Shown: positions 1 through 64,000, counted from the first letter of the stretch. The stretch: DNA of 64,000 nt from Lingula anatina (GCA_051362555.1 CM120649.1:1364001-1428000); one strand, 5' to 3'. Numbers and translations: made by a program. Notes: generated by a model not told the origin, from the letters alone.

Positions 1-1184
1 AGTATTCAGCCGTTTCCCTCTGCCCTGTAATGCACGATATAAAAGTTTCAAAGACTGGTAGGGCAGAAAAAAAACACTATAATTTTAAGTGAACTGCCTG
101 CTTTAGTGCCATCAGACAGCAGCAAACAGTTAAAATCTGCCAGATACGGTTACAGAGTACAGTACATGAGTGACTCAAGTCAAAATAATTATGATAAAAT
201 AATCAGCCAATCAATTTTCACTGCCAGCAGAGAGCAAGACATAAAACTGAATTATAACATAAGACCACCTATGATATTCACTAGTTCCAGTCACATTAAA
301 ATGAACTTCGTCGTCATTATGTATTTAGATTTCCTGACACCTTATATACATGTATATTGGAATCGTTCCAGGCGTCAAATGCGGCTTATCTCAGGTGGGA
401 CTTCATAAATATATAAAAGGCGGCTGTCGCCGCTTAACTCGTGTGCGTTAAATGATATCGCTATTAAAACAAATACCAATATTGGTCTGTTGATAAGAAA
501 CTACATTTCGAATTACCCAAATATTAAAAGAGTATAAGATGAATAAGGTTAATCTCGTTACTTTTGTATAAATACTTAAAAGCTGATGTATCCATGTGAA
601 CACCCATTTCTGAAAAATTGTTAGTTTTTTTTTCTAAAAATTGTAAATGGTTTTCATTTTCAGACTGAAGATTCCTCAATGCAAAAAAGCACATGAGTAA
701 CTGGTGCATTTGTATATCCTCAAAATATGAGAATGAAAAATAATTGATCACGTGTCGGTGGGTTATCTTGCTGTGACGTCATAACCTTATGCGACGTCAT
801 GTTTTTAAATACTCTTTGGTATTGGCTTATCCTTTGGCACTGTAAAAGATACTACTTGACTAGAATGCTGAATTTGACCAAAATGGATAAATAAATAATA
901 CATTAAAAGAGCAAAATTTCATTCAGCTTTTGATCGGGTTCAAATGTAGGTTGCAACTAAGGAACAATCAAATTTAATTCTGCGTTGCTTTTGCCAAAAC
1001 AGCAAATGAATCTCAAATGAATTTCAAATGCATGACTAGTTTCAAGGTTACAACTCGAAATAAATCCTCCAAAACCATCGGGTTCCTTCATTTAAATAAA
1101 TTACTAAATAAAAAGACAACCATCCTTTCGCTATTTTTAAGTGAAACAAGCACCTCGCGACGTAGCACGAATACAGGCCAGAGG

Positions 1185-2058
1185 TTAGCCAACACCAGAC
1201 GGGGGGCATTCATCGCCCGACACACATGCTCTTTCTGATTGCTTCCATATGGTATTCTCCGGGCAATCGTACATTATGGGTCTCTGGCCCTTCCCGTGGC
1301 AGTAGTAGAAAGTAGTGCAGTTAGGGCCGGGACCTGGTAACCACTCAGCCTTATCGGACTGACAAATCTGTGTAGCCTCAGTCGTAGCGCTTAATGGCGT
1401 TATTGGTGAAGGGGTGAGTGGCAGCGTGGATGGTACCCCATTCATGCTCAACACGGGCAACGAACGCTGGTGTCCTCCATCGTAATCTTGCATCGCCGAT
1501 CCGGAGCTTCCCTGCGCGGACGTCAAAGAAGCGCTCCGGTTGTTGCAGTAATCCGGATCGTAGGCAACGCAGAAAAGGTCCTTCTGGTTCCACATGCGAC
1601 CACTCGCGCACTCAAGGAGGTGCATCCTCCACCCAATACAGCTATAGTACTTAGTGCAGTCCGTCAGGTGTTCATAGAACCCTGTCTCAGAGGGGCAGGT
1701 GAAAACGCCCGATCTGGTCGTCGTCGAGGGAGTAGGCGTGGTTGTGGTGGTTGGTGTTGGTGTGGTTGTCGGAGTCGTGGTTGTAGAGGGCGTGGTTGTT
1801 GTGGAGGTTGTGGTTGTGGCTTGCGTGGTACTTGTAGTTTGTGTGGTAGTCGTCGTGGTAGGTGAAGTCAATGCAGTGGATGTGGTTGTTGGTTGCGCCG
1901 TGGTTGAGCGACTCCTCATCTTCTCCATGCTCAAGGAAGATGCGTCTATCGTGTAATTGCTCTTATTCATCCCTGTCTTGAACGCTTCGAGTACTTCCTC
2001 CTTGGCAACCAGCTGGGTTTTGAAATAGGCCTCAAAATTTACAATCAGACTGCCGTTT
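1185..2058 (-). CDS. Alternative terminal exon C of the SEA/mucin/chitin-binding type II membrane protein: C-half of SEA, ~70-aa Thr stalk, two CBM14 (peritrophin-A) domains, stop
   Basis: Acceptor tttttttcccaatcatttacag|A AAC GGC AGT (phase 2). Reads NGSLIVNFEAYFKTQLVAKEEVLEAFKTGMNKSNYTIDASSLSM, in frame with ORF 1185..1970. Six-Cys domains CPSETGFYEHLTDCTKYYSC...CASGRMWNQKDLFCVAYDPDYC (~1545-1697) and CQSDKAEW...CTTFYYC...CPENTIWKQSERACVSGDEC (~1206-1364). Confidence 0.88.
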
Positions 2059-3236
2059 CTGTAAATGATTGGGAAAAAAATTGATTAATGCACAAACAGC
2101 ACGACGAAGAAAATTCGACATGCTGGAAAGCAGGAGGTCAAATTCTAAATTTAATCAGTGTTGCCGTTTCATGGCGAAAGAGAAAACATTTTACTGGGTA
2201 GTCTGGAGATTATCCCCCTTCCACACCCCCTCCATCCCTCCCTCCGTCATAGGAAAATACGTACACGTGATAGCAGAGGATCTTAAAGCCCCTACGACCT
2301 AGATGCATATTACGGCTTGTCATTACGAAAAGCAAGCGTCAGTTAATTGCTTCAGCTGTTTAAGCTTCTCCAGTATTCAGCTAAGCTCCACAAAGGAAAA
2401 ATTAAAACAGCGTGAGTTGATTTTTAATTACAGAAGCATGAATATGTGATAATTTGAAAGCTTGAGAATATGTAATGAGGCGATGGGATTTCTCTAAAAC
2501 TATATGCGACACATATGTACCCATTTCATGAAAACCGTAAACATGCATACGAGTGCATTTTACCTAATATGCATAACATAAACAATTAGCAGATATTAAC
2601 TATCAATATACACATAATAACCGTGCATGCAGCGTTCATGACAATAACCTATCCATAATATAAACAGGACACAGCAAGATAATTGTCGGTGCATACAAGA
2701 GGAAACAAGCAAATCAACGCCGAGTATAAGCTTCAGCTTGAGGTGCTTCATAGCTGTACTAAAATGTAGTAGAAGCACAGGTCTACTCTAGAAAACAAGA
2801 ATGCACACAGCAAAATGAGAGAATGAAGTCAACTATGAAATTACATTCACTTACGTGTATTGAATCGATGTATAGATGCTGGGTTTTTTTATGTGGCATG
2901 GGTTTTGCACTTATAAGAAAGATATTTTGTTAAATCCGCATGTTATTGTTCGTCAACTTATTTCATAATTATGCAACATAATTCCAAACATGCCCAATAA
3001 ATCCTATATGTCATTACAGGCGCCTCGTCTCCATCCAAAGCAATAATAATAATAATAATAATACCGTGCAAAAAGCGCATGGCCTACCAAATTTGAGCAT
3101 GACATGTTAAATCGTGTCTGAGGTGTTCAATGCAAACCCTAAATTATATCCCTAAGGCAGAAGTAGACCTACTTAACCAAGAGCGTAATTTACGGTGTTC
3201 CACCTGCGATATTAACATACCCTGTGTAATCAAGCC

Positions 3237-5352
3237 TCACTCCCAGCCAGACGTTAACACCTGGTCGCACAGCTCTTGGTCAAAGGGGAAACAGCCGCGC
3301 TCTTCCTGGTTCCACATCAACCCGGGAGGACAGTCATAGAACTCCCCCAACTGCCCTGCCCCTTTGCAGGATATAAACCTAAGGCAACTACCAGGGGCTG
3401 GGACCCAGCCGGCTGAAGAACACATATAAGGCTGCCTCATAGTGGGGGCTGGGTTCTCTTCAACGTTTAACGACCCAAATGGGTTGCTCCCGCCATCTAG
3501 GGGTCCCCTAATGGGTCTACGTGTGGTGGGGGTGCGGGTGGTTGATGAGGCGGTGGTGGTGGTGGTTGTGGTGGTGCTGGGTGTGGTTGCTAAGGTCGTG
3601 GTTGCTAGCGTCGTAGACGACGTCACGAGTGACGACGTTGTGGTTGATGACGTAGAAACTTGGGCAAGTGACGTGGTCACATCGCCGCAGACGACCGGGT
3701 CGTAGCGGACACAAGTTCTCTCAGCATGGCTGTACATCCTCCCGCGGTAACAAGTGTGGTTGATCGGCATATAGTCAACACAGGCATAGAATGACACACA
3801 GTTGGTCGGATCGGGAAAAAACCCATGTTGTTCCCGACAAACAAACGTACTCCCTGTGGTCGTCTGGACTGTAGGGGGCGCTTCCATGGCACTGGTAGTG
3901 ACAGGTTTGTTCCGTGTTGACGCGTGTGTTGTTTGTGTACTTTGTGGCGTTTGTGGTGAAGACAATGAGGCAGTAGTGATTGCTTCGGTCGAGAGAGTCC
4001 CAGGATCAGTAGTCAAAATATCAGACGTGCCAATGCCGGTTTCAGTTGTTCCGACCGTCGTGCCGTCACTGGTTTGAGTTGTATAACTTGCAGCTGTGCT
4101 TATCCCAACAGGGTTGGTGGTATCACTAACAAATGTGTCAGCGCTACTGAATCGATTAACGACGGTGGTCTTAGATTTGTCTGAGTCTGTTGTGCCAGCT
4201 GTATTAGCACGTGTAGTAAGTCTCATGCTGCTTTCGGTGGTAACGCCCGGAAAAGTTGATTGCCAATCATTACGCGTAGAAACATACGGCGTTTCCGGAG
4301 ACGCTGTGGTGACGTCACTCTCACTCTGTGTGGTGAGTGGTGGAGTGACGTAAGAACTTAATGTCGAAACACTGACGTCAGCTCGGGAAGACGTTTTGTA
4401 TGACTGAGCGGTGGTACCATCTGATGTCGTTTGTCCCCGTGATGTGACGTCACTAAGTGAAGTTGTCACAGTCACTGCATCAGTTGATCTGCTAACAAAA
4501 GACAGAGAGGTGGTACTTTTCTCCGAGTAGGGTTTGGAGTCATCTGCAGCCCCTGTTGATTGCGTACTTGCTTCTGAACTTGGAAACATCGTTGGAGACA
4601 GCGTTGTATACTTTCCAGTTATTCTGGTTGGTGCTGAACTTAACGTAACTGAATCAGATGTTGACAATGTGTCCTGTGTCATTACAGAAGTATAAGCTGA
4701 TTCTACAGTTGTAATCGAAGGATGTGTAACAGACTGAGTAATAGCTGATTGTGTTGTTAACTGCGTTGTGCTTTGTGATTGTGGTGCGTCTGTTTCTGAC
4801 AATGGTGACTGTGAGACTGTCGATGGTGTTGTGTCCGATTCTTCAGAAATTGTCACCTCTGAGGTAGACCGTGCAGTGGAGACAGGTAGATTTGTTGTTG
4901 ATTGTGTCACGGTTGGTGACAGCTTGGTTGACATAAGTGTTGGTGCACGATGTGTTGTTGTTGGTGATGTGCTTGCTGGTTTTGTAGTCTCTGGTAATTT
5001 TGTAGGTGTCAGTGTTGTAAACGATTGTATTGTTGAATCGGAAGAAGTTTCAGTAGAAATAGCACTTGGTCGAAACGTTGACGTGACTGCCTGCTTTGAT
5101 GTGCTAGTAAAAGCCACTGTCGTGGTGGGACTTTTAGAGGGCGGCAGAGCCGCATAAACTGGCATCCTCTGCAGTGACAGTGATGGGGCATCGTATGTGT
5201 AATTATCCTTTGAGTTATTCACAAACGCACTACTCAATGTCGAAAACACTGCGTCTTCTAGGGAGACCGTTTCATTCTTGCCATCCAGTCGTATTTTCCC
5301 GCGTGGGACGGGTTTGAACGCTACGGTAAACTTTACGATTACGCTCCCCTTC
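3237..5352 (-). CDS. Alternative terminal exon B: C-half of SEA, ~440-aa Ser/Thr mucin stalk, two CBM14 domains, stop
   Basis: Acceptor ttctacatactatttcag|G AAG GGG AGC GTA ATC GTA (phase 2). Reads KGSVIVKFTVAFKP...VFSTLSSAFVNNSKDNYTYDAPSLSL, in frame with ORF 3237..5249. Domains CREQHGFFPDPTNCVSFYAC...CYRGRMYSHAERTCVRYDPVVC and CSSAGWVPAPGSCLRFISC...CPPGLMWNQEERGCFPFDQELC. Confidence 0.88.
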
Positions 5353-5744
5353 CTGAAATAGTATGTAGAACTATTAGATCACTGCTACCTAAACGGCAGT
5401 GCGCGGCAAGGTGCTGGCAGTCTACTGGTGTTGCCTCTACGAGTGAGAACAGAATCAAATGATCAACATGCAAGGAGACCAAATACAGCGATTTGACAGG
5501 GGTCAGTTTGGCATGCCGCATGGTCTGTAGACAACGCCATTTCTTGCTGGTACTGGTTATTGTGAAGAGTTAGTCTTGGCTTGCAGACGATCAGTGCCAT
5601 CCAACGTCGATTCTTAAACTCAGTCATATTTGCCAACAGAATGCCACGACACAATGTGCCAGCTCAATGCCAAGTTTTTTTTAATCCAGGCAGACATATT
5701 ACGCCATCTATCGTCCACGGCCGTGCCTATCTCATCTACTACTA

Positions 5745-6461
5745 CTACTTGCCGCTGCCTTGCTGGTTAGTAACGCCGCCGCCTACAGCCTGCCGTGCCG
5801 TATATCCATGGAATCCCCCCTCGTCTTCTCGCGGCGGGCAAATGGACTCGTCCAGCGCAATGCACGTGCTGTCGGCCTGGGACCACATTGTACCCCTCGA
5901 GCAATCCAGCCGCACGCCTCTGTTACCATCGCACACAATAAACCTATGGCAGTCCTCAGTGGGGAAGTACCCAGTACTGCTGCAGTCCACTGGCGGGCCG
6001 ACGGTGACGATATCGGACGGCAAGGTGGGCGGTACCGACGGAAGTGACGTGGGCGCTATAGCGACCCAGCAGCCGAGGATGTCGTACGCAATGCAGAACC
6101 GCTCCGCCTGGCTCCACATGCGGCCCAGCCCGCACGGGATGAGGGTCGCACGGCCGCCCGTGCAGCTGTAGAACTTGGTGCAGTCGGTTGGGTGGGCGAA
6201 CAACCCGCTGGGCAAGGGGCAGTAGAAGCTGTGCGACGGGTTTTGGGATGCGGCAGGCGACGTGTTAATACTCCAAGACGCAGACGTAGTAGTTGTTGTA
6301 GTTGTAGTTGTAGGCGTGGTAGTGGTTGTGGTGGTGAATGCAGTTGTTGTGGTAGCAGATGTAGGGGTCGGGGTAGTGGTAGTAATTGCAGTAGGTGGTG
6401 TAATTGGGGTAGAAGTAGCAACAGTAGTAGTAGTGGAAGGGGCAGTGGTAGGTGTTATGGC

Positions 6462-6503
<42 letters not shown>

Positions 6504-7080
6504 TGGAGTAGTAGTGGTGTCAATAGTGGTAGTAGCCGTTGTAGCAGGGGTCGTATCAACCGTGTCAGTTGACGGAGGCGTGTTTGGCACAGTTGTAGTA
6601 GCAGTAGCAATAGCCGCTGGGTTTGAAACAGTAGACGGAGTATATGAAGAGGTAGTTACTGAGGCAGCAGTAGTAGGATCAGTAGACGACACAGTGGTCG
6701 GAAAGGCAGTAGTTTCAGAAGCGGCAGCGGTAGTAGTAGTAGAAGAAGTAGTAGTAGAGGGGGTTGTAACTGAGATGGCAGGCGCGTCGGTTGATCCATC
6801 AGTGGTGGTAAAAGTAGAGGTGGTAGTAGTAGAACTAGTGGTGCTACTTAGTCTAGTGTCTCTACTAGTTGTAGGTGCAACCACGACAGTCTCATTGAAC
6901 TTAGTAAATCTAAAGTTCCAGCTCTTATCAATGGTGTACGGACTGTTAGACTGCGTGCTCAATGCTTCGTTAAGGGTGTTCTGCACATGCGTGACCTCGA
7001 GGTGAGCAACCCTGTGCGACTCGCTCTCAGTGGATGGCGGCTTGAATCTCACTTCAAAATCGACAATTAAACTGCCGTTC
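5745..7080 (-). CDS. Alternative terminal exon A: C-half of SEA, ~225-aa Thr stalk, two CBM14 domains, stop
   Basis: Acceptor ctttttcaccatttcag|G AAC GGC AGT TTA ATT GTC (phase 2). Reads NGSLIVDFEVRFKP...YTIDKSWNF, in frame with ORF 5745..7256 (ORF residues upstream of 7080 are intronic). Domains CPLPSGLFAHPTDCTKFYSC...CGLGRMWSQAERFCIAYDILGC and CSSTGYFPTEDCHRFIVC...CSRGTMWSQADSTCIALDESIC. Ends in four consecutive TAG codons (5747-5736). Confidence 0.88.
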
Positions 7081-7291
7081 CTGAAATGGTGAAAAAGTGT
7101 GCACGGTTTTAACTCTATGTGCTGCCGCCTATTTGCCTCAGTCGTGCCTCTTACCGTAAACCCCGACATGCGCACCTTCCTTCCTTCCAACTGAATTCCT
7201 TCTAGACTAGTTTTTGTTTTGTTTCTCCCCGCTAGAGCCTCGATTTCGTCTGCCACCTCTACATACCACCACCAATACTACTACCACCACC

Positions 7292-7510
7292 TGACCGCCA
7301 GAGGACGTTTGTGTTAGCCATGACGAGCCAGCTTGGCACCCATTTTCCAATAACAGCGCCAGAGAGCGTTAGTTTACCATGATGAGCCAGCATGGAACCC
7401 AATTAAACTTACACCACAAGAGTGCATTTTTGTTAACCAAGAAGGGTTGATGTGAAATCCGTGTCTTGATAACACCAATGAAGGGCGTTTTAATTAGCCA
7501 TGACCAGCTA
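7292..7510. repeat. Degenerate ~60-bp tandem repeat (~3.5 copies)
   Basis: Recurrent gcca-gag...(c/g)gttt...ttagccatga...gccagc motif. CCATGA/CCAAGA anchors at 7318, 7377, 7437 and 7498 (spacing 59-61). Confidence 0.7.
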
Positions 7511-10500
7511 CTAGAGACATCTATCGATGTTTTAGTAATTTACATTCTACAGGACTAGTCTACCCTGTCTTTATCTAAAAAATATTAAATCCTCGCCTTA
7601 GTGCCTATAAACGTTACATCAGCTATCCTATCTAGCCAACTAAAATGTGTAACGACAAACGAGGAAAACAAACAACCCATTACCTCGCCTACCCACTCCG
7701 TGGGCAGGGCCACATTCATATGGCTTACTACAACTGCGACATAAAATCTTAACATCTTAACATAAAACATACACTTGTAAAAAAAAAACGACACTTGTAC
7801 AAAAAAAAATCGGTATCTCCAAGGTCACAGTCATTATTTTCAACAACAGTTGGAGTTGGAATGCGAGATACGGGCCCGGTGATTCCATGCGTGTCTGACA
7901 CGGCCTATCTTGGCCGGAATCAAGTCAAAATGATGTGGTCGACGAGCAGTATTTTTCCATAACACACAATTACGCCATTAAAGTACACGTAGGGCACATC
8001 CAAAGTACAAGGGTGATTCACAGGGACGAAAAGAAATGAAATTTCTTTACATATTTCTTATTTGTCCATTTATTATTTCCTGTAAGCAATTTGTGTATTT
8101 CCAAATGCCCAATCCATCAATCAAATGTGAAGTAATAAAAGTGCCCCAAACAAATAGTTTCGAATTTAGAGGAAATTTAATCGTCTCTGTCCTAACCCAT
8201 TCCGGTTTTGCTTCTTATTGGTGGGAGAAGGGAAATCTTATAAAGGTCAATATTAAAATGGCAGATAGGTTTGTTAAATTCCCAAGTTTTATAATTATGC
8301 TGCAGTGCATGGCTGGGGGCAGTGTGTAAGAGTATCTCCCAAGTAAAAATAAATAATAAATAAATGAATCAATAAAATGTAATTAATTAAATACTGTTAG
8401 AGTGTTTGAAAATAAATATATAGAGGGAGCGATGTATTACATTGCTGTAATGTTCAGAAAGACATATTTCTAAGGTCTAAATATTTGGTGTGTTGTCACG
8501 TGTTTTGACGCAGGTTCTCCACACAGCGTCGCCAGCATCGCAGGAGGAGCCAACAAAACGCACACATGCAAGCAACGCATAAAGAAACAAGACACAATAA
8601 AAACAACAACAATCACAATTTGGTTTAACACGAATGGGCGAAGGAACAAGAAAAAAAAAACATGCAGTTAATTCAAAGAAGATTGGCACATCTTTGACAT
8701 AGTTGCACTTTAATCTGCAAAATCACCATTAAGATGAACGATCTCCAAAGAGCAGAATCATGCTCCAGATCGGTGACTGACCCCTCCCCCCTTACTAAAC
8801 TACTGATTAAGTAGCGCAACGGAAATTTTGATCTAACTTTATTCTATTCTTCCTCCAGTTTCAGTACAAAAAGACGAACGTATTCAGAATCCTATGTTCA
8901 TAAACAAGGATTGCCAATATTCTCCGCCTTCACTCAATATAACACAATTAAGATTAGTACGAGAAATCATGCACCCGTCACCTTAATACATTTCAATGTG
9001 GTTCGGGAACACTGACCGCCAACGGCGACTTCTAGCAGAACTGTGCAGAACTCCCAAGTGAATTTCAGAATAAATTATAAAAAACGGTCCAAATCGGACC
9101 ACAATTGTCGCATATATCCCGTTAACCCGCTTACTTAAGGAGTAATATGACACCGTTTGAATTTGTTCTTGTTTCTTCAAAATACTCAACAAGGACGTTA
9201 ACTTTTTTTACAAATTCATTTTTGGATTTTTTTATTCCACAAAAGGTACAGAAGAGATACCAAAAGTATTAAACCTAAAGGCTTTCTTTCGAAAGAACAT
9301 AATTTTTTAATGGTAAATGCACTAATGAAGCCGTATACATGAATTTTGATGGAAAAAAAAATACTTGGCAAAAGTACCACACTTTCTTAGACATTTGGAC
9401 AATGGTCAACGAAGTCCAGAACTCCTGAGGCGGTCAGTGCGCACGGCCACAGCATAAAGAAAAATTCATCACACATTTTTGTAATTAAGACATAGGAAAA
9501 TATATCAAGTGACAATTGCAAAAGTACAGATGTCACGCGAGATATGAAGATTTAAAAGTATTACTTGCAGAACAGACACGCAAAAATGAAGATTACAATG
9601 CTTAAATATACTGCCGACTATAAATATACTGTTCGACAATTTGTAACATAAACACTGCACAATAAGGCGTGGCGAAATTCAGTGTTTCCTGGTAAAGACG
9701 ACAAATATGAAGGGACGTTACTTTTATGAAAAGAATTCTTTTCACCAGATCTATAGATCGGTTTTGCACAATGAAAGTACAACTTATCACAACTCAATTT
9801 GCTGTCAGTTTCTTGTAAGTCATTGTTTAGGTGACGGAAAAGTGGTTCCTTTGTTTTAAAGTCTGGACTTCTTTATTTCAGAATAAACCTAAAATGTTGA
9901 CAATAACAAAGCAATAATTTGGCTTTTGCTTTTGATTTATAATTATGCAGCAACGATGTAACCAGCTACTTGTGTCCTATGTGGTTGGGTCACCTACCCA
10001 AGGACAATCCGTTTTTGTCTTAGATAAATTATTGGAAGAATGTTGCACTTAAAGATATCAGTGTTCATATTTATGCCAATTCCTGTCCATACTTTCCAGC
10101 TCGATTAAATAATTTGACAGATATATTTTTTAACATTCTGAAACAATTATTAATTTCGTAGATGTGACATTTTTAACCAAAGTGTATGTAGAAGGAAAAA
10201 GTTTGTTTGTCCAAGTCTTAATACAAGTTTTGCCCACAGCAATAACTGATACACGATAACACGATAACAAATGTGCGCGAATTTTGTGGAAACAAATACA
10301 ATACCGTTTACAAACTTTCAAGGAATAAGATGAATAGCAGATAAGAAAAACACCGGTAAACACTAATTTAAGAGTAACGCTACATCACATTTTGACACCT
10401 TAAAGCCCCTAATTACATTCGAGGTTTTCTTTTAGTCAGAAGTCATTTTCTAAAGGAAAACCGCAAATTTGCTTGCGGCCAGACTTGTATTTGCATAACA

Positions 10501-10886
10501 GCGAGCCTCAGCGATGACATTTTCAGATTGTCTGGATAGTACAGGGTGTCAAAAAAATTTTTAATCTTTGCTAAATATTTTGTGCAAAAATGCCTGTGTG
10601 TCTGTTCGTGTGTTAACATGTTAGCGTTGGTGTAGGCCAATGCGCGTGCGGACGAGTACATGGAAGACCCAATTGCACGTATGTAACCTAGCTTATTCAT
10701 TGTGTCTAATGGTAGGTTAATGATAAAGTCCAACTGCTGTGCTACCTTTCATTTTATTGAAATAGCAGTGGTAACTTTTTTGTCCCCCCTGTATCGTCGT
10801 CGTGCCAAGGAAGCGAGAAGTTAACCACGCCTATTCTAATGTAATGATGGTTTACGCAGATAGTACCGCGTGGCCAGGGTACCCAC

Positions 10887-10954
10887 CCAAACTTTGTCAC
10901 CACGCAGCTCTGGTAAGAGTCCTGCAGGTCGCTGGACAAATAGGCATCGTCCAC
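10887..10954 (-). CDS. Last constant exon (middle of SEA domain): VDDAYLSSDLQDSYQSCVVTKF-G
   Basis: Acceptor tgttttttttttcaag|GTG (phase 0) and donor TTT GG|gtgggt (phase 2); 68 nt. The phase matches all three downstream acceptors. Confidence 0.85.
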
Positions 10955-12451
10955 CTTGAAAAAAAAAACAAGATGTCAGTAAACAACAACGTGTGTTTAG
11001 CAGCAGTAACAACACTGGTTCAGGTTATACGTCGTGCATCTCAGTTCACAACACACTTGAAGACTCTTAAAATGGTTTTGCATTCTGTATTAAATTATGC
11101 AGTGAGATGATTTTTTTGTTCCTTTGTTTTGTCAGTAAATACAATATATAACTGTATGTAGTCTTATTAGGTACGTTTCTGTGACCTCGTTTGTCAACAG
11201 CAATATATTTGTTTCATTCTGGAATAAAGTTGTCGAAAATTTCATACTAATTTTTTCTGACAGCAGAAAAAAATTACCAAAGCGCCATTGCCCCCGTTTG
11301 TTTCTATGGGCACTAAGATCGGTCTATAATAACAGCACTATCATAACCTAATCCCATCCTTTAAAGTTCAGAAATCATCTTAAATTACCAGGTGTCGGCG
11401 TATTTTCTGTGGCCTTATACTGCCCTAACATTGATACAAGTTGTCCCTTAACAACAATGAACAATAATGAACAAAAGCACGTGGTGCGAATTTGGCATGG
11501 AAATACGCGCATAGATTGGCACTATTAATACACTATTTGTTGTAAAGACACCGGTAAGATTCGGTACACCTTAGCTTATGTTTTCCAAGGGTAGATTTGT
11601 GTAGGAGAAACACTGCTAGTTAATTTGTCAAATGCACAGTGGGTAACAACAGAATTCACAATTTTAGGTCACCCTTCCTCTCCTTAATTTTTTTCTAAGG
11701 TGATCAAAATCCACCAAATTATTTTTCTGGATTTTTTTGCGTTCACCCTCCTCCTCGTCTAATCTTTAATTTATACATTAAAACTTAGGTGGAGCAACAG
11801 AAGCTGAAGAGTAGCTATAATATATGCACTTTTAATTTCGTCTTCCAAATAATGTGTCTACAAGACTGGGCGGGACGCAGGTATGAGAAGGTTTAAAATG
11901 TCTTTGGGCAGACGGAGCATTTACCGCAAGCAATAAGATATGAAGAATGGATTCTTTATTTTACTCAGTCCTTTTTAGTTTTCGTTTCGTAGTTCTAGCA
12001 CCGACCTTATCGTGAAATCGCCACATTAAGCTTTCTTTCTAATTACAGTATCACATTTTGAATTTTCTTCGAGTCACCGTTAACTTCAAAACGCATTCAT
12101 TGCCAACAGTATAGTTTTAAAAACTGGTACGGAACTTAAATAAATAGATTGAGCAACTCTGAATGGATACTCGATGGTCTAAATATTATTTGCACTCATA
12201 TTTGCACTAAGTAAGGCGAGAAAAAGAGACAGCGTAAAGGTGGCTTTTGGCATCATTACACAAACATATTACAAACAGGTTCAGTGTGATATATTTGGTT
12301 ATTCTTGTCTCTCTCATTCTCTCTCTATCCGCCCATTTAAAAAAAAAAAAAGAACAGAACTACTGCCTTGATAAGATGTCACAGGTTCAAGTCTATAACA
12401 GCTCTAAACAAGTAAAAGTGCTGCCAAAAACCTCGGAATATTGTCACTCAC

Positions 12452-12561
12452 CGTAGAACAGAACTCTCGAGACCTCTCCTTGTACTGTATGGTATCCTTA
12501 TTTTCCAGCTCTGGCGTATACTGGATATTTACTATCCGGACCGAGCCGTTAAAACCTATGA
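12452..12561 (-). CDS. Constant exon encoding the SEA domain N-terminus: IIGFNGSVRIVNIQYTPELENKDTIQYKERSREFCST
   Basis: Acceptor gttgtttcttttgtag|TC (phase 1), donor ACG|gtgagt (phase 0); 110 nt. The F-x-G-S-x-R-I...Y-T-P-E-L-x-N...Y-K pattern is typical of SEA N-termini. Confidence 0.87.
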
Positions 12562-12903
12562 CTACAAAAGAAACAACGCAAAGTTTTTAAAACTATTCAT
12601 ATATACATCACAATTTACTATAAAAACCTATAAATTATTTACATTTATTTCAAATATCTTTCTTTTTCTGTTTAACTCAATAATTTCTTTTTTTTATCCA
12701 CATCAAATAAATGTACTTGAAAAAAATACAAAATGGATACAATGGACATCAATCATACACGAATGATTTACAACAATTAAATAGAGGAGATTATTGGAGC
12801 AGATTTAGAGAACAATAAACTGTTATCTTTATTCAGTATTATATACATATCAAATTAATTTGTTGACCATTGGATTACTTTAAACTGACAATGTTCTACT
12901 TAC

Positions 12904-13011
12904 TAATTTCTGTCGTGTTCGGTAGAGCTGTTGTCGTGACGATAGGTGGCACTGTTGGCAGTGGCCTCGTTGTGGCAGTGGTTGTAGACGGTATATCGGC
13001 TGGTACTTTAG
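12904..13011 (-). CDS. Constant exon encoding a juxtamembrane Thr/Pro stalk: AKVPADIPSTTTATTRPLPTVPPIVTTTALPNTTEI
   Basis: Acceptor ttttttcacctacag|CT (phase 1), donor ATT A|gtaagt (phase 1); 108 nt, open and phase-compatible on both sides. Confidence 0.85.
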
Positions 13012-13280
13012 CTGTAGGTGAAAAAATTTGACATATTCGATTCTTTGCTTATTTTCACCATAAGCATTATATTCACATATATTGAAAAGGAGGAGAATAC
13101 CATTCTAACTGAGTTTGGAATTGTCAAAATACCTGATTTTAAAAATATAATCAAATTAATATTTTTGTGTGGCAAAACTAAAAATATCAATTGTTTTAAT
13201 TTTTTCTATCTGCATAATATTTTAGGACCGTCTGAATAGCCCCTTACAGTAAATAGCGCCATCTATCATAAAGAACTCAC

Positions 13281-14943
13281 CAGGTAACGTCAGCAAATAC
13301 ACCATAACAAGGATGGATGCTAATAAAAATAAAAATGTTCCACACAAAATTGCAGACACTAATTTCTTTTTCGAGAATCTTTTCCTTCGAAATTTAATTT
13401 CATTAGGTTCTCCTGAGCCAAAAATTCTATGTCGTCTGCGCGGTGGCGTGTTGATCTGCACATGCGCACTTCCGTCATCGTCATACGAAAAAGAAACAAC
13501 TGGATGAAAAGCACCTGCTTGTAAAGATCCACCTGGGGACTGCGTAATACTGATAGGCTTGTAATAGTAGTTCCTTTCAGAGTCACCACTTTCCTTGTTT
13601 CGAATGTTTGTGCTAAGACGCGAGTCCGCATGCGCAGACACATCATCATCGACTACTTCCGGCATATCATTCTGACTGATTGACGTCACATTAAACGGGA
13701 TTGACGTCATGTTATCCGTGACATCAGCATGTATCCAAGGAGATTGGGAATTGTTTCTATTCAGTGATGCTGAATGTGGGTAAGGAATAAAGACATCCTC
13801 GCTAACACTACTAGAACTTTCACTTTTGTGATCTGCTGATTGCGACACTTCTTGTGACCGGGGTTTGGAGGCTTTCGGAAAGGTGGCAGCACCGAAGTTT
13901 TCGAAAGGATCCGATAAAGACTCCAGACTAGAATCAGAATTGCTAAAATAGGACAATTTCTTTGCAATGGTCCTGCGCCTACTGTCGTCCACCCACGTGT
14001 TCGTGAAAATCTCCCGTACGTCGGGATACCGCTTTTTACCTAAATAAAAGTTCTCAGACGCTGGCTGAGGTCGGTGGGGGTTAAAAGCGGGTCCCGCGCT
14101 TACGTTCCGCCACTTAAAGGGTGGCTCGTCCTGCAACACAGAGAATTTTCCCTCCCATGTGGTAATGCTCCCAAGACGGCGTCCGTTAGGGGCGTACTCC
14201 TCCTCTTCATCTCTCCTCCTGAACAAGTCCTTACTGGAGCGCGTGAGCTGAGGTAGACGATACTCTTGAAAGGGACCATATTGTCGAGCGAACTTCTCTC
14301 TGCTAACTGTCTCTGAGAGAAACGACGGGTAATTCTGCCTGTGTAACCTGTTTAGAGGTTTCGCGTCAGGATTTGGGAGCTGTCCTCCCGTGCTGTCTGT
14401 ACTGGAGTGAGAGTCCGAGTTTGTCTCGCCCGTAGAGCCTCGCTCCCCGCGGCTCTGCGAAGCGGTGGCCTGATCTCCGGCGGACGCTACGTCTTCAGTG
14501 TCTGATTGCCGTCGCAAGCCCCTGTCACTGTGCAGGCTACGACTACGAACCAACCCAGTGGCTTGTATGTTCTCGTGACTAGTTTTTCCTCGGGACGAAG
14601 ACGAGGCTGGCGAATCATCTGCCAGCCCGCTTTCCCCTCGTGACTGTACATCAGGCTCAAAAGCCGCGTTGTCTCGCACCACGTGCCCATTAGGTTTGTG
14701 ATAAAATCCCGAACTCCGCGGTAGCGTTGCAAAAATATCCCTGACGTCGGGATGGAATCCCGTTCCAGCGGAGATTGTGTTGGGCCCTGACGTATTGCCA
14801 TCCCCTCCAAGATGGCGGCGTCCGCCATTACGGTTGCGCCTGTGCCCGACGGCTGTGTAAAATTTCTTGTTGTTGGCGCTCCGATGCGGTAGCGGCTCCC
14901 GTTCCAATAGAAAGCTGCGGCGAATGTAGAATGGATGCTCACC
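13281..14943 (-). CDS. Large constant exon: ~530-aa low-complexity cytoplasmic region plus single TM helix (type II signal anchor)
   Basis: Acceptor tttccatcttctgtcgttacag|GGT GAG CAT (phase 0), donor CCT G|gtgagt (phase 1); 1663 nt open (ORF 13222..14907). Basic RRKRFSKKK precedes the hydrophobic LVSAILCGTFLFLLASILVMVYLLTLP (~13362-13282), predicting N-in/C-out topology. No in-frame ATG for ~400 codons, so the start probably lies in an upstream exon. Confidence 0.85.
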
Positions 14944-17900
14944 CTGTAACGACAGAAGATGGAAATGTCAACACCGTTAAATAATGGGAGCTGACTGCCC
15001 GTACTGTCTGGACGGGATAATACTTAATTAATGAAAAAATGTTAAGGAAATATTTATTTTGCAAAAATTACACCAGAATCATCTCACTTATGTCCAAACT
15101 ACCATATGCACCAACTGTTATACCGCGTATAACAATTAAAGCCGTCGTTAAACACATCATTTTGTAAGGCACATTGATATAACATTGAATGCGCCCTATA
15201 AAAAAACTTATCAACATCAAGAAAGTATCACCAAATTATTTGTTATGAGGACTTAACTGATACGCAAAGAATCCGACTGAATTGAATTTTGAATAATGGG
15301 ACGTAAAATAGACGTTGCTAAGATTTGTGTAGACTTTCACACCAGGTGTTAGGGAAGTGAATTCTATGTGGGGTAACCCCTCTGAAAAGAAACTAACGGA
15401 GGTAAGGGGGGGGGGTTCTGCTTCCTGTCCTTATTACTGAAGTGGTTAAAAGAAGTGGGAAGATTAACCCCCCTTGCCCTGTCCCCCCGACACACGCACA
15501 CACACACACACACACGCACACAGACACACACACACACGGGCTCCTTTGCCTATGATTTGTTTGGTCTGGGTTTGTTGGCTGTCCTATATGTAGGTTCAGT
15601 TCACTTGTTCGTCTTTCGTTAATCTCCAATATGTAAATAGAACTTGAAGTGATCCTGCTATTCTGTTTAACGTTATCCACACTGGCAGCTCATTCTCTTC
15701 ACTGTTTAGTATTACCATAATCCTTTAAGCTGACTTTAAGTTTAAGACGGGCGGAGCTGCGTCTGGGCAGCGAATCTCTTTACAAAAAACACACATCTCT
15801 TGATTCTATTTAGCTGTGACTGCCTGGCCGCGGCCCGCGTTACAGTAATCTGCTTGCTGTAATTGACAGCACGAAAATGCAGATAGGATATTTGAAAACG
15901 AAATTATCCAGCAATAGTACAGCACCGAGAGCATCTACAAAGCAATATTTAACTTGTTTCATTGCCTCCGTTTTTCTTTTTTTTTTCACTCATGCCTTAA
16001 GGCTTAAGGTAAAACTTCTTTTTTCGATCAACAAACAAGATAAAATTCAAATGCAAACGCTACTGTCATCTAAACCAAAAGGGAGTCAACAATAACGTTA
16101 AAATGTATATTTATCATGGAGGGAAATAGTCACAGAAGCTACAAATAAAAGTACATTACCAAAAGGCCAGGCAACAAGATCGTTAACACCAGCTGGGACA
16201 ACGCACGCGAAGTCCACCCTCGCTTCGGGCAAATACACTGACCAAAGTCACCTTGCGCTGTGCCATAAATCCGGTCACTTGGCACACACACTGGTCAAGT
16301 GAAATTGTTGTAATTTTTGCGCCGTTTCACTGTCGAAAATAATCGGGTTGTCGTTTAAAAGAAATATTTTGCAAATGAATAAGCTACAACGGATTCAGGG
16401 ATTTGAGAAAATGGAGGGGGGGGGGGGTACAAGGATAAAAATATATAAATATATAACAGAAGATGATGGCAGTTTACTATTTGAGGGCGCGGGATAGAAA
16501 AATGGTTTCTTTGAGAGAGAGAGAGAGTACTCGGTAAGCAATGTGTATATTATGAATTTTTAATAATTATCAGTATATCACTGGTTAGTCATTTAGCAAT
16601 GTCTGTCGACTTCGGGTGCGTTCACATATAAGCTAGGTCGACTATTCTGTGGGCAGCACTTCTACAAACCTTAAAATCCCGGTAACGCAACAACAGCTAG
16701 GCAAGTCAAGCGGGTTATTCTCCACTTCCCTACAACACATACCTGTTCAGGTGCCTCTTTAAAACATTTTCTCGATATCAGCTACTTCCCTGTGGCTTAT
16801 CGGTACCTCAATATGAATTACTTTCTGAATTATTAATTGATATTCACCAGTGTAAATTCGGAATCGAAATAAAAAATGTCAGTTTTTTTTCTGACCTTGA
16901 TTCAACAAAGTTACTGCCTGTGGTTTGATTTTCTCACTTTCATTCTAACAAGATACTTCCCAAGTATTTACTTGATTAAAAACGAGTTTTGGTGTAGTTG
17001 GAAATTGTATCAAATTCAAAGTAACAATCAGTCCTCTTTGCGTTTAGTTTATCTAATCTGATTTGAGTGCTAGGTTCATTTCATCATAATCTAACTCATA
17101 ACAACAATATATATAAAATTAATCTTGATTCCATACCAAACAAGGTCCCCTGTTCACATCTTACGATAAAGGAATATCTTTAATAATGTCAAAAATTAAG
17201 ATACAGGTTTACTGTAATTGCAAATGCGTCTTCTAAAGGTGAATTTTCCATACAACAAAAATAGAATGTTTTTTTTTTTTTCTGAATCAAACTTGGCGTT
17301 AAATACACAATCTTTATTTTACAAAAAAAAAAAAGCCAGATTGGAGATAGACAGATAGAGCAGAGATTGTACCAGTGACCCGTCAATAGTTCTTTCAGTC
17401 AAAAAACAGTCACTTTCACAATATCCAGTCTGTTAAAGACGAGTCACTATCTGGCGGAACTGTAAACTCACTGTTGGACCGCTGCTCGTACTTAACGCGC
17501 GACTAAGCACGTGCCGCGCAAACACATATTACAATCTCGTTAAGATGGGTGGTGCCTCCGTTGAGGCACTGGACTGTGAACCCCAAATCTGTCTAATAAC
17601 TGGTCAGTTACAATGAGATGGACACAGAGATATTGTCCGATGTGTTATTACATCCCTAGAGTGTCCAGAACTTGCCACAAGCGGGTAACACAACTGCCAA
17701 CTACAACTAGGTAGCCACTGGACAGCGGCTGCATTCACACGAGAACTTAAAGACCGAAAGTTGGTCATAACTTTAAGACCCTCTACTATATAATAGATAC
17801 CCTCGGTGTACGTGGATTGACCCAACCTTGCGCTCACTCTCGCTCAGTGCGACCAGCTAACCTGAATGACGCGTTTCCTCTTGTTTTACTTCCAACGTAC

Positions 17901-17947
17901 TCTTACAATACAGCTTTTCTGTATTCTTCTTAACGTCAGGAAGAGGT

Positions 17948-18077
17948 CCTCTACCAGGGCCACAGATTGATTTTCACTACATATTCACAGATAATGTCAC
18001 CCGTTAAATAACGTGACTTTTCTGCACTGTCGCATCTGAGAAAAGTGCACATTATAAAATCTGCGGCCCTGGAAGAG
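17948..18077. mobile_element. MITE family 3 diverged copy
   Basis: cctctaccagggccacagattgattttcac...atattcacagata...aatctgcggccctggaagag; shares TIRs and left interior with the 22631 copy. Confidence 0.6.
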
Positions 18078-18158
18078 ATTATCCTTAATTATCTTTATTA
18101 TTTAATGGATACCCATATAACCAAGAATACTGCCTCAACGAAAAAAGGAAAAACTCAC

Positions 18159-18164
18159 CAGCAT
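18159..18164 (-). CDS. Candidate first coding micro-exon (Met-Leu) for the SEA/CBM14 gene
   Basis: ATG CTG|gtgagt: perfect donor, phase 0, matches the 14943 acceptor. No other support. Confidence 0.3.
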
Positions 18165-19670
18165 TAGTCCAACATAGCCCTTTTTTTTCAAAATTTCTTC
18201 AGATGATCACACCCCGCTGTCAAGTTGTTTTTCTTTAACTAAATATTCAACATCAAATAAACCCTGGCAGAGGTCTTATCCCAGCATGCCCCAGAAAAAT
18301 AGAAATGACATGAAAAAAGGAGAATGGGGCACAGAAAACAAACCCTCCCGGGGCGTGGATTTCTATCTCACGGGTAGATCCATATGTTAAACTAAGACCC
18401 TGTCATTGTGACAGATTTCACTTCAATGGAACCATTAACCTGACGATGGGGAAGTCGAGGGGGGGGGGGGGTCAGCACTCCCATTCCAGGCACACATCGT
18501 CAAGTACCTTTAACCCTGAAGACCATAGAATACTGTCACGACACTGTACCCTGATGAAGATGCGTATAAAAACGCCGGCAGTTACCGTATACCCAGGGTG
18601 ACACATACTGCCATCGTGTCAGGGAAGTACTCTTGGGGACAAAATTACAAATGACATAGGCTAACATAAAAACCATGTACTTTAAGACCATTCCCGTTGG
18701 TTTTGTCTGCTGTTTTGACGACTGTCATTTGTCACCTTGTCTATTAAGGAAGAGGACAACATGTGTTTTGTGTCACAAAAACCAGTAGGAAGATGACATT
18801 CACATCTCTAAACGTCAAGCAATAATGATAATGCGTTACATCATTTAGTTGTGTGGCAATGCCCCTACATATATTGTTTACAGAGATTTGTGAGTTATCG
18901 GACTTCGTGCGCAAAATGCCACGGAATTGCTGTGTGGAATGTGTTTCGCCGTCCAATGAGACACGCCAGTGGAAAACAAGATGGATATAAATGTGAATCT
19001 TGGCGCTGGCGAGTCTGTCGAAAACGATGACAATTCGTCAGCGATCTACCCATAAACGTCCCTAACGATTTGTAGCGCCGGTAACCTTGTTTTGTTAATT
19101 GTTAATTGTTTTCACAGCGAATTCGACATATAATGTGTTATTTTTTTCGCTTTTTTTTTTCAGTGGCGGGAAAATCGTCGACCGGTGAATCACTGTCTGA
19201 CGCTTAAGGCGCTTCCACAAGACAATGCAAGAGTGGTTAACATCTGAATAAATAATTCGTCCTAACTGAAGTTGACAGTTTCTTCATCACAATCATACCA
19301 TCACAACAATTAAACAGTGCTTGACTTAGCAAAAAATAATACTTCTTTTTTATCAAAAATAATTTGCTAATGTTTTAGTTTGGTAGAAAATTTATTTAGT
19401 GGACTGTTGGGAATTTAGCTACGTTGCAGTAGGGCAATTTCAATAAATATGACTATTTTTGTCTCAAATATTAAGACAGATTTTGGGGCTAAAGTTTTTC
19501 CATCAAACTGGCTCCCAGGTCCCAGTTTCACAAAAAAGTCGGTTCTGTGGTTAGTTGACTAAGATATCCACGAGAGAGTTGTGACGTTATTCTTGATGGG
19601 ATAAAATGTGTGCATTTGTCCATGTAACGTTGGTAACAAAGATTTTAGCTAGGAAACTGACTAAAGGTTG

Positions 19671-19701
<31 letters not shown>

Positions 19702-20324
19702 ACACTGGCTCAAGAGGTACAAGGAGTGGATGTTTTTTCCCCTAAAACCTCCCCCACACGTGTACATTTATCCTCTCTTGTCATAATCTTGCCGTGTCCA
19801 ATGTCATGGTTGTCTAGTTCTTGTCATAACGCCCTCTTTACATACACTGCAGTGTCATCTCACTTATCTGGACAAGATACGAAAATGATACCATGCTTTG
19901 AGCAACGGGGTCGGATTTCGAATTTGTCTATCTTTCTAATCTTTCTAGCGTACGAAAGTACTGATGCCTGGGTTCATATTGCGAAAAACCAAACGTTTGC
20001 ACCAAAGTGAAGCCAGAAGTCAAAATGCATTCAGGTTTTTTTTCTTCCTAAAGTTATTTTCAAAACTGTTTTAGTTAACCCATACCCATACCTGTTTACC
20101 CCCGTGTCATAAGTCTAGTCTTTTTTCTGTCCTATTTAACCGCCCTCTTCCAACTGGCCTGTCACGTGAAGAAAGGGGATAAATTGGTGTCTAATGATTA
20201 AGGGTTGGGGTCTGGATGACAAACGTGATCTCCGCGGACGTGCCAGCCAGAACTAGACAGATAATAATGGTGTCAGTGACACAGAAGTGGACAACAGGAT
20301 GACAAGATACCCTATCTGCACTTA

Positions 20325-20528
20325 GACCCCATTTCCATAGATTTTAGATCGATCTATCCCTGTGGGGAGTCTCACTAGATTACTGCCAGCTTAGCCGGCT
20401 TAAGCGTCTGTCCCGCCTACTGAAAGCTGTAAGGGGGTAATTAACTATGGTGCGCGCTCGGCTGACTGGGAGTTAGGTCGATCTAAATCTTAATCCCTGG
20501 ATCGATCTAAATCTCTGGGAACACACCC
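20325..20528. mobile_element. Palindromic MITE family 1, copy 1 (PIF/Harbinger-like, TTA TSD)
   Basis: TTA|GACCCCATTTCCATAGATTTTAGATCGATC...GATCGATCTAAATCTCTGGGAACACACCC|TTA. Interior is homologous to the copies at 22132 and 35315. Confidence 0.85.
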
Positions 20529-20632
20529 TTAGACTTGTGTCGTTGATTTTGTGGAAAACGATGACCAACGCCGTAAAAAGTGGAAGGAAAGGGTGTAACA
20601 CGCGGACAAGTACACACACGTGCGCGTGCGCG

Positions 20633-20682
<50 letters not shown>

Positions 20683-21358
20683 AAAGACACCTCAGTTTTC
20701 AAAACCATCGCGAATTCCTTTCCACAACAGGAATACAACAGGGACTCGCACATTCCCAGACGTTTTCCCTGAAAACGAACAGTTTCCCACACGCGGTACC
20801 GACATCCCCCACCAGATGTGATCAAATTATTTATGATCTCGTTCCACAAAACCCAAAATAAAACCAAGTTCAATACGCCCTAAAACGTCTGCTATATTTT
20901 TCAGGCAGTAAAAAAAAATGTTATTCGCGGACGGCCGGAAAAAAGCGAAGAAAAAGCAATTTTTCTCATCAAAGTCGGGTACACGAGGCCTGTGTATTTC
21001 GCAGCCAGGTGCTTTTCTTCACGTTGTTCGCCTGTCAGATTCCCGTCGCCTGAGTATTAAAAACATAGAGATTAGATATTTACTTTGGTAGTTTTGCTAA
21101 GCTCAAGTAGAAAGAAAGGGTAATCTGGGGATTATGAGGCCACGACAACGCCCTTGATACAACAAACACGGGTCGTAATAGATTGGACTTGGTAGTTGAC
21201 GTTATTTTTTTCTGAGGAGACACCTTGCCATTCTCGGTTTTAAAACTGAACTGTCTCTGAATGCTACAATGTCATTCCAGTAACCCGATACCCCCAGTTA
21301 CCCCACACTCCCAGTCACCCGGCATCCCCCCCCCCTTTCCCCCCGGCACTCGGCTCAC

Positions 21359-21364
21359 CGCCAT
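21359..21364 (-). CDS. Best candidate first coding exon (Met-Ala) for the SEA/CBM14 gene, giving MAGEHPFYIRR...
   Basis: caagATGGCG|gtgagc (YY1-type CAAGATGGCG start context, phase 0 donor). TATA-like CATATAAG ~50 nt upstream (~21413-21420). G-runs immediately inside the intron (21280-21345). Confidence 0.5.
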
Positions 21365-22131
21365 CTTGATGTGGCACGCGACTCCGCTCCGCCAGGGGGT
21401 GGAAACGCGCTACTTATATGATTAAGATGAGCCTGGCCGTCAGTACCGGATATTGTTTTGTGACCTTGAGGAGAAATTAGGCTCGGTGGTTGCAGCACGC
21501 ATGAACAGTAGTTGAACTACCACACCTGGGTCTTTTGTTTTTGACAACTGTTCACTCGTCATCGAGGCGCTTGTTCAAGATTACAGGCTGATATCTACTA
21601 GTACTACCAGTGGCTTCATTAGTAACGTTCCCACAATACTTAGTTTTCTGTCTGTGCGTACATACCCTGAAAAAAGCCAGCCTCGCTAACGAGAACAATG
21701 GACGTTTCTCACCCCTCTCTAGGATTACCCCTGGCTCCGCGTATTTTCGGATCTATTTCTCGCTGATTAGGCACTGCGATTGAGGATATAGATGATACGA
21801 ACAAAAATCAGATACTGTCCTAGCAGAGGGTATCGCAAGGTGAGGTAATCGACGGGATGAGTTTATTTGTACTATCTGGTCGTGTAAGCAGGGTTATCGC
21901 ATGAACAGCGAACTTTGCTCTCTCTCTCTCCCCCCCCCCCCCCTCTCTCTCTCTCTCTCTAGGATATACCGCCACTTAGCTGTGGAGGCAAAACGACAGA
22001 TACGCCAATGTGATGAAACGGTATTTAATCTTATTGGTAAACAAAGGTTGCAGACTCCTGTTGTTATTGAAGAACTAATTCGAAGCCACAAGCGTGATTA
22101 TTTTACGTGAGTGCGATCAGGGTTCAAATTA

Positions 22132-22345
22132 GGGCGCATTCCCATAGATTTTAGATCGATCTATCCCCGTGGGGAGTCTCACTAGATTACTGTCAGGTAA
22201 TCCGGCTTAAATGTCCGTCCCGCCTACTACAAGCTGTAAGGGGGTAATTAACTTTCGTGCCTGCTCGGCTGACACCTATTTAGCGTGAACCCCCATGGAG
22301 TTAGGTCGATCTAGTTGGATCGATCTCATCTCTGGGAATGGGGTC
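22132..22345. mobile_element. MITE family 1, copy 2 (TTA TSD)
   Basis: TTA|GGGCGCATTCCCATAGA...TCTCTGGGAATGGGGTC|TTA; near-identical interior to 35315-35529. Confidence 0.88.
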
Positions 22346-22630
22346 TTAGTCTGATAATTAAGACCACAAATAACAGTGTACTTTTGAACTAGAAGGAAGT
22401 GATCGGCTAATATAAAGTAAATTTTTAGCAGTATAAATATATTTCTTCTTATTAAACAAGTGGAGTATTACTGATCTATCTTAAGTCAAAAAACTCATTC
22501 ACAATGAAACTATCGTTCTATGGAGATCGACCTAATACCGCGGGGACTCTCGCTGATTGCAGTCAGATCAACAGATCAACACACCTTCTAATGACGATCA
22601 CTAAGAGCAGAAAAGCTGGTGATTATATAA

Positions 22631-22765
22631 TACCCTCTACCAGGGCGATAGATTGATTTTTCACAAAATATTCACAGATATGTCTTTAGATAAATAGACA
22701 GTCATTTCAGTCTCTGTTCTTTTTGTTTTTTTTTTCTATAATATCTGCCACCCTGGTAGCGGGTA
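22631..22765. mobile_element. Short MITE family 3 (~130 bp, TA at both ends)
   Basis: TACCCTCTACCAGGGCGATAGAT...ATCTGCCACCCTGGTAGCGGGTA; related copies at 17948-18077 and 23529-23656. Confidence 0.7.
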
Positions 22766-23528
22766 GTGTTTACATGAGTCCGTTGGAAGTGCAGACGTGT
22801 AAATCTGTTACTAAGTAACATGACTGCATTCCTCAGCAAGAGTTCCCACGACATTGTTAAAAGATAGTTTCAGTGGAAAAGGACTAAAGTTTTAGTCCAC
22901 AAGTTTAGACATTAATTCGGCTTAATGTTATCTTGTGAAAGCGGTCTCCGCTGCAGTATTGAGCACTCGATTGAGAAGTTGACTTGCTGTCGCATAACAG
23001 ACTCAAACTATAACTTCAGCAGCGCACTTTGCTCTCTCTCTCCGCAGCAGTGGAACGATAAACATGCCAATCGAATAAGACACGATTAAATTTAATTGGT
23101 AAACAAAGGACACGGTCTGTTTGCGTTCTAAGTGTTAAAGACCGGTTTCGGAATACGACTATAGCCTGAGCATTGGTCTAAACATTTAGATCCAAAATTA
23201 AATCTACTCCAATGCAAGATTAATATACAAAGAAACAATGAACATTTCCACATGAAAAACACAAATTCGTTACCAAATGCATAAACTGAGCCAGTGTGTT
23301 ATTTTTTTCGTGAAGAAAAAATATGATGAAATTCATAAAATCTCGTGCCGCGAGCAAAACGCCCAACTGAAATATAGTCCCCCGCCCTGAAAAATGTATC
23401 AAAATAAAGTCTGTGTAACTTTAACGGTTTTATCACGTAAAATGAAACATTTCGAGCGCACGCGAGATGACGAAGTGGCTCCCGGGCAGCACCTCATACC
23501 CCGTCCCTGCCTGACGGTGCTCTATTCC

Positions 23529-23656
23529 TACCCATTCCCTGGGTGGCAGATATTATGGGGAAATTTTGAAAAAGACAGAGAATGACAGGGATGAAATGAC
23601 TGTCTGTTTATCTAAAGACATCTGTGTAAACCCTGCCCCTGCCTGGCGGTGCCGTA
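23529..23656. mobile_element. MITE family 3 copy, inverted relative to 22631-22765
   Basis: gggtggcagatattat...gaaatgactgtctgtttatctaaagacatctgtg is the reverse complement of the 22631 copy interior. Confidence 0.65.
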
Positions 23657-25027
23657 TACCAGAGACAAGATGAGACATGTTATTATATTCCATATTACAT
23701 TATATACGAAACCCGTTGCTGGACAATAAAGAAAAGTGTGTAGAATTAGCCAGAGACTGTGACTATCCAGCGAGAAACCAGAGGTCCTGCATAAAGGACG
23801 GAGAGAAAAACAGGGGGGGGGGGGGCATTTTTGTCACCAATTCCTTGAATTGTTCATTTGCATTTATGGATTTACTTGTCTGTATTTATTAATTCAGTTA
23901 TTTACATTTTGTTTGTTTGTTTGTTTGCTCTTTGCCTATTCATTTATTTTTGTCTATTCATGTATTTTTGACGTCGCTACGACCTAACAAATGACATAAA
24001 TATAAATAAAGTAAAATAATGTGGGTAGCGCCCACTTCAGTCTACTATTCCTGCCCTCATATTTTATGAAATGTGACATGTTGAGATGAATATACGACGT
24101 TTATTAATTATTAGAAACCATCGAAGGTAATGTGATGCAGAAAATACGCGTTTTGAATCCCAATGGCGTTGGAGAGAGAGAGAGAGAGCGAGAGAGTGAC
24201 TGTAGCAGTAAAACATGAAGGCCATAAGACCTTGAAAAAGAACAGTGACACAAAAAATAGACACCTGAGAAAATCCCATAAAGGTGCGTGATGTATCGAC
24301 TGCCGTGACTTCCAGTAAACAGCCACAACCCCGTAAAAGAGGCTCCACTCTGCGTACAGCGAGTAGTAAGTGCTAACTGACATCTCGTGTATACCGTGAT
24401 GAATGACCCACACAATGAATGAAGTTATTAATTTCTGCACGCTGTAATTTATTGCGCTGCACCTAACACTACCAGCACCCCGCCCAAGATCAACGGCTCT
24501 GGCACGAAATGCCTTCACGACCTGCTTAGAACTCGCAAAAAGCCTTCGTGTTCGGATCAATTTTCACATTAAAAGGTAGTTCTGATTTCTGGAGACAGAC
24601 GCTTATGTCACCCCCCACACCTCCACCCCCCCCCCCCACCCCCGCGCTTAGACCATCAATCTGTATCATCCCTAAAATGGTTAATTTACCAGACAAGTCC
24701 AAGAATTACAGTGTTGAAGATAGCAATCAAGCGCTTGTCTCTCTCTCAACCCCCGTTCATAGGCAACTAGCAACTAACACATACACTGAACTCTTTCATC
24801 AGAACGCCAAGGATATATTTCCCCAAAAAACCTTAGGCTTATAATTGTTCTAATCTCTTATAAATGACCAATCAAATAATTTTCACCATGACTTGAGCGC
24901 CACTGTTATATTTTATGAATGTCAATTTAAAATACGGACAAATGTATAACACTGGTAGTTTGCTTGGCGACAGCTAGGCGACACAGAACAGAAACGTGCA
25001 GTCTAATCGATGCAACCTTGTGTTCTA

Positions 25028-25113
25028 GACAGGGTTCCCATGCCTAGATAGATCCATCTGGATCGGTCTAACTCCCTGGGGAGTCTCACTAAATTGCTAT
25101 CAACTTAACCGGC
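25028..25113. mobile_element. Truncated MITE family 1 relative
   Basis: GACAGGGTTCCCA terminus followed by gatcggtctaactccctggggagtctcactaaattgctatcaacttaaccggc, matching the family arms; second end missing. Confidence 0.65.
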
Positions 25114-26767
25114 ACAATATAATATAATAATAAATGAACCAAAATCGAGGATCCAAGTTGTTACTACAAAGGTAAATGGGGATTAAAGGCGAAATAGTCT
25201 TTGAAGGGGAATTCCGAACGCGTTTTCGAAATGTATCCGCTTGACGCTCAATATCAATTCTTCTTTTTCGTCCATTTATTCAGTTATATGTTTAGTCTTA
25301 ATCAAGACCAAATTTTAAAATTTATTGGGGTCATCATAAAAGTGTAGTTTTGCCGATGCGATGTTGAAAATTGAATATTCATGCTCATTGGACTTGTTCA
25401 CATTGTGACCAACTTATACCAAACGTTGACGGTTGTACATGACATAAATCGTGTATGAATGCAGCTTCAGGATTCACATGACTGTAGATCGACATGCAAG
25501 TCATGTGACTTGGGTGACGTCATGGTCACCGTAATCCCCTAAGGAAATAACTGAAATATTTACTGCCATGATCTGATAAAAATCAGCGCTAATGACAAGT
25601 CATCCAAGCAGAAAAATTCATTTTGAACTTATCAGATCATTGCTTATGTCCAGCGCAATTACCTATCCTCACTTCGGGCGCTTGTATATTTCCTGCAATT
25701 CGCCCGCGAATAATAAAATGTCGTCTGCGTAACTTATTTTGTCGGTCTATTTGCGATCGTATCAATGAATGGACGCGACATTCTCCAACGGACAGCGGTT
25801 GTTAATGATGGTTTTTTCCATTACTAAGTATTTTTTGATGAGCGTATTTTATAATGTGGAAATCTTTTCAAAAGCCCTCATTGTGGAGAAATAAAAAAAA
25901 ATAAACTCCAAACCACACACATCTGTGCAAAGCGGAAGTAAAAAATCTAAATGGATTTTAAAACATGGTCATTTCAGTCTTATTACGCCATTGAACAAGG
26001 CAAACACAATCAGTGATTTCAACTTGCCGGATCTCCCTGTTTTACGGAAAACAGATAAGTATCGGCCACCTATGGCAATTCGCCAGATCTACAGTAGCTT
26101 GGCAGGCCCAACGCCATTTTGGAATCTGCTATACCTCTAATATAAAATGCCTAATCAGCAAGGAACGGATTTGTAAAAACGCAAGGTGTCCAAAAATCAA
26201 TCAGAAAACTGAGATATAAAGTTTTGGTATATGTGAACTCGTGAAGGTTTAATATTTCTGCAGACGCGTCATTTGAAATAGTTTTACCCATAAATCGAAT
26301 CAAACATTATTCGAGTCAGACCTGTGATCAGTTGCTCCTTCAAGAAGAGTTCTCTCCACAAACTAGACTCGCTTTCGGCACTGCACGAAAGTCAATAACT
26401 TCCCTACATTCTATACATATTTGACGAAAAACAAAAAAAAGAACTATGCACCGTGTTCGATTTAATAATTAGGGATGGCAAGTAGTAAGAGGAAGGGCAG
26501 GAACAGCACGGATTGTAACCAAAACAAGATAAAGAATTGAAGGCGGAAAAAAACTCCCTCCCGTTCACAATTAAAGCATGTGCTCTGTGGTGTGTCACCC
26601 GCATAGTTGCCCCGTGTTGATGCTGCAGATGCCAGGGCTACCTGCCAAAGCTGAGCAGAAGCTTCAAGGCGAAAACAACGCGAGCTTGAGACGATCTCTG
26701 ACAGACCCTCAACACCAAATTACGACCGCTAGTACAACGAGCAGGTGTAAGCGTGCGTGTACACGTG

Positions 26768-26817
<50 letters not shown>

Positions 26818-28036
26818 AAGGAGAAGAGGGAAAGAGACGCGGTATTACAATTAGCCGAAGAAAGATATCTGCCAACATTGCAACAGTCTCCTCGAGACAA
26901 AAACTGCGGCTAACCTTGACCTTGTTATTTTTTGTCTACTCCTGACTATAGGACAATGACACACTGACATAAGGAAATAAACTCTCATGACTTTCGCTGT
27001 GTTTATCAAGAGCTTCCCATTATATTTCCTTAGTCATAAAGTTGAATGTGAATCTACACATTGTGTTGAATTCAGTATGAATCACAAGAGCACCTTAATG
27101 GGGCACAAAAGCGGTCGTTTTCCCATGCACCTGAAGGGGCATACTTGCCCACATATGACGTAAAAGAGGGTGTAAATACTAATCAAGACGTCGCGTCATC
27201 ATTGTTTTTTACTGCCAATGTGCTATCATATCACGAAGATAGCTGCATAAATTCTTATTTTAAGACGAATAATAAATTCAGTGAGAGAGGTTCTCACATC
27301 GTACAGTGACAACCTCTCCAACATCGAGAAAAGCAAACGCAGTCTCTGCAAACTTGCTGAAAAACGACGTAATCATATGTGACGTCATAATCACACTTAT
27401 GACGTCAATAGGCTGCATTAATGACAAAGAAGAGATATAGTCAGTAAAAGTTATGAACTGATAACAGAGCACATGGTGAGGTCAGACGGCTACACAAACC
27501 AATGGTCACGCTACTTTTTGGTGTCGGTGAAGATGAAAGCGCCCAAGCCGTTCACAAACAAACGTTTATCAATGGTCTCTTTTAGAAATAACGATAAGTG
27601 TTCACACTTTATCTGCATATCGCATTCTCAGTGGCTTTAAACTGTCAACTCCTCCATCCAAATGTGTCTTTGTAGTAAGATTATTTACGTGATACTATGA
27701 TATATAAAGTTCATATATGCTATAAAATGAAGCCAATTGAACAGGCGCTCGCCACTCTTCTCGTGTCTTGTTTGTTAAAAACGCCGTCCGCTTTAAACAT
27801 GAAAGCGCATAAACACCATTAATTTCAATACACTTCATAAATCAAGTTGTGAGCGAGACACCATACCCTTTATATTACTTATTCACAACAAAAATATTTA
27901 CTTCTCTTTTGTAATATTTTATATTTGAAATTGATATAGATAAACATGCATGTTTACAACCTCAGGGAGACGATCATCTGATCATCAGATAAATATGAAC
28001 GCAGTGTATATCCTGCGGTGAATAAATTTATGTTCG

Positions 28037-28148
<112 letters not shown>

Positions 28149-28344
28149 CTAACATAGTATATGTTATATGCGATGACTGAGCAGGTGTTTTATGTTCAAT
28201 AAAGTGGCCATAATGGGTGACCGCTGTGCAGGTCCACGTCAACTAGGTGGTCATCCCTGAGATCTGTATCAGGCTGGATTGAAGGGTGGTCAGTGTCGTT
28301 ATTACTGGACGTGGATTTCACTGGAAAATGACTCACTCCTATCT

Positions 28345-28348
<4 letters not shown>

Positions 28349-28413
<65 letters not shown>
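28349..28413. repeat. (CT)n(CA)n compound microsatellite
   Basis: Directly visible. Confidence 0.95.
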
Positions 28414-28418
<5 letters not shown>

Positions 28419-30553
28419 GAAGTCATTTTACAATAGGTGCACTGTTTTGTAAAGCACACACAATGGCTTGGACTTAGGACGTTTTCGTTCTCAAAGGTAA
28501 TGCAGAAATCGGGAAGACCCCCACCCATCCTACGCTCTTTCGGGTCGTTTTAAACTAAATGTCACTTCTGTTTTTCCTTTCACTTTTATTCCGTTTATGT
28601 ATTTGTATAGCTATTGACCAAGTTTTTGTTTCCAAGTTATTACATCGTAAATGTGGTCTAATTCATTCCCTTACTTTTCTTTGATCAACGTTGAGTTCCA
28701 ATAATAAAGTTCTAAATGTTACGATTTAACCCCTAGTCGGCGTTAACAACCACTGTAACGGGGATTGAGATGATGACTACGATTAAAAAACTTTTGAGGT
28801 CGCGTTTTTGGCGGAAAAAAAAACGTTCTTACGGGGAATATGATTGACTTTTCAGTGCTGTCTCTTTTAGGTATTCTGAAAGGGGTTTTCGCGCCAAATT
28901 TATTTTTCCTAAAGCGAAAAAGTAGTTTCCTTTTACTCTGAAACTTTGCTCGACCCGACCTTGCGCTTAGATTTGATGTTGTGTAATATTTCAAATTTTA
29001 TTTAAAATGATTTCGCTCTAAACTCATTTATACCGCCATGTTTTCCTGGTATTTCAGAAGGAAATATTGAGATGGCATACTTTTATCTGACGTAATTTAG
29101 GAAAGATAAGACGTTAAAAAATATGAATTAGGGCCACTGTCAAATGCACCTAGCATACCTTTAATGTGCAGTGTCAGTTATATTTTATTCTTTGATTCTA
29201 ACCACTATATCTTATCGTTTTTCCTATATTTTTTCGATTCAAAATTCGAACTTTGATCGTCCCCACACAATATAACATTCCACTATAATATGTACATTAT
29301 ACCGTATTTCATAACTTAAAAATCATTTTGCTCGTTTTGATCACATCATTTCTAAGTTGTACTGGTTTTTAAGCACAGATCTAAGACAAGTTGCTCTGAA
29401 CACAAATAATTCGCCTAAATATACTGTCAGTTAGAGGTATTGCAGCACAGGAATTTCACCACATTTAGAAATTCTACCTGAGGGCTTGAGCTGTTTCATG
29501 AGCCTAAAATAATGTCAATGAATTCACAGTCATGTTGATTTAAGTAACTGTGCAAATTGTTTGTCTCCAGTGAATCACGTTGCTGATGATTCTGATAAAT
29601 ATCCTCGCTGTAGCAACAAAATGCACAGCCACTGTACAAACGTGACTCTTTAACTGCCGCTCAGTGGAGCGTACGTTACTCGTAGGTGTGGGAAAAACAA
29701 GATCCTCAGAGAGAGATGATCATCTTTCCTTTTTGTTCATGATCTATGTATAAACATTATGGCAAAGTACGTGACTCATAAGGCACGACTGAGTACTATC
29801 TTGTTCTTTCTACTTCTCAAGAAGTTATGTGCACAGCACATTAAAACAACAGATATACTTCCTATTTCTTAACATGCGTGGTTTTTTTTAAAGAGACAAT
29901 TAAACAACCATAAATTAACTTACGAGGTATCAGGAAGGGTTATTTTCCTGTTTTATCAAATAAAAGGGCTGGTGGAATATTGAAGTTCAGACAAAATCGT
30001 TTTTAACGTAATTCCCCCTGTCCCAGTACAAATGCCAACAATGATTTCACACTTTTCCTGAAAGCACGGCAGTTATTAAACATAAACATCACAGAACCAT
30101 GGCAGTAGGAAAACTAATTGACTTAAAACGTATCAAAGAAATAATTTTGGAGCGGTTGGAGTGCTTTCTGGGACGGTCAGGGATCCGTTGCCCCCCAAAA
30201 TTCATTATAACGAAAATATCTTTTCACAGTGATAATCTAAGGTAAATAAACTGTGGGCTCATGAAACGTGACTTTCATGGAAGCGAGCCCTCATGCATGA
30301 CAATATAACGGTAATTGTTTTGCGATGAATATTCATACACAAATTATTGCTCCAGGCGCGCGCATGTTATCTTTTTCTTCCCTTAATATGAAATCAGACA
30401 AGGAAAGATAAGTACAGTGGCATTCATTGCGATCCTTTATGCTTTACCAGGATGTTGAAACGGAAATTATCGAATTTCTTTACTAGGGAAATAATTCCCC
30501 TTTGGCGCTTGGAAAGTGTTCTGTTGACTGTTAGCAGATAGAGGTTTTTTAAT

Positions 30554-30596
<43 letters not shown>

Positions 30597-31039
30597 GTAT
30601 ATATGTGTTGGGGGGGGGGGGGGGGCTAGGAAAAATTATTTCTCTTTTCAATAGATTAATAGACTGTGAAGCCAATGATTTTATAATGCGGTGAAACAGT
30701 ACACAAAGGTCTCCATTAGAATGAGGGGCGAAAGCCCAAAATATGAGCAGCAGCGACTGAGCACGTCTGCTCTGGACTTTATACGCTAAATTAATAGGGA
30801 GGCTACAGTAGAAAACATTACTAGTGCTCGTTCAGAATAATGCCAGTGGCAAAAATAAAACTCTCTTTTTGTACTACCATCATTTTTATAGTATGGCACG
30901 GTTAAATTTCAGTACGTCTGTTATGTCTATTATGTCTCCGTCATTGGTAGTGTTGTCGTGTCATCCGCATCCTAAAACCCCGTTCAGGTAACAAAGACAC
31001 GGATGGTTAGTCATTTGCCGCATTGAAGGATGTGACTTC

Positions 31040-31085
<46 letters not shown>

Positions 31086-32068
31086 AGAGCGAGAGAGAGA
31101 AAGAGAGCCTATACTGACGATATCAGCACAATCATTAACTGCCATTCCATACTTTCTCACTTTAAATTACAGTATTACAAACACAAATAAGCGCACGCAC
31201 AAGCACGCACGCACACACACACACACACACACGGCAAAACACCCTTAAATCCAGTTTAATACAAATAAAACAGACTTCTTTTAATTTTTTAATGGGAGTC
31301 TTAATTAAGCCCCTACAAACTGACACACATCATACAGATTCACAGGTAATACCACACCAAGCATCTCTCTCTCACGTCACGGCATACCAATTAACTCACA
31401 TAATCCTATATCCCATCTGCCTATCTATTTATAGCTCAACATAAAGAATCTCCCAACAGAGAACACACACTGGTATCGGAGTGACGTTGATTATCGAACC
31501 TTTCTTTAAAAATCATTTCACATATATATATTACGCATATTATTTCACATATATATTTGTTTATTATGATCTAAGCCACTCTCCCTAGCTTGGATATTAA
31601 CGCCGTGAACAAAACCTTGACTGACAAGGATTCCAAACCCCCACCTTGACTTAATACTGATAAAGGTATTACACAATGCAAGAGCTGTATCTAGGCATCT
31701 TACAATCAATGTAATGTATATCTCTGGTGGGAGGGAGTGTTGGAGCAGCCAGAGAAGCAGCTTCAGCAGAATAGATTACATTTACGAGGTAAACAGACGA
31801 GGAATGTTCACGGGTTATTCAGGATGGGTTCTGGCCCAGTTAGATTTTCCACATATAAAACCCACGGCTTCTGTATGCCTATACGCTTTGGGAATAACCT
31901 ACCTTGATTTAAAATAACCATTATATGTAACTAATACTTTTAATGGGAGACCGTATAACATTAAGGGGTTATTCGGAACGCTCTGTTCGGTGTTAACGAG
32001 AGGTTAACGAGAGCAGTGGCTTAATTAATCGCATGTGATATACTTCTCGAGAGAAAAACACTACGTAC

Positions 32069-32101
32069 CGGCTGGTAGTACTCCTCTGAGGCAGATGTCA
32101 T
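32069..32101 (-). CDS. Candidate distal first coding exon (MTSASEEYYQP)
   Basis: gccattATG ACA TCT GCC TCA GAG GAG TAC TAC CAG CCG|gtacgt, phase 0, with an in-frame upstream stop, at the end of a locally GC-richer ~270-nt stretch. Its splice partner is unproven. Confidence 0.3.
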
Positions 32102-33105
32102 AATGGCGATCCCCTGTATTCCTGATCATAGCTCCTCCCCATCCCTGTTTCACTCGGGGTCGGTGTATACACCCCCACACCGCTGCTACAGCTGACTTAG
32201 GGGTATCCGTAGTCTAGCCGCTACGTTTCCATTATAACTCCACGTTAACCATGTGTCAGGGACTCTCCGATCCTTAAAGCTCCGTAATATTTAGCGATAT
32301 CCTCCGCTCCTGCGTTCTCCTAGGTAAATCCGTTGATTTGGGGTTGTTTTTGAGAGACCCAAGGCTTACCCAGTACACGGTGTGGACATAGTTTCCATGT
32401 TAAGTGAACATATTTAATAAAATCGGTGTGCCTCTCTTTAAAAATAGGTCAAACGCATATAAAGGTTTCGCCCACGCTCAGTCAGAATTTTGGGGAGAGA
32501 GATACATTCTACCTTCTTTTACAATTCCTGCTACATTTTTGTCTAATTGTTTGTTTCAATATTTTATATAAGAGTATTTTCTATCATAAATAAAAGAAGT
32601 ATGCCTATGAAATATCCTAATTGAAACATATCTTTATCATAAAAGAAAGCCCTCTGTCTCTCCCGAAAATGAGCGCGGACCAATGATTATGGCTTACATG
32701 TACGTATGTTAATGTCGAGCTGTGATTGGTCAATTTTGACCTTAAATTCAACTCCACCCAAACTTCCATTCTTTAGCTGCCTTGATTCCCGTGAGCATCG
32801 ATAAATAAAACTGTGTGCGTTTGTATATCATTGACGTTTTGATAGAACGCACGGTGAGAGTACACGACTCCAAGCTGCGTTTACTATTGGTTTTTTGGGC
32901 GTTAAAACGTCAAGGCATATATTAATCAATGCGTTAAAATGCATCCCAGGCTAGTCAGGTTAGGCCAGACGAATAGAATCTGTGGGTTCACGAGCGACGA
33001 CTCTGTTATATAAATAGGATAAAATATCGATTTGGCTGGTCGTTATGTTATTTTAATATTTTTTGTTATGTATTGTACTTGCATACATTGTATCTGTATA
33101 CATAT

Positions 33106-33142
<37 letters not shown>

Positions 33143-34412
33143 GGGGGGGGGGGGCGGGGGGGGGGATGGATAATAAAAACAGCCAAAAGGATTTTCCTGG
33201 GGTCAGTTCAAATCTCACATTTACTAAATCAATATACCAAATGGATTTTCCCTCTATGAGAAAAGTGATGTGCTTAAAACCATCAAAAAAAAAGGGTATA
33301 GGCTGAATTCGTTCAGCAACTTATCAGTTCAGTCTGACCCAACAGTGGTTTTTCATTCGGTCATGGACACCTTCGATTTTTTTTCAATTACTTGATGCGA
33401 TACATTAATTTTTCCTGAATCTTTTTTCTACTTCGTCTTCTTTTTCATTATTTTCATTCATTCATTAATCCATTCATTTATTCATCCATTCATTTATACA
33501 TTCATGCCTTCATTCTTCATCATTAGTATCCAGAATTATTCCCCCTCTTCCTCTCTCTTTCTCTCCTCCCCCCTCCTCTCTTAGTTTTCTTCTTCTTCTT
33601 CGCTAATTTCTTCGTCTTCTAAATAACCATTTATCGCACATCTAAATTTTTGTAGTAGACAGAAGGTATGCATAAAAACAACGTCAATACTAGTACGTAT
33701 TGAATGTCAACAGGATATTTACGAGCATTTTTCTACGAGTAGTTTTGAAATTCTCTAACCTGTTTACTTCCAAGAGATATACGGGCTCATAAACGTATCA
33801 GACAACAACCAAAAGCTATCACAGTAGCTGTGCACTGCATGTGCAAGTTCCATTTCCAGAAACCCACGGAGATCTTTAGTAGGGGAGGAGAATGGGGGGG
33901 GGGGGTTAATCATCAAAGTTACCTACACACAGTGCAGACAAAGAAAACGTCATGCCCCGCCCACCTAAGCACTAGGGTCTTTTGCACGGTTTGTGTGTTT
34001 TCTATAGCCGCTTCAATTAACTTAGCTCCCAATGTTAGGTCTGTTGATATGATAATCACGAAGTCATTTGTTAAAGAGCACTTTAATTCTATCACGGTAG
34101 ATCAAGCGTTAATACGGACACCGCCCTGTATACAAATAAAAATGAGTTGCTTCTGTATTCATGGACAGGTGTAAATGCGTGGAGTTTTTTTTATTTCCTC
34201 ATTTATCAAGCAGGAGGTTGGGTAATTCGAGCTGGGCGTTTTTTGCGAGGATATCACGGCCAACGGCAATTTTGTGAAATATGAATACTAAATCCATTGA
34301 TGTTCGCCGCTATAGGAAAACGGGGCATTTCACTAAAGGTGCCAACAATTAAATAGGCCTTTGACGAGAAAAAAGACTGAAAGAACGTGAATCATTGATA
34401 CGGGAAACAACG

Positions 34413-34416
<4 letters not shown>

Positions 34417-34469
<53 letters not shown>

Positions 34470-34598
34470 CACACACACACAGACACACATAAACATGCAC
34501 ACACACACACACACACATATACACCCACACACATACACATGTACACACACAAATACACACATACATGCACGCACACACACACACACACATACATACAT

Positions 34599-34631
<33 letters not shown>

Positions 34632-34632
34632 C
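34417..34632. repeat. (CT)n plus degenerate (CA)n compound microsatellite
   Basis: Directly visible; it generates the spurious CV/HT/RE-repeat ORFs. Confidence 0.95.
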
Positions 34633-34973
34633 TCACTTCATTATCATATTTTCATTTCATCGCACAGACAGACAAGAGTCAGCAATGAATACTCGTGTGA
34701 CAGTAGCAGAAATGCCAATAACCCTTCTCTTTAATTTCCTCGACGCCTATTAGCTCCCTCTTTATCAAAGTAAATTATCGCCGTGATACCATCCCTAGCG
34801 ACAGCGTTCGTGACTTTAATCAATAAACCGACGAACAGGATTATTTCTCGGGGAACGGCACGGGAATTTTCAGGACTGTGGACTGTTTACACGAAAGCTA
34901 ATTTCGAACAGGAATTGATCAAAAACACGTTACCCGATGACTAAATTGATACGTTCTAGGGATCTTAATTAAT

Positions 34974-35008
34974 TACAATACAATACAATACAATACAATA
35001 CAATACAA
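34974..35008. repeat. (TACAA)n pentanucleotide repeat
   Basis: Directly visible. Confidence 0.9.
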
Positions 35009-35314
35009 TGCACTACAGCATTTCTCAATACATTTTCAATCTTATCACCAGCTTCTGCAATGTAATGACTGTTTACCCCTGCAAATAAACTTATTCTTAG
35101 ACATAAACAACGAATTGTATTATTGTCCTCAACACAACGGAGTGTACGATAGTGGGCGTGACTGCAAGACATTGTTGATTGCAATCAATCGGCCATAGGT
35201 GAGTGTCTTACTGAGTCTTAGAGGTCAATGGAAAACCATCTCCACACCATCAGCATGCCTAAGACGTTAAGATTTATTATAATCACTGTGTTTAATGAAT
35301 CAAATTGAGTCTAA

Positions 35315-35529
35315 GGCTGTATTCCCAGAGCTTTTAGATCGATCTATCCCCACGGGGAGTTTCACTAGATTACTGTCAGATAATCCGGCTTAAATGTCCG
35401 TCCCGCCTACTACAAGCTGTAAGGGGGTAATTAACTTTCGTGTTCGCCCGGCTGACAGCTATTTAGCGTGAACCCCCAGGGAGTTAGGTCGATCTAAAGT
35501 AGATCGATCTAATCTCTGGAAATGGGGTC
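35315..35529. mobile_element. MITE family 1, copy 3 (TAA TSD)
   Basis: TAA|GGCTGTATTCCCAGAG...CTCTGGAAATGGGGTC|TAA. Confidence 0.88.
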
Positions 35530-38324
35530 TAACTGGCATCCATATAGATACATTTGTGAAATATATTCAATAAGATATTTTATTAGCTGATCTATATAGA
35601 TTCAATTTGATATAATGTTCCCGTCAGAAACACGCTGTTATTGAAGAAACCCAGGGTGCTACTGGAAAAGTCAGGCATTTCCTGATATTATACAGAAATG
35701 AACTCTTAAAACCAGGGTGTTGAATAGAATATTAAACGTCCTAAAGTTTATCGCTAAATCTTTCGTATCGTGGGTGGAGGCAGTCCTAATTTCTCGCCTT
35801 GCGTGAGGAAGCATACTGGATTTACTGATCCCGCGATATCCGTATTTATTGTGTTTATATCTGAAGGTGCTGTGTGCGTGTGTGAGCGCGTGCGTGCGTG
35901 CATGTGTGTGCGTGTGTGGTTTTTATCACTAATTTGATTTTTAGAGTTTGAGACCCAATATACCCTTTACTCGTTTTTTTTTTTTTTTTTGTTAATCATT
36001 TCAGTTTATTTCATTCTATGTACATTTATATTTCTTTTATTATTATTATTATTATTAGTTATTCATTTATCTTGAAATAGACACCACTTTCGAATTTTGA
36101 AGATTTTTTTTAAAGACTGATTTCAGGGAAGCAAGTAAGCTTAGGGGTATCCCCCCCCCTCCCCCGTCCCGTCTCGATCATGGAAACACGGTCTGTACTT
36201 CAATATACCTACGCGACTGGAACATTTGTCTTTACCCTAAACCAAAATCATCGTGCTGAACTATTTTCGTTAAAGGTCTACAAACACAGCCGGCCCTTTG
36301 TATAAATATTTTATATTTGTGATGCCCCTTGTCCGTTCTAACTCGGATGCAGCTGGCGGGTTTATTTAGAGGGTGGGGCGACATTTAGACTTACGAAGAC
36401 CAAATGCGCCCTTTTCACCCTATCTCTTTCATTCAGTTATCCGAGCTGCGAATAATTTTTTCTCGCACGCGTTAAAGGGAGAGAAGGCGGTTTTTCTATT
36501 TTAGAGAGAGAGAAATGATTTAGTAGCATCGTATGTTGTGCATATATATTTATGATAATTGCTTACACTTGTTTACAACGGCTTAAGTGGAACGTCTTAC
36601 AAAGATATATCAATAGATAAGCTGAAATTTTTTATATAATAATGGTCTTATTCTCCACTGACATATTGAATTTATGCAAGATATCATGATATGATGAGAC
36701 GGATGTATGTCAGAATTTTCAATTCCCTTCTGAAATATATGCTTTTAATGTTTTTATTTTTTTCGAAAATGAACTAGAGTCTCTGCAGAGAGAATGAAAT
36801 CGCAGGCTGCCCTGGGTCTTTTAAAATCTGGAGAGCTCTTGTGGATACACCGTTTTAAATAACTGGGAAGGGTAAAGTTTACATTTTGCTTTTAGAAGGG
36901 GTATCCAAAATGTTATCAAAATTATCTTTTTGCATAGGTGATCTAACAATGATCGCTGAATAAAATTAATTTTAATTTGGTATTAAAATAGTGTAAGTAG
37001 GCCTAATTCAACTAAGTCTTGCAATTGACTCAGGTTAAAAATTAATTTAAATAATGTCTTTCTGTTAAAACTGTTTAAAATGACTTTCAACAAATCACGA
37101 TTTATAAACTGGTTAAGAAGGACTGTTGCATTGAAATTTCTTCAGTCTATGTGTAACACAAGCCCAGAATCTAAATATTGACACATCTCTTGCTCATCGG
37201 CAAACGTTGTGTACATTTCTGATGCAATTTGACCGGTTGAGATCGTCATTGCTTCCGAGTGACTCATTGCTTCTCTGACGCAATGTCAGCAATTCAAAGG
37301 AGACGTTGCATCAAACTCCCTTTTTGTATTGAGATTCACCGCTTCGCTTCGTCATTTGATCAACTTTATGAGAAACGACACATGTCCCTTGTATTCGAAC
37401 GCTATTGTTCCAAAGGATTCAGACTAAATAGGGATAAGATTGGTGTTCTACTACCAGTGTTAACGCCACGCTCGTCGCCTATTAAACATCGGGTAAGCCC
37501 ATACATTTATTAGTAAGAAATTAGGATTTTCAAAACCATACGAAATTGTGAGCACTTTTATCATCACCTCAGGAAGGATTTCTTGGCAGATAACGTGTAA
37601 AAGTAAGAGAAGAATTCAACAACTGCAAGGACGTCGAAGACGAGGGAAGCAAGAGTGATTTACTACCACCTAAAATAGTCAGGGTGTACAGCATCAAGAT
37701 ATTTTAGGCTTATTTTGTGCTGAAAAAGACGGCAACTGAAAACCATAGCTCAGTGAAATAAAAGCTACATCTGTCGCGATCAACATTCCCCAGGAAGAGA
37801 AAAATAACAAAAACAGTCAAACTTTGACAGAGATTTCTAGTACCATGGGGCACGGTAGCGGGGGGTGGGGACACCATACGTCCCACTGGCACTCCCACTG
37901 TCCACCGCGCTGGGACCACGGTTACTCAGCACAGTGCTGGAGGTCACCCACGGACACGATGGAAGTAATTGTGGTGCAGTCGTAAGTGTATTTTCCTCAC
38001 CATTCAGATTTCCCATTGCTTTGACGTTAAGTATGGGGCCTATAGGGCCTACATGCCTGTTATTAGGCCTATAGACCTTACCTGTAGGTCTACCCCGCGT
38101 CAGGTGTATAGCCTATTTCAACACCTTTGACGTAGTCCATGCTCAAAATTACCCTGAATATCTAAGAAACAGCAAACAGTAGCGTATAACTCGTGCCAAA
38201 ATCTAGGTTTCGTCAACCTTTCCTACCCCCAAATCGTCTATGAAAATGTATAGTCTACTGTGCCGTGCTTATGAAATAATTGTGTTGTATTGCGGTGCGT
38301 CACAACCGGCTCACCTGTCGCATT

Positions 38325-38347
38325 CCAAGATGGCGACATAGGTAAGG
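38325..38347 (+). promoter_or_regulatory. End of probable non-coding first exon of TMEM256: YY1-type motif, 3-codon uORF and splice donor
   Basis: cCAAGATGGCGACATAG|gtaagg: ATG GCG ACA TAG (38330-38341) ends exactly at a consensus donor. A TAGGCCTA-rich, CpG-containing region lies upstream. Confidence 0.6.
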
Positions 38348-39056
38348 CTACGTGTGCTGTTACTCGGGCAAACATGTGTATGTTTTCGTAGTCATCGTCA
38401 AGTTACATTTTTACAAGACGACTGTTTTGAAAGTTCAGAAGAACAGTGTTGTATTTGGGCTCTTGTAGCTTATCAACGGCCGTCGCATAAAATGAGCAAG
38501 CTCGACCCCCTCCCCCTCAGTCTAGATACTGTAGTTTATATAATTAATTAGTTCAGAGTAAATTTGTAAATTCTGGTTCTAACCTAATTGTCACGAAAGC
38601 AAAGGGGAGTCATTGTTTTATCTAACGGTAAGAACTTCTGTACATTGTAGAATATTCGTAATTCATTTACAGCCTATAACACTAACATCTAGATATGTAT
38701 ATACATGTAAGTCCACGTTTTCTCACACTAAAGCAAGTGAAAGTGAAAATGTATTATACCAGACTTATGTACGTAGTTTGCATGCCCATCAATGAATCTT
38801 GTCTTAAAAAGATCTGGAGACCCCCGATCCTTATGTCTCAAATATAATAATAACAATTACTCTAAAAAATGTCAAGCTTTTTCAAACCAAATAGGCCGAG
38901 TTGACAAACCAATTTCTTCTGAATATATCACCCATTAAGTGACAAGGAATCAACATGTTTTTGCCATTTTCTATTTTCATTAAATATCATGAAATGTTAT
39001 GAATTTGTTATACTTTCAGTCCAAACCCAAATTACACTGATGCTGCAAAAGAAATA

Positions 39057-39144
39057 ATGGATGTAATCACCAAATCAGCTGAAAGCGTTTTAAAACTTAT
39101 TGGAGAAACTTTGTCAGTTGAAAAGGTCCCAGACTCAGTGAAGG
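39057..39144 (+). CDS. TMEM256: TMEM256 homolog, first coding exon (MDVITKSAESVLKLIGETLSVEKVPDSVK)
   Basis: Acceptor tactttcag| at 39020, ATG at 39057, donor AAG G|gtgagt (phase 1) matching the next exon. Not part of the conserved core, so less certain. Confidence 0.7.
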
Positions 39145-39467
39145 GTGAGTTGGCTGCATCTGAGGTGCATTCAGAGATGATTGTAACTTAAAAAGTAATA
39201 ATTAAGTTAAGGCATGTTTCTTGTAACATTCAAATGCAAAACAATATTTGACTGTTTCAAGTGTTGCTTAATTTTAGAGCACTGAAATAAAAAGGTTTGC
39301 TTTTTTTTTTTTTGTTAATTAATTTAGTATAGGTGTTGTTTTATAATTGTAATTTATTTGTTAATTTATGTTAATTTTTGTGTCTGTCTTTTCTTCTACA
39401 AACATTGTAGAGATTTGACAAACATTTCAGAAACTCACATGTGATAACTTTGATATTTTCCTTCCAG

Positions 39468-39590
39468 CACTAGAGAAAGACGACCTTGTAAAGCTAATAG
39501 AAGAACACATGAGGACTGGGTCTATATTTGTGCGCGTGGCGGGGCTGTCTGGCGCACTCGCAGTATGCATGGGAGCATATGGAGCACATG
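39468..39590 (+). CDS. TMEM256: TMEM256 homolog exon (ALEKDDLVKLIEEHMRTGSIFVRVAGLSGALAVCMGAYGAH-G)
   Basis: ttttccttccag|CA ... CAT G|gtaaag. The F-x-R-x-A-G-L-S-G-A-x-A...GAYGAHG motif is characteristic of TMEM256/DUF423. Confidence 0.92.
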
Positions 39591-39709
39591 GTAAAGTACA
39601 TGAGACATGATTTACTAACTAAATTTGAACAGATTTGATCACTTACATTTCCCAAAATAAAGTTCTGAAAGTAATACAGTTCATGCCAAGAGTTATTATT
39701 TTTTATTGT

Positions 39710-39748
<39 letters not shown>

Positions 39749-40074
39749 TTTTTTTTTTTGTGAGTAGTAGTTCTGAAAAATGTTGAAACAAGTGATATAT
39801 AAGAAAAGAAACATTTGAAATCTGAGAGTTTTTGAGCATACTTAATGAGAAATGAGTGGGTGTCTTGTTTGAGAAAAAAAAACAATATTTGAGAACACCA
39901 TGTTTTAGCAGTCTGTGTCGGGTACTGTACAAGGTCAACAACAATGTTGGCTCTCTGATCTTGAAGCTGTTAAATGTTGGTCTAGTCTAGACTAGTATCT
40001 AGAGTTGAAAAACAAATGTAAGCCATGCCAATAACATGAGGACACTGTGACTTTGCTATTGGGATAAAATTGGG

Positions 40075-40075
<1 letters not shown>

Positions 40076-40126
<51 letters not shown>
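40076..40126. repeat. (TA)n in a TMEM256 intron
   Basis: Directly visible. Confidence 0.95.
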
Positions 40127-40129
<3 letters not shown>

Positions 40130-40192
40130 TGCTGTTGATTTTAACAAAGAATAATGTATGCCCTTACCTCATTAAGTTTATAATCGTTTCAG

Positions 40193-40224
40193 GATTGAGA
40201 AATGCTGACCCTGATAAGAGAAGT
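40193..40224 (+). CDS. TMEM256: TMEM256 homolog small exon (GLRNADPDKRS)
   Basis: atcgtttcag|GA ... AGT|gtaagt; 32 nt, phase 1 to phase 0, restores the frame. Confidence 0.88.
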
Positions 40225-40466
40225 GTAAGTAATTTTGTGCTAAAGGAGAAAAATTGAGTTAAACTTTATATCAAGTGTGCAGGTCAAAGTTATGATTGTA
40301 CTTGATTCAGTCTTGTAATTTTTTTTTTTGTACATTGTATGTTTCTTTTATTTCTTTCTGTTTGTGGAAAATAAGCATAAAGAGAAAAAAACAGGAAAAA
40401 AATTATACAATTATAGAACACACTTATATGTATACTTTTATGAAATCCATGATCTTTTTATCACAG

Positions 40467-40547
40467 GTTTATGAGACAGCCAATAAATATCACTTGATTC
40501 ACAGCCTAGCACTTTTGGGAACACCCCTCACAAGAAGACCTTTTCTG
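40467..40547 (+). CDS. TMEM256: TMEM256 homolog exon (VYETANKYHLIHSLALLGTPLTRRPFL)
   Basis: tttttatcacag|GTT ... CTG|gtgggt. TANKYH-x-x-HSLALL is the DUF423/TMEM256 motif. Confidence 0.93.
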
Positions 40548-40865
40548 GTGGGTTGAATACACTTAAGGCCAATTCCCAATCGAAACTAGTCTTAGTCTGC
40601 CCAACTATGCAGGGATCCTTGATGAATGCAATTTAGTCAAATCGGGTATTACCCCCCCCTCCCCAGCTAGAATTAAGACACAATAAAAAAGAAAGACGGA
40701 CAGATTTCAGCTAACATGTAATTTTTTTTTATATTTAATTGCAAAAAAAATAAAAAAATTAGTAAAATATTAAAATTACACAGAAAAAAAATACAAAATA
40801 AGCAATCATACTTGATTCAGACTTTACTTTTTTGCTAACACTATCTTTTTTAACCCGTTTTCCAG

Positions 40866-41009
40866 GTGGGGTCTCTACTCTGCTCCGGTATGCTTCTATT
40901 CTCAGGAAGTTGTTATTACTACTCTCTCACCGGACATGACACGGTGAGAAAGGTAACGCCATATGGAGGACTGTTACTTATAGCAGGCTGGTTTGCTATG
41001 GCCTTATAA
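40866..41009 (+). CDS. TMEM256: TMEM256 homolog last exon (VGSLLCSGMLLFSGSCYYYSLTGHDTVRKVTPYGGLLLIAGWFAMAL*)
   Basis: ccgttttccag|GTG ... TAA. G-x-x-LFSGSCYY and TPYGG...I-x-GW motifs. Full product is ~155 aa. Confidence 0.93.
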   Translation: MGSLLCSGMLLFSGSCYYYSLTGHDTVRKVTPYGGLLLIAGWFAMAL

Positions 41010-41729
41010 CATGACTGCTTTTAACCCAGTGGTCCAAAATTCAGTGCCGTGAACTGTTTAGAGATTTCTGTTTGTAATATTGACAATTGTTACATGGTGC
41101 TCTGCATCAGAATGGGCGTTTAAGATACCAGAAAGTTCAAGTTTGTGATCTGGTATGAGTGTATTATTGATGTGAAGAACAATCTTTGACTTTTTTTCCT
41201 TCCTCTAAGTGATTCATGAAGCAATAACAGAAGCATATGTATTGAAGTGTACCCAGCATTTTCGTCACTAGAGTACAAAAGTGTATAGAAATGCTGTTGA
41301 AGATTTCCCCAGCAAGTGGAGAGACTCACACCAGTAAACAATGGGGTTTTAGAGTAGAAAGTAGTAGACCAGTGTGAGTTAGAAAATGCACATAGTGAGT
41401 TTTATGTAGCAACTCTGCCTTTGTACAGCAGTCTTGAATTGGCTGCCATCATTAAAATGAAAAATTTAGAAAAATTAAGATTTTTTCATGAGGAATAGTA
41501 CACTGTCCCATGAATGGCTGGAAAATATTAAGAAATGACAAGGTATAATGAAGGTAATATAAGGGGGCAGATTGAGTCTTTTTTGTGATGAAGCAGCACC
41601 TGTTCACAGTTACTCCCAGTGTAAGTTTGAGATTTGTGATCAAGTACATATTCAAGTGATTCGTTTTCTTAGTATATTAGTATTTAGTTGCTAATTGTTA
41701 AATTGACCATCTTTTTATAACTTACCAAG

Positions 41730-41827
41730 TTATTATATTGAGAGTTTGGGGTCTAACGTACAAATAAAATCATTAATCTTATTATATTGAGAGTTTGGGG
41801 TCTAACGTACAAATAAAATGATTAATC
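41730..41827 (+). repeat. 49-bp tandem duplication, each copy containing AATAAA (probable TMEM256 poly(A) signal region)
   Basis: ttattatattgagagtttggggtctaacgtacaaataaaat(c/g)attaatc x2 (41730-41778, 41779-41827), one mismatch. Confidence 0.9.
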
Positions 41828-44818
41828 ATTGATTTATTACGCTCTCTCTCTCTCTCTCTCTCAAGTTCTGAACATTTGGATTTTAAGTTTGCATTAATTT
41901 AGCATTAAGACGTAGCTAGATTTGACAAACATTTTAAGAAGTTGAAACCAACTTCCCAGTCATCGCAACTGTACGTGTACAGCCACGCTTTCTTCGCTAA
42001 CACACTCGGTCGTGTCGGGGCACCGTTGCCGCAGCACAACTGTATTGTAAAGAATTATCTAAAAGGACCCTTACTCATTTTCTACTAGCAAATAAATTAT
42101 GTTGGAGGGCATCGCTCTTGTGTGCATAAAATGTGGATCTGTAGGCAAATCTTTTATGACCTTTGTGAAGCGAACGTGATGAAACGTGGATGCATCACTG
42201 AGTGGCGGTGCCGTCAGAAATTTGATCCTATAATTTGTAGAACCGATGGCTAGATGCGTAAATGGAAAAAGCGTCAGCTTTCTGCAGAGAAATACAAGTT
42301 ATGAAAATAAGTGATTGGATAAATATACGCATAAAGTGATGAATGAAGACAGATATCAAGTAATTGTGCCGAAGTTGAAACTTTATGCCTAGCACGATTG
42401 GTCGAAAATTAATTGTCATCTATGACGTAAAAGTTTTTCGTAACGCATGACGTCATAAGAGTGCTACGTCACCATGCTGTGGTAACGCGGATTCGCTTTT
42501 TGTTTGCCAGGAAGCAACGCAAGTTTTCACGCTGTCTTAATTGTGTTATGATATCATATCTGCGCGCCTTTGCCATATGACATGATGAAGAATTATACGC
42601 GATTTTAGGTAAGTTGACAAAACGTGTACTTGCATGTGTGGCTGTGCATGAAATAGTGTGTTCAGTACGTGTTTTCAGATAGTACTCAAATTGTTTACAT
42701 TGATATATAACAGAAAAAGTTTTTTGAGAAAAGTTCAAGCTCAAATAAAGGGTAAAAAAGCGTCAGTTGGGTATGGTAGATTTACTTACGAGAATGCGTG
42801 TTGACAAGCTGAAATATTCTTTTTGTTGCTATTGTTATCATGATTGCCCAACACGCGAAAAAGAACGCTACTGCAGGAATACAATCACACAGAGAAACTG
42901 ATCCTCCTTTCCACAAACCTTAAGAGAGTGGGCAAAATTTTCTTTTCGCACGTAGGATAAGAAAATTTTATATTTACCGAATTTAGCCCCTTTGCTTTGT
43001 TTTAAATAACGGAAAAGCGGTAATTTAGATAGTGCTACAGGTAGGGTCTCATTATTTTAAATTTTCTCTCACATTTAACAATGGAATTGTGCCCCCTCAC
43101 ATAATATTATCACACACACATACACACGCACGAACTCACACACTCACTCACAAATTCACACACACGCGCGCGCGCACACACACACACGGTCACCATTCAC
43201 ACGTTTCCGATCTTCAACGTTATATATATAAACTTGCCTGTACAACTTTGTAGTACCTTATTCTTGTTTCCTGATATCACAGTATTTTGTAACACGCAAC
43301 TGGAAAATTAGAATCCAAAAACGGATTTACGGCTCGTTATTTTGTCAACGGTTGTGCACATGGTATACCTTGATAATTAAAGAAAAAAGTTTAAACTGCC
43401 GGTAATGTTATTTATGTAAAGTCTAATTCTCATGGCGTATTATTAATTCTGTCTCCAATTTTATCAGCTGAGTATTAGAGAGTTGTAGGACTTCAACAGT
43501 AGTTTAAACTGCATCTTCATAAGTGTCGCTTTCTTTCATGATTGGTATTTATCATGCATACATTGATTAGTTTATAATAATTTTAATCAGCTTCCAAATA
43601 GACGAATTCACGCCCAGTGCAGCGTTGTAACGTTCAGTCACCCTCAGCTGTGTCGCTTTCTCTTATTTTTGATGTTTGTCATTTACGAAGTGAATATTTT
43701 TATGAAAGTTGATTAGCATTCAAATAGAATTATTGACGACTACAGCATCAGTATAACGATTCCTTTAGATTTAATAGTGTATAGGAACTTGAATGAGTTT
43801 TGACAGAGAGAAAGAGAGAGAGAGAGGTATCGTTTATTGATGAAAAAATAAAGGGATAACCCCCATTCATAAGGACCTCTTTTGGTTACATTAGTGGTGT
43901 GTACCATATCACATACCGGCATAACGATATCTGTATCCGAAAGTTCCTTCCAGAAAGAAGATTCTGTCCCATCTCATATAATTATACGAAAGATAATAAA
44001 AAATATTATGTCATTTCAAAAAAATATAGAACAGAAAGGAAACCATTTCACTTTTACTTTGACTTCATTTAACCCAAATATATAGGAAAAAAATTCTAGG
44101 GGCTAAAAAGCACTTTATTATGTGGCAAAGAGAACACGACCAGCTTTAGATTTAGTAAATATTCCTATACGAGTTTTGGAATCAGGAAAGAAGTCCATAT
44201 AAAATAGAGTTTATCTAAGCAGTGGCGGACCCCCTGAATCCACCACTGCTAAAAGTACAAACAGTAAATAACGTTCAACATATAAACCCATCATTTGGCT
44301 GTAAATGAGATTCTAATCATTACTACGCCGGAAAACGAGTTCTTTCATGTTTTTCTTTAACTTACTCGTAGTGCCAGATCATATCAAGGATGCCACTGGG
44401 ACCAGTTGATGCTCACCTATGCGCATTTGTGTTAATATTTGCTTAAAGATGGCCTAGAAACATACCTGGTGTCCCAGTCATCTGGTCTGTACCTCACCTG
44501 TACTACTCCAGCACAGGTGTGCTTTTATGATTAATGTATCTTCGTTACAAGTCGTCTGGCAGTGCTTTGGTCTATGTAAAAACTAAATGGACTGAATGGC
44601 GGCGTTTGCTGCATAACGTATGGAAACATTTGGATACAGGCGCTTAGGAAGCCATTTCAATTGTGTGTATGTGTGTGTGGGGGGGGGGGGGGGGGATCTG
44701 TTCATCTAAAAAATAGCGACGGAGGAGGGGGATGCTCCCTCAGTCTGTCTTGCATCCTGCACACATGATATAACCGACTTGATTAAAAGAGAGAAAGAGA
44801 GAGAGAGAGGGAGAGGGT

Positions 44819-44850
<32 letters not shown>

Positions 44851-47699
44851 CAGTTTTTGGTGGAGTTATGTAGTTACATTTGAAGCAATTGGCTCCTTAA
44901 TTCGTCTGCATGGTAAAAGTATAATCTCACCGCTCGGTATTTACCTGTTTGTTGCGCTCAGTGAATCTGAAAAAGAAATTAGCCGCAACATACAGCTGAT
45001 TTGTTGAACTTGTACGCTCTTGTTTGATGAACATACTATTCCCTTTTTAATGAAGTGTTCAGTTTTTATCTAAAATAATTGGCTAAGTTGTAAAAAATCT
45101 TCATAAAAATGCTGTAAATTGTCCAAATGACATTTATATCTTAAATCAGAATATGACAGTAATATGATGATACTATTAATAGCAGTGAGCCCCCATCAAA
45201 TGCCTCGCATATCGTATACTAATGGCATTGCACTGTGCAATTCATAATGAATGTTAGCACTTTGTAATTCTTGAATAGGGCTTAATAATGTTTCGCAAAT
45301 AGCAAGCCTAAAATTTAGACCAAACATTTGAATTCGTTATACTTATTGGCTGAATGAAAAAATAACGGAGAGAAAAGTGAGGACTGGGAATACCTATTGC
45401 GTTTCGCGTGACTTTTCAGGGTAGACCGCGTGGTTGCCTTTATTTTTCGAACGTGATGTGTTATTTGAGCCCAATATTCTGCGTGAAACACGATTCAGGA
45501 ATTCTTGGTGATTTGTGATTGTCCTGAATATATCTTTGTGAATGGTGATTGAGCTGTTTTAATCTTGGTGATTGGTGATTAAGGGGGGTATTCTCTACCC
45601 TGAAAAGTAAGATAAATAAGTGATTTTTTCTCATTATCTCCACGTGCGCACACGTATTTCGCCACATTCTGAAGGCTTTGGCTGTGAGTTTCAATATACT
45701 TACTTTTCAGTTGACGCTTCATACACATACTCATCAGAGTGGCTGCCGATAAAATAGGCATCAAAGAAAATGTCAAGACCATGTGTCCGATGTGTTATGA
45801 TGCAGTAGCCAAGTTATTTACGTTAATGTTATAAATGTAACCGTCGTTTATTGAATGGCTAGTGCTTGTCGTGTAGTGTAAACGAGCGACTGGTTAACGA
45901 GATCGAAATGACCTTGTATTAACAAGGAATACCATTCAACACGCCGCAGAAACAAGATTGCCGTATCTGCAATATTTAGATCCATTTTAGATAACTGTTC
46001 CCTAAGCAAAGCGGACAGTGCTATGGTTAGCTAATGGTTATGGCGGAGTCACTGGGAAACATCCGAGAGAGACCGAAATCTCGCGAACTTGCTTAAAATA
46101 AAGCGAGATTTCGCGGGATTTGAGGAGAGTGGGGTTAGAAATAATGGCAGACTAGCGGGTGCAGCAATGAGTGAAAGTTGACAGAATGTACTTGTATGAA
46201 CCTTTTATCATCTATCTGTTTTCTCTAACTTCTGTCGAAATTTGGTCTTCATGTATTGCACAGTACTGCGAATTTACCATATTTTGAGTTTTATTTTAGC
46301 ACTGTTTTAAGACAACCTTCCCGAATTTTATCCTGATCAGACAACAGTTATAACAACATCTCACGTGGATTCACACACGTTTTTCAGTTTTGCATGTCAC
46401 AGCGCCAATAACATCGTTCTAGGATACCTGGGCTGATCGTCACCCATCGTGCCGCAGGCAGTCTAGTTCCTGGATTTTTCAGGTATTATATCACATCAAG
46501 ACCATTTACATTTGTACCTCCTGCCTAGGACCTCCATGCAGCTAAACATTGCAGAAGTGAATTAAAGCCGCCCCCCCCCCCCCTCCGTCACGGCCCTCCG
46601 AGTGCACATGTAGGTAGCACAGTGAAATACGGATATTGAAATGATGAATCACTACTCTTATTAATACAGAATACATGTATGTTTAATTTCCTACATTTTC
46701 CCAGAAACAAGTTGCCAAACATACCTGAATGCGAGAAAGGGCTAGAAGGATAGCGCTTGTCAGAGCGCCAAAATGGCCTGAAAAGTACCCTCGTCTTAAA
46801 TGCTGATTAGGTTGAAAATCCAACTGATATCAGACACCCGTCATACGGATACACGGCGAGGGCAGTTGTTTTGAAGTAGGTATAGGTAGGAAGGTCATTT
46901 TGGCACGTTCAAACCAGATCCAGCTTCAGTAAAAGTTGTCTGATTGACGTCATAAGCTTAAGGCTATCGTACTTAATAACACTGTCTGCAAACTAGGTGG
47001 GGGTGTAGGGGGGGGGGGGGGCTCTCCAATGAGGTTCCAATGAGGTTTCTGCTGTGTTCCCTGCATTATATGACATCCACTCAGGTTACTTCCGGTTGTA
47101 GAAATGTCCGTTTGCGCGCGACATTGGATCCTTTTATCTCTCTTATTACATAACAGAGAGATTTTTTTAGGTCACCCCCAATTCTTGTTTCAGTGCATTT
47201 AAATACAGAACCCCATCGGCAGTTTGGTTCACAAAGTTTTTAAACCACTACAGCTTCATTTCTTAAAGAAAAAAAACAGATAGTGCCCTGTTTCAAGAAA
47301 AACCTAAATGTTGCAGTCCAAGAGCGAAAATGCGCGGACCTAAATCCAATTATTTAATGGAGGTCTCTATAAGTACGTAATTCTTAAACAGTAAGATGTC
47401 AGCATATAGGTGGGCATGTACAAGGCTAGTTGATGAGGTACTGGTCGAGACTGCTTTCAATAATATGCCAAAATGGAGTTCTTATTAGTCCTCTCAAAGA
47501 TTCGGAGGCCAAAATTGGTAGCTTTATAAGCAGTTGAACCGCTGTGCGGTGGAATCGGTTGATTTGGGAGAACCCCATTTTTATTGTGCAGTAGTAATTA
47601 AGGTATATAAAGAATTTTGATCGTACAAAATGTTCGCAATAACATCAGCCCACGTACAGTATTAAGGTACTATTTATGTAGAGGTTAGCAACCCACACG

Positions 47700-48361
47700 C
47701 ACCCTGAGCTTCAGACCCCTTGATAAACTGACCCCTTGACACTAACCTCTTCACTTTGGCCTATCTTCATCGTGTCAAGTTACCTCTGACCACATTCGAT
47801 TGCCCCCGCCGCCCGCCAAACAAATTTAAAGCCCGCACTCAATGACTCATTGAACGATCTAGCCAATGAACGCGAATGAGTCAAAGCGCGCTTTGTTCAA
47901 ATCCGGACCAATCAAAGATAAGGCTGCACGTAAAATACATCATCCCTCAGTATATAATGATGCAGGGCCTCAAACTGCTCTGGTTTCAATTCCGATATAC
48001 TCATATTTTGCAAAGAATCTAGAGATAACTTAACACATTATTTTAAGTAGTCACTCGTAGGAGACGCCATGCTTTCTTTGTGTACGGTTATGCACTCGGA
48101 ACTACTCGGATGTCTCCGCACTCGACAATAACTTTGTTGTTAGTATGGAGCTTGCGGAATCAGCCGAGGATTACCGATTGACGGTCAACCAATCAGCGTT
48201 TTCACCAAACTTTGGTGAAAAATTTTGAAACTTGGATTCGATTGGCTTATATAAACTAGGTCAAACTATTTTCGTCAGAGGTATATAACTTGACACGATG
48301 AAGATAGGCTATAGTGAAGAGGTACAGTGTAAGTGTCAAGTTATCTCTGAAACCCAGGGTG
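47700..48361. mobile_element. Non-autonomous DNA transposon with ~90-bp imperfect TIRs and 8-bp TSD (hAT- or P-like)
   Basis: CCCACACG|CACCCTGAGCTTCAGA...GCCTATCTTCATCGTGTCAAGTTA ... TAACTTGACACGATGAAGATAGGC...TCTGAAACCCAGGGTG|CCCACACG. No transposase ORF inside. Confidence 0.88.
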
Positions 48362-49618
48362 CCCACACGCTGAGTACTCATTATTATGAAGAATAGTTTC
48401 TAAAATCACGTGCCGGTGTAGGTTTGATAAACTGACCCCTGGCTGTCCAGAAATGCCTAGATGATTGAATAGTTAATCAGACTTTGTAATCAGCTGCATC
48501 ATGTTCATCTTCATCGTTAATTATCATTGCTTGTTATCATTCCGACCTCGTATTGTTTTAAATATACATGTATCACAAGCACAATCCTGTATTTGGCTTG
48601 GCTTGCGTTTTGCATCTTTAACTTCATATATTTATGAAATATTGTAATTGTTATCCATCAAATATCATAGTAAGATTCCAAAAATACATGAAAAATACCT
48701 AAAAATAATGATATCTTTTTATCTAAAAAACGGATTGAGTTTTTAAATGGATAGACATCCATGCGTTTTGCGGCCAGGCGCATGGATAATGCAATGCCTC
48801 CATTTGTCAACATGCTGACGCTAATGACTTCGAAAGTAAGACCATATTTCAACATATAAATCTATACTCGTCAATCCCTTCGACTTTAATGCTTTTCGGA
48901 GCTGTATTGGACGTTTACTTCGATCTATACGTGTGGCCAGTTGGCTGATAGACATATACTGTGATTTGTGTTCTGTAGATCGTTTCCGATTAATCCAAGT
49001 TTGTCGGAAATATCCGGAGTTGCGGTCTTATCTAGAAAAGCTCTGGACATTTTGGACAGTTGATAGAGGCGGTAGAGCTTTAATTACTGATAAAATATGA
49101 GGTTGTCCATCATAATGTTTATGCGCTGAATTTAAAATAACTATAAATAATACATACTATACACTATACATAACATATTGACTATATGCAGTGCACTAGC
49201 GGATCCATTATCTTATTGTTGAATGGGGAAAGGGGGCAAAGATCGAAGATTTTGTTTCACTTCGTTCAGCAAATATAAAAAAGTAGACGACGACAAGTCT
49301 ACTGCATAGCATATCACACTGACGTAGATGATCGCAGGGTACCCCAAGGCTTTTTGCGATAGCCGTTGCCAATAATTAAAGTTGTAATGAATAGAGTTGA
49401 CAATCTCAGCCGGTTTCCGAAGGCTGTGAAAGGATATTTCATAGTTTACCTTTGATCCCAAATGTTTCCGGTCTCAGTTATTTGCTACTGATATACTGAA
49501 ATAAGTTGCATTGGTGGCAATTAAATAGTGTACATCTATAGCGGTTTCAACATTCCCGTGCTTAATTTTACGTGAGCATGTATAGCGACATACCTTTAAA
49601 ACTTCTGATGAATATTTA

Positions 49619-49846
49619 GATCGCATTCACAACGAGTTGAACCAGGCTTTACAAATCCTGGGACTAAATATGCCTCCCCATGTGTCGTCCCAATGGAGCC
49701 GAGATTTAATGACTGTACCCCCGCAGGGGAGGCGTGTGAGAGGCGGAGAGACTATTAAAAGATTAGGCGGTTTTTCTTTCATGTACGTCAGCCACATTTA
49801 GTCCCAGGATTTGTAAAGCCTGGCTCAACTCGATGTGAATGTGGTC
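49619..49846. mobile_element. MITE family 2 (PIF/Harbinger-like, TTA TSD, ~44-bp TIRs)
   Basis: TTA|GATCGCATTCACAACGAGTTGAACCAGGCTTTACAAATCCTGGGACTAAAT ... ATTTAGTCCCAGGATTTGTAAAGCCTGGCTCAACTCGATGTGAATGTGGTC|TTA. Confidence 0.88.
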
Positions 49847-50959
49847 TTATACATTTTTTGTTCAAAACAGTCTCCGTGCAGTGATAAGCACACTTTCCAA
49901 TGTTCATTGTTTTCTTGCGCCGTTCGTGATGTTTTCAAAATTGTCATTGGCATCATTTATTGTTCGTGCTCATACACCCAGTATCTTCGTTACAATGTTA
50001 CAATAATGGAATCATTATCCTTTTTTCATTACACAGTCAATATGTATAACAAACACAATGTACTGCTCACCCAAGCGCTCGTGGGATTATTGCGGCTCAT
50101 TTTGCTGTCGCCGATTGCTATTATCTGCTCCGTCGCGTGTTAAACAGCCAGTCATGTTACCATTGTCAGCTCCCCATGTTTCAGAGGAAAAAGATGTTTG
50201 TTTTCTTTCCTTTTTATTGTTATTAAGGTTGAACTAAATATCATCCTTACCTACGTTAGTATAGTATCCAGTGTATGAGTGTATAGTGCTTGTTAATGAC
50301 CGCTTATGTAGAAAACACGTTTTGTGTTTTGTCAAGGTGTTGGTGCGTTAACATTTTTTCTTCCAATTGTGCGCGTAAGACTTAAATTAAAAAAATTAAA
50401 ACGTATATAATGGCCACCTGGAATGACAAGTTCTTATTCCCCAGCTATCAATAACAGATTCTGATATCACAAACCGACTACAGCCCCAAACTTTTAGACG
50501 CAACATTTGGTCTGCTATTGATCAAAGTAAGTCCACAGTTGTCCACTTAACAAAGATTTTTTTAATGTCCGTGTCTCCCCAGTAATAAAACAGGCGCCTT
50601 GTTTTATCTAATTGAGCCACTGGCTATTTATTTTGTGTCAAAGTGGCAAGAATTGTTATCTGAAAGTTAAGGCCAGTTCTCAGACTAGAGATCTTTTCTG
50701 AAACAGGCGCCAAGTCAAAAAGGTCGGAAAGCGGCTCTCGTGAGAAATGATATTCCATTTAAGTGGAAGTACAGTAAGAATAGACCTTAATTTATCCTTG
50801 TTAAGTTTGACATGTAAGAGAGGGAAGGAGATAAGGCCTCGTTTTTTGCACCAAACAAGATTTATTTCTCCGCCAATGTCTGTCCGATAGGGACATTTCC
50901 CTAGACAAAAAATGTTCTGATATCCATGACTTCGTCCACTTCAACTTCCTCTTCAAATG

Positions 50960-51204
50960 TGACGTCAACCGGGTATCTAGGAAAACGTGGACTTGCGGCG
51001 TCTTTAGGGAAAAATAATTCGATTCTGCACGATGACAGCTGCGTTCGAACATTGGGTGCTATAATTTACCGTCTCTTCACATAATCTCAGGCTGCTTTTC
51101 GCCACGCTTCAATAAAGAAGTCTCCCTCTCTCATTGATCTTTATTGACAGGCTTTGACGTCATACACAGAGAGTAGCGCTCACGTGACGTCTTCCGACCA
51201 ATCA
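50960..51204 (+). promoter_or_regulatory. Possible promoter: clustered CRE, E-box and CCAAT motifs
   Basis: TGACGTCA at 50960 and 51155, TCACGTGACGTC at 51180, CCAATCA at 51198. Motif content only. Confidence 0.35.
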
Positions 51205-54010
51205 GTATAGAGCTTGGATTTTCCTGGTAACAAGCCCATCTCTTTCATTTCGCAGAATGCGGAGCAAAAAGCAACAGCGGTGGAAAATCACATCGATTAC
51301 TGAGTAGAAACTGGTGGGCGTAAGTCATACGGCAAGGGGGTTTTCTGGCCTGCACGGCTTTACGCAGGAAGTTTTCACGCGAATCTGGCATTGAATCTTT
51401 TCCTTTACCCGATTACTGTCTACTGCGAGTAGGACGCCTGCAACCAGGGGGACCGGTGTTTTCTGCATGCAAACTGTTTTAATAGGAAATTTGTGATCGG
51501 ATGCATATCCCTTAGTTACTCTCTGTATTGCGAGGCAGAACATTTAAAGAGAGCAAGAGATTTGAAGTTTACATCGCCCAAGCAGATCAGTTGCAAATCT
51601 GGTATTGGATTTTTACCCGGGCTCTCTCATTTACACTTTAGAATGAGTGGAACAAATGCATATGTACTTACGTACCAGCACTGTGTTTGCAAGATTTCAT
51701 AACTTGGAGCGAGCCAATTTTTTTTGCCACTCAGTTTCTGATTCACGGAACCGTTTAGTGAAATCAGGGCTTCCAAGGGCTCTCAAGAGCAAGTCGTATC
51801 TTGCAGGTAGTTTTGATTTAAAAGCTGGCATTAGATTTATCGCCTGTTCCTATCGTTCTTCAGGTGCACCGAGGGTTACCACGTCTATTGAGAGCTGAAC
51901 GATTTGCCAGTTTTTTCATCGAGGGATTCACTTCAATTCCCGGTCGTTTTCAATTGGACCAAGAGTTGAGCCAAAATTTTTCCGTCGCACCTACAGCAGA
52001 GGGAATCTGGCAGTGAATTTTCCCTGATTGCTTTCAATGGCACAGGGGAACCGAGTTAAAACCTAGAAAATCAAGATAATAGAAATTATTTCCCGGGGCG
52101 CTTGATTCTAAGAGTATTACATCAGAGTCAGGTCCAACCTTGGTCGCTTGCATAGGGGCACACAGAGGAGTCTGCGACCGAAAAAGATCAAACACAAAAC
52201 AGATTATGTCTTTTTCTTAAGAAGGCTAGAACACTCAAGTCTGACTAAGAACTCCTGTGTCTAAAGTCGCACGGGAAAGAGAAGGGTTCCAGATTCTCGG
52301 CTCCTGTCTACGCTCGGTATAAATTTCAAAGCCGTTCGGAGAACGCATCTCGTCACCCCTATTGGCAGGTGACCGAGAACCGCATTCCTTCAGCGAGCAC
52401 GAGTTTCCTCGACCATACACGAGAATTGCCGAGATCAAGGAGAAGATGCATTTCGATTGAGGTTTAAGGTAACCGCACTGTCTCTCTCCCCCGTCACGAC
52501 TAAGAGGCAACCGGCGTTGTTTGCAAAACCATCTGAAGGTTAACCAAGTAAAAGGTAGGTAGCATGCTGCTGTGTATTTCCGCATAAACTAAGTGTATTA
52601 ACTATGTATAAGTGTATCAAACGTGTGTGCAGTGAACAATTATGACGCTTTACAACGAAGCGAGCGCGCTCGCACGAGTGTGCACACGTGCACATGCAAA
52701 CATAAAAATGGTTTTAACATTTAGTCGTTTCTGCTGTTATTTAAAGCGCTGCCAATTTCCCCCTCACTGATATTTTGCTAAACATATGTTTTGTGTCTCA
52801 GACATTTTTTTCCAAAATTAAGCTGTGCTGCATATTCCAATGTAGCGGTAACCATATGGTATAAAAACATAGGCAAGCAAATTTGTAATTTGCCTCTGTT
52901 GATTTTGTTATCGAAAAAGGAAATAAGCTGTCACATATGATATCAGCCTCAATTATTTTTCCGCATGCAGATTATGTCACACTTAATCTTATTAATCACA
53001 CGAATCGATGTTAGATGTAATATGTCATTTGTAAAGTACAGAATGATTTAATACATGTGCCCACACTTCACTGCATAGAAAGATGTGTTCCCGGAAGCGG
53101 TGTAATATTTGTGTTTTGACGTCGGTTTGACATTTCGAATACGCGCGATGTCAAGTGCCAGTGCGTTGAGCTGTTCAATACAAAACAACGGTTGCATATG
53201 TATTCTGTAATACTTAATGTTTTATGACAGTGCGTTACATGTCAGTCGAAACTGTGATATTTTTTTTTTCAAAAAAAATTCACGTAGCACCTTTCACGAT
53301 TGAGAAGCTGATCTAGGCTGTCCCCATATGCATTAGGATGGCTAAAACTACATACAAATCATCTCAGAACTAAATACACTAAATACAAGTCATACAATTA
53401 GCTGCATTTCCAGGCACGCTTAGACGGTTTGACTGTCATACGTACAGCTGTAAGTTGCATTAATATTTTCATTAAGACGGTCTAACTTACAACATATTTA
53501 CTGATACTATTAGAAACTTTTGACCATTGCGGTTGCTAACCACAAGAATCCAATGTAACCTTATACATATCGACGGGCTGTGGAAAGTTGGGATTCCATT
53601 TTTCACTTGTGGTTAGAAGTCACAAATCACATGCTCTACAAAAATTGTAATGTTTTGCGTTCGTGTTTTAAAGAGAATGTTGTTGGTTAGTATCATGATG
53701 CCAGGAAGAGTCCTGCTTGTAATTACGGTAATTTGAGGATGGATACCGCCTTAGTGTACCTCTATGTCTTGACAAACACTTGATCATCCTGTATTGTAAA
53801 GATAATTTCACCCTGATATAGGAGGTTCTGTCCTGTAGTTTTAATACCTGACGTAGTGGAGTTTTATATACATGGAAATAAGGCCTAATGACATATTTGA
53901 CATACTTTCTACCTGATTCAGTGTTGTAGCTGTGAAGGACTCGGGATCGAACTGTGCGCATTTTCATGGGGCTAAAATATGCTTTTTTTGTGAAGCTGAA
54001 TAACAAATAA

Positions 54011-54011
<1 letters not shown>

Positions 54012-54081
<70 letters not shown>

Positions 54082-54194
54082 TTTGTAAATATGTCGTATT
54101 CGAGTGCGTCTCTCTCTCCCTCTCTCTCTCTCTGTCTCTCTCTCTCTCTGTGCATGCGTGCGTGCGCGCGTGCGCGCGTGTGTGTGTGTGTGTG
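54012..54194. repeat. (GT)n(GA)n ... (TC)n(GC/GT)n compound microsatellite
   Basis: Directly visible. Confidence 0.92.
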
Positions 54195-57100
54195 ATGAGA
54201 ACAACCGGCGTTCATCATAAAATTCATTTCCAAAGTACCAACAGTAATTGCACGTACTTATCGACAATAAATGGCGATAGGAAAGCGCTTAATATTGTAC
54301 AGTAGTTTTTTCTAGACCAGCCTTTTCAGAGGCCTGTATTCTCCTGTTTACAAAACCACAGTAAGAAGACCCCGAACAGAATGTTTCACGCCGCTCTGGG
54401 TTACTTCTCTTGTTAGTGACTTGGAGTTTATACATGTACAGCAGCCCGCAAATACACCTGGCCAAAACTTCTGGGGTGACTGCTTTCTGTTGGAATTTCA
54501 CGTTTTTCAATATTTGCCTTCCAAGTCATATTGGTACCCTGATCAGTATTAGTTAAGATAAATAAGTACACCCCTGGTCATGATCGAACTTGAAACTGAT
54601 TTTATTGCTTTATGATACAAGAGGAGATATGCCATATCATATGCTAATATCTTATAATACCACATGCCAATATGACGGAACGATCTGTCGGGTTTTACAT
54701 TTGGTATGACACATAATTTGTTGGATGGATTTGACTGGCATAAAAGTCAATATCCGTAGAAGCTAGTTAGCCTTGAAGTGCACTGGAACTTAATTCAGAG
54801 TAGTTTGAAGAATGGTTTATCGATAGCCGACTGCCTTTGGCCAGGTAGATTACTGGCCGGATCGAATAGTTGCTGAAATGACCCTTAGGTATTTTGAAAC
54901 AGCGAGAAAAGAACATTTTAGTTTATGCGGAAGATGTAGACGCACTGCTACTTCTGTACTTAGGTATCGTTCCTAGTTGTGTTTATTTCATATTAATGAT
55001 GACGGTTATGTTATCGGGTGCTCTCTAATCCCACAACGGCCCAGATAAAACTTTATTGCAGCCGGTTTATTTGTGTGGCGTATTTTATGTTCAGTTTATT
55101 GTCTATGGCTGTTTATTCATGAAATAACAACTAGCCCAAGCGTACTACTCTCATACCTTGCAATCTGCCAGTCGCAACAAAAATGTCTATAACTTCTATA
55201 TAATCCATCGCCCACAGATGTGTTTCTCCGCCACAAGTAGTTATAGATACTTGACTTACAAAGCATGCGTGCGTTTGCCCTAATCGAAATGTCATCTTGT
55301 CCTTGGGTAGTTCACTACACAGGGTCCTGGCTGTACTGTTCATAAGCAATAGTCGCGCGTTTGCCCTCTTTCAGATGTTATTCTTTCAAAAGCCCCACTA
55401 CTGTTTGCGTTGCTGAATCAAACGGGTTTGATATGCAACTTATGTACTTTGAAAGAAATGGAAATGGAATTCTAGGTCTACCATATATAAAATGATACAA
55501 TACAACCATTTATAGTAATAATAATAATTTGCCGACTTTCATGTCACCCCTACCACGTTGATTAATGTTTTGACCTCTTATCCTTCTTCATATCACATTT
55601 AAGACAAAGAACAATAGCAAAGAAACAATACGACAGACACTTTTAGTTTTCATTGTCCGTGAGTGATGTCACACTGCCCTAGCTGTTACCACATCTGGAT
55701 ATGTATTATATCATTTACAGCGTACCCTGATACCGCTATATATAGAATACAGAATGCTGCGTGCGTCATCCAAAGTATTAAAGTACTCGCGGCGTCTCTC
55801 CTTTATCCACCTTAAGCTCTTCGTCACCGGCACCCTGTGTTTCAATGCATTGCCGGTGAGACAGAAATGGCAGTCCGCTGGGAACCGTAGTCCGTTCTCC
55901 ATTACTTTGTACAGGTGATATTCGTCCCGTGTACAAACCCCAATACTCCAGCTTACCCGAACCCTAACCTGTACTGACCAAAATCTTTGTCCACTTTGAC
56001 CCCAAATGAATCAATAGCGGTCTAGTGAAATGAGACGCCGTGCCTGTTTAACGGCAAGTGAGATATTGTTTATGTTTTATACCAATACCTGCTTGAAATG
56101 AGTGGACTGCTAGGTTTTCATTCTTTATTTTTTTTCTTTTCTTTTCTTTTCTTTTCTTTTCTTTGCTTTTATTCTATTTTATTTTTATGTGTGTGAACTG
56201 AAGTTGATGACAAGGCTGATTTAAAGTGTAGATCAAATTTTTGCGACAAAGTTTGTGAAGGCGGTTCCTGTCGCCTTCGCAGCCAACAACTTCCAATGGC
56301 GTTAAACTCAGGGAGGCGTGCATTTGCCCTCCTCAAAAATCACACCCAAATCCTTGACAGTGCGTGATCTATACCGCTTCCTGGCTGCGCTAAAATTAGA
56401 AAGTAATAAACCCAGGCACGTGTTTTTATAGCGTGAACTTTTTGCTGGAGTTACTTGGCAATTACAAGCTATAATACCGAGATCGTTGCCTGTTTTTTGA
56501 GCAGTAGGACCTTGATTTGACCCCGTATCTATGTTCTCAGCTAAAGGTAAGATTGCACTGGTCACATAAGTACGTGTATAAACCCGTCTGCTAGGTAATT
56601 AAATCTTTTTAGGTGTAATCTGGTTCTTATATCTGTTTGTTTACTGTTAAAGAGAACGTGCTTCACCGCAGCGTATACGGTGTATAGCACGGGTTCGTCT
56701 CCATTGACGAACTCGACAAGTAGGCGGTTTAGGTCGGTTGTCAGGGATGTGTTAGAATCAACGGTGTTCCTATCTTGTTCTCATTGCCAATGGTCCCCTT
56801 ATTTCCTGCTGCATACCGGCAAAAAAACCAGTTTGGATCTGATTTACGAGTTGCTTTTGCTAAACAAGTAGATTAACGGCACTTGAATATAAATTGCCAA
56901 GTTCAACTTGAAACCTTTTAAGTAACTTTTTTATCTGTGTACTATATATATATATACTATATGTTGCAATGCAAAATGATCGATTTTTAAAATTATTTTG
57001 CTGAAGGGTAAATAAACTGTGGTGTATACAGATCATTCGTTGTGCTATTTCCCAATTGAACCACAGTGTTTATTTTTACTAAAACAGCGAAAACAGCGAG

Positions 57101-60100
57101 TAAAAGTAGTTAATCATATGTTTTGCGTCTAGGTAATTAAGCCCCTCCACGGTAAGTGACGTCACCACAATGCCAAAAGCAATGCTACAACTATTGGTAG
57201 GGAAATACTATTAAACTACAGGCACAGTGAAATGCAATAGCTGGCAGTCAGGCAAGGCGACATTTGTTGTCTCTTGTGACAACATTACACATTCAAACTA
57301 TTTGAATGAAGGTTTTTCTTCGATTTTTTTCTTCTGAAATGTAAATTTACACGTTCTACTTAATTTTAGCAAGTCAAATTGATTAAAGAAAAAGGTCGCG
57401 TTTTATGTTCTATTGAAATGCTGTCAGATATTTTACAACTTAAAGGTATTGTCTATATGCAATATTGATTATTCCTTGTCAGGAAGAGAAAAAATAATAT
57501 GTTTTAGACCTCGGTGATTCAGAGGAACCGGTTCAATATTTACTGAGCTTCCAATGCTCTACAATCTGGACAGTTAAAAGCTCCAGAACGCGGAAAATGT
57601 GTTCGTCAAACACGGCCGCATATGTCATATTAATCAGACGTCGATTCCAGTGTAAATAGAAAAATCACTCGAATATATTCTCTGCTCCCATCGTGTAGCT
57701 GCCGTATCAGGGCTGGAAACATATGGCCAACAGCTGTAGTTAAGCATACTTCGTGCGTTTTATGGCTTTATTTTAAGGAAATTTGCCGCAATGCTCATGA
57801 AATTGGTTTACTTTAGAAATGTCAACTGGTGCTATAGATATCAGTGTAAATTAAAGCAGATTTGTTGGGTCATGTTTACGCAAGATTGGACTTAAACGCC
57901 TCTAACCCGATCCAGAACCGGTTTTAATGAAGTGATGTTATAGACCGAGGCTCTGATGTAAAGTGTTCCATGGAACGCATTCATTGTCTCGGAGGGAGGG
58001 TTTGAGCAGATTTGCCGAGTGCGGAAGTCTGCTGGGGGCGGTTTACTGTTCTGACACCATTCTGAAGCAATATAGAAACGTTTTATCTTTTTTAACAGGC
58101 TGGTAGCCGGGGAGAGGGGGGTCGAACGAACCGCCCTTTTTGGAGGGAATTGGTGAATTTTGATCTAGGTACACGGCCAGTTATGGTAAAAGGGACACCT
58201 TTCCGACAAAGAATACCTTCTTTGAAAATATTGGCTACGGGCCTAGCTGTCACTGGCTTCCGTTCTACTGTGGTACTTGTTTTTCGGGTTTTTACTCCGT
58301 CAATCCAACCCTCTCCAAACAGCAACTCCATACGCAAAATGAACCCATCACAGCAGTCGTTGGTGGCACTGTCACCACGAATGATTGTATAGCGTCGGCC
58401 AATCGATCCCGGATCGATTAAATTTAGAGCGGTGGGAACACAGCCGTCACCGCTCGTTCTTGCGCGAACATGAGATAAGAGCTCTCTGGTATTAGTTCAA
58501 TGTTTTCATTAGATTTCAACTAATTCCTAGATTAGTTTTCTTATCGTATTGACTATGGCGTTCTGTGGCATTGTGGATGCGGAGGTGGCGTGAAGAGCAT
58601 TTTGTTTTCATTTCATTAATTTCTTCTCTTTTTTCTTTCTTTCTTTCTATCAGATATAACTGTTTTCTTTCTTGTAACTCATTGCCTGCATTTTGACACG
58701 TTCACAACACGACAAAATCATACCAGGAATAACTATAGGCCTACCTATTTACGTCATCAATCACCCAAATTACACATACTTGGGAAATCCCCTCTAGTCG
58801 TGATTGGGCGTTTGATGTTCTGCACAACATTCTTGTCATTTGTTGAAGAATGTTGGTCTAAATACGATCTTATTTATGTCGGTTGTGAACATGTCTTTAG
58901 TCAATATCAGGCACACACGCCAACTCCTCTCTGGCGCACCCTGAATGTCAAAGGTGAAAGATCAACGGAAATGTAATTTCTATCTATAGATTTTGTTTAA
59001 AAAAATTCTAACTTAATAAAAACCGGAGGCCATTTTCCACACTAAATGTGCCAGTTTTCGTAAGTGGTCAGTAAACAGCACAAATCTTTTTAAGAATAAC
59101 ACAAACATCATAATTCCTATTCAGAATGTTAGAAGCTTTGTCAGAAATGCACGTATTTTGAATGGTTATGTCCTGCGCATGCCTGTCTCTGTGTTAGTTT
59201 CTGGCGTTCGATGGAAAAGAGAGAGAAAAGCTTCCCTTTTGTGGTTATTTTTGGTGAAAATTCGATCTTGGCTTGGGGGCTTTACATTTGGAACGAGGTG
59301 TCTGTAATTAGAGTTAATGTTCCTTTTCAAATGCTAAGACACTTTGGCTATCATGTCAATTCTCAATCGTGGTCCGGTTCACACGAGGTCCCGATGGAAC
59401 GATGTCAGTTCGGTCTTAATGGCGTCAACAGTTCGGGAGTAACTGTTAAATTGCGAAACCAGTATACTCCCGAATTTGATACAATCGGTGTATCTTTGGC
59501 TGTGTTCAGTGTCTGAGATCGCTGAATGGCTTCATGCTGTGCAGTTGGAACTGCTTGTATCTTTTCCGCAGATCGGATCCAGGCAACCTAAGTCTTGTGT
59601 AAATGGTGATCCATTCCGTTTGTATCTTCTTTCTTGCTAATGTGAGCTGTCTTTTAGCTCACGTTTGCTTCAATTACGTCTCCATTAGTCTGATTATACT
59701 CCTATTTTTCTAAACGTTGAGAAACGGTATCGTATTTATCATAATTTGTTCATAATGATTGAGGTCTTTTTCCGCAGTTTTCATAATTGCAGTGATTCTC
59801 ATCATAATTTAACAGAATCACGGTCTTGGAACTGTTTTGTCCCTTTATCTTACAGTTTGGGCCAAATTTATTGATATTTGTGATATATTAATATAGTACT
59901 AATAGATCATGATTGTTTGTTTCCCCTGTTATTCGTTAATGAATACTGGGCATCTACGCGTTTCCACTTTATTTGTCTGTCTGTCCGTCTACATGCATCT
60001 CTTAGTCTCTCTGTCGTGTATCTATTCTCAAACCGCCACTGTTTTATTTTATAGAATTCCCCTTTTCAACCACACGAAATAATCAAGACACGCGGCGGAA

Positions 60101-63033
60101 TAAACAGCGGTCAAAGGTGTGATATTCCATATATTCCTGTGAAATAAAGCAGTTAATGTAACTAATATCAGCAAGGCCACCAGGGGCAAAGCCAGGTCAG
60201 ACTGCTATGGTATTAAGACTTTCGTGATGATTTTGCACTCTCGCTTCTTAAAATGGTCTCTAAAGATGGTTGCCATGGTGATGAATTTGGTGCTTACAAA
60301 TCCTGGAACACATCACTTCCATGCGCGTCTGCTGCTCATCAAAAGGGATGAAGGGATCGCAGATTAAGTTTCTGGGTTATCGTTTTTTTCTGAAATGAGT
60401 GTTTTTCTCCCTAGTTGATGTAAACAGATGAGAGGTGCGAAGGTGTAATTAGGGTGCCGGAACACCGACACCGGAAGACCGAATCTCATACGATCTCGTA
60501 AACGTCTCCATTCTCAATGTAATCAAGCTGGTAACCGCACAGCGTGACTTCCCATCTTCTTCAAAAGCCAGCGTGTTTTCATTATTCCTTCAAAAGTGCA
60601 ATGTTTGGAGTGATTCTGCGTGGGTGTTGCTTAGAATTATTGACGCATTCAAGACCGAACCAGAGCCGATCCGTTGTTCCCCTGTGTGAACGCTGTTTTA
60701 GAGTAATAACAGACGCTCATATGAGAATTATCTCCGTGAGTTTATGGCAAATGTCAGCATGCCGTTCGTCAATGCCTAATTGCTTCACCTTTTTCTTTCT
60801 TTTTTTTTTCTATTGAATTGAATAAGCCACCCCGGGTTTCAAAATCGAGAATTTAGTCTAATTTTTAATTTGGAGAATAGAGGTAATAGTCTGGAAGTGC
60901 GGGGAAGAGTCACCGTCAAGGCCCTTTGCTGCAGGGTGCAAAAGCCGCCATAGCCTTGGTTTGTATCACACGTGGATGTTTGTGTGCACGCATCACGAAA
61001 GAGAGATGGTAAATGTTACTTCTTTCCGACATTTGGACTTGTAATGAGGTTGTGGAATTAGGTATTATGGATTCCGAATGCAGAGGTGTTCTGTCTCTCT
61101 CACTCTCTCTCTCTCTCTCTCTCTCAGGCTGAAAGGTTTGCCAAAATATTAATACGACGTTTTTTTTTCTCTCCCTCTGTCCCCTTTTTTCTCTCTATCT
61201 CTCTGTATGTGAGTGTGTGTGCAAATGTAAAATGTTGTCCAAAAGTCTTGAAACGCTGATCACAACCTAAATTATCGGCAATTTTAGTAGTTGAAAATAC
61301 AACATTAAGCAAAGTCGTGTTGGCGTTCGTAGTTATATCGGACAAGCAAGTTTTAATTCATTGATGATTAACTCTTAAAGCCCAAACCTGATTTGCGTTT
61401 CCTAAGTTTTAGTGTGCTTACGTCAATGCTAGAGCATTTGCCTTTTGTCCCAATGATCTCAGTATTGTGGCTTCCTATAAATTCCAATATCAATCCCATA
61501 TGTGACGTAATCACCTGATAGAAGATCACGGATTAAACAAAGTAGTTTTGAATAGATCTATCCTTATTACTTTTGTATATAACAATAGAACAATATGTTG
61601 TATTGACTATTCAATCTTCCTGTCGTGATTTACAATTTGACGTTCGCTAGTCAGAATGTTGGGCTAAAAGACAACTTCAAAGCCAAATTGCATTGCAAAC
61701 AGATTAGGTAGGAAGAACCAGATATTATTAATAGCATTAATACATGTAGTAAGCATAGCACTTTGCTGTTGTACTTAAAAATAAGAAAAATGATACCTAA
61801 TGTTGTCTATGACAGTTGGGGAGGAATTCCGTTTAGATACGCTTATCAATTCAGTGCAATAATTTCGTTTGATGGTGACGGAACAATGAGAAAAAATACA
61901 CTGTATTTGAAATAAGTTTCAGTAGCTAACTTTACCAAGCAGTTAGTTCAGATTTCCATATTTTCATTCATGGGGCTTCTCTGTGCATCTGTGATAAATA
62001 AAAGGCGCAAATATACCATACAGCGTACCCTGATGGTTAAAATAAAGTATAATTTAAAGCAAGAGTCCCCGTAAGGGCCAAAGAGTTGATGAGCCTTTAC
62101 CACTTGATCCTGTTCTGATAGTCATTTTCCCAGTATGTTTATTCATAAAGCTCAGATCAGCCAACTGTTGTATGTTGATGTGGAAGCTGAATTAATATTA
62201 GTATAGAGTATAACTATTGTATAAGATTATCTACAAGGTCACATACGTTCAACCCGCCCTTCTCTTGTTGTGAAAAAATCGCATTTAGGCATTAGCTGCG
62301 TCCCATATTGGCTGTTGAAACTACATCCAACTTTGAATTTGCCTGATACATTCGTTCATTCCATGTAATGTAATGTATATGGTGTTCGGCATGTGTGCTG
62401 TGCATGTGAATCCCAGAAGAAGGCCTAGGGACCGAATGCTTGGATTAGATATGACATCTTTATAGTAAATCTTCATAGATGCATCTGTATAATTACTTAT
62501 TAACTGCATATGTGCAATGTATATGGTGTTCCATTGGACTTGCCCGAGATTCGTTTACGGTAATTAAATGACGCGTTTACAGACAAAGACACGTAGCGTG
62601 TTTCGTTAGGATTCAGTTACTATTAGCTGTCAGCCAGAATTTGTACGCACTTTATCAATGCGTATTGCATATATTCCGCATAGTCGTACTACCTGCATCA
62701 ACCTAGGAATACTACTGATTACTGATGTGGCAGCCAGGCCAACGTCACCAGTAGCAAATACTGAAACTGGTTGTTGTATTTTAGTTGTCCTATTCATCTA
62801 TCACAAGCATATTCACCATCCATACTCGCTGTTTACCTACAAGAACCGTTTACTCTAACATCTGATACGCACCTGCGTACATGCTTGTTCATAGTTATCA
62901 ATAAGACTTTTTAACGCGACCAGTTGCGAAACTAATGTCAACACACTGTGTATACATTTTCCGGATGACGTCCGCGTCAAGTAACTCGCATCGACATATT
63001 TGTGATTGCCTGAAGTCGTAGAACAGCCTTCAA

Positions 63034-63300
63034 GGGACCATTCCCAGACCCTATTGTGCTAACCGTGGATCGATCCATCTCCGAGGGGATTCTCGCTAAA
63101 TTGCAATCAACTTAAACGGCTAAGATGTCTGTCAGACCTACTAAAGCTGCAAGCTACTGAAGCTGCTTAATTATTGTTTAGCAGCTTCAGTAGGCGTGCC
63201 AGACATCCAAGCTGCTTAAGCTGAAAGTAATTTAGCGAGAACACCCCCCCCCCCCACTTGGATCGATCCTGTTAGATCGATAAGGTATGGGAACCCACTC
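63034..63300. mobile_element. Diverged palindromic relative of MITE family 1 (3-bp CAA duplication)
   Basis: CAA|GGGACCATTCCCAGACC...GGTATGGGAACCCACTC|CAA. Internal arms tctcgctaaatt...ctactgaagctgc / gcagcttcagtag...aatttagcgaga form a long imperfect hairpin. Confidence 0.75.
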
Positions 63301-63851
63301 CAAGATAATACAGCGTGTACACAGATTCCGGCTTTTAACACTCGCTACTGTTTGTTCAGGATGTTGCTAACTGTCAAAGATGAAATACACATGCAAGCCG
63401 ATGACAGATACTGTCTACGAACATCAAAGGGATAATCACAGAAACGAACACCGTGTTTTTTCTCAAGGGGAAGACATCTTAGAAGCACATCAGTGAAAAG
63501 GCCTACTCTCTTTCTGCCAGATGGGAATGAACGGAAAGAGAAATCACCTGAGATTTTAACCACAAGTGAAAAAGCCTACAATCACTACGCCACTGACGGT
63601 GTCATTATTTTCGTCAATTACGTGTATGGTAAGCAAGTGGTGAAATACCAGAAATAATAGTACGATTGATTTAAATGACGCGTGAGTCAGGTTGTGCCAG
63701 TGCCTGTGCTCGGGACACTGTTCTTCACCTTATTTGTTTGGAAAACAACTTGACTTAATTCGCTACCATCTTTCACCACAGAGCCTGTGCTCGTGATTTC
63801 TTATGCAAAGTTTTAAACCTGATTTCGATAATATCGATCGCACTATCGTGT

Positions 63852-63886
<35 letters not shown>

Positions 63887-63950
63887 GGATAGAACAATAG
63901 ACAGATAGATAGATAGATGGATAGAACAATAGACAGATAGATAGATAGAT
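63852..63950. repeat. (GATA)n tetranucleotide repeat with a duplicated interruption
   Basis: Directly visible; ggatagaacaatagaca occurs twice within it. Confidence 0.92.
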
Positions 63951-64000
63951 ATTGTAAAATAATTGTAAAACTTATATTATGTTTTGACGCATGTTGCAGG

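Follow-up and report, generated by a model that had tools for sequence, protein, structure and literature searches.

A Lingula anatina gene that joins a constant membrane anchor to alternative SEA-mucin-CBM14 cassettes, with three predicted isoforms

In Drosophila, PGRP-LC, like CG42235 and pipe, is described as a 3' tandem cassette gene: its common cytoplasmic and transmembrane (TM) exons are spliced to one of three 3' cassettes, duplicates of one another that supply different extracellular binding domains (PMC6191721). A 64-kb window of Lingula anatina (the whole stretch of DNA analysed, 64,000 nt) shows the same arrangement on its minus strand: downstream of a set of common 5' exons lie duplicated 3' cassettes that are homologous and have acceptors in one phase. 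The domains are unrelated to those of PGRP-LC; each cassette here carries the second half of a SEA domain, then a mucin stalk and a pair of CBM14 domains. A further difference from the PGRP-LC type is that cassette B has no poly(A) end of its own and splices onto cassette C. Judged by this analogy, the exon layout itself is already known, and is not the novelty that a preliminary description of this DNA had implied; what is new is a predicted type II SEA-mucin-CBM14 protein with a splice choice two codons before the G-S motif. No described gene of this kind was found in the literature searched, supplements and subscription papers lying outside the search. Clustered protocadherin loci have the reverse arrangement, with variable 5' exons that each have their own promoter, whereas the variable part is 3' here. 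Promoter use at those loci is noted in PMC4835542.

In protein architecture the gene recalls two groups of SEA proteins. Like the membrane mucins MUC1, MUC3, MUC12 and MUC17, it has a SEA domain with a G-S motif, a Ser/Thr/Pro stalk and predicted anchored and sheddable subunits, but its predicted topology is inverted (type II, with the shed part C-terminal), its tips are CBM14 domains, and it does not have the signal peptide and C-terminal TM of type I SEA mucins. It shares with enteropeptidase, matriptase and HAT/DESC a predicted type II anchor and a stem SEA with a GSVIV-like motif; unlike these type II transmembrane serine proteases, it has no protease, CUB or LDLa domain, and Pfam gave no match to a trypsin-like C-terminal domain in any of the three cassettes. 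We know of no such cassette array among these proteases. A lophotrochozoan protein that combines SEA and peritrophin-A in one chain is the Lottia gigantea shell matrix protein Lotgi1|232880 (PMC3374290). Compared by its table description, it is similar to our protein in this combination and differs in having several SEA domains and one CBM near aa 2140-2200, with no TM or alternative cassettes reported in that description (PMC3374290).

A constant anchor and three 3' cassettes

The features of the gene are collected in Table 1. Of nine raw-read runs labelled as the same species, four (X1, X3, X4 and X7) supply the RNA evidence, over positions 1-20000 at a depth of about 1-12, with a threshold of 3 reads for listing a joint. 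The four constant exons 2-5 have AG/GT ends, sum to 1949 nt and end in phase 2, as had been proposed. Reads confirm the three introns between them: 13281->13011 (X1 6, X4 2 and X7 9 reads, the last with variant letters), 12904->12561 (X4 4 and X7 6 reads, with variant letters) and 12452->10954 (X4 1 and X7 9 reads). Joined to the acceptors at 7080, 5352 or 2058, the constant part gives 1094, 1354 or 940 codons without the first coding exon, each form with a single terminal stop, which bears out the three phase-2 acceptors and separate stops of the preliminary description.

Table 1. Features of the gene in the 64-kb window
Feature	Position	Strand	Evidence
First coding exon, coding part: 11 codons, phase-0 donor	32069..32101	-	ATG at 32101; phase-0 donor
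Constant exon 2: long Ser/Arg-rich cytoplasmic region and TM helix	13281..14943	-	open frame, hydropathy, RNA depth, joint 13281->13011
Constant exon 3: short Thr/Pro stalk	12904..13011	-	frame, RNA joints at both ends
Constant exon 4: start of SEA N-half	12452..12561	-	PF01390 match, RNA joints
Constant exon 5: remaining SEA N-half, common phase-2 donor	10887..10954	-	joints 12452->10954 and 10887->2058
Cassette A: SEA C-half with G-SLIV motif, stalk, two CBM14 (6221-6069, 5984-5838), stop	5745..7080	-	frame, Pfam, SEA profile, X1 coverage
Cassette A, candidate poly(A) signal ATTAAA with GU-rich stretch downstream	5680..5685	-	sequence
Cassette B: SEA C-half with G-SVIV motif, stalk, two CBM14 (3839-3687, 3422-3267)	3221..5352	-	frame, Pfam, SEA profile, joint 3221->2058
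Cassette C, coding: SEA C-half with G-SLIV motif, stalk, two CBM14 (1697-1545, 1364-1206), stop	1185..2058	-	joint 10887->2058
Shared 3'UTR of isoforms B and C	1..1184	-	unbroken read depth as far as position 1; no joint listed that leaves C

The first coding exon lies about 17 kb upstream of constant exon 2, across an intron of 17,125 nt. Nine X7 reads leave at 14944, and their loose end matches 27 of the 30 letters of 32070-32099 (18 letters at the runner-up placement), all three mismatches being synonymous third positions. An in-frame stop precedes the ATG, and the donor is GT. With its 11 codons, in place of the two previously assumed, the isoforms A, B and C measure 1105, 1365 and 951 aa instead of about 1096, 1356 and 942 aa. 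A short first exon near 16 kb was also considered, and was rejected because depth is 0-0.03 over 15342-17342 in the four RNA runs.

The protein has a single TM helix (13362-13288, aa 539-563, hydropathy 2.59) with a basic cluster on its N side; no signal peptide and no further hydrophobic stretch above 1.6 were found in it. Since one TM helix follows a basic cluster and there is no signal peptide, the positive-inside rule predicts a type II topology. Outside the TM, the order is short stalk, SEA, Ser/Thr-rich stalk and two CBM14 domains, and the second stalk spans some 219 aa in A (61% S+T), 435 aa in B (45%) and 67 aa in C (75%).

YAG acceptors followed by xGS[LVIT][IVL][VIA] occur exactly three times on the minus strand of the whole window, namely at A, B and C, and the acceptor regions are homologous among cassettes (67-82% over 33 nt). 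There is no fourth cassette in the window, since reads cover the shared 3'UTR all the way to position 1; a further cassette may lie beyond this left edge. Five of the seven read variants listed in the coding sequence of cassette C are synonymous. We could discard the cassettes as separate genes because they have neither a SEA N-half nor a signal peptide of their own; tblastn found no second SEA N-half in the window, in agreement with the preliminary description. Its claim that stops prevent concatenation held too: the cassettes cannot chain A->B->C into one protein because the only joint listed between them, B->C, lies after the B stop and is out of phase (phase 1, against phase 2 of the C frame). 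The coding frames of A and B do contain three weak GT sites in phase 2, none of them used in a listed RNA joint.

Cassette use in RNA

The gene is real and expressed, and in all three stranded runs its reads fall on the strand expected for a minus-strand RNA. Splicing from the common donor to cassette C (10887->2058) is seen in 11 reads in three of the four runs (X1 2, X4 4, X7 5, X3 0). This is the one listed junction of the three that had been expected: 10887->7080 (A) and 10887->5352 (B) are not listed in the four runs at the 3-read threshold, depth there being about 1-3. Both cassettes are covered on the right strand. In X1, the bin 6671-7337 at the start of cassette A holds about 8 read-equivalents vs 0 in the four intron bins of 7338-10005, and cassette B has 4-9 read-equivalents per bin; in X7, the first bin at the cassette B acceptor holds about 12 read-equivalents vs 0.3 in the next bin upstream. 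The signal for A is more restricted, since X7 covers the intron 7338-10672 as strongly as cassette A, so that A rises above background only in X1 and, weakly, in X3. Judging from their loose ends, some reads of X4 and X3 over the Thr repeats of cassette A are foreign. X7 may represent another population or a sibling species, because most of its reads differ from the window by 5-10%. As a whole, coverage favours the use of cassettes A and B.

Cassette B proved to be an internal exon. Its stop (3239-3237) is followed 16 nt further on by a donor at 3221, and a joint 3221->2058 with GT..AG ends, its intervening letters marked as not known, appears in 6 reads in two of the four runs (X1 2, X7 4). 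As B is spliced onto C after the B stop, the C exon encodes protein in isoform C but acts as 3'UTR in isoform B, and B shares the 3' end of C; the three last exons with separate 3' ends of the preliminary description must be amended in this respect. A stop within 50-55 nt of the last junction escapes nonsense-mediated decay, and isoform B would do so because its stop is 16 nt away. Cassette A is probably a terminal exon with its own end, since no donor scoring at least 4/7 was found between its stop and the cassette B acceptor, and an ATTAAA (at 5685) lies 60 nt after the stop.

The unlisted A and B junctions would also be expected if only two acceptors were used, C and one of A or B, for instance if A were a decaying duplicate or if A and B formed one long exon (7080-3221) in which B would merely be UTR of isoform A; coverage of bin 5337-6003, which comprises the A-B gap and the end of A (4.6 read-equivalents in X1 and 5.2 in X4), points the same way. 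We find this improbable: both cassettes keep an intact frame (444 codons in A, 704 in B), 12/12 Cys and canonical acceptors, and X7 covers the start of B but neither the gap nor the start of A. In a long exon, moreover, the A stop would be 2.5 kb away from the 3221 junction and should expose the transcript to decay, while the ATTAAA argues for an end of A itself.

We consider it likely that this is one gene whose constant anchor is spliced to C and probably to A and B, yielding three isoforms of predicted type II topology, and we hold with still greater confidence that three isoforms are translated. The preliminary reading of one gene with three alternative cassettes thus stands for C on junction reads; for A and B, whose junctions are unlisted, it is carried by coverage, frames and SEA completion. 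Cassette A transcripts would end at their own poly(A) signal, cassette B would be chosen by acceptor competition and then borrow C as 3'UTR, and C would be the distal default, apparently outnumbering the other forms in the two runs of greatest depth. Competing docking/selector RNA pairing, by which some 3' tandem cassette genes are regulated, was searched in one genome and limited stretches, and the best shared duplex (-26.2 kcal/mol) is equalled by 3 of 12 shuffles.

A SEA domain split just before its predicted cleavage site

PF01390 matches the exon at 12452-12559 over profile positions 3-33, with 26.8 bits and thus a narrow pass of the 26.4 cut-off, and the constant part encodes only the first half of a SEA domain, as previously noted. 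Two vertebrate mucins retrieved with the N-half provided five SEA repeats for a profile of our own. On it, the spliced forms with A, B and C rank 1-3 of the 65 acceptors tested, at 52.0, 41.8 and 41.6 bits. The N-half alone scores 27.3 bits; for the 62 control acceptors that keep the frame open, the mean is 26.4 bits (maximum 36.1), and the best three of them are neighbours that lead into the same cassette frames. The SEA domain is complete only in the spliced constant-cassette forms, and the feature as a whole is not due to chance. Weighing against this, the C-halves of B and C alone score poorly (2.7 and 3.0 bits), and the profile derives from matches to the N-half. Among 1.84 billion representatives, a 36-aa SEA piece has three matches, two of them vertebrate SEA mucins and the third a repetitive plant protein, which we take as chance; the same piece has no match among PDB sequences. 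The best library match of constant exon 4 is a newt MUC1 SEA repeat protein.

The G-S-x-[IV]-V self-cleavage motif is present in each cassette, as GSLIV (A), GSVIV (B) and GSLIV (C), opposite GSII/GSVI in an alignment with the reference SEA repeats. The splice point lies two codons before it, a position that the preliminary description had missed, and the predicted site is G663-S664. SEA domains of mucins, enteropeptidase and matriptase are reported to self-cleave between the G and S of GSVVV, GSVIV or GSVIA (PMC2958558), and the halves to remain associated until force separates them (PMC6954182, PMC9578598).

The splice point beside the motif may simply reflect an ancestral SEA intron, and in two cassettes, A and C, the motif coincides with an N-glycosylation sequon. 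MUC1 has an intron just before its cleavage motif (a literature search on this point found nothing). Moreover, not all SEA domains are counted as cleaving, zebrafish Gpr126 without a furin site being one case (PMC6954182), and cleavage of TMPRSS6 is described as unclear (PMC2958558). The three isoforms could accordingly be single-chain type II glycoproteins in which some or all of the SEA domains stay uncleaved. This seems to us rather unlikely, given that G-S-x-I-V is invariant in the three cassettes despite an identity to A of 31% (B) and 39% (C) over the first 70 aa, and that GSVIV of cassette B is the enteropeptidase motif (PMC2958558).

If cleavage does occur, as family knowledge suggests, the SEA would fold from the constant N-half and the chosen C-half and then self-cleave, leaving a 663-aa anchor, of which one residue varies among isoforms, that would non-covalently hold a glycosylated subunit of 442 (A), 702 (B) or 288 aa (C), to be shed under force. 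Because the splice choice is made just before the predicted cleavage site, the isoforms would differ in the releasable tether that they display.

CBM14 domains, possible ligand and function

Each cassette has 12 Cys and two PF01607 matches of 46.0-60.8 bits (cut-off 22.1), which confirms the two six-Cys CBM14 domains per cassette of the earlier description. Membership of these six domains in CBM14 is certain; chitin binding is a prediction from sequence. In CHIT1, the residue that matters most for chitin binding is reported to be W465, at the second position past the fifth Cys (PMC5459812). None of the six domains has Trp at this position (Cys5+2), and four have Tyr or Phe at Cys5+3. The best PDB sequence matches are Aplysia EHEP, which has a C-x-A-Y pattern after Cys5 in common with the domains here, and Der p 23, and both are described as not binding chitin (PMC10619976). 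These matches, and a long cytoplasmic tail that could signal, would suit a membrane-tethered lectin or decoy whose CBM14 pairs bind polyphenols, other glycans or proteins with three specificities, a PGRP-LC-like function that we regard as a possible, if less favoured, alternative. Against it, chitin-binding residues are reported not to be conserved among true binders, which use different residues (PMC10619976), the aromatic residue at Cys5+3 is found in most of the domains, and SEA and peritrophin-A coexist in the Lottia shell matrix protein (PMC3374290). On balance, we lean mildly towards chitin as the predicted extracellular ligand.

A profile of the six CBM14 domains has its best match in Lingula anatina XP_013392465.1 (LOC106160413, 534 aa; E 3.6e-60). 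Like our protein, it has one N-terminal TM that follows basic residues, and its five CBM14 domains are of the same subtype, with 37-59 bits per domain on the window's profile vs at most 34 in 17 other proteins scored; unlike it, it has no SEA, a short cytoplasmic tail and no long mucin stalk. The match is a hint that CBM14 proteins anchored in the membrane form a family of greater age. In a tree of 43 CBM14 rows most branches lack resolution, those bearing on this relationship included. Chitin synthases of Lingula are reported to be expressed in mantle and gut (PMC4595640). No ortholog was found in word-based searches, which are weak evidence; by the same kind of search, the distal part of constant exon 2 has no homolog among 2553 candidates. 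Cassette C has 13 generic CBM14 matches, none with a precomputed PF01390, and no usable match in the ESM Atlas, where constant exon 2 gives only sub-0.9 leads; Rfam returned no matches.

The protein would probably serve to hold the surface of an epithelium to an extracellular matrix, more likely than not a chitinous one, at three reaches. The full model, including SEA cleavage and chitin tethering, is tentative. So is our proposal that splicing swaps whole post-cleavage subunits, with one anchor serving three divergent C-halves in a natural split-domain complementation, and that exon choice tunes the spacing and break-away strength of cell-to-chitin attachment.

To our knowledge, the membrane receptors that hold lophotrochozoan-type epithelia to chitinous matrices (gut lining, chaetae, shell scaffold) are poorly defined, and the protein predicted here, with CBM14 domains on a TM anchor, a SEA link that would yield to force and a stalk length set by splicing, is a concrete candidate for such a matrix receptor. 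With its one N-half and three C-halves that are 31-39% alike, the gene is also a natural test case for how SEA domains fold and cleave. If the model is true, cassette C would serve both as protein and as 3'UTR of B, and the animal would tune the reach of its tether (about 67, 219 or 435 stalk residues) by exon choice.

Read divergence and small repeats

Most reads of the RNA run X7, which bears the same species label as the assembly, were only 90-95% alike to window 1-15000, and those of run X4 were 95-99% alike or more. X7 differs from the window by many fixed differences, with indels in the 3'UTR. From sequence comparison, the species may be very polymorphic, or X7 may come from a cryptic sibling carrying the same label. 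Two short read-covered stretches were rejected as exons because of the strands and ends of their reads (see table); they are small dispersed repeats.

Coordinates of features in the window
Feature	Position	Reads or strand	Remarks
Short read-covered stretch	17948-17998	both strands	loose ends at either side, several runs
Short read-covered stretch	19594-19643	both strands	loose ends at either side, several runs
Intron upstream of cassette A	7338-10672	1-1.6x RNA coverage in X7, weakly also in X4	
AATAAA motifs in this intron	10758, 9877, 9236, 8843, 8074		
Short GGT/AGT-rich run	7264-7291	minus-strand reading	180-210 nt upstream of cassette A acceptor

Upstream DNA and a related protein

The ~32 kb that lie 5' of the start codon (window 32102-64000) contained no convincing ORF of at least 100 aa and gave no Rfam matches. 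The closest protein found with a profile of the cassettes' six CBM14 domains, XP_013392465.1 of Lingula anatina, is a type II membrane protein, so far uncharacterised, whose five CBM14 domains belong to the subtype of those in the cassettes.

The intron before cassette A

The GGT/AGT-rich run is complementary to Thr-codon repeats within cassettes A and B. Judging from base complementarity, it could pair with these repeats in the pre-mRNA, or could be chance low complexity. The read-covered intron, which has no repeat copy elsewhere within the 64-kb window, holds five AATAAA motifs. Its coverage possibly reflects slow splicing, or else intronic polyadenylation leading to an anchor-only product.
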